A stretch of 63,424 nt of DNA, filler included. It is 19 parts of 19 records of this genome, joined end to end, with 100 filler letters (N's around TTAATTAATTAA, not from the genome) between each part and the next. Parts side by side here need not be neighbours in the genome. Positions count along the whole stretch, not along the records: positions 48,947 to 51,317 come from SRR16133337_63268; 18 more parts are not named here. One strand, given 5' to 3'. The notes under the pieces are model-generated. The model was not told the DNA's origin, ran no database searches, and saw nothing but the letters and a program-made list of their open reading frames with translations. The position numbers and the translations under genes are program-made. This document shows positions 1 through 63,424 of this stretch, in pieces. Position 1 is the stretch's first letter, and each line of letters begins with the position of its first letter.

Positions 1-2953
1 TCCGAATTAAGATGTTTTAAAATTATATATTGAAAATTCTTAATGTCAATGGAGTGAAAAAAAACTGTGTAAAGTGACCACTGGTGTGGTTTGTGTGAGG
101 ATGGCAAGGGGACATGACAAGCATGTGAGTAAAATTGAAAAGAAAAGTGAGAAAGATTTTTGACAAAACAGGCGTTCGCAACATTTGGCTTGCTGTAGCG
201 GGATTGACAAGTGCTCTTTCAACACGAATAGTACAAAATGCCAGTTGGCTCACTTGCAAAATAAAACCGTTCCAAAATCGCTGCTTCTTATGCTCACTCT
301 TGAGTTATTTTTTTTTTCCACCTTGTCACAAGGGGCGGAACCGCATTTGGGCCTTCCAACCACAAAAACATGGGACAAACCCACCTTCCAACAATGGTAG
401 AATAATTGTCTTGTGTTCAGGCATTTGGTTCTGCGATCATCTGACTCTTGAAATCGAGATTTAATTTCGAGTTTTTTACTGGCTGAAATTTTTCCCCAGC
501 ACTGTAGGAAAACATTCGAGAAAAATGTAAAAATGACAAAGAATCAATGTAAAGGATGCGCCCATTTTAGGGGTTTTGAAAAAGGTCGCGTTTCACGAAC
601 GAAACATTTTTCCAAAAGGGCATCCTTTGGTCAAGGTGCCTATGTCTGTGACTCTCTGTAGAAAGTTTACACTGGTTCTTTCTGAACCAATGGAGGATTC
701 ATTGTCGGAAGCATTCTACCTTTGTGAGTTTAGTGTCTGATTTGGTTCTATTTGCTGTGATAGGGTCGGAAAGGGCAAAATTTTGATCGTAAAGCTGTTA
801 TGGAAGAGTGTGACAGCAAAATTTGGACGTCAAAATTAATGCAGCTCTACAAGAAAGATGTGAACCGGTCAACTCTTAACAACCCTTCTGAAATAGCTGG
901 TGTTTGGACGTGGATGATTTGCAATGGTAATAGGAATTCCTTGTCTGCAGTGTTGCTGAGAAAAGATGGCACCTTATACAAAGTAGCAGGTAAAGTACAT
1001 TGCCAACCAGAGGACTGAGTGGCCAACAACTATTTTCTTTTTGCGAATATGAAAATTTTTTATTGACCGGTTAGGTTTACAACAGGCTTCAGCCTGGCCG
1101 GGGGGAAATTTGAAAATCACATTCTTGGGCACTAATCCCCGCGAGAAAAACCGTAAAACTGCATGAAATCTCAAGTAAAACATGAAAACAAAAAATTTTG
1201 ACTCAAAAGGTGACATTTTCGATGCACAATAATTCGCGAATTTGGATATTTTTGGCAAAATTAGACCTTTTTCGAGCAGGCACATCTCCTGACCGGGCAA
1301 TAAAAATTTGTAATATTCTTCAAGAAAACTGAATGTAAAACTCTCTTTGTGTTCAAATTCTCCCACTAAGCAATATCTCAAATGATTTATCACCTATTGT
1401 ACAATTTTCTGTCATTCTTCGCTCTGACCCTCCACCACCCAGCCCACCGCGACAACAACAAACTTCCCTGGTACTGTAGAACTTGAAGACTTACTTTGTG
1501 AAAATGTTTGCAAGGTTCTTGTTTTGTAGAAGTGAAAGTGTGCACGGTGCGTGAGTTTTTGAAGTCCGACAAATTGTCTTCACCAAACTATGGAAAGCAA
1601 CCTAAAATCAAATGTTGTTGCCTGCAGTCAACCTGGCTGTCACAGTGTTATCATTGGTGAAGAGAATTTGAGTTCGTTTGGGTGATTGGAAAGACTTTGT
1701 GATTGGCACTAGCACGTGTTGAATGTGTCAAAATGAATTTTTGCAAATCGGAGCTCTTTTTATTCACATCACACTCAGTCATACTACAGATTTCACAAAG
1801 AAACAAAGAAAATAAAATGAAACGACAAGCCAGTGTGAAAATGTTCACAAATACTTTCAATTTTTTGGCTCGGTTCAGCTTTTAAAGTGTCGTTAAAAAA
1901 TCCATTCAGATGCTTTTTTGGCGCACTGTTTCTTCACTTTAAAGCATATCTTGTGAAGAAAAACTATGCGAAACCCAGCTTGGCCATACGTGGGTTTTTT
2001 CAACCACACCAGGAGTAACTTCGGAGCCGCCTCGGGGCCGCTTCAAACACCAACAAAGAAAATCACGCCAGCAAACCGATTGGTTAGTTACTCTTTGTGG
2101 TCAAAGAAGCATCTGAATGGATTTTTTTAATAATGCCAAGTACATGGGATGCTCCTCCAACTTACCTGAACAAAGGGTGCATCGGAACTGTTTTTTGAGC
2201 TGCCGGTTTCTGACAATAGTAGCTGGTGCAATTTTGTGAAAACTGAATCGGAAATAATTTAAATTTTCTTGAACTCTGAATTGATGTGTGGATCGAAAAA
2301 ATTGACATGGCAGTGCACAGCAACAGAGTTCCCCCTTACACCGGAAAGAGTGTAAGCTGACATAAAAATTGTCACTTGTATGAACTAATGTTATCAATTT
2401 ATTAGGTGGAGCTGAAGGTACTTGGGGTGTTTGTGGCAATGTGTTAATCATGCTCATGTCTGTGACAGAATATGGAGAAACATTTACGAACACTTATAAA
2501 TGTGAGATGAATTCAAAGCGAAATGTTTTTATTGGAATTTGGGCACCTTCTGGCAGACGATTTTATGGGTGGAGATGAGTTGATGGTGAAACAATGATTG
2601 GGTTTGCATTGATATTAAGTGTTTTTTAGGTTTGATGTTCAATGAAAGTAAAGTTGTAGTGTTAGCTGTAAAAATGTACACACTGCTGAATTTCTGACTG
2701 AAATTTTTGAGGACAGTTTATGTAGTGGTGTGGAGTAAAATTTGATCGACCTCTTTAATTTAGAGCAAAGTTTTAGCAACGTAGCATGCATACCTATCAA
2801 TGAACTATGGATTTCGAAAGCATTTTATATTTATTGTCACACATATTTTTTGTGTGTTCATTCATGTGCAGTCGAGGAACAAGTCACAATCTAAAATCAA
2901 CAAAGCCGGCAAATTTGCATTGGTTGAAGCACCGAAAGTTCTTTCGGTTTCAT

Positions 2954-3053
2954 NNNNNNNNNNNNNNNNNNNNNNNNNNNNNNNNNNNNNNNNNNNNTTA
3001 ATTAATTAANNNNNNNNNNNNNNNNNNNNNNNNNNNNNNNNNNNNNNNNNNNN
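2954..3053. other. Artificial contig linker N44-TTAATTAATTAA-N44 (first of 18; others start at 6306, 13476, 15987, 18673, 23393, 25511, 28613, 36356, 38484, 41216, 43441, 46228, 48847, 51318, 54872, 57001, 59970)
   Basis: Identical 100-bp structure each time, stop codons in all frames; genes are cut off at these points. Confidence 0.99.
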
Positions 3054-3099
3054 TCACTGTTTCACAACAAGACTGCATGACAACCAAATGGAATATCAT

Positions 3100-3951
3100 T
3101 TAAGAAGTTGATAAAGAAATGGTATCAATTAACCGGATTGAACCTGCAAAAACAGTGATAAATGCTCTGTATTTTATAGTAGGTTTTTTTTCTGAACTAG
3201 CTTTAAGGGTTGTTTCATCCGCAATTTCAAAGTATTCCAATTCCAATAAGGGATGCTTTTTAAATTCGGCAGAGACCCAAGTATTTATTTCAAGAATTGA
3301 AGAGGAAGCAAATTTTGACTTTACTTTTTTGAGGGTTTTATAAATAAAGGGAGCCGCCTGTCTTTGTAGTGCTGTAAGACGTAAATTTCTAGAACTCATT
3401 GCCAATCCATCCTCTTCTCTGTAAATGGGACAACATTTTATTTTTACGGGAAGATTTTGTTGTTCTGTAAGTTTTTTAATGATTTGCAGTTGTTGGAAGT
3501 CTTTTTCTCCAAAATACGCATGAGTGGGTTGTATAATCTCAAAGAGTTTTTTGATGATGGTTCCAACACCGTTAAAATGATTGTTTCTATAACCACCTTC
3601 CATTTCGTTTTCTAGCCCATCAAAAGAAAAAGTTTCAGAAACAATCTGATTGTTATAAATCTTTTTTGTAAAAGGAATAAACACAAAATCACAACCTACT
3701 TTTTTTAATAAATTTAGATCTTTTTCAATTGAATTCGGATAATTGAGAAGATCTTCTTGCCTGTCAAATTGTGTTGGATTTACAAAAATACTAACGACCG
3801 AAATCGTATTCTCTGTTTTAGCTTTCTCAATCAAAGAAAGATGTCCTTGGTGTAGTGCTCCCATGGTAGGAACAAGCCCAATTGTTTTATCAGATGATTT
3901 TAAGGAAGTTATAATAGAAGTTATTTCTTCAATTTCTGTGACTACTTTCAT
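3100..3951 (-). CDS. panC: Pantoate--beta-alanine ligase
   Basis: GLVPTMGALHQGH, SIFVNPTQF, YFGEKDFQQL, REEDGLAMSSRN, RLIDT motifs; start moved to ATG 3951 (MKVV) because a -7 promoter box lies at 3976-3983. Confidence 0.97.
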   Translation of the reverse strand: MKVVTEIEEITSIITSLKSSDKTIGLVPTMGALHQGHLSLIEKAKTENTISVVSIFVNPTQFDRQEDLLNYPNSIEKDLNLLKKVGCDFVFIPFTKKIYNNQIVSETFSFDGLENEMEGGYRNNHFNGVGTIIKKLFEIIQPTHAYFGEKDFQQLQIIKKLTEQQNLPVKIKCCPIYREEDGLAMSSRNLRLTALQRQAAPFIYKTLKKVKSKFASSSILEINTWVSAEFKKHPLLELEYFEIADETTLKASSEKKPTIKYRAFITVFAGSIRLIDTISLSTS

Positions 3952-3975
3952 ACTTTCTTTATGGTAAAAGGTGTA

Positions 3976-4023
3976 CAAACTTAGTATTTTAACATGAATT
4001 TAGCATAAAAATTCGTACCTTTG
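3976..4023. promoter_or_regulatory. Divergent Bacteroidota sigma-ABfr -7 boxes (TAAGTTTG on minus strand 3976-3983; TACCTTTG on plus strand 4016-4023)
   Basis: Both match TAnnTTTG and lie just upstream of the two divergent genes. Confidence 0.65.
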
Positions 4024-4057
4024 TGCTTGTTCTATAAAAACAAAAAAGCTTTACCCC

Positions 4058-4867
4058 ATGAAAAATAAGAAAGTTTTATATGTTTCTTCTGAAGTATTAC
4101 CCTACCTACCAGAAACAGAAATGTCATCGATGTCGTTTGAAGCGGCAAAAAAAGCACATCACAAAGGGGTACAAACAAGAATTTTTATGCCACGTTATGG
4201 GGTAATCAATGAAAGAAGATATCAGTTGCATGAGGTAATTCGTTTGTCAGGAATGAATTTAATTGTCAATGATATGGACATGCCATTGATCATCAAAGTA
4301 GCTTCTATTCCTAAAGAGAGAATGCAAGTCTATTTTATTGATAATGAAGAGTATTTTAAACGAAAAGCCACGTTTAAAGATGAAAATAGCGAACTGTTCT
4401 CAGACAATGATGAACGAGCCATATTTTTTGCAAAAGGGGTTATAGAAACGGTTAAAAAATTAAACTGGGCACCCGATATCATTCATGTTCATGGATGGAT
4501 GGCCTCTTTATTACCCTTGTATTTAAAAGAGTATTACAAAGACGACCCTCTGTTCAACGATAGTAAAATTGTAACTTCTTTGTACAGCTCTGATTTTGAA
4601 GGAGCTTTGAATTCTAATTTGATAGACAAAGTGAAATTCGATAATATTTCTGATGATAAAGCAGAAATTTTAAAAGTTCCAAATCATACAAATATCCTGA
4701 AAAGTGCCATTGAAAATTCTGATGGAGTTATTATGGCTAGTGAAGATCTATCTCTTGAATTGTCAGATTTTATTACAAAACAAAATAAACCATCCCTAGA
4801 ATTTCTTCCAGAAGACACATTTGCAGATGCTTATCTAGACTTTTATTCTAAAGAAGTCTTAAATTAA
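4058..4867 (+). CDS. Glycogen/starch synthase-like protein (GT5 N-terminal domain, Bacteroidota type)
   Basis: RIFMPRYGVINERRYQLHEVIRLSGMN, DNDERAIFF, PDIIHVHGW; usual divergent neighbour of panC. Confidence 0.92.
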   Translation: MKNKKVLYVSSEVLPYLPETEMSSMSFEAAKKAHHKGVQTRIFMPRYGVINERRYQLHEVIRLSGMNLIVNDMDMPLIIKVASIPKERMQVYFIDNEEYFKRKATFKDENSELFSDNDERAIFFAKGVIETVKKLNWAPDIIHVHGWMASLLPLYLKEYYKDDPLFNDSKIVTSLYSSDFEGALNSNLIDKVKFDNISDDKAEILKVPNHTNILKSAIENSDGVIMASEDLSLELSDFITKQNKPSLEFLPEDTFADAYLDFYSKEVLN

Positions 4868-4981
4868 AAATTTCCCAAAAAAATTAGAAATGACCCTAAA
4901 AATTTTGAGTGTTATGAAAAAGTTGCGTTTTTTCATAACAGCGACCCCTTTTTTATTACTTGTGAATAAATAGAAATAGTT

Positions 4982-6305
4982 ATGTGTGGAATTACAGGTT
5001 ATATAGGAGGTAGAGATGCTTATCCTATCATTGTAAAAGGTTTGCAAAGACTTGAATATAGAGGTTATGACAGTGCAGGAATCTTGTTGTATGATGGAAA
5101 AGAAGCAAGCATTTTTAAAACCAAAGGGAAAGTTGCTGACTTACAAGCAATCATAAGTGAAAAAAATCAAAAAGGAACCCTTAGTATTGGGCATACAAGA
5201 TGGGCTACTCACGGAGTTCCAAATGATACAAACTCACATCCTCACGTTTCAAATTCTGGAGATTTGACCATCATTCACAATGGAATTATTGAGAACTACG
5301 AGGTCATTAAAAAAGAATTGATAGCAAGAGGTTATCAATTTAAAAGTGATACAGACACAGAAGTACTCATCAATTTGATTGAAGAAGTTCAAAAAGCAAA
5401 TTTATGTAAGCTGGGTAAAGCAGTTCAATTGGCCTTAAATGAAGTTATTGGAGCCTATGCCATTGTTGTTTTTGACAAGAAAAAACCAAATGAACTTGTT
5501 GTCGCTAAATTAGGAAGCCCTCTGGCTATTGGAATCGGTGAAAATAATTCTGAATTTTTTATTGCCTCAGATACCTCTCCATTTATTGAACATACCAAAA
5601 ATGTCATTTATTTGGAAGATGAAGAATTGGCAATTATTAAAAGGGGACGTGATATTCGTGTTCGAAAAATTCATGACGACTCTCAAGTAGCACCTGAAGT
5701 ACAAGCACTGCAATTGAACTTGGCTCAGATTGAAAAAGAAGGTTTTGATCATTTTATGTTGAAAGAAATTTTTGAACAACCCAAAGCAATCAAAGATACC
5801 TATAGAGGAAGATTGCTTCCAAACGAAGGCATTATCAGAATGGCAGGGGTTGATGAATATATTGAAAAATTTAAAAGTACCGATAAAATTATCATAATTG
5901 CTTGTGGAACCTCTTGGCATGCAGGATTAGTAGCAGAATATTTATTTGAAAATCTTGCAAGGGTTTCCGTTGAAGTAGAGTACGCCTCTGAGTTTCGCTA
6001 TAGAAATCCAATCATCACAAACAAAGATGTGGTGATTGCAATTTCTCAATCTGGTGAAACAGCAGATTCTTTGGCGGCTATAAAGATGGCAAAAGCTAAC
6101 GGGGCTTATGTGTTTGGAATAGGGAATGTAGTTGGTTCTTCAATTGCTAGAGCATCTCATTCAGGAGCCTATACACATGCCGGTCCAGAAATTGGAGTCG
6201 CCTCAACCAAAGCATTTACAACGCAAATCACACTCTTGATTTTGATTGCCTTAAAACTAGGAAAAGAAAAAGGAAACTTATCAAATTCTGATTTCCATGC
6301 CTATT
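4982..6305 (+). CDS. glmS: Glutamine--fructose-6-phosphate aminotransferase (3' cut by contig end)
   Basis: MCGI N-terminus, LEYRGYDSAG, GHTRWATHG, HNGIIEN, ISQSGETAD, VASTKAFT. Confidence 0.98.
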
Positions 6306-6405
6306 NNNNNNNNNNNNNNNNNNNNNNNNNNNNNNNNNNNNNNNNNNNNTTAATTAATTAANNNNNNNNNNNNNNNNNNNNNNNNNNNNNNNNNNNNNNN
6401 NNNNN

Positions 6406-6589
6406 TTTCAGCTTGCGAAAAATTTTGAGTTGTTCTGCTTTCTGTTTTTATTTTATTTCCAAAATTGAAAAATCCCTTTTCAAAATCTACTTCAAGAGCA
6501 TATTTTCCATATTTCTTTTGAAATATTTCAGCAGTATTTTCTTTAGGTGTAAATCCTAATATTTCTATGAGTTTTTTGTGTTTCATCAT
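6406..6589 (-). CDS. N-terminal fragment of a probable restriction-modification enzyme (type IIG or fused type I, N6-MTase family), cut by contig end
   Basis: TTQNFSQAE resembles the N-terminus of fused restriction/N6-methylase proteins; directly downstream of an XRE regulator and near GmrSD. Confidence 0.55.
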
Positions 6590-6591
6590 AA

Positions 6592-6915
6592 TTAGAACTT
6601 CATTTCTCCTTGTTTTGCGTTAATTTCTCTTAGATAGTTGGTTTGATTTTCGGCAACAGTAAAAACATTGTCTGAGCAATTATATTCAAAGGCTTCTTTT
6701 GCAAATTTATCAGCGAAATATAGGTCTTTCAGTATTTTGTAATCCATTTCAAAAAGTTTAGATAGTTGTTCTAGTTTTGAAATTGAGAACTTCTTTCTGT
6801 CATTTTCAATACCGCTGATAGCAGGAGTGTTAATTTTAATTAAAGCTCCAAACTCGGTTTGACTCCAACCTCTTTTCTCTCGTTCTGTCTTTATGAATTT
6901 ACCGAAACTTCCCAT
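6592..6915 (-). CDS. XRE-family helix-turn-helix regulator (possible R-M controller)
   Basis: FGKFIKTEREKRGWSQTEFG...ISGIENDRKK HTH_3 pattern. Confidence 0.9.
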   Translation of the reverse strand: MGSFGKFIKTEREKRGWSQTEFGALIKINTPAISGIENDRKKFSISKLEQLSKLFEMDYKILKDLYFADKFAKEAFEYNCSDNVFTVAENQTNYLREINAKQGEMKF

Positions 6916-7066
6916 TTTATAGTATTACTTATTTTCGTTTTATCTATTTTGGGTAAAGTTACTATTTTATATTCATAAGTAAAACATCTTTTACCTACAA
7001 CATTTATATAAGCAATTTTTGTTAATTATAAAAACGATACTCAGCCTAGTTAGAAACCCGAAAATT

Positions 7067-8947
7067 TTATACAGTGTTACCCACTGGCTCTTTTTCCTCA
7101 ATTTGATAGTAATCTGTCGTCCATATTTGTTCACAAATTCGTTTTACCAATCCTTTTCTTTCAGAAATGTCAGTTTTCTTAAAGTCTGAATGAGGTTTAA
7201 AGTCAAGTTCTTTAATGGATTCCGATTTTAGAAAGTTTGGATTTTTTTCGTAGTAATCAGAATGTAGGGTTTGTGTATATGTATTTTCTTTTAAATAGTG
7301 TTTTATTTTTTCTTCGTATTTGTCACTGTTAAAAGATTGATTTGTACCATTTGGAAGGAGGATTAACGCTCCAATTGAATTTCTCCAATTTTGAAAATCC
7401 CATTCCTGTTCAAATTCATCTTTATATTCGTCAAATTTGTTTCCCCATATATGTTCAATCTCAAATTGCTTTCCTTTTGGGTGCTGATAACTTACATAGT
7501 TGTTGTCTTTACCTACAAGATTATCTATGTAGCTTGAAATTCTTGACAATAGGTGTTTCACAAATTTTCTATTTTGACCGTGCAAGCCAAAACTCTTTAT
7601 ACCATCCCATTTTTGGTCAATCTCTATAGTCTCTTTAATTAAGTGATTACCCAAAACAGGTAATTCGTTGTCTCTTATTAGCTTAACAAGATTGAACATT
7701 GTGTATTTTATTGAAGTCTGACTAAATTTTTTGTAATTAATGGCTCTTCGAATTGTAAATGTTTCTATAAACCTTGAAACAAAATCGAGCTTTTTCTGTA
7801 TGGTCTTTTCATCATCTGAAAACTGAATTGATGATAGAAGCAATGGATCTTGTAGCGATTCCGCAATTCCCCAAAAGTTGATATAATGTAAATGTGGGAT
7901 TTCACTTTTAAACTCTACTTGAGCATCCCGACTTTTGGTGTACCATTTCACAAAAAATGGGAATTGATTTTTGAAGAATGAATAAAATTCGTCTGATGTT
8001 TTTAGGTTGAATAATTTTTTGTGATTGTCCTTAAACCAATTGTGAAATTTTGTACCGATTAATTCAAAATCTTGATTTTCAGAACCTGCTTTCCCAGGTC
8101 TTATGCTCATTGCATATTTTCCTCTAAACCAAGATTGAAAAAATGATTGGTCAGCAGTATCTCCATATTCGTGAAGTTGTTGAATTTGGGTTTTCCAAAT
8201 TTCGTTGATTTCGGTTCTTTCGTCCTTAACTGTAATTTTTGAAAGAACATATCCTTTAAGCATTTCAGAAGGTGTAAGATTAAGCCCTCTGTCATTCATT
8301 GCTTCAAAAATCGTATATGCGTTTTCGTCAGAATAGGCTGTTATTTCTACAATGACAACATTTCTAATAAACCAATCTATGAAGTATGGTAATGCTTCTT
8401 CGCTTAATTCCTCTGGAAAAGATTGAGCAATGTCCTCATATCTTTCTATCATATTTTTTACTGTTTCTTCATCTTCTTCTTGTGTTGAGTAAGAACCTTC
8501 CTTAAATAAAGCCTTTAAGCAAGGCTCTCTCAATTCGTCTGTCATATTGAATGACTTGTCCCCATAAGATTCCGAAAAAATCAGATTGCTTATTGATACT
8601 TTTTCTTTGTTTTCAGTTTGTAAGTGGTTTAGATAAATAAGGAATAGAGTTATTGAAGTAATTCTTTGCTGTCCATCAATGATTGATTTTTTCCCATCAT
8701 CGGTATTTGTACTGAATACTACGGGACCTAAATAATAGCTTTGATAGTTTGCTACTGCTGGTCTTTTGTCGGTTGGTTTATAAGATTTTAAAAAGGTAGA
8801 AGTCAAGTCTTCAACGAACAATTTTATATGTTTTTCTTGCCATCGATATTCTCTTTGAAAATAGTCAATATAAAATTTTTGGTCTTTTAATAAGGCACTT
8901 ATGCTCGTGTCAGTTGCCTCAATTCTGTTTTTTAAGTTTTGACTCAT
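7067..8947 (-). CDS. GmrSD-family (DUF262 + DUF1524 HNH) type IV modification-dependent restriction nuclease
   Basis: FQREYRW, IIDGQQRITS, IFEAMNDRGLNL, EIEHIW, SIGALILLPNGTNQSFNS. Confidence 0.92.
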   Translation of the reverse strand: MSQNLKNRIEATDTSISALLKDQKFYIDYFQREYRWQEKHIKLFVEDLTSTFLKSYKPTDKRPAVANYQSYYLGPVVFSTNTDDGKKSIIDGQQRITSITLFLIYLNHLQTENKEKVSISNLIFSESYGDKSFNMTDELREPCLKALFKEGSYSTQEEDEETVKNMIERYEDIAQSFPEELSEEALPYFIDWFIRNVVIVEITAYSDENAYTIFEAMNDRGLNLTPSEMLKGYVLSKITVKDERTEINEIWKTQIQQLHEYGDTADQSFFQSWFRGKYAMSIRPGKAGSENQDFELIGTKFHNWFKDNHKKLFNLKTSDEFYSFFKNQFPFFVKWYTKSRDAQVEFKSEIPHLHYINFWGIAESLQDPLLLSSIQFSDDEKTIQKKLDFVSRFIETFTIRRAINYKKFSQTSIKYTMFNLVKLIRDNELPVLGNHLIKETIEIDQKWDGIKSFGLHGQNRKFVKHLLSRISSYIDNLVGKDNNYVSYQHPKGKQFEIEHIWGNKFDEYKDEFEQEWDFQNWRNSIGALILLPNGTNQSFNSDKYEEKIKHYLKENTYTQTLHSDYYEKNPNFLKSESIKELDFKPHSDFKKTDISERKGLVKRICEQIWTTDYYQIEEKEPVGNTV

Positions 8948-8989
8948 TTATTCTTGATTTCGTTTTGGCTACAGTGTTACCACGCATTT

Positions 8990-9115
8990 TTATTTTAAAA
9001 ATTTGTTTATCTCTTCTGCTATTTCTTTATCAGTTTCGCTAGATTTCTGCTTTTCCAGTGTAGCAATATCTCTTTCGGTTCTGTCAATATTTGATGTTAT
9101 AGATGATATGCTCAT
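8990..9115 (-). pseudogene. 41-aa ORF, probable internally deleted remnant (possibly of a coiled-coil TIR protein)
   Basis: Own translation MSISSITSNIDRTERDIATLEKQKSSETDKEIAEEINKFLK*; bounded by a 13-bp inverted repeat. Confidence 0.45.
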
Positions 9116-9153
9116 TTTCTAATGTGTGGTAACTAAAAGCGAACCGCCAAAGG

Positions 9154-10122
9154 CTATTTATTCAACAATACTTTTGCCACTTCTTTGGCAAAATAGGTAA
9201 TGATCATCGTGGCACCTGCACGTTTCATAGATAGGAGTGATTCCATCATGACACGTTCTCCGTCAATCCATCCTTTTTCTGCAGCGGCTTTGACCATAGC
9301 GTATTCTCCACTTACATTGTAACAAGCAATAGGTTTGTTATAAGTGTTTTTTAGATCTCTAATGATGTCTAAATAAGACAAGGCAGGTTTTACCATTAAA
9401 ATGTCTGCTCCTTCTTCATCATCAAAAGCGGCTTCTCTTAAGCCTTCGTCTCTATTTGCGGGATCCATTTGATAGGTTCTTCTATCTCCAAATGTTGGAG
9501 TAGAATCTGCAGCATCTCTAAAAGGTCCGTAAAATGCAGAAGCGTATTTTACAGAATAACCCATAATGGGCACCTTGTAAAAACCTGTATTATCAAGTGC
9601 TTCTCTAATGGTGGCTATAGCTCCATCCATCATTCCTGAAGGGGCTACCATATCTACTCCTGCTTTGGCATGAGAAATAACTTGTTTGGCAATGTTTACC
9701 AAAGTTGCCTCATTGTCAACATCATTTTCATGAATAACTCCGCAATGTCCATGGTTGGTAGATCCACAAAAACAAACATCTGTAATTACATACAAACTCG
9801 GATAGTTCTTTTTGATAAATCGAATGGCTTGTTGTAGAATTCCATGATCATTCCACGTTTCTGTACCTGCCTCATCTTTTACTTTGGGAATCCCGAAAAG
9901 TAAAACGGCAGGAAGATTTAATGAAACAATTTCCTCTAATTCTGTAGGCAATCGATCTAAAGAAAAACGTTTGATTCCTGGCATGGAAACAATTTCTTTT
10001 TCAATGTTTTCACCTTCTTCAATAAACAAAGGGTAAATCAAATCATCAAGGGTCAATTTATTTTCTTGAACCAAGCGTCTAATTCCTTCAGATTTTCGTA
10101 AACGTCTTGTTCTATTTATCAT
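9154..10122 (-). CDS. hemB: Porphobilinogen synthase
   Basis: [48 protein letters not shown]. Confidence 0.98.
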
Positions 10123-10243
10123 TTTTTTTGTGTTTTAATAATTTCTTTTTTTTAGGCTATAGGCTATAGGCTTTAAGCTTTAAGCTTTTAACCTACAACG
10201 GATAACAGACAACCAAATTTCCATTGAAAACCCAAAGATCTAT

Positions 10244-10903
10244 TTAATTTTTGAATACTGTTTTTACCAATGTAATCACCTCTTCTACAGATGGATTTTC
10301 AGCAATATATACATTTTCAAATTCCATAATGGCTGTAGATGCGGTGGTGTTTCCAATGCAAAAAGCAGTACTCTCTACAGAATTTCCTGCTTTTACATAA
10401 CTTTTTACAGCAGAGGGACTAAAAAATAAAATTCCATCAAATGGAGTTCTTATTTTTGTTTGTATAAATTGTGTTTGGTATACTTCTACTTCTTCTATTC
10501 CCTGTTCTCTCAACAATTCTGATAACTCTTCTCTTCGTAGGTTTCCACAAAAGAAGGTGATCTTTGAGGCAGGCTTTTTTTCCATCAACAACATCGCCAA
10601 TTCTTGAGCGGAATGACTTACAGCGACAACTTTAATTCCAAAACTTTCTAAAAGCTTTGCTGTTTTAGTTCCCACACAAAAAACTTTTTGAAACTTTTCT
10701 GCAACGACTTTACTTTCTCTAAAAACTGCTTTTACGGCATTTTGACTTGTAAAAACAGCACAAGCAACAACTTCTAAAAGTTGTAAATCCTTTTGCAAAA
10801 CAACTTTTATAAAACGCTCTTCCACCAAATCGTAATCTGACAACGCTCCTTTTTGAGAGGGTGATAATTGTTTTGTGGAAAGTATTTTTTTGGGTAAATT
10901 CAT
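10244..10903 (-). CDS. hemD: Uroporphyrinogen-III synthase
   Basis: VFTSQNAV, FCVGTKTA, FFCGNLRR, FFSPSAV, FCIGNTTA; in hem operon. Confidence 0.93.
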   Translation of the reverse strand: MNLPKKILSTKQLSPSQKGALSDYDLVEERFIKVVLQKDLQLLEVVACAVFTSQNAVKAVFRESKVVAEKFQKVFCVGTKTAKLLESFGIKVVAVSHSAQELAMLLMEKKPASKITFFCGNLRREELSELLREQGIEEVEVYQTQFIQTKIRTPFDGILFFSPSAVKSYVKAGNSVESTAFCIGNTTASTAIMEFENVYIAENPSVEEVITLVKTVFKN

Positions 10904-10973
10904 TAATTTTAGTTGAAAGTTAAAAAATTTGAAAGGTTTATCAGTCTGTGAAATTATTTAGCACTCCAAACTT

Positions 10974-11900
10974 TTAACGCTGAACCCCTATTTCTTCTTT
11001 AATTTGCTTCCTTAACGCTATTCCTCCGTTATTCAAAATTTCTTGTGCACACAAAGCTCCAAAATTCAATCCTTCTTTTAGGGCAATGGATTTATGGACT
11101 TCAATCTTTGAGCTTCCATCCAAAGCACTCAATATTCCTTTAAAATAAAGGGTCTTATTTTTGAGAAACGCATGGCCTCCTATGGGAGCTGTACAGCCCC
11201 CTTCTAAAGTTTTCATAAACTGACGTTCTACTGCTACTATTATTTCTGTTTCTACATGGTTTAGTTTTGCACAGGCTTCTAATACAAAATTGTCTTTTTC
11301 TGATGCTGTAACCATAATAGCACCTTGAGCTGGAGCTGGAATCATCCAATCCAACACATCGTGTTGTTTAGGTAGCATATGAATCCTTTCAAGTCCCGCC
11401 AAAGCAAAAAGAGCTCCATTCCAATCATTTTCTTGTAGCTTTTGCAAACGTGTATTTACATTTCCACGTAAACCGGTAACTTTATGTGTTGGGAATTTGT
11501 GCAACCACTGCGCTTTTCTACGTAAACTTCCCGTAGCAATCATGCCATAAGGACTTTCTAAAAAATCTAAACTTCCTTTGTAAACCAAAACATCCTGTAC
11601 AGGAGCACGTTCTAAAACAGCCGCTTGAACGATGTTCTTTGGCAAATCAGTAGGCACATCTTTTAACGAATGTACGGCAATATCAATCTCTCTACGCAAC
11701 ATTGCGAAGTCTAAACTTTTTGTAAACAACCCCATCTCTCCTATTTGATGTAAAGGCTTGTCTAAAATCTCATCTCCTGTAGAAGAGACTTCTACAATTG
11801 TTGTTTGGTATCCTAAATCAATCAATTTCTTCTGAACCCAACGGGCTTGCCATAAGGCCAATTCACTGTTTCGTGTTCCAATTTTTATACGTTTACTCAT
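10974..11900 (-). CDS. hemC: Hydroxymethylbilane synthase
   Basis: IGTRNSELALWQA, AVHSLKDVP, TGSLRRKAQ, LRGNVNTRL, LEGGCTAPIG. Confidence 0.98.
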   Translation of the reverse strand: MSKRIKIGTRNSELALWQARWVQKKLIDLGYQTTIVEVSSTGDEILDKPLHQIGEMGLFTKSLDFAMLRREIDIAVHSLKDVPTDLPKNIVQAAVLERAPVQDVLVYKGSLDFLESPYGMIATGSLRRKAQWLHKFPTHKVTGLRGNVNTRLQKLQENDWNGALFALAGLERIHMLPKQHDVLDWMIPAPAQGAIMVTASEKDNFVLEACAKLNHVETEIIVAVERQFMKTLEGGCTAPIGGHAFLKNKTLYFKGILSALDGSSKIEVHKSIALKEGLNFGALCAQEILNNGGIALRKQIKEEIGVQR

Positions 11901-12007
11901 TCGTAAATTTTAGATTTTCTCGCCTTTGTCCTGGTTGTCAGTTGTAAGAAGTGAAAAAGCGAGTCACCTAAAGCCACTAGCCTACTGCTTAAAGCTTATA
12001 AATTCCC

Positions 12008-13258
12008 TTATTCGTTTTCTTTAAATTCAAACATTTTAGTAATGATCTCTATACTTTGATTGACTGAAGTATCTTCTGCTTTTAAATGTTTTACAAATTG
12101 CGTTGTGAGTTTTTGGATAAAACGAGACATCATTATTTCTGCGTGTTCTGTATTAAAATCTTTTAATTTTTTGCTTTGAAAGTTGATTTCATCGCTTTGT
12201 ATAGACCGCAAGGAAGTTTTTAAAGCATTTACTGCAGGGGTAAATTTACGATGGTCTAACCATTCCATAAATTCTGCCTTATAGTCTAGGATGATTTGTT
12301 CTGCTTTTGGGACTTCTTTTTGTCTTTCGGTTATAGTTTTGTCGGTAATTTTTGACAACTCATCAATATTTACTAAAGAAATCCCTTTTAAATCTCGTAC
12401 CGCTAAATCTACGTTTTCTGGCATCGACAAATCTAAAATCAACAATTTTTTATCAACATCTATATGTTCTAAGGTAATTGTAGGAACTTCTGCTCTTGTA
12501 GAAACCACTAAAATTTCTGCTTTTTCAATTTCTTTAGAGAGATTCTCTATAGAATTAAATTTTACCTTTGTATATTCTTTTACAAATTCTTGTGCTTTAG
12601 ATACGGTTCTATTAATTAAAGTTACGTGCTTACAATTTGTATATTCAACCAAATTCTTACAGGTATTCTTACCGATATCTCCTAAACCGTATACCAAAAT
12701 TTTTTTTGACTCAAAATGGGCAATGGTATCCATAATATATTGAACGGCTGCATAAGATACTGAAGTGGTGCCAGAGCTTAACTTTGTCGTATTCTTTACT
12801 TTTTTACTTGCCTGAAGCACCAAATTGATCAAACGCTCTAAATAGGCATTTATTGTTTTTTGTTTTTTTGCTTGTTTGAAAGCGGTCTTTAACTGTCCTA
12901 CAATTTCATAATCCCCTAAAATCTGGCTATCTAATCCCGTTGCTATATGAAACAAATGTCGAATTGCTCCTTTGTCTTTATAAACAGTGGAAACATTGAC
13001 AAAATCCTCTACAGAGCCTTCAGAATACTTACACAACAATGAAATTAACTCAAATGGATGTTTTGCAAAACCCATGATTTCAGTTCTGTTACAAGTTGAA
13101 AGAATAAAGATCCCCTTAATCTCTCTCTCTTTTGCTTCTTTCAACAATAAAATCTGATTGGCTTTTGTTACGCTAAAAGCACTACGGGTTTTTAGCGCTG
13201 CCTTTTTATAGCTCAATCCAACATTATACAATTTAGTTCCTGTAACTTCGATACTCAT
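12008..13258 (-). CDS. hemA: Glutamyl-tRNA reductase
   Basis: LSTCNRTE, GLDSQILGD, SVSYAAV, DLSMPENVD. Confidence 0.98.
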   Translation of the reverse strand: MSIEVTGTKLYNVGLSYKKAALKTRSAFSVTKANQILLLKEAKEREIKGIFILSTCNRTEIMGFAKHPFELISLLCKYSEGSVEDFVNVSTVYKDKGAIRHLFHIATGLDSQILGDYEIVGQLKTAFKQAKKQKTINAYLERLINLVLQASKKVKNTTKLSSGTTSVSYAAVQYIMDTIAHFESKKILVYGLGDIGKNTCKNLVEYTNCKHVTLINRTVSKAQEFVKEYTKVKFNSIENLSKEIEKAEILVVSTRAEVPTITLEHIDVDKKLLILDLSMPENVDLAVRDLKGISLVNIDELSKITDKTITERQKEVPKAEQIILDYKAEFMEWLDHRKFTPAVNALKTSLRSIQSDEINFQSKKLKDFNTEHAEIMMSRFIQKLTTQFVKHLKAEDTSVNQSIEIITKMFEFKENE

Positions 13259-13356
13259 GCATCCCGTATTTCGTTCTTTGGTATGTCTTTCGAAAAACTA
13301 TCGATAGAAAACCTTAAAATATTTTACAAAAAAACGTCCTTTTTAGAAAGGATGTA

Positions 13357-13364
13357 CAAAAGTA
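13357..13364 (-). promoter_or_regulatory. Bacteroidota -7 promoter box upstream of hemA (TACTTTTG)
   Basis: Matches TAnnTTTG about 100 bp upstream of the hemA start. Confidence 0.5.
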
Positions 13365-13450
13365 CTGCCTTTCTTGAAATAAAAACATCGATAAAAGGAC
13401 TTTAAATATCGTCAAGAGGATTTCACTATTATTTTAGAAGAATTACAAAG

Positions 13451-13475
13451 ATACTCCGTCTGGTTAGAAACCCGA
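13451..13475 (+). mobile_element. IS/MITE terminal-repeat-like motif (ATACTC-N5/6-GTTAGAAACCyN-AAATTTT); other copies at 7037-7069 (+), 18793-18826 (-), 38925-38957 (+)
   Basis: Four similar intergenic copies; two point into contig ends. Confidence 0.55.
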
Positions 13476-16086
13476 NNNNNNNNNNNNNNNNNNNNNNNNN
13501 NNNNNNNNNNNNNNNNNNNTTAATTAATTAANNNNNNNNNNNNNNNNNNNNNNNNNNNNNNNNNNNNNNNNNNNNGAAAACTTCTTATGAAAAAAGTGTC
13601 TTGGTTTGATACATTAATATACAGTGTTTTTTTGTTTCAGTGTCATACTTAAAATGAAAATACAATCATTTTGATGGCACAAATTCAACACCAGCTTACC
13701 AAGCGCGCACTTTCTAAGCTTTCTAAGTTAACGGAGGATGGTGGACAAAACTTAAAACTTCTGAGCTCAATGACACAAGTGAAAAAAGAGCAATTTTCGG
13801 AGAAAAAAGATCAATTTTGTAAATTATTTAATTCCGAATCCATTATAACTTCAACATCCATATCACCCCATTCACTTCCTTCTTTGCTCCTTTCACAATA
13901 TGAGTGAAAAGACGTCGAAATTCCAACGAGTGTGGAGAAAATACGGGCCCCGCCTGTTATTTGTGGTAAGGAAAGCAATTTTGGGTGCCAGCGATTTTGG
14001 ACTTTTTTGTGGTGTTTCCTTCTTTTTGATGTTGCGTGTTGAATTCAACTTTGTCTTGGTGGCTTTTCTTCCGCTATTTCCTTAACTTGTTTCATTCCTA
14101 CTTTGCTTCCCTCCCTTGTTCCTTGCGTACTAGCTGCTCTATTAATTAGCGCGAATTAACGTGAGATCATTTTCTCAAACCGTGATGTACTCAGACAATA
14201 AATGTGTGTTCTAAATCTCGTTAGAGAGTTAGGGTCTTCCAAGTTCAGGATCGCTCGTGTATACAGTTTTCTTATATCTCGGCCAAAAAACAACACAAGT
14301 TAAATTATAGTCGAGAATTACTGTACTCGTCCTGACATCCAAATGTAATTAAATTTTTTGGTGGGGAAATTCCTATCGTGCGCGGTCTCTATCGCGGATT
14401 TGTTTTTTGGATTGTGACAGCATTTTTGGCCCGACAATTGGTTGAAAATCATAAAGATTGCTAATTTTCGTGAAATTGATTTTTGCGACGAATCGAGAAA
14501 GACTGTCTAGGCGCGCAGCCCTGTTCATCACCCTTTCAAAGCTACTACGCACATAATACTGCATTTATTGAAGGAAAACAACACACGCGTACAAAAATTT
14601 TAATTCGTCTATGCGAGTAGTGCTTACGCGAGATTTAAGTATACGCTTTCCCGCATGTAAACCCTGTTTGCAGACCTTTTTTAGAACAAAAGAAAGAAAT
14701 TAGTGTCTCCAACAAAATCACCAAGTTTAGGTTCTAAGTGCATTAAAAAAGGAATTACGGACAAGTGGATCGAAAAAAAAACCAAAATGCAAACGAATTT
14801 TTTATATTTCACATCATTCAGCATAAATTATTGCTGAAAAAACACACCATAGATTCCATATCCATAATCAAAAAGTAAATGGATATCAATATTATTTGTA
14901 CTAACCAGCGTCAAGAGGTCCTGTGAAGCGATTTTCGACAGGCACGCCAATTTGTCGAAGTGTTGTCATTTGAGTATTACCTGTAGGAAAAGAAACCCAC
15001 CCTTCTTGGTCGTCCAATGCAAGATAATACGCAACCGAATCAAATTCGAAACCTACCAAAAAATTGATTTATAATCTGAAACAAACATCCTTGCATTCTC
15101 GATTTTATTAAAAAAAAACTGTAACTAACATAAGCTTTTCTGCGGGCCTGCGAAATTGTGAAACCTCAAAATTCTAATTTGCTTTAATGCAATGTGTCAA
15201 AAGTTGTTTTGTTTGTCTACGCGGCACTCTTACGGCATAGAATTTAAAAAAATATATATTAATTTTTCTGGAATTAAAGACATTGTACTGCACGGTGATG
15301 AAATTTTTCATTTATTTTAGTCAAGAGAGTATCTGTCCCGCATTTTAAACTAAAATATAGCATTGCGTTGTGTCCTATACTCACATACATTTGTAGAATT
15401 GATTGTTAAATGCTGATGGGACAGTACTATGCATTAAGGGGCGACTGCCTAAGGAATTTTAAAATCGAAATTTTAGTTTTTGAGCTCGCTCGCTATCAAA
15501 ATTGTTTTTACAGTACAAAAACATGTCTTGATCAGATCATGGATATCAAAATATGAAAATTGTATACATTCTCCCATGGAAAGGCAGGGTTTTCACTTTC
15601 AAAATTAAAATATTGTGCGCCAACACTCCCCAAAATTCCATTTATCGTTCTTAAAATCAAACCTATGTAATTTCTTCAAAAACAAATTCATAATTGTAAT
15701 ATTCACAAAAAGATTTTGTGCTGTCAACTTTTTTTAATTAATAGATAAAATCTGGATAATCAACAAAAACATCAACACAGAAGATTTCGAGCAAAAATGT
15801 ATTCAACAAGATAATATGCTCTTACTAGGTCCACGAAAGAAGGATTAAAGAATTTTCAAAGAATTCCATAGATTTGATTTCGAGGACAAGAAACACCCCC
15901 CTTTGGGGGTATTTTCACATTTGAAAATTTTACACTCTTTACCTAGAGATGACTCATCAATTGAATATGCAATATCGGTGTATTCANNNNNNNNNNNNNN
16001 NNNNNNNNNNNNNNNNNNNNNNNNNNNNNNTTAATTAATTAANNNNNNNNNNNNNNNNNNNNNNNNNNNNNNNNNNNNNNNNNNNN

Positions 16087-16535
16087 ATAAAAGAATCATT
16101 AGAAGCTTTATTGTAGGATTCTAGAATAAGAGATCTAAAAATATATAGAATTAAAACGATATAGAATCCTATTCTATATTTTTTAATTTTTGCTTTCAAT
16201 AATAAAAAAACTCCAAATAAAATAATAAAAAATTGAGAAAGCAAGTTTAATATAAAAAAGCTTTTTGAAATATCTCCCGTAATTTTATAAAAAATGAATA
16301 CAAAAAAATAGTAGATAGATGTGGTACCTTTTATATTTTCATGATACCATCCAAATTTTAAATAGTCTTTAAAATTAGAAATATAGCCATCATTATCTCC
16401 TACTTCTATTGTTGAATTTAGAGTCCATAGAACCCATAAAAGGAAGGTTATTATAACATATATACCAATACTAAATTTTAATAATTTACTTGAGAATAGA
16501 TAAGTATTCGCTTTTTTAAATTGATCAAGATTCAT
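16087..16535 (-). CDS. Multi-pass membrane protein of a polysaccharide cluster (3' cut)
   Basis: Several hydrophobic segments, very low GC, start overlaps the wecE-like stop. Confidence 0.7.
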
Positions 16536-17658
16536 AAAAAAGATGAATTAAATTTAAAATGATTTTTTGCTCTTTAGGTTTTAATTCGTAATAAAGAGGT
16601 AATCTTAAAATTTTATCTGTAAAGTGATCGCTTCTGGACAGTTCTTTTCCAGAATATTGATCTTTATAATAGGGACTTTTATGTAAACTCAAGTAGTGAA
16701 AAACGGCGTTGATATTTCTTTTTTTTAAAAAGGCAATTAGTTTTGTTCTCTCTAATTTTGAATTACAAACTAAATAAAATAGGTGTGCATTATTGGTAGA
16801 CGTATTAGGAGCATAGGGTAATTGAATCTTTCCTAAAGTTTCTAATTTTTGTAATTCTTTAAAATAGGTATTCCATATTTTTTTTCTTTTCTTTTGTATG
16901 TCCTTTAAATTTTCTAATTGTGCCCATAAAAAAGCGGCTACAATTTCAGAAGGTAAAAAGGAAGAACCTATATCTACCCATCTATATTGATCGATCTCTC
17001 CCCTAAAAAAAGCAGCACGATTGGTTCCTTTTTCCCAAATAATTTCTGCTCTTTCCATAAATTGTTCTTCATTAATGGCTAATAAGCCTCCTTCACCGCA
17101 TTGTATGTTTTTTGTTTCATGAAAAGAAAAGGTGGCTAAATGCCCGATACTGCCTAAAGGTTTTCCTTTGTAATAAGAATCGATTGCTTGGGCAGCATCT
17201 TCTACAACGAATAAACGGTGTTTTTTTGCAATGGCTAGAATGGTATCCATTTCGCAAGAAATTCCTGCATAATGTACAACAACAATGGCTTTTGTTTTTC
17301 TGGTAATTAAACTTTCAATTTTTGTTTCGTCAATATTCGGATGGTCTTGTCTTGAATCTGCAAAAACAATTTTGGCCCCTCTTAGTATAAAAGCGTTTGC
17401 TGTGGAAACAAAAGTATAGGAGGGCATAATCACTTCCTCTCCTTTTTTTATGTTTAAAAGCAGGGCACACATTTCTAAGGCATCTGTACAGGATGTCGTT
17501 AGCAATGCTTTTTGAATTCCAAATTTTTCTTCAAAAAAGCATTGGCATTTTTGTGTAAAAATTCCATTTCCAGAAATTTTACCAGAAGCTACTGCTTCTT
17601 TTATATATTTGGTTTCGTTCCCTGTGAAATAGGGTTTGTTAAAAGCGATAGATTTCAT
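16525..17658 (-). CDS. rffA: dTDP-4-amino-4,6-dideoxygalactose transaminase (DegT family)
   Basis: LTTSCTDALEM, VEDAAQ, FSFHETKNIQCGEGG, EKGTNR, GSSFLPSEI. Confidence 0.93.
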   Translation of the reverse strand: MKSIAFNKPYFTGNETKYIKEAVASGKISGNGIFTQKCQCFFEEKFGIQKALLTTSCTDALEMCALLLNIKKGEEVIMPSYTFVSTANAFILRGAKIVFADSRQDHPNIDETKIESLITRKTKAIVVVHYAGISCEMDTILAIAKKHRLFVVEDAAQAIDSYYKGKPLGSIGHLATFSFHETKNIQCGEGGLLAINEEQFMERAEIIWEKGTNRAAFFRGEIDQYRWVDIGSSFLPSEIVAAFLWAQLENLKDIQKKRKKIWNTYFKELQKLETLGKIQLPYAPNTSTNNAHLFYLVCNSKLERTKLIAFLKKRNINAVFHYLSLHKSPYYKDQYSGKELSRSDHFTDKILRLPLYYELKPKEQKIILNLIHLFYES

Positions 17659-17659
17659 T

Positions 17660-18056
17660 CTAATTTTTTTCTAATAGGGCAATTCCAAATCCTGTTTTTC
17701 CATATCCATTACCATTATATAACATATATCTATTTCCTTTATAGTCAAAAACAAAAGGATAACAAATCATCTCTGAATCCCAATTACCTTTAGCTGAATT
17801 TCTAAAAGGAGTTGAATGTCCTAAATTCCAACCAATATAATAAAAATACCTTTGCTTATTTATAGTTGTATATGACACCCCATGATCCCATCTTCATCAA
17901 ACAAACCCATTTTTCCTAAATCTAAGAGTGGTGTTTCAGAAACATTTATTGAGCCATTAAATAAATCATTGAAATCAAATTCGGCCCAACCTGTCATCGA
18001 TTTATTTTCATTTGTTCTAGCTGAAAAATAAATTCGAATAATGTTATTTTCACTTA
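17660..18056 (-). pseudogene. Eroded beta-propeller glycosylase-like gene of polysaccharide clusters
   Basis: No start; IRIYFSAR..PLLDLGKMGLFDEDGIMG, then a frameshift into YYIGWN..PFRNS, joined directly to C-terminal WDSEMICYPFVF..YNGNGYGKTGFG. Confidence 0.75.
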
Positions 18057-18672
18057 TATCTTTATTTGGTTGCTTGTTTTATTCAACTTCACTACTCTAG
18101 GAGCAAGATAAACTCCTTTTTCTTCTGTGCTTTTTAATATTGTGGCTCCTGCCCCTAATAAAGTTTCTTTTGCAACATTAACTTTATGCCCAACAGCTGA
18201 ATTCACCCCTAAGAAACAATTAGATTCTATTTTGCAATGTCCAGAAATAGCTACATGAGGAGCAACAAAATTATGATCTTTTATTTCTGAATGGTGACCA
18301 ATATGATTTCCACTCCAAAGTATAACATTGTTACCTATTCTAACAAAAGGTTGAATTGTACTGTCTTCTAATATAAAACAATTGTCACCATGTTCAAATT
18401 GAGACAAATAACTACATTTACTACTAACATATGAAACTAGCTCATATCCCTTTTCTTTAGCCAAGTGGTACTTTTCTTCTCTTATTTTATTCATTTTAGA
18501 ATAACCTAAAGCGATAAACATTTTATACTCAGAAGGTGGATATTTTTCTTGAATCTCATCAAATGAGATTAAATTTTTCCCTTCATAATTTGGCGATGTT
18601 ATGTATTTTTTATCAATCGTAAAAGCAACAACATCATACGAAGAATCAATCTCAAAATAATAATTTGCTAAC
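18054..18672 (-). CDS. Hexapeptide-repeat sugar acetyltransferase (NeuD/PglD-like), 5' cut
   Basis: IQPFVRIGNNVILWSGNHIGHHSEI left-handed beta-helix repeats; frame open to contig end. Confidence 0.9.
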
Positions 18673-18943
18673 NNNNNNNNNNNNNNNNNNNNNNNNNNNN
18701 NNNNNNNNNNNNNNNNTTAATTAATTAANNNNNNNNNNNNNNNNNNNNNNNNNNNNNNNNNNNNNNNNNNNNAGAAACAAAAATAGCAAGCCTAAAATTT
18801 CCAGGTTTCTAACTGGACGGAGTATATTTGATTCTCGATACATTTTTCTTTAAGAACTTTTTGTTAAATCTTTACTATTTTATGTTCAAAGAAAAATACT
18901 CGAATTGACAATGGAATTTATAATCTTGATCCCTCCTCCTTTT

Positions 18944-21900
18944 TTATTTTAGACTTATTATTTTCGTTAAATAGTAGTAACATAGTGGGATAAAATAAAG
19001 ACTAATAAGCGTTCCCAACAACATTCCTCCAATCAATGAAATTGCCAAAGGAGCTTGTAATTCAGCTCCCAAACCTGTAGTAAATAACAAAGGAATTAAG
19101 GCTAGTATTGTCGTTAAGCTGGTCATTAAAATTGGTTTCAACCGTCTTTGCCCAGCCACTAACAAAACTTTTAACAAAGAAGATTCCGTTTTTTGAAGTT
19201 GAATTATCGCATCTATCTTTAAGATAGAATCGTTGATAATAATTCCACTCATTACCACAATCCCAATCATTGACATCAGGTTGATGCTCATTCCAAACAA
19301 TTTTAAAAACAAAAAAGCACCCGCCAAATCCAATGGAACTTCCACTAAAATAATCAAAGGCAATACAAAAGATTCAAACTGAGATGCCAAAATAAGATAC
19401 AAAAGAACTAATGAAATAAATAGCACAATTCCCAATTCCCCCATCAATTCTTGATTCTTAAAAATACTTCCTGTAAAACTGACTTCGTACCATTTATTGG
19501 ACTGAATAACTGCTTTGATTTTTGAAATGATGTTTTCTGAATCTTTATTTGAAACTTCTAACTCCATAGGATAATAGGTTCCTTCTACACCTCCTACAAT
19601 CGTTCTTAAATCTTGAGACTGTTGAACTTTGATAAATTCTTTGACTCGGATACGTGCACTGTCTTTGGAATATACCGTGGTTTCCTCCAAAACTTCTTCT
19701 ATAGATTTGATACCGCTTCCCAACAATACGGGTACAAAATCTTGATGGTCTATGATGGAAAGTATTTCTCGCTCATTAAAAGCACTTTTCAAACTATTGA
19801 ATAAAGTGTTTGCAGTTACTCCATAAGTCATTAATTTTTCTTGATCTGCGACTAAAGTCAGATGGTCTTGCCACACAATAGGTTTTAAGTCTAAAGTTCC
19901 TAAACTTGCTTGTACTTGATACCAGACTTCTTTTAGCGATTCCTTTTGACGACCTCCTAAGCCCTCTACATTTCGAATTCTAGCCACCAAAGGGGCTTCT
20001 TCTTCTGAAAAAATCAAATTGAAAATTGTGGTGACTTCTTTATACATATACAACGCTTTGGGATAGCTTGCTTGAATTTCTCTTTGTAACCTTCTTTGTA
20101 CATCTCTCAGTACTTTCTCTGAAGTACATTGCAAATACAAACTGCTTTCTGAGGATCTTGCGTCTACTTCTTTGTCTAATAAAAATTGTTGATTGCCTAC
20201 TAAAGCAGTATGGTCTAAAATTTCTTGTTCTACAACCTTTAAGACTTCCAATACTCTGCGTTTGTTTTCTTCTACATTGATTTGTTCGTTCCAATCAATT
20301 TTCAGCAAAGTCTCTGTATTTGTAAAAGTTGGCATTTGTGTTTTTGGCAAACTGTTGTACAAAGCGATTGCTGAGATTGCCAAGAAAAAAACAAACGTCC
20401 AAGCTATTTTTTGTTTTCGCATTACCCATCGAAATCCTTTTTCATATAAAGCCGCGTAATCTAACGTGTTTGATTTTTCCAAAAAACGACTGATTTTCCC
20501 CTTTTTAGTACTTTCTTTTGCATGAAATAAATAATACAATACGGGTAATAAAATGATAGACACTAACAAGGAAACAAACAAACCTATACTAATTGCCATC
20601 GCTTGATCGTAAAACAAAGCACCTGTAATTCCACTTAAAAATACCAAAGGTAAAAATACAGCACAGGTTGTCAAGGCTGAACTCAACAAGGGTTTGAATA
20701 CTTCATTCGTTCCTTGAATACAAGATTGAGGTATTGAAAGTCCTTGTTCTTTATATTGATTTATATTGTCAATAACAATGATAGAATTGTCAATCATCAA
20801 ACCAATTCCCAAAACCAATCCTGAAAGGGAAATGATGTTGATGGAAATTTCAAATACCTGAAAAAACAACAAAGAAACGACCAGAGAAACAGGAATACTG
20901 ATTCCTATCAACAAGGGAGTCTTGATATTTTTAAAAAATAAAAACATCACTGTAAAAGCCAAAAATACTCCCCAAAGCAAACTCTTTAACAAATTAGAAA
21001 TCGCATAATCTAACAATTTAGTTTGATCTCTAGTAATTGAAAAATCTAGGCTTGGATAATCTGATTTTAGCTGATTTAAAGTGGTTTCAAGAGCCCTTTT
21101 TAAATCTCCCATACGGGCATCACTTTGCTTGATAATTGCCATCACTAGGGCTTCTTTTCCTTTTGACAAAACCAAGCCTGTCCGTTTTTGTGGATGTTCC
21201 AGTATCTCAGCAAATTCTTTCAATTGGAATACACGTCCACTTTTACGGATGTAAATATCTTTGAGTTCTTGAATGTTATTTAAAGAACTTCCCAAACGTA
21301 CATTGTATTGGTACTGACTGTCTTTAATAACTAAGCTCTCCACTTCCAAATCATACGTTTTGATGGCCGTTTCTAAGTCATTTAAAGTGATGTTTAGGGC
21401 GTGTAATTTTTGAAGATCTGGAAGAATTAAAATCTCTGAAAACACCAAACCACTGACATCTACCATAGCCACTTCATCGACTTGTTCAATGCGTTTTCGA
21501 ATCACCTGATTCACAAAACGATTGAAATCGACAAATTTTTGGCTTACAGGATACAAATCTTTACCTCCAGTTTGGTTTAGAAGATTATTCTCTAACGAAT
21601 CTTTTAAAGTCATGCTCAAATAAAACACAGGAATGTCTGTTGCACTGGCTTTGATGACTTTTGGTCGTCGGACGCTTTTGGGAAAATAGCCCATAGTCCT
21701 GTCTATTTTTTCATTGACTTCTATAAAGGAATAATCAATTTTGGTACCGTGTGCAAAACGCAAACGAATCAATCCGACTCCGTTACCCGTTTCACTTTTG
21801 ATGTCTTTTAAGTGACTTACTTGCATCAAGCTGCTTCTCAGAGGTTTTACTAGGACGTCTTCCAATTGCCTTGCCGACATTTTTTCTGCGGTTACCTGTA

Positions 21901-22033
21901 CCGTTATTTCTGGAATATCAATATCTGGCATTAAAGAAATAGGAATAAGACCTGCTGCGTAAAAACCGAGAATTAATATCCCCAAAGTACTCATCAGCAC
22001 AGCAATGGGTTTGTGAATAAGGAATTTTACCAT
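18944..22033 (-). CDS. RND efflux transporter permease subunit (AcrB/AcrD/AcrF family)
   Basis: 1029 aa, two TM clusters, MPDIDIPEITV, IGLMIDNSIIV, RLKPILMTSLTT. Confidence 0.95.
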   Translation of the reverse strand: MVKFLIHKPIAVLMSTLGILILGFYAAGLIPISLMPDIDIPEITVQVTAEKMSARQLEDVLVKPLRSSLMQVSHLKDIKSETGNGVGLIRLRFAHGTKIDYSFIEVNEKIDRTMGYFPKSVRRPKVIKASATDIPVFYLSMTLKDSLENNLLNQTGGKDLYPVSQKFVDFNRFVNQVIRKRIEQVDEVAMVDVSGLVFSEILILPDLQKLHALNITLNDLETAIKTYDLEVESLVIKDSQYQYNVRLGSSLNNIQELKDIYIRKSGRVFQLKEFAEILEHPQKRTGLVLSKGKEALVMAIIKQSDARMGDLKRALETTLNQLKSDYPSLDFSITRDQTKLLDYAISNLLKSLLWGVFLAFTVMFLFFKNIKTPLLIGISIPVSLVVSLLFFQVFEISINIISLSGLVLGIGLMIDNSIIVIDNINQYKEQGLSIPQSCIQGTNEVFKPLLSSALTTCAVFLPLVFLSGITGALFYDQAMAISIGLFVSLLVSIILLPVLYYLFHAKESTKKGKISRFLEKSNTLDYAALYEKGFRWVMRKQKIAWTFVFFLAISAIALYNSLPKTQMPTFTNTETLLKIDWNEQINVEENKRRVLEVLKVVEQEILDHTALVGNQQFLLDKEVDARSSESSLYLQCTSEKVLRDVQRRLQREIQASYPKALYMYKEVTTIFNLIFSEEEAPLVARIRNVEGLGGRQKESLKEVWYQVQASLGTLDLKPIVWQDHLTLVADQEKLMTYGVTANTLFNSLKSAFNEREILSIIDHQDFVPVLLGSGIKSIEEVLEETTVYSKDSARIRVKEFIKVQQSQDLRTIVGGVEGTYYPMELEVSNKDSENIISKIKAVIQSNKWYEVSFTGSIFKNQELMGELGIVLFISLVLLYLILASQFESFVLPLIILVEVPLDLAGAFLFLKLFGMSINLMSMIGIVVMSGIIINDSILKIDAIIQLQKTESSLLKVLLVAGQRRLKPILMTSLTTILALIPLLFTTGLGAELQAPLAISLIGGMLLGTLISLYFIPLCYYYLTKIISLK

Positions 22034-22058
22034 GGTGGATCTTTTTGCATTTTTAATT

Positions 22059-22487
22059 TCAATATTTTTTAAGATTTTTATAGGTAAGCAAAATATAACT
22101 ATTCAATAATACGAAGCATAAATTGACAATCAAATGTTGTACATAACTAAGCTCTACAAAAATACCTCCACAAGAACATCCTTCAAAAAGAGAGAAATTA
22201 TTGATGGCGATCAAATAAAAAGTATATAGTAGTAACAAAAAAAAGGGAAATTGTAAGGAAAATCTTGCAGTTCTTTTTAAATTCAATAAAATAAAAAGCA
22301 ACATCTCTACCACAGGTACAACAATTTGTAGATACGGAATTGAAAATTCTGGAATCAAATGAGAATTGTACAAAGTCATTTCAAAATCATTGAAATGGGC
22401 TATTTTATAGGAACTACTATACAAAAACAATAAGGAAAGTAATGCAATCAATCCTAAATTTATAGTGTCCTTATTTATGTATTTCAT
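22059..22487 (-). CDS. MauE/DoxX-family membrane protein
   Basis: LFLYSSSYKI..., GCSCGGIF, HLIVN; four TM segments; start uncertain. Confidence 0.85.
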   Translation of the reverse strand: MKYINKDTINLGLIALLSLLFLYSSSYKIAHFNDFEMTLYNSHLIPEFSIPYLQIVVPVVEMLLFILLNLKRTARFSLQFPFFLLLLYTFYLIAINNFSLFEGCSCGGIFVELSYVQHLIVNLCFVLLNSYILLTYKNLKKY

Positions 22488-23392
22488 AAGCTGTAATTGC
22501 ATTTTCATATAAAACATATAAAAGGGTGTCTTTTCTTACGATTTCTGTAGCTTTTTCTCCTTCAAATTCTGGAACTTTGATGCTACTGATGTACTTCTTG
22601 GCCACGATATCATAAATATCGATGACCGTAAATTTTGCGTTTTTTTCTTCCGTCATATTGGAAAGAATATGGAGTTGGTTCTTTTCATCTAAATAGCCCC
22701 CTGGGTTTACTATTACAATGCCTCTCTCTGGCAGTAAATCATCATTTCTATATTTAAACTTTGGTCTTGGAACTTTATAAATCATATCAGAGACATATTC
22801 AAAATCCAACGCTTTGTTAAAGACGAAAAACACATCATTATAAGCACTGTAATAGACCACATAGGATTTGTTTTTAACAAAAAAACCATAATATACCAAA
22901 TCGGCATATTGTTCTTTTAATTGTACTGCATCACATTTGATTTCCTCTGAGAAGCCTGTTTTTAAATTGAACTTCACAAAGTTTTTTGTTCGGTCTCTCG
23001 TATTACTAGTGCCTGCAAATAAAAATTCATCTCCAATTTTTATAGACCCTGATGAAAAAGGAACTTTTAATTTATGGTAAAACAACAAACTGTCTTTAAA
23101 GCTTACTTCCTGAATCGAATGCTTTCCTTCGTCATAGGTGATGTATGAATTTTCTTTGATCTCATAACTACTTATGTTTATGTTTTCAGTTGGTCCCCTA
23201 CCTTTTCTTCCATACACTTTTTCAACATTCCAATTCTGAGGGTCATATTGCAATAAAGTAGCATCTCTCCAACGAACAAAATAAAGTTTGTCATTTCTGT
23301 ATTTCATCCAACCCCATCCATAAGCTTCACTAGAGTTTATAAAAGAAAGAGAACCTTTAAAGATTCTTTCTTTATGAAAATCTACGGAATTG
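22471..23392 (-). CDS. Beta-propeller-like (6-bladed / BF3164-like) exported protein, 5' cut
   Basis: GRKGRGPTE motif, IDIYDI blade repeats; frame open to contig end. Confidence 0.6.
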
Positions 23393-23692
23393 NNNNNNNN
23401 NNNNNNNNNNNNNNNNNNNNNNNNNNNNNNNNNNNNTTAATTAATTAANNNNNNNNNNNNNNNNNNNNNNNNNNNNNNNNNNNNNNNNNNNNAAAAACAA
23501 AAAAATAGCTTTTCAAAATCCTATTCTTTTTTAACATGAAGTTTTGCTTTTCGAAAATTTGGGTTTCAAACCTGCAAAAATAGCGAAATGATCTCTAGAC
23601 GCAGGATATCAGAAAATAAAAGATTCAAAAACATCACTTTTGATACTTCTTATACACTCTCCTGGATGAACATAGAAATATTACAAAGATAC

Positions 23693-23974
23693 CTGGAACG
23701 TCTCGATTGACACAAACATCGCACAAAGTAACAGTTCCGAAGCAACCTTCTTGAGGACATTCGTCAGTTTCGAACAATTCTACATTTTTCAAATCAAAAA
23801 TAGCACAAGGTTTGACCAAATCCTTAAACCCCAAGGCTACTGAATACGCCCAATAAAGGTTGTATATTGGAATTGCTTTTGCCCAGACAGTATCACGGAC
23901 ATTCTTGATGAAGGGGTGATTTATTCCTCTATTGAGAGTGTCGAGAAGATAAGTAGTTACATCAGGACCACATT
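23693..23974 (-). CDS. Eukaryotic exon (phase 1-1, 282 nt) encoding a Cys-rich, polymorphic-toxin (Ntox44)-like segment
   Basis: Acceptor tttgtgtttgtag and donor CAG|gtatct; in frame with upstream VWA exon; FKDLVKPCAIFDLKN...RDVPG. Confidence 0.6.
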
Positions 23975-24937
23975 CTACAAACACAAAATCAAACATCACT
24001 CGGCAACGCATACCAAAACGGCAAATTTTTCAAAACTGTATAATACAAATATAAACTAAAAATAGTGTAGATGAATGTCGTTAATCTGCTATCCATTTTT
24101 GAAAGTCTACTTTTAGTGGAAATGTTCGTTCTTGATAAATTTTATAAAACCATTAAGACTTGTAAAGGTAATCTAGATATTGGAAAACAAGTTTCAAAAA
24201 TTGTAGGGGAAAAAAGGCGCAAGGGGACGTTCGAAATTTCTTTTTTCAGTTATAAGTCAAAAGCATTATACTTTCCTCAGTCGTTACCCCAAAAATTTTG
24301 AAAATAATTTAACTGATAAAACATTATGTATTTTAGTTGGACTGAACAACGAGCTGTTTGTGGCGTGTTTTTGAAACACGTCACAAACATTTTTGTGTTT
24401 TTGAAACACGTCACTGAACAACGAGGAATAACATTTTTCGAAAATTTTTTCAGTTATAAAACAAGCAATTATAAAATTTTTACAAACATTTGTAGAGTTC
24501 TTGTAATGTGTATCAACTTTTACAACCACACCTGTCGCAAACACTGGCGATATTTCGCATGTCCATCTAAAACAGTTTTTTTTTCTTCCAATTTTAGAAA
24601 AGTAATTCGCATAATCTAAGGGTCATGATCCCAAATTTGTGTGAGGTTTTTTTATTAAACAATACTCAAAAACAATGGAGAGAAGGTCTACTAATCTGAG
24701 TGTTTTTGCATGAAGTTTTTCTAAATAAGTTTTTAATTACTTTATTTACAAAACAAAAACTTTATTGTATGACGTTTGAAACCGTAATAGCTTTCATATA
24801 TGGCGATTACATACTCATTGTATAACCCATATGCAAAATTGTAACCTACATTTTAGTCTTGGATTGAGCCCCATATACAAACGAGTGAAAAAATGAGTCT
24901 GTATTCGCATATGAAAGCTCTTGTGTACCATACATAC

Positions 24938-25111
24938 GCTCACAAACAATCACGTCGTCCAGGAGGGTTTCCAAGTCGTCGAAACCTGTGATTGGAAACG
25001 AACCATTCTTTCCAATACATTCTAATTCATCAATATCAATCCCGCCACCAATTCCAATTGAAACCATTGTGATGTTGTTCGCAGAAGCACTTGATGATGC
25101 CTCACATGGAT
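24938..25111 (-). CDS. Eukaryotic exon (phase 1-1, 174 nt) encoding the C-terminal part of a VWA domain
   Basis: Acceptor ttttgtttcattag, donor gtatgt; ANNITMVSIGIGGGIDIDELECIG..FPITGFDDLETLLDDVI. Confidence 0.72.
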
Positions 25112-28100
25112 CTAATGAAACAAAAAAGTGTCTCCTTCACAGTGCAGTGTTGGCCTCTAAAGAACACCACGCATTAGTTGCTGTAATGCTCTCACCAGTT
25201 CAAGTGCCAGACAGGTTTCATTGTTTCATATGAATTTTTCTTTTCAAAAACTTCATTCTCAGAGTTTAGGCATTAGAGGAATAAAATTAATTTGAATACT
25301 TTCGGCAGCATGACTTTGTGGTGCCGCTACAACACGCGAAGTTTTATTGAAAATGTTGTGTTTTATTTATGAATGAAAGATTTTAGAGTGTAACCACTGT
25401 CTTTTGTAAAGTCAATATGATACACAGAAACACAACACACATTTGTGCATATTGAAATAGGATCTATCATTATTTTTTTAAAGTTTCAATTGGTTAAAAA
25501 ACATGAAAAANNNNNNNNNNNNNNNNNNNNNNNNNNNNNNNNNNNNNNNNNNNNTTAATTAATTAANNNNNNNNNNNNNNNNNNNNNNNNNNNNNNNNNN
25601 NNNNNNNNNNAGGACCAGCTTCAGGGAAGAAGCTTCACGCCTATTTGATGTTCTAGAAGGCGCTAAAACAAGCCAAAATAGACACCAATTACTGCTAACA
25701 AAAAGTTCCTTCAGGAATCAAACTAAAACAGGAATTCTTAAATTCAAGCTCTCAAATAATAACCCACTATAAAGATAGTCTCGTTTTAGAACAAATTTCG
25801 AAAATGTAACACGAATTAGATTATATACATGTTTATTTAAAAATCAAAAACACCAAATTGAAACAAATTAAAATCATAAAAACCAAACATCCACACGCAA
25901 ATAAATCACGTAAAATGTCACAAAAATCAACATATTAACTCGTATGTTTTCCGTCAGATTTCGCGTCTTTTCCGCCTGTTTTCACACCTGTTACAGGCCT
26001 TTTGACTACCTTCTTTTTGTGCTGAGTATAGAGATAATTTGAGGCGAGTTGTAATTTCGTTATATCTCTGTGCATAAGCTCAAGCTTAGACTGAAGAAGA
26101 TTGATCGATGTAGTAATATTTGAGTCAAGCCTTGAAAAAGAATTTGAAAGATATAGCTCAAGTTCAGGAGAGAGTGCTTGAGGGTGTGAAAGCGAACGAT
26201 TGTTGAATTGAAGCATGTCACTACAACGCAACAGAAATAAAAGAATACATGAGTTGGATTGTGGTAGAATGGTAATACTAAAAACTTATTCTTTAAACTT
26301 TGTTAAAAAGTCCCAATTGGGAGCTCTTGGGAGTAGAGGGTAGTGAGAGCATACAAAAGTTACTTACAGAGTGTTTTTTGCTTTACTTTTTATTTTTGAC
26401 CTTCTTTGTTCTACTTGTTGCGGCTCTTGTTTGTTTAATTTTCTTTTCAGTTAGTCTGTCAAACTTTTACTTTTGTACAAGTGTCACTTTTTATTTGGAA
26501 AGTTTTTGTTTTGAAAGGTGCAAAGTGTCTCTTTGTTAGCTTGTACTTTTAACCCAAGAAAGTTTCAAATGCTGCTCACTCCTCCGTACATTTCCACTGA
26601 TGGAACTTATTGTTCTTTTTTAACAACCACCCACCCACACAATTCTATTTGACCCAAAAATTATGATGTTTTGTTTTTCATGTACCTTCTACTTCTTTTA
26701 TTAGACGCTTGTGTAACGGGACGTTTATAATAACGGTCTGGTTTGTTGGGTGTCAATATAACTCCCGGAACAGATGAATCGGAAATACAACTTTTGATTG
26801 CTGGAGATGTTAAAAAACGAGCATCACCTGCATGAACTTTGGCAAAATACCCAGTTTTGTGCATACCATTTACATCAACTGACAAATCAACAATACGATG
26901 AGCGTACCTGTACGCGGATGAAATAAGAGAATGAAGCACACGACAGCCAAGAGGTTTTCTGCCAACAGACAAAAAGACCTCTTTAGTCGGAAAAATTAGT
27001 GCGACATCCTTGCCGCCTAGAATAATTAAAACCACAACAGTGGATTAGAGCAAGTCAAAGTGCAGCAATTAATTTAACGCTCTTTAAAAGTTGTGTTCAA
27101 GGAGTAATACAGTAAAAGCGATTTGTATGTAGATATAGAGCAAAAACAAATTCACTTCCACATTCTCAGACAAAAGTTTTGTACTTAAAACAAATTCAAG
27201 TAGCAATTAACCTCAGAGAGCCCGGAAAAGCAGTAGGATTAACAGATGGTGCATGTATTAACCTGCAAAAATAAATGGGACTCCCACCAAAATACACATC
27301 ACTTGTGCTCTGGTTTAAAGTATTAATCAACTACTGTATACTCTGTCCCTCCCTCGAGCAAAAGTAAGCAGCAAGGAAGAGCAATTGTAACATTATATCA
27401 AAAACATGACTATATCAAACTCCTCATAAAAGGAGCCAGTGCTATACAGGATCACTAGTTTGCAGCAAACTCAACCACCCCTCCTCGTGAATTGAAACTT
27501 TGGACTCACCTCAAAGCTTCACACCAACCCTAAACCCTTGTCTCTTTTTCGCCCTACCTCTGAAAACTTACTGCTGTGGTTACTCCTACCTCTCCCGTGT
27601 AGGAAAACTCTCTCAGTAAACCCTACATGCTAGTTCACACCTCTAAACTCCCCTGTTCAAAGTCGTCTGATTTTTCAACAATTTTAACTTGAACTTACTA
27701 AGAATTTTATTCTGAGTTTCGCAAAATGTAGTGTACTAACCAGTTGACTTAAAGCCAGGCTACCTGCACTCCCCTCACCACTTGGCAAAAACCACCTAGC
27801 AAAACCAGGCAACTCCTCAACCACCATAAACCTTGAACCTACAAAAACACACTCTCCTCACTTTACAGCACACTACAAAATTCAGGAGAAATTCTGAGAA
27901 AAGTATAACATACGAAGCTCGTTGCCCATCTCCTTTAGTTCCTCTTCACCAGGAACAAGATCCCCAAATTTAGACGGGTGTGAAGCAGGCCACCCATCAT
28001 CAGGTAGATCAGAGCTTGTGTCCATGCGACTCCCTCGCTGAAATTGCTGTGTGGAAGACGTTGACTGATTCGTCAACAGTTCTGCCTTACTGGAGTTAAG

Positions 28101-28783
28101 AGACATGTGTAGTGTTTAAATTAGCCCAAAGATAAGAGAATACGATTAGATGAATGTAAAAGAGAAGTTCTGAAAGTTTTTTTTTGAAAAATGATAATGA
28201 GTATCAATTTTATTAATAGGTTTAGGTATTTTGTACTTAACTTTTACCGACCATTATTTTGAAACTTTTTGCGTGCACGTGAAAGATTGTTTTTAAAATG
28301 TCTTTTTTTCAAGGTGAAGAAACTTCAACGAAAGATTGTCACTCTTCCTCGAGCACTTTTGCGGATGAAAACCACCACAACTCCACCACCAACGAATCGA
28401 TAGCTGGCAACATTCTTTTCACTTCTCAAATGTCCACGACTCAAACCCATGGCACCAGTGACACGTCGCCACCCAAGCCACCTTCATACCAATTGGACGC
28501 GTATTCGACGGCCATTGAAACACCGAAATTCATGGCTCCGTCTGACTCGTCACTTGGTGAAGTGGACGAAGAAATAAGTGCTGAGAGTGGCGCGGCAACC
28601 GGTCAATACTGGNNNNNNNNNNNNNNNNNNNNNNNNNNNNNNNNNNNNNNNNNNNNTTAATTAATTAANNNNNNNNNNNNNNNNNNNNNNNNNNNNNNNN
28701 NNNNNNNNNNNNAGACTGCATGACATCCAGACTGCATGACAACAAAAAGCTATAAGCTAGTACATAAATCGTAAATTTAAGAT

Positions 28784-29365
28784 ATGATAACACATTTAAG
28801 AGGAAGATTAGTAGAAAAAAATCCGACATATGTAGTTATTGATTGTAATGGTGTAGGCTATTTATTACATATTTCATTGAACACATTTGGGCGGTTACCA
28901 ACAGAAGAATTGATTACTATTTATACCCATTTTTCTATAAAAGAAGACGCACATACCTTATATGGGTTTGTATCTAAAATTGAGAGAGAAATTTTCCGTT
29001 TGTTGATTTCCGTTTCAGGTGTAGGTCCCAGTATTGCAAGAACCATGTTGTCGTCGATGACCTCTGAAGAAATTCAACAAGCCATTGCTTTGGAAAATGT
29101 AGCTTTGATACAATCCGTAAAAGGAATAGGAGCTAAAACAGCACAGCGTTTGATTTTGGATTTAAAAGATAAAATCCTAAAAACATACGATTTTGATAAA
29201 ATTACGACATCAACACACAATACAAACAAAGAAGAAGCGTTATCAGCTTTGGAAGTATTGGGTTTTGCTAGAAAAATTTCAGAAAAAGTACTAGATCATA
29301 TCTTAAAGCAAGAGGCATCTCTTTCCGTGGAAGAATTGATTAAAAAAGCATTAAAAAGTTTTTAA
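28784..29365 (+). CDS. ruvA: Holliday junction branch migration protein RuvA
   Basis: MITHLRGRLVEK, LYGF, LISVSGVGP, VKGIGAKTAQR, EALSALEVLGF. Confidence 0.98.
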   Translation: MITHLRGRLVEKNPTYVVIDCNGVGYLLHISLNTFGRLPTEELITIYTHFSIKEDAHTLYGFVSKIEREIFRLLISVSGVGPSIARTMLSSMTSEEIQQAIALENVALIQSVKGIGAKTAQRLILDLKDKILKTYDFDKITTSTHNTNKEEALSALEVLGFARKISEKVLDHILKQEASLSVEELIKKALKSF

Positions 29366-29371
29366 CGAGCC

Positions 29372-32300
29372 TTGAAAAATTTGACACAAAAATATAAAGT
29401 AGTATTTCTGTTACTATGTGGCGTATTTTTACACAGCACACTAATAGCCCAGATTACTCCCGAGATAAAGTCAGATTCCATAAAAGTAAAAGACTCTATT
29501 GCACCTTTGCACTACAAATTTAACAACAACCAAAACGGAAGTCTATTTTTAAACCTCCCCTCTGCCAAAGAAGTTGTTTACGACAAACACATTAAGCGTT
29601 ATATTATCGTCGAAAAAATCGGAAATACGATTGTCAAAACTCCTTTGTTTATGTCAACCACAGAATACAAAGAATACCGATTAAAAAAAGAAATTCAAGA
29701 GTATTATAAGGAAAAAATAAGTGCCCTTAACTCTGATAAAGAAGGAAGTAAAGAAGCACAAAAAGATTTATTACCCACCTATTATGTAAATTCGAGTTTA
29801 TTTAAAACAATTTTTGGGGGGAATACCATAGAGATGAATACACAAGGATCGATTGATGTAAAATTAGGTGTTCTCTATCAAAAAATAGAAGACCCACAAC
29901 TTTCTGAAGAAAATAGATCTAGTTTTACATTTGACTTTGACCAACAAGTAACTGCCAGTATTGCCGCTAAAGTAGGAGAACGTTTAAAAATTGGGACCAA
30001 TTATGACACCCAGTCAACCTTCGATTTTCAAAACATGGTAAAGTTAGAATTTATACCCTCCCTTTCTTCAGAAGCCTCAGAATTGACTTCAAAGGCATCA
30101 GAATTGACTTCAAAAGCCTCAAAATTAACTTCAAAAGCTTCAGAGATAACAGCTCTTTCAAAGGGATATGATTCTAAAAATGAAGATGATATTATAAAAA
30201 AAATAGAGTTAGGAAATACAAATATGACGGTGAGCAATAACCTTATTACAGGGGCTCAAAGTTTGTTTGGATTGAAAACAATACTACAATTTGGAAAAAC
30301 AACAATAACTTCCGTTTTTTCTCAACAAAAATCAGAAACTAAAACAGTAACTGCGGAAGGGGGATCTACCTTAAATGAGTTTGAATTGCGAACCACCCAG
30401 TATGATAGCAATCGCCATTTCTTTATGGCTCATTTTTTTAGAAACAATTACACGGCCGCTTTGGAAAGATTACCCCTGATAAACAGTTCTGTGAATATTA
30501 CCAATATTGAAATTTGGGTAACCAATAGAAGTGCCAATACAACAGATGTTCGAAATATTGTAGCCTTAACAGATTTAGGGGAATCTGGAACGGATATTTA
30601 TGATGGGGGAATCTCCAATATTTCAAATGCTTTTGTTTTAGAAACAGGGGAAGGTGAGTTTCAAAATTTAAAGAATCCAAACAACGTTTCCAATACGCTA
30701 AAATCGGTATTTGAAGAAAATAGTGGTATTCGTAGTATAGGAACCGTAAGTACTGCATTGCCAGGAATGGAGCAAGGAACAGACTATACGATTTTAGAAA
30801 ATGCCAAGAAATTAAGTTCTAATGAATATACCTACCATCCACAATTAGGAGTTTTGTCATTAAAACAGAAATTGACAGATGGAGATGTTTTGGCCGTTGC
30901 TTTTCAATATACCATTAACGGTAGTGAACAGGTTTATAAAGTTGGAGAATTGTCTACAGACGGAATTTTGTCTGATGAAAATATTGTATTGAAATTATTG
31001 AGGAGTGAAATCAAACAGCCTGAAAAACGTATCTGGGATTTGATGATGAAAAATGTTTACTCCTTAGGAGCTTATCAAATGCAATCGGAAGGTTTTCGAC
31101 TGGATTTGCTGTACAAAGACGATCAGACAGGAGTTGCTATAAACACACTTCAAAATGCAAAAACACCTGATATAACAAACAAAACTATTTCAAATTTGAT
31201 GCGTTTAGATGTTTTGGATCAGAATCATTTTTTAAAACCCGAAGGAGATGGCTATTTTGATTATATAGAAGGCATTACTGTAAAATCAGAAGATGGAGCT
31301 ATTTTTTTTCCGAGTGTAGAGCCTTTTGGTAGAGATTTACAAGCAAGATTAGTAAATTCAGAAGATGCTAATTTTATATTCAAGGAATTGTATACAATCA
31401 CACAAACCGAAGCAAAAAACAGTTATCAAAATAAGGACAGATACCTGTTAAAAGGCTATTACAAATCAGATGCCAGTAACGGAATTTCTTTAGGAGCTTT
31501 TAATGTACCTCAAGGATCTGTAAAAGTAACTTCTAATGGAATTTTATTAACAGAAGGTGTCGATTATGTGGTAGATTATTTGAACGGAAGTGTCCAAATT
31601 ATCAATCCAAGTATAGAAGCATCTGGAGCCCCTATTGAGGTTTCTCTAGAAAATAACACCTTATTTAACCAACAAACAAAGCGTTATATAGGGATTGATA
31701 TAGAACACAAATTTTCTGATAAATTTCAAATGACGGGAACCTATTTGAATGTCAATGAAAGACCTTTGACTCAAAAAGTAGCTTTCGGTCAAGACCCGAT
31801 TAGCAATACCATGTTAGGGTTAAGTATGAATTACAATTCAGAAATTCCCTTTTTAACAAAATGGGTCAATAAGTTACCTTTTCAAGATACCGATGTGCCT
31901 TCTCAAATTTCTGTAAGAGGAGATTTTGCTTATTTAAAACCAGGAACTCCAAATGAAATAGATTTAAAAGGAGAAGCAACTACCTATATAGATGATTTTG
32001 AAGGATCACAAATTCCAATTAGTATCATGGATGCCAATGCTTGGAAACTGTCGAGCAAACCTTTGAATTTTGGCAGAGAAGGCTTGAATTATGATTTGGG
32101 AGATGACAATGCAAATACGTTAGATAACGGAAAACAACGTGCCAAATTGGCTTGGTACAGTATCGATCAATTATTTTATGGAAGCTCTTCTTTAAAACCT
32201 GGTAATATTGACAATACAGAAACTTCAAGAGCCGAGGTGCGTAGAGTTGAATACGAGGAATTATTTCCGGAAACAGATTTAGACGTTACGCAAACCACAA

Positions 32301-35300
32301 CGTTAAGTACCTTCGATTTGGCTTATTTTCCAAAAGAAAGAGGAAGCTACAATTACGATACGAATGCAGATGTTGAGGGGTTTTTAAATACTCCTGAAGA
32401 CCGTTGGGCAGGAATTACCCGTGCATTGACAACAACTGATTTTGAAGCTTCCAATGTAGAATACATCCAGTTTTGGATGCAAAACCCTTATGAAAACTAT
32501 TCTATAACAGAAGCTGAAGGAGGACCTGCAAATGGAATTCCTATAGAAGAAGGGGAACTCTTTTTTAATTTAGGAAATATTTCAGAAGATGTTTTAAAAG
32601 ATGGTCGTAAAATGTACGAAAATGGATTGCCTGAAAGTGGAGCAGAGGATACTACAGATCCTTCAGTGTGGGGAAAAATACCAACCAATACCTCTTATTT
32701 ATACACCTTTAATGAAATAGATGCAGATCGATTGGTGCAAGATGTTGGATTGGACGGGGTAGGAGATGAAGATGAAAAAATTCAATTTCCAGACTTGGCA
32801 AACCTTGAGGATCCCTCATCAGACAACTATCAATTTTTTAGAGGAAGTCAATACGATCAACTACAGGCCTCTATTCTAACACGATACAAACAATTTAACA
32901 ATACAGAAGGAAACTCACCCACAGCAGGTTTGAGTCAAGAATCCTATCCTACTTCGGCAACTACAGTTCCAGATACTGAAGATGTGAATAAAGACCAAAC
33001 CATGAACACCATTGATGCCTATTATCAATATCGTGTTTCTTTAAATTCTTCCGATTTTGTTGTTGGGAAAAATAACATTGTTGATGCCAAAAAAGTAACG
33101 ATAACTACAGATTTGGGGACTACACAAGAAGTTACCTGGTATCAATTTAGAATTCCGATTAATTCTGGAGCTCCCATTGGATCTATTACGGATTTTAACT
33201 CCATTCGATTTATGCGAATGTTTCTAACAAAAGTCAAAACACCTATCGTATTGCGTTTTGGACAACTGGAATTGGTACGTGGCGATTGGAGACGTTATGA
33301 TAAAAATATGCATGGTGGGTTGCAAGTTGCAGAAGATGATTTAGACGAAACGGAATTGGGAAACTTTACAACAGGTGTTGTTAACTTTGAAGAAAACGAA
33401 TCAAGATCTCCCATACCTTATGTGTTACCTCCAGGAATTGAAAGAGAGCAATTGCAAGGAAGTTCTTCCGTACAATTTCAAAACGAACAGTCGCTCTCAC
33501 TAACTATAAAAGACTTGGAAGCTGGAGAAGCAAGAGCGGTTTATAAAAATACGATTTTAGATTTGACCATGTACAAACGTTTAAAAATGTTTGTACATGC
33601 AGAAGGTGTTTCCAATATAGGTTTAGAAGATGACAAGTTGATGGCAATCTTTAGAATTGGATCTGATTTAACGGATAACTTTTATCAAGTAGAAATTCCT
33701 TTAAAAGCAACGTCGTTTGGAACTTCTTCTTCAGAAGGTATTTGGCCAGAGGAAAATAATTTAGAAGTTGATTTAGAAAGTCTAGGAAAATTAAAAGTCC
33801 AGCGTTATTCTGAATCTGGAACAAACGGAGCGAATGTTTTATATCCTTTGCCTGTAGAGAATGAAGAACCTTTATATCGAATTCGAGTAAAAGGAAATCC
33901 AAGCCTTTCGGATATCAAAACAATTGTAATGGGGGTAAAAAATATTTCGAAAATCAATCAAAGTGCAGAAATTTGGTTCAACGAATTGCGTGTTGCAGGT
34001 TTTGATAATCAAGGAGGTTGGGCAACGGTATTGAGTGCCCATGCAAATTTTGCGGATTTAGCAGATGTTGCTGTAACAGGAAGTTTACAAACCATAGGAT
34101 TTGGAAGTGTAGAACAAAGAGTTAACGAAAGAAATCAAGAAGAAATCAAACAATATGGAATTTCTACCAATATCAATGTAGGACAGTTAATGCCTAAGCA
34201 ATGGGGAGTAAAAATGCCAATGAGTTTCTCGATATCAGAAGAATTTAAAAATCCAAAATACGACCCTCAATTTCAAGATGTCCTGTTTGAAGACGCAGAG
34301 GACATCAATGAAAATAGTAAAAACGCTACCGATTATACCAAACGAAAAAGCATCAGTTTTATCAATGTGAGAAAAGAAAGAACAGGTGAACTCAAAAGAA
34401 TGCCAATGCCTTATGATATAGAAAACTTTTCTGTATCCTATAGTTATAATGAAGAATTCCATAAAGATTACAATATTCAAAAAGACCTGATACAAGATGT
34501 CCGAACCTCTGCAAACTATACTTTTAGGATCCCCTCAAAATATATAGAACCGTTTAAAAAGACGCGCTGGTTTAAAAATAGCAAATATTTTAAATTGATC
34601 AAAGAATTTAATTTTAGTTTATTACCCTCTACATTTGGTGTCAATACAAATATTACCAGAGATTACAGCGAACAATTGTCTAGAAATTTGGTGCCAGGAT
34701 TGCCAGAATTACCAACTTTAAAACAACGTAATTTTTTGTTTGATTGGGATTATAATATTGGTTACAATCTTACAAAGGCATTAAAATTAAACTTTAGAGC
34801 AGCCAATAGACATATTTACGACTCTTTTGAATTAGACGAAGAGGTAGACGCTGATGAAATTACCTTATTTAGCAATTTCTTTAAGATAGGAAGAGCTGAT
34901 AACTACAACCAAAAGTTGGAGGCCACCTATAAAATTCCAATTCACAAATTTCCCTATTTTAGTTTTGCCACTGCAAATTACACTTATTCGACAGATTTTG
35001 AATGGCAAGCAGGTTCTCAATCCTATCCAGAAGTAGGGAATTATATCGAAAATGCAAATACCCATAATCTGTCTACGAATTTTAATATCGACAAACTGTA
35101 TAAAGAAATACGATTGGAAAAATTGTTTACCGTTAAAAAGAAGAAAACTAAAAAAAAGGTTAAAGAAGATCCCAAACCAAGATTTGCGACCCCTATGCCA
35201 AAAAAAAATATTGGAAAATCTAAAAAGAAAAATACTACCAAAGAAAAAATCTTAAATGCAACCTATGATCTCCTTACGTCTGTTAAAACCATTCAAATGA

Positions 35301-36355
35301 GTTACTCAGAAAATAATGGAATCCAATTGCCAGGATATCTTCCATCTGTCGGGTTTTTAGGGAGAGATAACGTAAGTGGAGGATTGGCACCAACATTGGG
35401 CTTTGTTTTTGGAAGTCAAGCAGACATTCGACAAAGAGCTTTACAAGAAAATTGGTTGGTAACAAGGAATATCAATTCTGGAGACCCTGATAACTCAGAT
35501 GAAAATGATCCCTATTACAGTAAAACTTACGTACAAACCCATTACAATAAATGGGATGTGAATATTGCGGTAAAACCGATAAGAGACTTTGACATTTCTA
35601 TTTCAGCAAATAGGATACAAACAAGAAACCTGTCACAACAGTTTGATCCAACGAAAGACAAAGCAAATGGAGACATAGATTTAGGATTGGGACAATTTTT
35701 GGAAGCGGGGAACTTTAGTATGAGTTATAACATGGTAAAAACAGCTTTTGATGGAGATGGAGAAGCTACTTTTCAACAATTTATGACTAACAGAACTTTT
35801 ATACGGAAAAGATTGGTATTGGAAAATAACCTTGATAGTAGTGGTTATGGTTTGAACAGTCAAGAAGTTTTATTGCCTGCTTTTACCGCCGCGTATTCTG
35901 GAAACTCTGTAGCTTCAGAAGGGTTAAAAGCTTTTAAAAATATACCTCTGCCAAATTGGAGAGTTAGTTATAATGGTTTGATAAAGCTAAAATGGTTTCA
36001 AAAAAATTTCTCAAGCATTGTCCTTACACATTCCTATCAATCCTCCTATACAATTGGAAATTTTAGTGATAACCTTCAATACATGGAGGATGAACATGGA
36101 ATTCCAGTTAGAGATGTTAACGAAAACTACTCTTCAAAAATACTGATTTCAGATATTGCTTTAAAGGATAGTTTTTCTCCATTAATTAAAGTAGATTTGA
36201 AACTGAAAAACGCCTTTTCCTTTGGAGGAGAAGTGAAGAAAGATCGAAGTTTAGTTTTGAATTTTAGCAACAATACACTGTCAGATATTAGAGGAACAGA
36301 ATATATATTTGGACTAGGATATCGAATAAAAGATTTGAAAATTAGACTCTTCTCA
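29372..36355 (+). CDS. sprA: Type IX secretion translocon / gliding motility protein SprA (3' cut)
   Basis: >2300 aa, FTFDFDQQ, EDDIIKKIELGN, LITGAQSLFG, IWDLMMKNVY, TYIDDFEG, SIRFMRMFL, WFNELRV; follows ruvA. Confidence 0.96.
30074..30157 (+). repeat. In-frame 21-bp tandem repeat x4 in sprA (ASELTSK heptad)
   Basis: GCCTCAGAATTGACTTCAAAG / GCATCAGAATTGACTTCAAAA / GCCTCAAAATTAACTTCAAAA / GCTTCAGAGATAACAGCTCTT. Confidence 0.92.
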
Positions 36356-38605
36356 NNNNNNNNNNNNNNNNNNNNNNNNNNNNNNNNNNNNNNNNNNNNT
36401 TAATTAATTAANNNNNNNNNNNNNNNNNNNNNNNNNNNNNNNNNNNNNNNNNNNNACACAAAAATGAACAAAATTGTGTTTTTTGTTTCATGTACTAATC
36501 AGAGTGACATTCTGTTCCGAGGCATAGATTTGAACATGAATGGATATTTATAACACTTCTAAACAGGTATTACGCCTGAATCACCAAACTAAAATGTTCA
36601 TATATGAAATGAAACTGAAATTAGAATTACAAGAAGAAAAATGCAAAAATACATATCAAAGTGTGTGGTGGAATATGCGAAAAACACCGCCCCTCCGCCG
36701 CACCACCTCTTCCCTTAAAAATTTCAAATGTTCGAAAGGAGTGTGTTTATTCATTGATACGGTATGTGCCGTTATTTCAACAACGTACCTTATCATCCCA
36801 GCAAATATTTCTCCAGCAGTACAATGCGCGTCCCTCTCACGATCCTAAACGAAAACAGTGATGTAAAAAATTATGACAAAAACTTGAAATATAGTCATTC
36901 ACCGCCACTGCACTCACAGCAACACCAAATCGCAACTTGTTATTAAAAATCGTTCGCACAATGGTTCTAAAACTCAATGAATGAAAATGTCTTCATTTTG
37001 CAGAGAACCAAAGAGTGTTGCACACAAAAACAAAAAGAGTATGAAAGTGAATACTCATGAATGTTTCATTCATGTGAAGATATTTTACAAACAACAGAGT
37101 AAATTTTCTACACAACCATACTAGGTAAAATAAAAATTAGGCCCAAGTTTAGGATCTTACATTTTAGTATTCAAAATTAGAACACGTAAATTTCTACAAC
37201 CTGTCGGTTGTGATTACTTTCTAACGCCTATAATATTCGAACAGTTGCAAAATTATTTTTTTAAAAAAGATAAAAAACATATGTGTAAACTACTACAGTA
37301 TTAATACCAACTCTACAGGTGATAAATGCTTTGTTTCGCTGATTACGCACCTTTTGCGTTAAACTTATCAGTTGTTCACCAAGAGGTTCTAAAAGCGAAG
37401 GAAATGTTTTCGTTATGAGTCTAACAATACAAAGCAACACAAACAAATGAAATTAATGATTGTGTCACGTGAACGAATTCACTCAAAGTGGACATACTTG
37501 ATAAAATCTGCATGAGATCTGAGGAAAGCTTTTGAATGTTTTGTGAACCTAAAAACACACAAATGCATTTGATTAAAAGCGACAAACTTACAAAAAAACA
37601 ATGCATATTCAAAATTATACAAAAACGTGTGTGATTTAATGCATTTTTTAATTTCGTTTTTACTATTGATTTTAAATTGGAAAACCAACATAAACAACGC
37701 GATTAAAACGGTGCAAAACAAGTTATCATCTTGCCGAACCGTAAATAAACATTTGGTATATTCGTTTTGTTATTTTTTGCGTTCAAATCTAAAATTCAAA
37801 TGAATATTTCCGTGTGTCACACCATCTGAGTTTAATTGGTGTTTTACATCATTCTATATCCAAAACTAATTGTGTTTATATATGCATTGCGGTAAAACTT
37901 TGTGGTAAACGACACACACTTGAAAATATCATTGCACCTAGCTGAGAGGAAAAGATTTTGCAATTTCAACACTTTTCGCAAATTCTCGCTTTGCTCTGGA
38001 ACGAAGTTTTCGTTTTTCGAAAACACAAAAAAACAATGCGAAAACTTTAAGAAACTCGAACATGCACAAAACTTGTCAGCCTCTTCAATATTGTAAAATC
38101 GAACAGAGGAGAAATCTGAAAAGTAAATTCCAAAATAAACGCCAACAATTTATCAAACCTCCTACCCGTCGCAATTTACTGCGGTGCCGCGGTTAGGCTA
38201 TTACATACAATCCTTTACTCGGTGTAGGGTAATACACACAATTGTGAGTGCTTGGCTGCTAGAGGTAAGGGCATGTCTTAAGGTGTGCAAAATATATTTT
38301 GTAAATCCTAAAACAAACCCCTTCGTTCGCATTATGTGATAAATGGAATTTATGTATTGGGGCATCTGTTTCATGAGTTTTAGTCCTTCACCCCTATGGA
38401 GAAATCAAGTGAAATGGTACTTATATTGGCAAACTTTTCCAGTTTGAGGGAACACCATGTTACAATTTTCAAAGTTTTTCACANNNNNNNNNNNNNNNNN
38501 NNNNNNNNNNNNNNNNNNNNNNNNNNNTTAATTAATTAANNNNNNNNNNNNNNNNNNNNNNNNNNNNNNNNNNNNNNNNNNNNGTTTTCGGAGAATTTAG
38601 CGATT

Positions 38606-38803
38606 TTATTTTTTAGAATCTTTTTCCTCCTCCTCCTTTTTATCTTCTTCTTTAGAAGCATTCTTAAATTCTTTGATTCCGCTTCCTAACCCACGCATTA
38701 ATTCTGGGATTTTACGCCCTCCAAAAAGTAATAATATAACTACAACTATGATGATTATTTGTGGTCCACCAATCATTCCTAAAAAGAAATTTAGCCTATT
38801 CAT
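38606..38803 (-). CDS. tatA: Twin-arginine translocase subunit TatA/E
   Basis: [32 protein letters not shown] -7 box at 38823-38830. Confidence 0.96.
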
Positions 38804-39041
38804 TTGAATCTGTTTTGAAAAACAAATATATGAACTTTGAATGAGATTCTACTTTTGTTCCCTGTTTTTTACAAATGCCCTAATTGTGAACAATAATCTT
38901 TCGATTAAAAGACAAAGAAATTCCTATACTCCACTCGTTTAGAAACCCTAAAATTTTCAAGCATCATGTTAGCTATGCTTTCAAATTTAAACATTATTGT
39001 AAAAACAAATCTAAAGAAACTTGTTAAAGAATTATCTCTCC

Positions 39042-41215
39042 TCAAACCAAACTAAAATCTAAACGTTTTCTATCTAAATCTGTATTTTTTACTTTTACGG
39101 TAACCTCATCACCCAATTGGTATAACTTCTTGGTAGATTGCCCTACCAAGGCATATTGTCTTTCATCATAAATATAATAATCCTCTTTAATATCTCTAAT
39201 TCTCACCATTCCTTCACATTTATTTTCGATAATTTCTATATAAATTCCCCATTCCGTAACTCCCGAAATTACCCCTAAAAATTCTGCGTCTTGATGATCT
39301 TGCATGTACCTAACTTGCATGTATTTTATAGAATCTCTTTCTGCTTTTGTAACAAGATATTCCATTTCAGAAGTATGTTTGCATTTTTCTTCATATACTT
39401 CTTTCTTTGGAGATTTTCCTCCATCGAGATAATGTTGTAACAAACGATGTGCCATTACATCTGGATAGCGACGAATAGGTGAAGTAAAGTGTGAATAATA
39501 GTCAAAAGCCAAACCGTAATGTCCAATATTCTCAGTGGTATACTCCGCTTTGCTCATCGTCCTAATAGTCAAAGTTTCAATCATATTTGATTCTCCTTTT
39601 CCATGAACATCTTTCAATAACTTATTCAAACTATCAGAAATAGATTGTCTAGACTTAAGATCAATACGATAACCTAATTTACCTATAATATCTTGCAAAG
39701 CATTTAATTTATCTACATTTGGCTCGTCATGAACTCTATATATAAACGTATGATTAGAAGGTCTTCCCACTTTTTTACCTACAAATTCAGAAACTTTCTT
39801 ATTAGCCAACAACATAAATTCTTCAATCAGTTTGTTGGCATCTTTAGATTCTTTAAAGAAAACACCTAAGGGATTTGCCTCTTCATCTAAATGAAATTTT
39901 ACTTCTACCTTATCAAAGGTAATTGCTCCTGCTTTTAAGCGTTTTTTACGTAATTTTTTAGCAAGTGTATTCATCTTTAAAATTGCGTTTACGATTGACT
40001 CAGAAACTTGATAAGAAATACCCGTTATAGAAGTCTCTGTTGGAATGGTTATTTTAGTATTTTCTTTTCCTTCTTCTATAATAACTTGAGCTTCTTCATA
40101 GGCAAAACGTTGATTGGAATAAGTAACGGTTCTTCCATACCATTCTTTTAAAATTTCTGCTTTTTCATTCAATTCAAAAACGACAGAAAAAGTCAGTTTT
40201 TCTTCATGAGGTCTTAAAGAACAAACACCATTCGATAGCATTTCGGGTAACATAGGTATTACCCTATCAACCAAATAAACAGAAGTGGATCTTTTGTATG
40301 CTTCTCTTTCTAGTTCTGAATCTAAAGGAATATAATGCGAAACATCTGCAATATGAATTCCTATTTCATAATTTCCATTTTCCAATACTTTGTATGACAA
40401 AGCATCGTCAAAATCTTTAGCATCTTTAGGATCTATCGTAAAAGTTAAGTCACCACGCATATCCCTGCGTTTGGCAATTTCTGATTCCGTAATCGTAGTG
40501 TCTAAATCTTCTGCTTCTTTTTCTACATTTTTAGGAAATTCATAAGGCAAACCATATTCTGCCAAAATACTATGAATTTCTGTATTGTGTTCTCCTAGTT
40601 TTCCTAATACTTTTGTAATTTTTCCAAAAGGATTTTTAGAATTTTCTGGCCAACCTATTAAAGTAACAATTACTTTATCACCATCTTCTGCTCCCTCCAA
40701 ATTATCTTTTGAAATAAAGATATCTGAGTACATTTTGTTATTGTCTGGCACTACAAAACCAAAGTTTTTACTGAGTTGCAAAACACCTACAAAATTAGAT
40801 TTGAATCTTTCAATAACTTCAATAACATCCCCCTCTTTTTTAGAGCTTCTACGTTTGTTATAAACATATACCTTTACAGTATCTTTATCCAATCCTCTAT
40901 TTAAATTGATAGAGGGAATAAACACATCATTTTTAAAATCATCGCAAATAAAATAAGCATTTCCATTTGAAGTTACATCTAAAGTACCTATATGATAGTT
41001 TTTATTTTCTACCAAACTATATTTACCTCTATCTATTTCTTCAAGTTTACCTTGTTCTTTTAAATCTTTTAATTTTTTAATAAGCTGATTTTTACCATAG
41101 ATATCTGTAATACCTATTTTAGTTACAATTTGTTTGTAATTCAATATTTTAGTAGGGTTTTTATCAAATATTTTTAACACATTATCTGTCAAGTCTTTTA
41201 TTATATTTCCCTTCT
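39042..41215 (-). CDS. rnr: Ribonuclease R (5' end cut)
   Basis: FTIDPKDAKDFDDAL, IHIADVSHY, LIEEFMLLAN, YSHFTSPIRRYPD, C-terminal S1 domain. Confidence 0.97.
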
Positions 41216-42334
41216 NNNNNNNNNNNNNNNNNNNNNNNNNNNNNNNNNNNNNNNNNNNNTTAATTAATTAANNNNNNNNNNNNNNNNNNNNNNNNNNNNN
41301 NNNNNNNNNNNNNNNAATGTGTCCTCTCCATTCGGGAGAATTCGTCCCCGAAAACATATCCGCGAAGTGATTTTTGTTAGGAGTCAAAGTTGTTCTACAA
41401 CTCCCAAAATACGACAACCCTAAATGTGAGCTTTCAAATTTTAGTTTGTGAAACCCCCTGTAAACCAAGTGAAATCATTTTTTGCAGGAATGAAAAAACT
41501 TACTCGGATGATTTTCACCACTCCCATAATAGCCGTTTGTTTTTGTAAAATCCATGACGACACACACGAAGAAAGAAAACTGAAGCGCAAAAAATAAAAC
41601 ACAATCTTTTCAATTATCACGTAATTTATGTACTCAAAAATAAATTGTTCTTTTGTAGGGTATCTTCAAAACCTTGCAGTTTCCCAGTATGTTTTCATCG
41701 AAATCAGCAATCAGGGTATCCAGCCGCAGATGGAGGTAAATTGCAGGAAAGCAATGAAAAGTTATACGTTAGTTTAATAAAGTCATACCGACCTGCAATT
41801 AAAGTATTAACCACGATAAAGATTAAATATTTTGTCTACCCACCAAATTGAAGAAAAGTTTACCAAATGTTGCGAAAAATAAGTTGTTGTTTGGTGTGTG
41901 TATGTTTGTGTGGAATAATTATTCATATTTTGAATTTTCATGAAAACAGTGCGTTTGATTTTATGTTTTTGTAAAAATTATCGAAAGAAATATGTGTTTG
42001 CACATTTCAGCAAAAAGTCACCTTCAGCACTTTTTTGGTTCAGACAGAAGTTGAATAACATCGATTCCCTGTCTACTCACTCACAATGGTGATTGCGAAC
42101 GGCAATGTTTTTGTAGGAATTTTATTTGTTGTATTTGTACAATGAGTATATTTATACGGTAGTGGGTGCGTGAAGGAAGTGGAGTTCTTTACTTTACTCC
42201 GTAAAATTATAACACGAAGCCATAAGAAATGACAGAAGAATTAAAAAATATTGACTGATATTTATAATACGAGTGGATAGACAAGATGATGATTATTGTA
42301 CATAATGAGTTTAATCCTTTATTTTTCATCATTT

Positions 42335-42505
42335 ATGAATAGACGTTCGTTTTTACGTCGATCGTTTTCAACAAACACAACGCCCATCGCAATCAAAGCT
42401 GGCGACAAAACGATTGACGTGAATCCTGGATTATTTATCAATAACGAATTTGTTGCCTCCACCTCAAATAAAACATTTGCATCAATAAATCCGTCAAATG
42501 GAAAG
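42335..42505 (+). CDS. Eukaryotic aldehyde dehydrogenase (mitochondrial ALDH1/2-like), exon 1
   Basis: Arg/Ser-rich presequence MNRRSFLRRSFS, LFINNEFV..S.KTF.SINPSNGK, donor AAG|gtaagg. Confidence 0.85.
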
Positions 42506-43261
42506 GTAAGGTATTTTACACACAAAAAAAGAAAATGAAAATCAAGTTTTGAAAATTTTGTCAAAATGAATAAAATATCGAAATAGGCACAAATTCGAGT
42601 TATTGTGAAATAACGTAGTAGCGCTCAAAGTTAGTGACTTACAGAAGTTTCTAGATCGTTTTTGTGTTGGGTTAGGCAATTTTGAAAATATTTATTTTGA
42701 AAGAATCGCGAGTGGATTTAATGATTTGCGAGATTGTGGCACGACTAAAAATTTTGTACTTTTAACTTGTGCAGGTGATGAAATAAAACTTTCGTCTTCT
42801 TAGCATAATATTTGGACCTGCATCAACAAATTCAAAGGTCGATTTATCAACAAATCCGTTGTCGGGAATAACAAACTCATGAATTGACCTTCTGTATATG
42901 ACGACTGGCTTTTGAAACACTCCTTTTCAAAGTGGGTTTTAGAAATCAATTAAATTATTAAGGCACCTTTATTATTTTTTGTCGTCTGCGTAGCACACCG
43001 ATTAAAAATTCTTGCATAACTTACAAATACTGCACACTCCAATTTTTAGTCAACACATTTTGATTGGCTCATTATGAGTCTCAATGATCAGGAATGTTCC
43101 GTATGTCAGTAGTATTCATTTTAATTTTTTTTTACAAAAATTTTTGATCCTCGATAATAATTAAATGAGAATTTCATCCAACTTGGAAAACAAAATTAGT
43201 CATTAGTCACCATTTAGGAAAACGTTTCCATTGGATTTTGTGTGTGCTGGTCATACTTTAG

Positions 43262-43394
43262 GAAATCGCTCAAATTCACGAAGCAGACGTAAATGACGTG
43301 AATATTGCAGTTGATGCAGCAGAAACTGCTTTTTATTCAGAATGGAAATCATACACCGGATCGAAAAGAGGTGCTCTACTACATAAGTTTACAG
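43262..43394 (+). CDS. Eukaryotic aldehyde dehydrogenase, exon 2
   Basis: Acceptor actttag, in frame EIAQIHEADVNDVNIAVDAAETAF..W....GSKRGALLHKF, donor CAG|gtactg. Confidence 0.85.
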
Positions 43395-43989
43395 GTACTG
43401 AACCAGTCATGGTTATAATACAGGGTATATCAATGAATAANNNNNNNNNNNNNNNNNNNNNNNNNNNNNNNNNNNNNNNNNNNNTTAATTAATTAANNNN
43501 NNNNNNNNNNNNNNNNNNNNNNNNNNNNNNNNNNNNNNNNGTGGTATTTGTGAAATTCATTTTACTAAGAGCCCGGTGTGAAATTTAACTTTCACATAAG
43601 TTTGTGTGTTTCTGTCGGCTGCATTTCCACCAAGAGGAAGAGATCAACAACGGAAAGTTTCACGGTTGTTCACGGTCAAATCCGTTGCCTTTTTTCGGGT
43701 GTGTTGTGTCCAACAAGGAACATTGAACATTATTATTTGCGCTTTAGCAAGTGTCAACAGAACGCCTGTTTGGTAATTTTTTTTGGTGGGCTTGGACCCC
43801 AAATAGTTATTTGCCAAACATTCTTGTTTGAACACCAGCGAAATTTTGCCCCCCACCCTTGATTGGTTGTTTATATGTCGTTTAGAGCCTCTTCATAAAA
43901 CTCAATTTTTTCATCAAATATCCGTTTTCGAATTCAAGTTCTGAGTGCAAACCAAAAAAAAAACTTTTTTTTGCTTTCAAAAAACCATA

Positions 43990-44183
43990 ATGGGGAATCG
44001 AATTGATAAAGCAAAAATGCCATCGTACTATGTTGAAGAGCCCGTGGTGTGCAAATTGACCTGCGGACTGCTAGAACGCTCAACAAAAAACATTATTGGC
44101 GAGCGCAGAAAAAATAGAAAGCGGATGATGAAAAACGACATCTACATGAACTTTGTCGTATTTCAAGATACGTTCTTTTCGCG
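43990..44183 (+). CDS. Possible first exon of an unknown eukaryotic gene
   Basis: ATGG start (MGNRIDKAK, possible N-myristoylation site), open frame ending at gtgagt donor; no recognised domain. Confidence 0.3.
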
Positions 44184-46327
44184 GTGAGTTGGTGTTTTTT
44201 TCAAAGGGTTTTTTATGTTTCACTGCGAAAACGGGCCTTTTAACCTTTGTTAAAATTGATGAATCTTCGAAACTAAAATATTAAAATATTGTAATCCCCG
44301 GGAAAGCACACAAATGAGTGTCAGACAAAATATGAACCTGATTTTTCCGCCCTTGAGAACGAAAAACTAAAATTAGACGAGCGATCCAAAACACTGCACC
44401 CTAATTTTTGCTGGCCATTTTTGGTGAGGGGATTGTTTCAAAGATTTTTCAACACCAAACATAAAGCGGGGTGGTGCCAATTTTGATATGCTATTTTTAG
44501 AATTATGTCTTCATGTGAAAATTTTTTTCCAGGTACTTTCAATCTTATCAAATTTTCAACAAATTTTCAACAAATCAAAGAATATTGAAAAACGAATTTT
44601 CGGACAATTCAAGAATTTGTAATGTGACTGGCAAAGGTGTTTCTCCAAGTTAGATCAGATATTATTTATGGATCGGATCCATCAATCAATGTTTTTTCGG
44701 CATGCCCAACCCCGTCCGTAATTGTTGTTTAGCATTGTTATAAGCTTTGTCAATCGCCTTTGTTTTTACACAAGTTGTTATCAGGTGGGTTTCAAGCAAG
44801 GCAGAATGTTTTGTTCATAAAGTTATTGTCGAACGCCAAAAATCTTGCAAATTGCAATCAGGTGCGTGGGTAAGCTAAGCTACCTACACGCCAATTGTAT
44901 TTGAGGGTTACAGAGCCTTAGCTAAGCGTGAATCATTTTCTTTCTTTTTCACAAACATTTCATATTTTTCATAGATATTGTACAATTTTTTAGTTTCATC
45001 TTAAATTTCTACTAAAGATCAGTGATGTTTTCACATTGAGTAGATTGCTGAGCATGTAGTTTACAACCATTACTGGAATCTGACAGGTGTTTTTACTGGG
45101 CAAGAGCAATGGCAACGGGTGTGGAAATTAGGTAGATTTTGGGTTGACACACTGATTCAAAAACCAAACACCGAAAAAATTGTCGCGCAGCTAGTTTTGG
45201 AATCAGCACGAGTAGAATCTCTCAAAGTTTGCATAGTTTTAATATTGTGGCACGTTGTAATACATTTCTGTTTTGGAAAAATAAAGGAAGTGTACCACTG
45301 TGACTGTATTATTTCGCATTTTTTATCTTTCCAAAATATAACTCCCGGGGACACAAATAACAGGAATCTGACCGCACAAATAACAGGAATCAGTGGGAAA
45401 CGGAAACTCGCGTTTTCCATGTATGTTACGCAATAGTGTAATTATATAAATGTAGTGAGCAAACGAGAGAATCTTGTTTAAGGTTCAATATTTTTCAGAT
45501 ATTTCACTTCTTTTTTCGCTAAAAGATTTGAATGCAAATGCGCGAAATGTCGAGGTCATGACACTTCAATGGATAACATAAATGTGATAGTGTAATATTC
45601 GACAAGTGGTTGGGAATAAAAAGCATCAAGAAATATATGTTTTAGTCTTTTATTCTCAGGGGGTGTGTGTTGGAAACTTTAAAGAGTATTTAAAAAGATA
45701 AAATTTTTAATATTTTTGTAGACACTTCGCTTTCAAACATTTTGTTGGAAAACAAAACTTGCCAAATGACAAATATAAAAATGTATTAAAATTTGTGACG
45801 TTCTGTAATTTTTTTCACCAACCGATAATTTTATAGTTTGGCTTGTTTGTGTGTCACTCCTGCTAAAAAAAGTTATGGAACTCCGAAATAAAACAAATTT
45901 GAGAAGCGGTGGAATGTGGGTGGTAAGATATGGAGGGACGAGGCTGTCTCATATGCATGTTTTTTAGGTTGTTGGCATATTCATTTTTTCACGATTTTCT
46001 ATTTTGTGATTGAATTTTAGTTGAAAAAAAAAGTTTTGTGAAGAACTTGTCACATCATACACAAAAATGTACCAAATTCAGCACCGCAATGAAAACTAAC
46101 CAATTGTTGCGGGGTTTTTTAGGCTTCGAGAAATTGAGGGCGTCGACAATCGTTTAACCGATTTTATTGACGACGATATTGAAACAAACGCGATCTTCCT
46201 CGGAGAATTATTGAAAATTATTCTTGTNNNNNNNNNNNNNNNNNNNNNNNNNNNNNNNNNNNNNNNNNNNNTTAATTAATTAANNNNNNNNNNNNNNNNN
46301 NNNNNNNNNNNNNNNNNNNNNNNNNNN

Positions 46328-47345
46328 TGGAATCCACGGCCGCTATTCGAACCAATTTAATTGGATTTTGCGCGATCGGGTAGTCGAGGATGTGGTAGTG
46401 TATCAAGACGATCACTGCGCGGTGAGTAGTTTTGCAGTCGCATACGAAATCAAAGAAATGGTGAAAGCAATTGCTAAGGAGCTCGGTATCGAGTTAAGTG
46501 AGGAAAAATGGGAAGGACCGTGTACGATGTTGATTTATCTTGGAATTTTGACGAACACTGAAGATTTTTCACTTTCAATCCCGATGGACAAAGTTCGTAA
46601 AGCGATTGCATTACTAAAATATTTGTTACGAGTGTCATTCATCACAAAGTTAAAAATTCAAGAAATTGTCGGCTTACTGAATTTCTTCATTATCGTTATT
46701 CAACCAGGAAAAGCATTTCTCGGGAGATTGATTGCAAAATTGAAAGGCTGTACTTCACAACGATTTAAGATGAAAGTGACTGATAGTATGAGAGCAGAGG
46801 CTACGTGGTGGTTGAAAGTTTTGCAAGCCGGTTTCACCCGTTCTTTGATGATGGAAAGACAATGGACACATGCAGATACAATTGAGCTTGGTGGCGATGC
46901 GTGCAATGCAAGTGGAGGGGTATTTTTGGGCTCATTGTGGTTTTTTGTTTTGTGGGATGCAGATATTGTTCAGTGGCATATTAACGAGAAAGAATTGCTA
47001 TGCATAATTTTAGCAGTGTCCACTTTCGGCAATATTTTCCACAGGAGGAAAATAGTTTTTCATTCAGATAATCAAGTTACGGTGTCCGCAATTTCGAGCC
47101 GCAGGTCTTCAGGGGTCAGAATCGCTATGTTATTGCGAACTCTTCATTTTTTAGAAGTTCAATTTAACTGTTTAGTGCGTGCAAAATATGTTCCTGGCTC
47201 AGATAATTATATTGCAGATTTTTTATCTCGAGGAAAATTTATGGAATTTGCAAATTGTTTTTACCAAAAATTCGGCCATCCTCCTTTTCAGAGTGCTTGT
47301 AGAGTTATTTGGCCTGTTTTTGATGACATTGGCAGACAACCTTGA
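46328..47345 (+). mobile_element. DIRS/Ngaro retrotransposon RT (C-terminal part) + RNase H, 5' cut
   Basis: YQDD, YLGI, VGLLNF, GDAC, HINEKEL, HSDN, VPGSDNYIADFLSR. Confidence 0.9.
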
Positions 47346-47655
47346 GTTGGCGTAATTTTAATGTTTTAATAATAAGAAAATGTATATATTTATGTGTGTT
47401 TGTATTTGTACCATTTTTTGTTTTTAAGAAGTTGTTAATATTGACATTATTATATTTCGGTAATTGTCACAGTTATGAGTGAAGCCACAACTGAAATTAC
47501 ATTTTTTCAGTAGCGTAAGACACGTTCTGGGTCTTTATAGAGATTGCATTATATTTGCCATGTTATTTTTATTATTGGGCAGAAAATTTAAGATTAACAA
47601 GTTTGTCAGGTGGAAAGGATATTTTCTTAAAGATTCATAATATTTTTCATTAGAC

Positions 47656-48663
47656 TTGAACAGTCAGGACATTTTGTTCATGAAGAATAAAGAGATTTAT
47701 TCCCTAGCTCCAGAATTGGCAATTTTGGCCAAAACATTTTTTATCAACAGCACAGCCAAGAGCACAAGAGCAAATTACGGGACGGGACAAAAGCGTTTCA
47801 CAAAATTCTTGGAGAAATTCCGTTTGCCTTATATTATGCCATCCGATGAAGATACGTTAATTTTATTTGCCTCATATCTCGCAACCGAAGTGGCTCCCTC
47901 GACAATTAAAAATTATATTTCTGCTGTCAGTGCTCTAAATAGAAACAATGGTTTCGAGTTAGATTTGAAAAAGATGGTTGTTTTGCAGAGAATCATAAGA
48001 GGTATTCGAAAAATTGTAGGTGACGGGAGCGGTCGAACCCGTTTACCAATCACAACTAAAATTCTGCAGAGATTGGCAAGAATGATTGATTTTTCAGTTC
48101 CAGATAATTTGATGTTTTTTGCTTTATGTTGTTGTGCAACTTTTGGTTTGCTTCGTTTGGGTGAAGTTGTGGGGAAATCCAAGAGAGATACATGTCCATT
48201 GGTCATTGGAGATCTTCGAGTATTTAATTTACCATCGGCCCAGTATATTGAATTACTTTTAAGGAACACGAAATCTGATCCGTTTCGACAGTCAGTGAAG
48301 GTTCAGATAGGAAAGACGGGAGCCGATGTATGTCCTGTTTCACTTCTTTTGACATATCTGCAACGTTTTAGACCGTTTGCACACGCAGATGAGCCATTGT
48401 TTTTGTTAAGTTCAGGTGGAAACGTGTCCAAAGGTGATGTTGTGAAGTGGATTAGAGTATATTTAGACAAATGTGGATACGATTCCAAATCGTATGCTGG
48501 ACATTCTTTTCGTAAAGGGGGTGCTACAGACCTTGCACGAATTGGCACTCCGGATCATTTGATTCAAGTAATGGGTCGCTGGACATCAGATGCTTACAAA
48601 CTTTACATAGAGACTCCTCCAGAGCGGAAAGCTAGCTTGGCAGCTAGAATGTTATCACCATAG
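47656..48663 (+). mobile_element. Tyrosine recombinase of the DIRS/Ngaro element
   Basis: STRANY, STIKNYISAV, FGLLRLGE, TKSDPF, CPV, GHSFRKGGAT, MGRWTSDAYKLYI. Confidence 0.92.
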
Positions 48664-48946
48664 AGAGAGAGCGTGTTTTAGTTTGTACTGTAATTATTTA
48701 TCTTATAACATATCATTTATGTCACAAGTATAGTAATAGTATGGTGTTTATTTTAGAGTGGCGTAGAGTGTGCCACAGACATCTTTATAGTAGCGTTACT
48801 CCAGGGGTTGGGATGCGAATGTAAGAGCGTCTTACATTTTGGGCGANNNNNNNNNNNNNNNNNNNNNNNNNNNNNNNNNNNNNNNNNNNNTTAATTAATT
48901 AANNNNNNNNNNNNNNNNNNNNNNNNNNNNNNNNNNNNNNNNNNNN

Positions 48947-50334
48947 TCTTTGTCGATAAAATGAGATAAAACAAATTTCTCATTATATAATTCTTTTGAA
49001 TAATAAGTGAAAAATTTATTAAATAAAGTTATGTTTTCTTTTAACTCAGGTTCTGATTTGTCGATTTCGATATTTATTTTGGATAATCTTTTTTTCTTTT
49101 CAGAGATGCTTTTTTCTAAGCTTTTTATTTGTTCTAATTTCTCGTCAAATTGACCCTTCTTTTCAAATTTTGTATTCAATTCAGAAACTAATAAATCATA
49201 GTCTGCTAACGAACCTGTATTTAATAACTTTTTCCCTATTGCTTCTTCTTCTTGCAATTCGAGGTTTAAATTATTCTTTAATTCTTCCGTTTCTTTTTCA
49301 ATGATAGGAATCCCTTTTGAAATGAATTTGAGTTTATTTTGTATTAGAGAGTTGTGAAACTTTACAGCATCTTCAAATTTCTTCTGTAAGGCAGGAATAA
49401 AGGATTGCGTCTCAGAATACAGTGTTTGTAATGCTTCCTTGTCAACAGTAGAAATATTATCTTTTAAATCGCTAATATTTTCTTGCATTAAATTTAAACG
49501 CATCTGCTTTTCCGCTAGTTTAGAAGAAATTGTATTTATTTTTTCTTTTATAAATTTCAATTTTTCAAACTCTTCTTGATATTTAGGAGAAACATTGAAC
49601 TCTTTCTTCTTATTGTTTAATTCTTCAATATCATTTTGTAAAGTCTTTAAAACTTGTTCAATTGTAGTTGAAGGCTGATTTTTTGAGATCTTAGTTAGAT
49701 AATTAGTTTCTGATTTTAATTGTTCCCTAACAATTTGTTTTTCTGATAAAAGTTCATTTTTCCCTTTTACCCCAAGCATATAAAGGAATATTGTTTCGTA
49801 AACCGTATCTTTTGTTACAGGTAAATATTTAAGGATATTATTCATTTTTAAAGCATCATTCCGTATGAAACGAGATGCTATTTGTCGGAATGTAGGTTTA
49901 TCAGATTTAATCCCAAAAATTATTTCATTTAATTTAGGATTGTAGTCTTCCTTTAAATTAGGGAAATTTTCTCCGTTAATTGATGCTATTTTTTCTTTAC
50001 GTTGTAAGAAATTTCTTTTTAAAATTATCTCTTTAGAGCTATCTTCTTGAAGAGAAGATGTTAAACATACTGAAACTTCTACATTATTATTAATTAGAAA
50101 TTGTTTAACATTCGTATCAGTATTTTTAAATTCTGCACCTTGATAAATATCCTTACCACTACTGCCAAGGCAGTAATCAATTAATCTTAGAACAGTAGTC
50201 TTTCCAACATTGTTACCCGATTCTTGTATTTTTGACTCAGGAGTAGTATCAACAATAAGGTTTACTCCTTTTTTGAAGTCAATTTTACGGAGTGTTTTTC
50301 CGTTCTTTATTATGTGGAGGTACTTTAAAAACAT
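48947..50334 (-). CDS. SMC-like ABC ATPase, DUF2326 family (ABC three-component / Lamassu LmuB-like), 3' cut
   Basis: FKKGVNLIVD, Walker A SGNNVGKTT, LIDYCLG, long coiled coil, FHNSL. Confidence 0.88.
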
Positions 50335-50561
50335 TTTTGTAATTGTCCTTTATTATTTAAGGTAACTAAATCTAAAAGGTATAACCAATCAATAGCAAGA
50401 ACATATTGATTAAATGAACATTTGTGATTTGAACTAATATGGTTTTGATATAAATCAAACAAATCCAAATCTGTTTTGTTTTGTTTTTTGATAGTCTCCA
50501 ATAGCTGAGCCCCAATAAAATATAAACTATATTCAGGTTTTATGTCTCTTGGTAAAATCAT
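50325..50561 (-). CDS. ABC three-component middle component (LmuC-like)
   Basis: 78 aa, MILP.DIKPE.SLYFIGA..L, LAIDWLYLL; overlaps both neighbours. Confidence 0.85.
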   Translation of the reverse strand: MILPRDIKPEYSLYFIGAQLLETIKKQNKTDLDLFDLYQNHISSNHKCSFNQYVLAIDWLYLLDLVTLNNKGQLQKCF

Positions 50562-51109
50562 TGTTCGTTAGGGTCTTCTAAAATTTTACATTGAATAAAT
50601 GCGTCTGCTACAATAATTTGAATAGCAGAATGAACATCTTCATTTTCAACATCCAAATTTGATGATTTTAAAATCTCGGCATCCAATTTTGTTATTATGT
50701 TTTCAATAATTAAATCTGCATTATCACGAATAACGTCAATATTATTAGTTTGTGTTAGGCTTCCCTTTTCTGCTTTATAAAAGTCAGAAACCACCCTTAA
50801 TAGTTTCCCTTTTTTCCCTGGTTTTTCTTGTTCAAGAATTTTATATATACCTTCTAATACTTTTCCATAAAGACCATACTCGTTAATTAAGTATCGGTAT
50901 TTAGCTATATTATTGTGTTTTATCTTTTTTTCAATTTCTGGGAATTCTTTTAGGATCCCAAAATCAGTTTTCTTTTCAAGGTCAATTTTTGAAATAGCAT
51001 TGACAACTCTTGCAATTACAGATTTATTTTTTAAAACATTAATAATATTAATATCTCTATTTGCTTGGTAACCTGTAGAGTCCTCACTATTGTTTTGCTC
51101 TAAACTCAT
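50558..51109 (-). CDS. ABC three-component C-terminal-domain protein (LmuA-like) with no enzymatic effector; N-terminal STGYQANRDINI motif
   Basis: IEKKIKHNNI, IIVADAFIQCKILEDP end; ATGA overlaps with both neighbours. Confidence 0.8.
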   Translation of the reverse strand: MSLEQNNSEDSTGYQANRDINIINVLKNKSVIARVVNAISKIDLEKKTDFGILKEFPEIEKKIKHNNIAKYRYLINEYGLYGKVLEGIYKILEQEKPGKKGKLLRVVSDFYKAEKGSLTQTNNIDVIRDNADLIIENIITKLDAEILKSSNLDVENEDVHSAIQIIVADAFIQCKILEDPNEQ

Positions 51110-51279
51110 TTTTGATTTATATTAATATCTCTCCCTGATTGATAACCCGTAGAATTGCCTTTCATTTTTTGTTTCTGAGTGACTTGTTTCTTGTATTTAT
51201 TCTTTTGTATCATTTGAATAATACCAAAAATCAACATAATTAAACCAAAAAACCAACTTGAAATTGAGTAGAAATCCAT
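51106..51279 (-). CDS. Unannotated 57-aa single-TM protein with C-terminal STGYQSGRDINI motif
   Basis: Own translation MDFYSISSWFFGLIMLIFGIIQMIQKNKYKKQVTQKQKMKGNSTGYQSGRDININQK*; stop overlaps next ATG (ATGA); TATATTTG -7 box at 51296-51303. Confidence 0.82.
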   Translation of the reverse strand: MDFYSISSWFFGLIMLIFGIIQMIQKNKYKKQVTQKQKMKGNSTGYQSGRDININQK

Positions 51280-51417
51280 AAGCCTCTTTTTTTAGCAAAT
51301 ATAATAAATTATAATTANNNNNNNNNNNNNNNNNNNNNNNNNNNNNNNNNNNNNNNNNNNNTTAATTAATTAANNNNNNNNNNNNNNNNNNNNNNNNNNN
51401 NNNNNNNNNNNNNNNNN

Positions 51418-51799
51418 AAGGAGGATTTAAGAGCTTGATAATGGATAATGTTTCTGCAAACAAGCAAGCTACATAGGGAACAAAAAAAGCAAAAAACTCT
51501 ATACGATTTATCTTTCCATCTGCATGAAGATCAGGAAAGAAAAAAATAAAGAAAACAGCAAATTTGAGAAAGCTTCCTATCATAAACAAAAAACCTAGTT
51601 GGTCGCGGTATTTTTTACGAAAAAAGAATAACCCGCTAAAAATAACAGTAACTAGCAAAAAGTTTAGGAAATAGGCCCACACAATTTTGTTCTCTAAAAG
51701 AGGGAAATCAAAATAATAAAGAAAAGTCAAATGAACACTAAAAACGAGGATCAAAAAAAACGATAATTTCAAAAAAAACAAACGTATTTGTTTCGGCAT
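51418..51799 (-). CDS. Four-TM membrane protein of the atp upstream region (DUF6168/AtpI-like), end at contig edge
   Basis: QLGFLFMIGSFLKF, FFVPY; follows atpZ-like gene. Confidence 0.75.
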
Positions 51800-51803
51800 G
51801 GAC

Positions 51804-52031
51804 TTATTTTGGGTTTTGAATTTTTTTTAATTGAGCTAAAAGGCTGTACATAGAAACCAAAAAAGCAAGGAGAACTAAAGTTAGGGTACACCACCTTCCA
51901 AGTCCATAAGATGCCTCTAACTTTTTTCCAAAGTAGGCGGCCAAATACATGGTAACTCCCATTTGAATTCCAACGCTCGATAATCGAATAAATGTATTAA
52001 GCGGTTTTTTCTGTGGATTTTTTAAGTTCAT
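51804..52031 (-). CDS. AtpZ/AtpI-family small membrane protein
   Basis: SSVGIQMGVTMYLAAYFGKKL; two TM segments. Confidence 0.82.
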   Translation of the reverse strand: MNLKNPQKKPLNTFIRLSSVGIQMGVTMYLAAYFGKKLEASYGLGRWCTLTLVLLAFLVSMYSLLAQLKKIQNPK

Positions 52032-52401
52032 TTTGATTGAGATCTTTAACCATGCCTTTCATACTACAAGTAGCATTAAAAGAGGCACCAGGTTCTACCG
52101 TTAATTTACCTATAGTGACTTCTCCATGGATGATAGCTGTTGTTTTTAAAGTGAGCATATCGTTGATTAATAAGCTTCCTGAAACTTCCCCTTCAATATC
52201 TGCATTGGGAGATTCTATCAAGCCTTTTACCTTTCCTTCTTTACCAATAATGACCCTTCCTTTAGCTCGTACATTTCCTTCAACAGTTCCATCAATTCTA
52301 AAATCACCTTCAGAGTTGATATCTCCAATAATGATTGTTTTTTTACCAATAACATTTCTTTCCAAAATAGGGTTTTCTTTTATTTTAGGATCTTTAAACA
52401 T
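51997..52401 (-). CDS. Bactofilin (polymer-forming cytoskeletal protein)
   Basis: IGDINSEGDFRIDGTVEG, VIIGKEGKVKG, LTVEPGASFNATCSM. Confidence 0.93.
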   Translation of the reverse strand: MFKDPKIKENPILERNVIGKKTIIIGDINSEGDFRIDGTVEGNVRAKGRVIIGKEGKVKGLIESPNADIEGEVSGSLLINDMLTLKTTAIIHGEVTIGKLTVEPGASFNATCSMKGMVKDLNQNELKKSTEKTA

Positions 52402-52413
52402 ATACAGGGATTT

Positions 52414-54666
52414 TTAGTTTATTTTAAGAATTAATTCTTTTGCTTTTTTGCTTTCTACAGTGTTCGCATAATTTAAAACAATATATTCCAACGCTTCCTT
52501 AAAAGCTTCTTTTCCTTTTAATTTGGCAATAGCATAGGCTTTCAACAAGTCTAATTTTGGAAGAATTGAAGATCCTTCAAAGATAGGAAATGCCTCTGAA
52601 ATATCATAAAGTGTTTGCGTATAATCTTCGGATTGATATTGCAAATAGATTTCTTTATACTTGCTTTCAGGTGTCAAGCCATTATTTTTTGCGGCATTTA
52701 ATTTTTCTGGATTCAACAGGATTTGTGCAAAAACAGACTTGGGAAATTGATTGATAATTATATTTTTATACAGTGCCGCTTTTGGATCTTTTAATTCCGT
52801 ATAAATTTTATACAAATGGTAATTTGTTCCTAAAACAAGTTTCCCTTCTGGGGAAATAATCAGGAGTTTTTCTAACTTTTCAATAGCTAACAAAGGCTTT
52901 TTAAACTGTTCTTTGTATAGCAATCCCAATTGATAATAAGTCTTACTCATCAACTCAGAAATACTGTCAAGCTCTCTTTGTGTACTTGGCAATTGCTCTA
53001 AATAATAGGCTACTTTATATTTTTCAGGAACTACTTCTGGTTTGGAACTTTCCTCAATAGCGGTTTCTTTTTGAACTTCCTCTGTTTGAATCCTAGATTT
53101 TTCTGACCAACGCCAATTGTCTTTTAATTCTCTAGTACCCCATACTTTTTTAAACTCTTGTTCGCCAAAACTCAATGTCCGTGTATTGTAAAAATACCAT
53201 TTCCCTTTGTAATCCTTTAATTGTTGGTCACCAAGACGAGCCATTCCTAAATTTTGATGTTTTTCCAAATCCTTTTTAAATGCGGCGGTTTCTTTTGCTA
53301 CGGCCTCTTTTTCTTTGAGAAGTTTGATATAAGACTCAAAATAAAAAGACTGCTCTTCTTTATCCATAGAAATAATATTCCACAAACTATCATTTCTTTG
53401 AAGAATGTCTTCAAAAGTTAAAACCACTTCTAAACTTTGATGTTTTCTTTTTAGACTCCGAATACGTTTTGTGTTTATTTTTTTTGATACTTGCAAGACA
53501 CTGTCATAATAGGTTCTTGCCAAAAAATAATCAGCTTCTTCAAAATAAAGATTTCCTAAACTTTCAAAAGACAAGCCTTTTTGAAAATCTTTGGTGTTTT
53601 TTGTATGAATTGAATGATTATAGCTTTCAATAGCAAGTTCTCTGTTGCCTTGTTTCTCTTCTAAAATAGCCAACTGATAATAAAGTTCATCAAGATAAGG
53701 TCTGTTGTCTCTATTCTGTATAAGCTTTTGAAGTTTCTCTACCAAGAGTGTTGCATCATCTCCTTGTCTGTGATTTTTTATTTTTTCAATTTCTGCGTGG
53801 ATTCTGTATTTATAGGGAGCTTTTTTGAATGCTATCAATTCTTGAAATGCTTGCTGCGACAACTCAACATTATCTGTTTGACGGTATAATTGTCCTAAGA
53901 TCAATAAGTTCCTCGATTTTTTTTGAGGATTTTTACTGTATACAACAGCTTTCTTTAAGTGATCTATAGTCAAAAAAAGACTATCTAATTGTCTGTAAGC
54001 AATTGCCATTGCGATATGTGCATCTTCTACAACATTCTCTGAAATTTTTTCTTTTTGAAGTAAGGTCTTTAAAGAAGTTATCGCAAGATCTTCATTTTGC
54101 AAACGTATATTGGTTTTTGCTCTCCAAACCAAGGTTTCATCGATCAAATTTGCTTCAGGATAGTTTTTTATGACATAGGTAAATGCCTCTAAAGCAGGGA
54201 CAAATCTTTGCGAATAGTACCTTGCTTTTCCTAATAATAAAAAAGCATCATCAATTTTTCGGTTGCGTTCAATGTCTTCAAAATTCATGGAATGTTTTTG
54301 CACAGCTTTTACTGCTTTTTCTTCTGCGATTTCAAAAAAACTCAACTTTTTATTTGAAACATTCTCTTCTTCTATTTTTTCCTCGTCTTTTGTTTTTTTA
54401 TGAATAGGAATTTCCAATATTTCTTCTTTTTCTTTTCTTTTTATCTCTAAGGGTTCTATGGGAAGGACGGTCCAATAATTATCATTGTACTGATTATTGA
54501 TCTCGGAGAGTCCTGTCTGAAACGCAAGCTCTCCATTGTATAAAATATTATACCCTGTTGTCATAGCATGGTACTCTCGATTGAGAAATCGATTCTTTTT
54601 GGTACTACAGCCTACAAGGATGACCCCAATAAAAAAGATAATTTTAGGGACGTGTTTTTTATTCAA
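52414..54666 (-). CDS. sprE: TPR lipoprotein SprE/PorW of the type IX secretion system
   Basis: Lipobox LVGC-STKKN, YNILYNG, KAVQKHSM, WYFYN, WGTRELKDNWRWS; upstream of bactofilin. Confidence 0.88.
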   Translation of the reverse strand: MNKKHVPKIIFFIGVILVGCSTKKNRFLNREYHAMTTGYNILYNGELAFQTGLSEINNQYNDNYWTVLPIEPLEIKRKEKEEILEIPIHKKTKDEEKIEEENVSNKKLSFFEIAEEKAVKAVQKHSMNFEDIERNRKIDDAFLLLGKARYYSQRFVPALEAFTYVIKNYPEANLIDETLVWRAKTNIRLQNEDLAITSLKTLLQKEKISENVVEDAHIAMAIAYRQLDSLFLTIDHLKKAVVYSKNPQKKSRNLLILGQLYRQTDNVELSQQAFQELIAFKKAPYKYRIHAEIEKIKNHRQGDDATLLVEKLQKLIQNRDNRPYLDELYYQLAILEEKQGNRELAIESYNHSIHTKNTKDFQKGLSFESLGNLYFEEADYFLARTYYDSVLQVSKKINTKRIRSLKRKHQSLEVVLTFEDILQRNDSLWNIISMDKEEQSFYFESYIKLLKEKEAVAKETAAFKKDLEKHQNLGMARLGDQQLKDYKGKWYFYNTRTLSFGEQEFKKVWGTRELKDNWRWSEKSRIQTEEVQKETAIEESSKPEVVPEKYKVAYYLEQLPSTQRELDSISELMSKTYYQLGLLYKEQFKKPLLAIEKLEKLLIISPEGKLVLGTNYHLYKIYTELKDPKAALYKNIIINQFPKSVFAQILLNPEKLNAAKNNGLTPESKYKEIYLQYQSEDYTQTLYDISEAFPIFEGSSILPKLDLLKAYAIAKLKGKEAFKEALEYIVLNYANTVESKKAKELILKIN

Positions 54667-55442
54667 TTCTTTTTAATTTAACAGGTATGAAGGTTGCTTC
54701 CTTTTTTATTTTAAGGATCCTACAAAGCGTAAAAGTACAAATTATATGATGAATAAAAATCGGAAAGTTAACGAGAAGCCAAAAGTTTGAAAGTCAAAGG
54801 TCTTCCAGTTCACAACGGACAACCCGACCGCAAGATAACCTGACTGCAAGACAAAAAAAAGACGGCATCACNNNNNNNNNNNNNNNNNNNNNNNNNNNNN
54901 NNNNNNNNNNNNNNNTTAATTAATTAANNNNNNNNNNNNNNNNNNNNNNNNNNNNNNNNNNNNNNNNNNNNAACAACCCCAACCACAACTCCAAAAAACT
55001 GTATGGCCGGATTTTTGACAAACAACATCATCTTCATTTGAATCAATTTGAGCAACAACAGAACACAACAAATTTGCCAACACCGAATGAATGTACACGC
55101 TATTGTGAACCCTACAATAAGTAACCCGTGAATTTCAACTAAAATTGTCATGCTCCTTTGCACCACCCCACCATTTTGAGCAAAAGAATTTGACAAGGAA
55201 AAAACTTTTTCATTTTGAAAAAGCTTGTGATTGTTCAAAAATATCCATTACACCCGATTTCGCAGCTTGACTGCAGTGTGCTCTCGCAATACAATTGTGC
55301 TATTGTTTCACTAGGCCAGCAGCCGCCATGAAATTGCTTCAACAAGTGTAAATGAAAGAAGTGAACTGGTTGACGATGGGGGTTTAGTGACTTAAAAATT
55401 TTCTGAAAAACACGTTTTCTTATGCGTGCTGCGTTAATTCCA

Positions 55443-55501
55443 GAAGCGCGTTTTAGGCTCATGACTCAACGAGGTCCGAGGATCGAAACCTGGATTCACT
55501 A
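55443..55501 (+). pseudogene. Degenerate eukaryotic initiator tRNA-Met (3' two-thirds) or tRNA-derived repeat
   Basis: GAAGCGCG..GGCT-CAT-GAC..GAGGTCCGAG-GATCGAAA-CC; the GATCGAAA T-loop is typical of eukaryotic tRNAi; stems mismatched; T-run follows. Confidence 0.5.
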
Positions 55502-57638
55502 GATTTCTTTTTCTATACAAAATGTTCAAAAATGTTCAAAAATATCCTCTTTCCTATACTTATTTTGTTGTAATACTGTTTTTTGTTGATTAAAAGTAAA
55601 GTTTACAAATGTTTGGGAACCTACAATACAGTAGGTTTGAATTTTGCATGTAATTACTTACTAATTCATAAGTTTTTCTTTCAAAAATTCAATGCCAATG
55701 TATACATTGCTCTTTTAAAATATTGTCATAAAACCCAGCTTATTTCTAGTGAAAAAATGGATTCATCACGAAAACAAAAATTGATTTTTCATAACGGCAC
55801 GAGCGGTGGTTGGTAGCTCACATTGAAATTATACACATAAAAAATATACATTAGCTATAGATATACTAATATTTCAACACACAACACGGATTTGATCCAA
55901 CACAACACGGATCTGAGATCCGGGATGCTGTTGGCACCCAGACACCGATATTTATCCGCCACAAGGGTGAGTATCCTAACTTCAGAAAAGCCAATGAAAG
56001 AAATTTTGGAGTGGTGATATGTGGTGTAGGTTGGGGACGTGGTAGTAGTATGTAACAAAGAGAGAGATTACAGTATGTTTAAACAAACGATATAGTTGTG
56101 TGGTAATGAACTACTCATCCAACGTCAACACAGAATGATAGTCATTTCATTGTGAAAAAATCAAATTTTGCATGAACAATTGATGGTAGCTTAACTACTA
56201 TAGTCTTATTTGATATGCACTTTAAAACGTTGGTTTCGATTGTGCTACGTATCTTCTAGTTTTGGTGAAATAAATATATGGCTGTTGTTGTGAAAGTGTA
56301 TCACCATTTATTTGATTAAAGTTTTGGTGGCCTAAGAAGTGAAATCTTTCCAATTATTTGATACACTCCTATAATTTTCATTTGTGTGTTTAGATGACTC
56401 CGATGACGAAATTCAGATCCGCAAGAAACGGAAACGAAAAGGTAAACAAAATTGTTGTATGTTTTGTGTCTGCATTTTATTTTTGCTGCTCTACATGTTT
56501 GTATAACCCAACTTACACACACACACACAATCTTTTCTTGCATAAATTACTGTCTATAGAAAATTGACATTCATTTTTTAAAATCATTAAAACAAGCCTT
56601 GAAAGTCGTAATGCTTCAGGGCTTATTAAGATGTATTGTTTTGTGAAACACGTCGTCTTATATCAAATCCAAATCATCTGAAAACTATTTGTAGATTTCA
56701 AGTCATTGCACAAAAGATATGAATTTGAAAAACTCAAAATGTTAATTCTTGAAAAACAATAAGATTTTCTGGATTTGTTTAGCAGAAAAAGTGAAAGCAT
56801 TTTTGACTGTTGGTTATTTAGAACAAAAAGGGTTAATGAAAGTAATGTAATATCCGTTGTTTGTTTGTCAATGTGAAATTTTTTAAAAAGACATCATTCC
56901 TTTGCAATTAAAACCGAACGGCGTACGGTATCACAAAGTTGGTACGACCTTTAACATGATAAAACTATCGTTTAAGGTGTTTCTTTAGTAGGATGACTGG
57001 NNNNNNNNNNNNNNNNNNNNNNNNNNNNNNNNNNNNNNNNNNNNTTAATTAATTAANNNNNNNNNNNNNNNNNNNNNNNNNNNNNNNNNNNNNNNNNNNN
57101 AAAATTAAAAAACCAAACGGTGAAAAGAGAACTACCAAGCAGAAAAACACGTCACAGCTTCATAAGGAGATATATTTCGATTATTATTATAATCCTTTTC
57201 AATCCTATCACAAAAAAATCATATTACCATCATATTTTCAACAAAATAAGGCAAAGACAAGATTTTTAACAATATGAGGCATAAAAAAAGGGTTATTTAA
57301 AAAAACGATTTATAAAAGTTGTTTTTTAATAAAAAAAGTTTTACAAATATAAATTGTTTATGATGTGTAGTATGATCAACCTGTTTCAATGAAAGATAAT
57401 GTTGTACTAGCTAGAAAATGACCGCTAGCTGTAGGTTTTTGTTTTGGGGGTGGGGTTACATTACACAGACGCAGGTAGATCAAAACATTTTAAAAAAGAA
57501 TTGCAATTAGCAAACAAGTTTGATAAAGGTCATATGCAAATTTCTAACAATGTCTAAGTTTTGAGTCAATGAAACATAAAAACAAACAAATATACAAAAT
57601 GTAAATTTATATAATAAAATTTGTCATATAAAGAAAAA

Positions 57639-59969
57639 TTACAATTTTTTATTTAGTCCATTTCTTTTTGTATCAAATAAGTTTATAAAATGTGCTTCTC
57701 TAGTCTTTCTGAAGTTAGATGATTCTATTCTGCATTTCTCTATGACAGCCAATTTCATATTATTTTCGGTATGACCAGGTAAATTAAAATGTTTTCCAGT
57801 AGGGTATTTGTCAGGTTCAGCACATCTAACATATCCAATGTGTTGGCTGAAGCGATCCTTAAGTCTGGCACCAGTCTCACCAATATACTCCACAAATTTA
57901 CAGGCAGGTTTGTCACAAGATATACAATAAACAACATTGCTGGTTTCACAGGTAACAAGGTCAGGTAAATCTACTATAACTTTCTTATTATTAGAGCTAC
58001 GTACTTGTTTCCCTTCTACTATGTGCTTACAGGTGCTACATCTTGGTTTTTGACATTTCTTTAGGCCAGGTAGAATGCGTTGGTCACGTGATGGTAATTT
58101 AGTTTTGACTAGTTTGGATCTAAGACTAGAGTTCTTTGACTGTCTAAAGGCAACCATTGGGGGCTTGTCAAATACATCTTTAAGGTGTTGGTCATTGGTT
58201 GTCATAAAGTTCCAGGCATCCTTCAGGATTCTTGTCACAGGGGGGAGGGATGGGTGGTATGTTACAACAAAAGGAATTCGGTCAACTTTTTTCCTTATAA
58301 CCTTTTTTAAGGTTTGGGCTCTAGTTAGCTGAAGAGATTTTTTTATGGTAGCATCTAGCAGCTTTTTATCATAACCTCTTGGGAGCAGAAAGGCTTTCAA
58401 CTCATCTAGGCGCTTCAACAGGGTAGGTCTTAGAGAACAAATTCTGACTATTCTGTAGCATAAGGAGTATGGTATATTTTCTAGAACATGAGGGGGGTGG
58501 CAGGATTCATTGGTGAGGTATTGGTGGGTATTTGTAGGTTTGTCATAAAGGTCAGTAATAATTTTCTCATCAATAATTTCGACTTGTGTATCAAGGAAAG
58601 GAATACTTCTGCTTGTATAGCAGAAACAGTCATGTGGAGTATCTTTAGGTGTAGAACAAGGAAATGGGCAGGTATAGCTGTAGGTGAATTTAATTGTAGG
58701 GTGGAGGGTATTTATTTCACTTAGATAGAGTTCCAGCTGTTCATGTGATCCTAGCCAGAAGCTGATGATGTCATCCAGGAATCTTCCCATCCTTCTGATA
58801 GGATCCATACCTGGTTGGATATCTTGAGCTAGTTTTCTTAGTTTAGGGTCAATGAGCATGCCCATAGTTATAGAAGAAGAGTTTACTGCTGATGATGTTC
58901 CCATGGCTGTTCCAATAGTTTGACGGTAAAGATTTTTGTCAAACTCAAAGAAGTTACAGGTAAACACTAGATCTAGTAGCTGGAGAAGGAAGTTAGAGGG
59001 TACAGTTTTGTCTGGTCTTGCATGTAAGGCTTCAGCCATAGCTAACACTGCATCTTCCTTACAAATGTTAGTATATAATGCTGTAACATCAATTGTCACA
59101 ATAATAGCATCATTTGGGATCCCTCCTTCACTATTTATCTCTTCACACATATTGAGGAAGTCTCTTGTATCTTCAAGGTAGGTTGGTAGTTGTTTTACAA
59201 TATCTCTAGTGTGATGATCAACAAATCTAGAAATTTGTTCTGTAATGGAACCATTACCACTTATAATAGGTCTACCTGGAGGGATGGTTCCCTCTGGAAA
59301 CTCCTTGTGGACTTTGGAGAGTTGATAAAACTTCCCTACTCCACATTCAGAGGGATCCATTGCTCTGTACTCCTGCTGGGTAATCCATTTGTTTGTTTTA
59401 GCAGTCTCTAAAACTGATGATATCCGTTTTTTTGCTATTTTTAACTCTTGTTCTGTAGCTCTGACATAATATGGTAAGCTTGTGCCATCTGGTTGTAGCT
59501 GTTTCGAGTTTAGGTGTTGATTACAGCTGTCTATATAGTCATCATACCTTAGGATAACAGTACCACTTCCTTTATCTGCAGGCTTGATAATAATTTCTTT
59601 ATCATTCTGACGCCGTTGTAGATCTAAAAGGGCTGAATATTCATCATCAGGGATATTTCTACGTGCAGGATTAAGTAGATCTTTATTCCAGAGTCTTCTA
59701 TTACACAGGTTTGATTCTACTGTACTAAGGAAGCCTGTTAGAGCCCTGGGTGTTGGCCCAGGTGGTATGTTGGTTTTCTCTTGTTTGAATAATGGTGGTT
59801 GGTAATCTTGATTTTCCATTCCATGCATATATTCTTTCCATAGGCATCTCCTGCTAAACATTTTACAGTCAGTCTTCATTTCAGATATTGTAGGAGCTGG
59901 ACCTTTAATGGAGAAGCTTAATCCACGGTGTAGAAGTCTCTTAGTAGGTTCATCTAATTGTATGTTGGA
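57639..59969 (-). mobile_element. Penelope-like retroelement ORF (RT + C-terminal GIY-YIG endonuclease), 5' cut
   Basis: IKPADKGSG, KVHK, GRPIISG, IDVTALYTNI, GTAMG, RFLDD, PFLD, NVVYCISC...YIGET, GLN. Confidence 0.95.
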
Positions 59970-60222
59970 NNNNNNNNNNNNNNNNNNNNNNNNNNNNNNN
60001 NNNNNNNNNNNNNTTAATTAATTAANNNNNNNNNNNNNNNNNNNNNNNNNNNNNNNNNNNNNNNNNNNNTATAGTTGAGATTTTGCACTTTAACCCTACT
60101 AGCTTTATTATGTATATGCAGAACTCTATTGAATTCCTCTATGGAATCCTATTTTATTAAATGTTAACTAGTAGTCTTTGAGCATGCCACTTAACCCATT
60201 TAGGTTAATTCTTATTATTAAT

Positions 60223-63200
60223 ATGGCATCACTGCAGAAGAACAGTGTTGAGGGCGGTGCTACAGCAACCCCTCCACCAGGTTCTCAGACTACTCTACCT
60301 ACTCCACCAGGTCAACAGGCTATCAACATACAGGCAGGTATAAATGAGGAAGCCATATTTTTTGGTAACCCCATCTATAAAAAACAATATCATATAACTA
60401 CTAAGACTTTAAATAAGGTAACTAATTGTGAATCAAGAATATGGTTTTTACAACAATGTGTCAATTTAAAAATACTCCCAAATAATTCAAAGATCAAGTT
60501 AGACCATGGTCCACGATTCTCCCAAAATGCCTCAAAGCAATTTTCAGACAATTTACATTTCATTAGTTTTGAAAATTTAAAATTAGGACTGTCTGAAGAA
60601 CGTCGCCACTTGAAAAAATGTAAGGTCAATTTAAGGAAAAGTAAAATTGAAATTCATAAGTTAGTTAAGGAACCAGAATTGCATCTTTTTATTGAAGAGA
60701 GACTCTCCAAAGATAAGGAAAATTTGTCAAAGCAGATTTCAAACAAGCACAAACAAAAAATTATATTCCTTTTAAAAAAAGAAAAACGAAATGTACCATC
60801 TTTTTTAACCAATGAAACGAGCGAGAACAGACAACCCAAAAGAAAGAACAACAGAAAATACATTGAGCGAAAACGGTATAGGAAAAAACGAAAAGAAATT
60901 GACAAGGCTTTAAAAGCATCCTTAGTCACAAATTACAGTGACATTGAAATTACCAAAGATATGCAGAGTTTATTAGGTAAGGGCTTAAGCTATGTACCCA
61001 CCCCCAAGTCAGTAAATACAACACAGGTTGTGGCGGGTTTTGAGAGGATGGGGAGGGCAATGAAATGGAGAGAGCACTTTCACAAGGAACCCACCCCAGA
61101 GGGAAATGATGGTATAGATCCCCCCAATTTAGATAGGAGAAAGCCATGGACCCCCCAAAAATACAGTTTGCCTAAAGGAGCCCCAACAAAAGAACTCCAG
61201 GACTTTATTACAGGTACAATGAACTGCACCCTAGGTAGTGAATTAAGGAAGGTAAATTGTAATCTCTCCAAAAATGAACAAAAAGAAATGAAAAACTTAG
61301 TAAATAAACAAAAAAATAGGGAGATTACAATTAAGCCAACAGATAAAACCGGAGGCATTGCTGTATTGAAAACTGAGGACTACATCACTGGAATGGAGGT
61401 CATTCTAAATGCTACACACAGGGATGAACATGGTGTTGATCACAAATATTTCCAACACTTAGGACATATTGAGGGTGATCAACACCAGTTCAATCATCTT
61501 GAAGAGCTTAAGGGCGAGGTCAATAAGGCGAAGGATAATAGAGTTATTACAGAGGAGATTGCTAAATGGCTTGTACCGGATACCTATGAACCAGGGAGAG
61601 CTTATGGACTGGTAAAAGATCACGTGGATCCAAACAAATGGCCAGAGGGAAGTAAAATCCCTCCAATGCGACCTGTGGTGTCAGGATCAGGTACAACCTT
61701 TGAACATGCTTCAGAATTTGTTGACTGGCACTCAAATCATCTAGTAGAAGGGTTAGAGAGCTATGTTCGTGATACCCCCCATATGCTAAGGATCTTAGAG
61801 GAGGAGAACACCAAGGGCCCTCTCCCCCCCAACTCCATACCTGTCACCTTAGATGTAACAGCCCTATACACCAACATACCTGTCAATGATGGTTTAAATG
61901 TTTTTGAGAAATTCCTCAATATTCGCCAGGATAAATCTGTTCCAACCTCCTTTTTAATGACTTTACTTAAATATATTTTAACATGCAACATTTTTGTATT
62001 TAACAATAATTTTTATTGGCAAAAGATTGGTACTAGTATGGGAAGTAAAGTTGCACCCACCTATGCATGTTTATTTATGGGGGCTTTAGAGGCAGTAACA
62101 CTCACCAATTGGAAAGGAATTCAACCCTTACTGTACAAAAGGTATATTGATGATATCTTTTTTATTTGGTCGGGATCAAAAGCTGAACTTGAAGACTTTA
62201 TTAAACACATGAATACTGCACATCCCTTTTTAAAATTTAAAGCAAACTTTGATTTTTTAAGTAAGAAAGTAGAGTTTCTAGACACTATTATTTCAATTAC
62301 TGAACAAGGTTTTCTGAAAACAGATTTATACACTAAACCAGGCAAAAAGAATTCAATTCTACATTATGATAGCAGTCACCCATTTCACATCCTTATGAAT
62401 ATTCCATACTCCCTGGCACTGAGAGTCAAAAGAATCTGCTCAGATGTACAAGATTTTATGCGTCACTTAGATATATTAAAGGTGGATCTTCTATCTAGGG
62501 GATACAAAAAAAACTACATTACAAAAGCTTTTGAAAAAGTAATTCCCCTAGATAGAAAATCTGCCTTAAAAAAAGTAGATAAAAAAATATTAAATAGGAC
62601 AGTCCTTTCTTTACAATATGATCCAAGACTTCCAAATATTTCAAACATTTTAAAGAATTTTTGGAAAGTTATGACAAAAAATCCCCGTCTAAAAGAAATA
62701 TTCCCCTCCCCTCCAATGATAACATGGACCCGCCCAAAGAATTTAAAAGATTATTTGATCAAAGCCAAATTACCAAAAGAAAATCCAAATAGAAGGTCTG
62801 AAAGAAACAAGTCTGGATTTAAACATTGTAGAAAGGACTGTAATATGTGTAAATTTTCTCCAAATTTTGCTAATTATGTAACTTGCTCTAAAACCAAGGA
62901 AAAGATAGAGATAAAAACAAATTTGGATTGTACTTCGTCTAACATAATCTATTGTATTACATGTAAAAAAGATACTGGACCATGTAGCATTTTAAATCCG
63001 CAATATATTGGCGAAAGTTCTAGATCAATTTCACGTCGTTTCAATGAACATAATTCTTCAATTAAACCAGGTGCAACCAAAGCAATAGGCAAACATTTTT
63101 CGGAAAATGGACATGAAAAAAAAGACATGTGCATTGTACCATTTGAGCAAATAAAAAGTAAAGATCCTTGGATAAGAATAGCCCGTGAAAAACATTTTAT

Positions 63201-63240
63201 TAAACTATTTGATGCCACTCTAAATGTAAAAATGAATTAG
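60223..63240 (+). mobile_element. Penelope-like retroelement, uninterrupted ORF of about 1005 aa (RT + GIY-YIG)
   Basis: LGKGLSYVPTP, IKPTDKTGG, MRPVVSG, LDVTALYTNIP, GTSMGSKVAP, RYIDD, EFLD, NIIYCITC...YIGES. Confidence 0.96.
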
Positions 63241-63267
63241 GTAGATTTGTCAAATATATTTTGTTTC

Positions 63268-63417
63268 AACTTGCAATTACAATATCTTTTTTTTAAAACA
63301 GAGAATGTTTTATTATATCACATCAACAAATTTCATTGCAACATCCAAGTCCATTCACCCTTCTTTAAACCAAATTAGCCCCCCTCCCCCTCAAACTTGC
63401 AATTACAATATCTTTTT
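63268..63417 (+). repeat. 24-bp direct repeat in the Penelope 3' region (63268-63291 and 63394-63417)
   Basis: AACTTGCAATTACAATATCTTTTT occurs twice. Confidence 0.85.
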
Positions 63418-63424
63418 AAAAATG

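Follow-up and report, generated by a model that had tools for sequence, protein, structure and literature searches.

The operon described here joins a short Lamassu system to an extra first gene, which encodes a 57-residue membrane peptide sharing a short tag with the LmuA-like protein encoded next to it. The operon is an ABC-3C/short-Lamassu system, the small open reading frame (ORF) is a real, conserved gene under purifying selection, and the conserved tag, which co-varies between its two carriers from lineage to lineage, is kept at the protein level. We propose, and give the proposal an even chance, that this is a short Lamassu system with a split-off effector, in which a membrane peptide recruited through the tag kills the cell. 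An anti-phage function for the operon as a whole is predicted from its kinship with Lamassu.

Organization of the operon and its assignment to Lamassu

The window, by which we mean the whole stretch of DNA that was analyzed (63,424 nucleotides), consists of unrelated short contigs chained via N44-TTAATTAATTAA-N44 spacers. On the minus strand of one of these contigs lies an operon that encodes, in order, the 57-residue membrane peptide, a 183-residue LmuA-like protein, an MC6 middle component, and a truncated LmuB ATPase. Its features are as follows.

48947-51317, contig SRR16133337_63268 (2,371 bp), with the operon on the minus strand
51295..51302, minus strand, TAnnTTTG box, starting 24 nt and ending 16 nt before the ATG of the small ORF
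51106..51279, minus strand, 57-residue single-pass membrane peptide, the proposed split effector (ORF; homologues P0016-P0021; alignments A2 and A3)
51205..51267, minus strand, hydrophobic transmembrane segment of the peptide, at about residues 5-25 (sequence, alignment A2, AF2)
51115..51177, minus strand, C-terminal tag of the peptide, with its core at 51118-51153 (residues 43-54), from local alignment to the LmuA N-terminal tail
50558..51109, minus strand, short-form LmuA, 183 residues (Pfam CTD10 at 1.1e-8 over residues 34-178, above the cutoff)
51041..51100, minus strand, N-terminal tag of the short LmuA, with its core at 51044-51079 (residues 11-22), aligning to the peptide tail
50325..50561, minus strand, LmuC, ABC-3C middle component 6, 78 residues (Pfam MC6 at 4.8e-20, full length)
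48947..50334, minus strand, LmuB, SMC/Rad50-like ABC ATPase, first 462 residues (PADLOC PDC-M68B at 1.6e-37, LmuB at 1e-16)

An earlier, sequence-only reading of this DNA had described four coupled genes behind a TAnnTTTG box, and both parts of that description hold: four ORFs succeed each other on the minus strand with overlaps of 4, 4, and 10 nt, and the box is present upstream of the small ORF, where just 38 nt of contig remain. We take TAnnTTTG to be the Bacteroidota-type -7 promoter element, in which case it would presumably drive the operon; it stands at -24 to -26 in four of the nine loci examined (L001, L002, and L022 among them) and at -36 in a fifth (L024). The same reading had proposed that the larger ORFs be searched against ABC-3C/Lamassu profiles, and CTD10, MC6, and PDC-M68B/LmuB were all matched.

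The ATPase ORF, when read as 48895-50334 on the minus strand, enters an N spacer, so that the real sequence stops at 48947; LmuB is cut by the contig end, with about 110 C-terminal residues missing. The translation shows a Walker A-like G-x4-GKT. The earlier description of this gene as a DUF2326 SMC-like ATPase was right about the ATPase, which PADLOC assigns to LmuB, while DUF2326 is undetected by Pfam search in the window's fragment and is found instead in the full-length homologues of L001 and L002 (574-575 residues), where it occupies residues ~447-573. No further effector gene was found in the operon: LmuB is followed by housekeeping genes in L002 and, in L001, by 535 bp without any ORF of at least 40 residues. 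In L002 the operon adjoins a type I restriction-modification specificity gene.

A short LmuA preceded by a conserved membrane peptide

An effector domain is absent from the N-terminus of the window's LmuA, in which CTD10 is preceded solely by a disordered tail of about 25 residues that carries the tag. The AF2 model has a pLDDT below 50 at residues 1-18 and is helical for the remainder, and a structural search of 48,161 chains ranked LmuA C-terminal regions in the first two places, with weak Z scores of 4.9 and 4.8. Foldseek against the PDB returned nothing at an E value of 0.001 or less (the best row was a YydB model, E 0.49), and a profile search of PDB sequences gave no relevant match. The description of this protein as an LmuA-like subunit with the helical C-terminal domain only is thus upheld, its relatives bearing fused HNH or SMEK domains.

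The short form is common within the family. All 15 close homologues of the window's LmuA are 182-189 residues long, and among the best 150 representatives of the family 107 are of the short form; a further 35 of these representatives exceed 230 residues and are mostly HNH-like. Among the relatives are "all-in-one" proteins of the type HNH-CTD10 (HNH in L003) and SMEK-CTD10 (SMEK_N in L004 and L008), and a hydrophobic N-terminal segment occurs in none of the proteins above 205 residues among the best 150 representatives. The possibility that the two ORFs are one frameshifted gene in relatives, which the sequence-only reading had itself raised, is ruled out by the uniform length of the 15 close homologues and by the lack of any fused transmembrane form among the best 150.

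The peptide comprises a hydrophobic helix, a Lys/Gln-rich juxtamembrane linker, and the C-terminal tag. Within or near the transmembrane segment, W9, G12, G19, Q22, and Q25 are invariant in alignment A2, and AF2 models a helix over residues 3-41, with pLDDT up to 90 at residues 11-20, and an unstructured tail with a pLDDT of ~49. As the Lys-rich stretch comes after the transmembrane segment, the positive-inside rule points to an N-out/C-in topology. What had been put forward as an unannotated transmembrane ORF behaves as a conserved gene: dN/dS is 0.12-0.24 in the close clade (window versus L001 and L002) and 0.29 between two Clostridium plasmids, and on the Clostridium plasmids the small ORF is annotated as a CDS and has a strong Shine-Dalgarno sequence. 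The peptide matches no family above cutoff in Pfam, NCBIfam, or PADLOC, and a protein atlas queried with it returned unnamed clusters of 55-60 residues alone, at a borderline 0.90.

A tag shared within loci and differing between lineages

The tag cores of the peptide and of LmuA are identical at 10 of 12 residues and form direct repeats 74 nt apart; the motif coordinates, the degree of identity, and the three synonymous differences named in the sequence-only reading were all confirmed. Across nine peptides T44, G45, Y46, Q47, and N53 are invariant, as are G13, Y14, Q15, I20, and I22 across 16 LmuA sequences. The aligned stretches of peptide tail and LmuA head span 10-27 residues, mostly 19-27. 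Compared with the remaining protein, the tags are rich in Gly (13.5% versus 3.5%), Asn (15.5% versus 8.0%), and Gln (8.5% versus 2.5%); Leu and Pro are depleted, Lys is not clearly so, and Val is not enriched. The same bias is seen in the 107 short-form representatives, and both tags are disordered in AF2 monomer models.

An upstream membrane peptide with a matching tail accompanies every one of the nine short-form CTD10 loci with available DNA, a set made up of the window and eight rows, of which six are new loci and two are L001 and L002 under other ids. A locus counted as paired if a hydrophobic ORF preceded LmuA and its tail aligned to the LmuA head with a score of at least 43, a threshold chosen after the positives had been seen. 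Of the 47 loci whose LmuA is fused to an effector (such as HNH or SMEK), none has a paired peptide, and the best score among them is 31. Two further pairs of peptide and short LmuA were matched indirectly, through the identical length of their contigs. The short-form loci for which DNA is at hand come from two phyla, as Bacteroidota and as Clostridium plasmids, and represent six independent lineages, with five tag types in Bacteroidota and one in Clostridium that match within the locus and differ between lineages.

The true pairing of tags is the unique maximum of 720 permutations in all three choices of lineage representatives, and the upstream transmembrane ORF with a co-varying motif, which the sequence-only reading had suggested looking for in homologues, is indeed there. 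In the closest clade (window, c162110, and c1248) the window's tail scores its own LmuA no better than those of the two sister loci, and permutation at the level of the clade gives a weak test, in which 5 of 120 permutations attain the observed value. Codons at the 107 shared-residue tag positions are the same in 58 cases versus 59.6 expected from codon usage; this count, being at random expectation, indicates that the match is held at the protein level, in line with the selection claimed earlier. The same count speaks against a match that arose by recent gene conversion alone, and that reading was rejected. In L002 the same-codon count is 12 versus 8.2 expected, and this excess of shared codons may reflect some gene conversion at that locus.

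Complex prediction with full LmuA and full peptide, in which the supplied alignments were unused, gave a median of 0.33 against a mark of 0.34; the runs scored 0.33, 0.03, and 0.39, and the controls 0.00-0.01.

Searches for further loci added little to this set. A metagenome scan yielded one locus, of the HNH-fused form, a viral scan found SMEK-fused forms only and no short form, and tblastn against phage records gave no match. The second tblastn search of plasmids recovered the same three Clostridium records again, and two order-level samples (401 and 351 genomes) contained no new short forms. A CTD11 search returned one HNH form and three weak matches under the family cutoff, two of which were judged unrelated on inspection.

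Proposed mechanism and alternative explanations

In the mechanism that we propose, LmuB and LmuC (MC6) would form the DNA-sensing core, LmuA would retain the docking and oligomerization domain (CTD10) together with a disordered, Gly/Asn/Gln-rich N-terminal tag of about 25 residues, and the first gene would supply a single-pass membrane peptide of about 60 residues with the tag on its cytoplasmic C-terminus. Sensing would release LmuA, which would oligomerize via its CTD, as in Cap4-LmuA, and the N-terminal tags clustered in this way would make a beta-sheet nucleus. This nucleus could then capture or template the matching tags of the membrane peptide in a homotypic, BASS-like, amyloid-type manner, drawing the transmembrane helices together, breaching the membrane, and causing the infected cell to abort. 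The parts of this scheme differ in strength. Direct binding of tag to tag is probable, and we lean slightly toward the peptide being the killing effector through membrane damage, even as its putative executioner part is a bare helix with no Bell- or HeLo-type domain. That the tags act by amyloid-like templating, and not as a simple stable beta-zipper, is a tentative suggestion that we would put somewhat below an even chance.

Association and co-variation would fit equally well if the tags formed a constitutive, non-amyloid beta-zipper, with the peptide serving as the detached N-terminal membrane anchor of LmuA and the complex always at the membrane; killing could then follow from CTD-driven clustering of the helices, or the output could be another. 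The translational coupling at all junctions would suit equimolar, co-assembled subunits, and split and fused effector forms interchange in the LmuA family. We nevertheless consider a stable tether unlikely. Neither the 15 close homologues nor the best 150 representatives include a protein in which transmembrane helix, tag, and CTD10 are fused, which is odd if the peptide is a mere detached anchor, and a disordered tag rich in Gly, Asn, and Gln would make an unusual stable interface. Co-variation is likewise expected if the tags never touch and instead dock in the same groove, on LmuB, LmuC, or CTD10, because both would then track that groove; the N-terminal tail of LmuA might, for example, occupy it at rest, with the peptide tail competing upon activation. 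Disorder of the tags in isolation, as in short linear motifs, agrees with such mimicry. The tags vary far more between lineages than the CTD10 body does, however, no co-varying groove was identified, and the composition resembles that of beta-arch or amyloid motifs and would not be typical of groove-binding peptides, so that we rate a shared docking site as somewhat less probable still than a tether.

It could also be speculated that the small ORF, which stands first in the operon and in the window shares 4 nt with the start of LmuA (elsewhere the junction varies between an overlap of 11 nt and a gap of 5 nt), encodes a leader peptide controlling LmuA expression, the likeness of the tags being a by-product of local duplication. 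This is improbable, given that purifying selection acts at the protein level on both hydrophobic helix and tag and that, from lineage to lineage, the tag changes together with the LmuA tail, which a leader peptide would not need. Least credible, and already largely refuted, is an origin as a chance duplication, a gene-conversion product, or a single frameshifted gene: the direct-repeat arrangement of the two copies and the slight codon excess in L002 would fit it, but it is opposed by the pairing in nine of nine short-form loci across six lineages with differing tags, by synonymous sites that are overall at random expectation, and by the failure to find a fused relative among the close homologues and best representatives.

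It is conceivable, though we consider it rather unlikely, that the operon stands for a large overlooked class of Lamassu in which abortive infection proceeds through prion-like templating, passed on from an SMC-type DNA sensor to a membrane peptide of about 60 residues that annotation mostly misses. Clustered at 50% identity, the sequences of such a class would form about a hundred clusters, and the class might include the published "effector-less" clade. Its lineage-specific tags would be orthogonal address codes, and amyloid-type adaptors would be a general wiring of prokaryotic immunity, tied neither to NLRs nor to multicellular bacteria. The many lineage-specific tag pairs could be natural material for studies of specificity by swapping, and catalogues of defense systems should include a search for ORFs of 55-80 residues beside seemingly truncated genes.

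Relation to known systems

No paper describing a pairing of Lamassu with a tagged peptide was found; Krishnan et al. 2020, who reportedly defined ABC-3C, may mention membrane partners of CTD10. In literature matches for Lamassu and amyloid, neither term appears in the titles or abstracts. As far as the available text of the matches for LmuA and transmembrane goes, one "transmembrane" belongs to another system and one match describes Cap4-type Lamassu.

The order of LmuA, middle component, and SMC-like ATPase, together with the matches to CTD10, MC6, and DUF2326/LmuB, is that of short Lamassu/ABC-3C systems such as V. cholerae DdmABC. Unlike in those systems, LmuA in the window is without an N-terminal effector domain, and an extra first gene encodes a membrane peptide sharing a tag with LmuA. 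In a structural preprint on Lamassu, LmuA is released and then tetramerizes through its CTD; the effectors named in the available text include no membrane effector, and the word "transmembrane" occurs there 0 times (10.1101/2025.04.02.646746). The same source reports an effector-less short-Lamassu "clade O" of >100 sequences from >40 species, which resembles the window's operon in having an effector-less LmuA beside intact LmuC and LmuB. This likeness is drawn by description, the available text on the clade offering no explanation and mentioning no extra small gene. The pairing described here may explain such so-called effector-less Lamassu through a separate micro-effector gene of a kind that annotation often skips.

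The sequence-only reading had presented the coupling as uncharacterized, and this needs qualification. Amyloid signaling in an anti-phage system has already been reported for Bab/Agp (BASS11) of E. coli, in which adjacent genes share an amyloid motif and mediate abortive infection (10.1101/2024.11.07.622273); Lamassu, ABC, and SMC are absent from the available text of that report. In both systems adjacent genes encode a Gly-punctuated motif of ~25 residues, located C-terminally in the executioner and N-terminally in the sensor-side protein, and both have a non-NLR sensor and a membrane-acting executioner, the latter as proposed here. The Bab/Agp executioner is a Bell-like helical domain, as opposed to the bare transmembrane helix of the window's peptide, and for Bab/Agp fiber formation has been shown, whereas fibers of the window's tags are a prediction. 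As Bab/Agp works without an NLR, an NLR/STAND sensor is evidently not obligatory for amyloid signaling.

A similar layout, motif length, and enrichment in Gly, Asn, and Gln characterize the Bell-NLR BASS pairs and fungal HET-S/NWD2, going by the available part of the source, and the Bell-NLR pairs likewise have "all-in-one" relatives with a fused effector in place of the tag (10.1101/2020.01.06.895854). As in BASS/FASS pairs, one short motif is found on the executioner C-terminus and the sensor-side N-terminus of neighboring genes, here in nine of nine short-form loci. BASS motifs are described as ~25 residues long, rich in Gly, Asn, and Gln (and Val/Ile), and poor in Lys, Pro, and Leu; Lys, at 8.0%, is higher in our tags than reported for them. 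The G-phi-Q-phi-G core of RHIM/PP/BASS3 bears a loose likeness to G-Y-Q-S-G in the window (10.1101/2020.01.06.895854). Unlike the described BASS/FASS pairs, the window's operon has no NACHT or NB-ARC domain, its partner protein being the LmuA CTD10 of an SMC-type system, and its executioner would be one long helix that contains a single hydrophobic segment, not a Bell/HeLo-like domain. Moreover, BASS pairs are reported, in the same available text, mainly from multicellular bacteria (10.1101/2020.01.06.895854), whereas the loci analyzed here belong to unicellular Bacteroidota and Clostridium. Fungal and bacterial NLRs, like Bab/Agp, are known to wire a sensor to a membrane executioner by matching tags; such wiring would here reach SMC-type DNA sensors as well as the Bacteroidota and Clostridium, and the operon may thereby link two known kinds of system, Lamassu and tag-paired amyloid-type signaling.

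Operon structure and surroundings

The operon fills one entire contig, 48947-51317, with four ORFs on the minus strand.

ORFs of the operon
51106-51279 (-): small ORF (peptide), 57 aa
50558-51109 (-): CTD10 protein (short LmuA), 183 aa; Pfam CTD10, 1.1e-8, residues 34-178
50325-50561 (-): MC6 protein, 78 aa; Pfam MC6, 4.8e-20
from 50334, running off the contig end at 48947 (-): ATPase, 462 residues; PADLOC PDC-M68B, 1.6e-37, and LmuB, 1e-16

The ABC-3C/Lamassu character that the sequence-only reading had given to the three larger ORFs is borne out by these CTD10, MC6, PDC-M68B and LmuB profile matches. DUF2326 was not detected in the ATPase fragment of the window; in full-length homologues it occupies residues ~447-573. 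For the 57-aa ORF, no Pfam, NCBIfam or PADLOC family reached its cut-off. Successive genes overlap by 4, 4 and 10 nt, and a TAnnTTTG box begins 24 nt ahead of the first ATG, within the only 38 nt of upstream sequence on the contig. The motif reported at the C-terminus of the peptide and the N-terminus of LmuA is indeed present at 51118-51153 and 51044-51079, with 10 of 12 residues identical and all three synonymous differences (ACG/ACA, TAT/TAC, ATA/ATT) in place.

The window consists of about 19 short contigs separated by N44-TTAATTAATTAA-N44 spacers, so that neighbours across a spacer carry no genomic-context information. One neighbouring contig, 46368-48663 (+), has two ORFs with weak matches below the Pfam cut-offs: one of 325 aa to RT-type RNase H and one of 335 aa to tyrosine recombinases. 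Together they resemble a eukaryotic retroelement of the DIRS/Crypton type, a hint that the assembly is of mixed origin. The next contig in the other direction, 51418-54666 (-), has housekeeping genes like those of Bacteroidota, for a DUF6168 membrane protein (weak match), a bactofilin (2e-26) and a TPR protein of 750 aa.

A conserved peptide paired with short-form LmuA

The fifteen homologues found for the 183-aa protein share 58-85% identity with it, range from 182 to 189 aa and all open with the same N-tail, in which G13, Y14, Q15, I20 and I22 are invariant. At the two of these loci examined as DNA, L001 and L002, a 59-62-aa ORF lies directly upstream and overlaps the LmuA start; its hydrophobic N-terminus resembles that in the window and its C-tail mirrors the LmuA N-tail of its own locus. 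Six more homologues of the small ORF occur in the protein collection, two of which were taken as pairs with a CTD10 homologue on the basis of equal-sized contigs. The peptide is under purifying selection, with a whole-ORF dN/dS of 0.12-0.24, similar to that of CTD10 (0.12-0.17). In its AF2 model a single long helix spans residues 3-41 and the tail after it is unstructured; residues 1-18 of LmuA, its N-tail, are modelled as unstructured too, with a helical body behind them. In L002, a 477-aa ORF (2322-3755), recognised by eye from its translation as resembling a type I restriction-modification specificity subunit, stops 57 nt ahead of the ATG of the small ORF; such a neighbour would be consistent with a defence island.

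Pairing extends to distant relatives. A CTD10 search of 401 Bacteroidota genomes matched 12, yielding four new short forms (L022, L023, L024, L026), each with a small hydrophobic ORF upstream that adjoins or overlaps the start of LmuA and each with a peptide C-tail that aligns to the LmuA N-tail, the tag differing lineage by lineage. Independently of that search, on two Clostridium botulinum plasmids (L013, L015) an annotated 78-aa hypothetical CDS overlaps the gene of a CTD10 protein of 220 aa, MC6 and DUF2326 genes come next, and the common tag is another Gly/Asn-rich type. With a P63C-domain gene on one side and a capsid gene on the other, this four-gene operon probably sits in a prophage-like part of the plasmid.

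An automated scan found an upstream hydrophobic ORF with tail/head scores of 43-107 in 8/8 short-form rows (two of which, L016 and L017, repeat L001 and L002, the window pair being documented separately) and such a paired ORF in 0/47 long-form loci, with the threshold of 43 chosen after the positives were known. Some upstream hydrophobic ORF is present in 7/47 long-form loci, scoring 15-31. These counts leave out L007 (identical to L006), L011 and L012 (truncated), L028 (below cut-off), the split frames L041/L057 and L042/L058, and L019, L021, L025, L027, L031 and L066, where CTD10 matches fall within ATPase-sized frames. These last frames, of 573-614 aa, have an LmuB-ATPase-like start and follow a middle-component gene; it may be that some Lamassu ATPases include a stretch resembling CTD10, or that their coiled coil cross-reacts with the model. 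The expected conservation of an upstream hydrophobic ORF with a matching tag was thus found at 9 short-form loci with DNA, and pairing is shown for these and for 2 protein pairs.

Searched against 1.84 billion proteins, the short-form profile retrieved 587 cluster representatives at E<=0.001 (317 at E<=1e-10). The best 150 of the 587 comprise 107 proteins of 165-230 aa, 35 above 230 aa, mostly HNH-like, and 8 below 165 aa. Residues 2-26 are at least 40% G/N/Q/S/T in 82 of these 107 short forms; the mean for short-form representatives is 45% there vs 23% in the protein body. A few of the remaining short-form representatives look like fragments of HNH forms. P0040, P0064, P0065, P0133, P0136 and P0170 are CTD10 proteins of ~205-215 aa that start mid-HNH-like motif; they could represent split HNH effectors, or their starts may be mis-called. 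Among CTD10 proteins less closely related to that of the window, fused effectors are seen in the metagenome locus L003, whose N-terminal HNH-like domain has visible catalytic-looking motifs and a Pfam HNH match below cut-off, and as SMEK_N fusions in viral and prophage contigs and one Priestia plasmid. No protein above 205 aa among the best 150 of 587 has a hydrophobic N-terminal segment, and so no fusion of TM helix, tag and CTD10 was seen.

Origin of the tag match and a possible mechanism

Had the tags diverged independently after an old duplication, a tag should be no closer to its own partner than to those of other loci. With one representative for each of 6 lineages, no other of the 720 permutations scored as high as the true pairing, in 3/3 choices of representative. 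Taken by itself, the closest clade gives a weak signal (the observed value was reached by 5/120 permutations), and the window peptide scores slightly higher against the LmuA of a sister locus than against its own. The same codon is used at 58/107 aligned identical-residue positions, vs 59.6 expected from codon usage, so that gene conversion does not account for the match; L002 shows a mild excess (12 vs 8.2). The lineage permutations and codon counts together argue that the similarity is held at the protein level, as had been suggested from the synonymous differences, and an artefact, be it chance duplication, gene conversion or a frameshifted single gene, is highly improbable.

LmuA is reported to be held on LmuB2C as a monomer and is thought, after DNA-end sensing, to be released and tetramerised through its CTD, activating the N-terminal domain (10.1101/2025.04.02.646746). 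On the strength of the Lamassu and BASS precedents, and of the layout, tag composition and fused relatives found here, we propose a tag-capture mechanism. CTD-driven oligomerisation of short LmuA would bring its N-tags together to nucleate beta structure, which could capture membrane peptides by their matching tails, drive their helices together and so damage the membrane. The peptide tag would lie in the cytoplasm, on the same side as LmuA, because of the Lys-rich stretch after the helix and the positive-inside rule. We infer tag-tag contact, the amyloid character of the tags and membrane damage by the peptide.

Other roles for the pairing can be conceived. It is possible, though unlikely, that the tags act as a stable tether that holds peptide and LmuA together constitutively, with no switch; somewhat less likely still is that both fit one common groove and never contact each other. 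That the small ORF is a leader controlling LmuA expression seems quite improbable.

Comparison with known systems

A structural preprint on Lamassu names Cap4, Mrr, protease, Sir2, FMO, HNH, SMEK and lipase as effectors and describes an unexplained clade that has "seemingly lost the effector domain" (10.1101/2025.04.02.646746). Pairing of short forms with a peptide may account for this puzzle. A literature search found no link of Lamassu/ABC-3C to amyloid-type motifs or a membrane peptide; the founding ABC-3C paper and its supplements lay outside the search and may mention one. Being widespread, open to direct testing and a possible answer to the published puzzle, paired short-form Lamassu is of high interest.

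In amyloid signalling pairs, one ~25-residue G/N/Q-rich motif is carried by the executioner C-terminus and the sensor N-terminus of adjacent genes, and fused "all-in-one" relatives exist (10.1101/2020.01.06.895854); Bab/Agp shows that such motif pairs can work against phage even when the sensor is not an NLR (10.1101/2024.11.07.622273). The operon described here is laid out in this way and has fused relatives too; its tag composition is partly similar, G, N and Q being enriched and L and P depleted, with K (8.0%) not clearly reduced and V not enriched. The system in the window is classed as a combination of Lamassu with BASS-type signalling, each of them a known kind.
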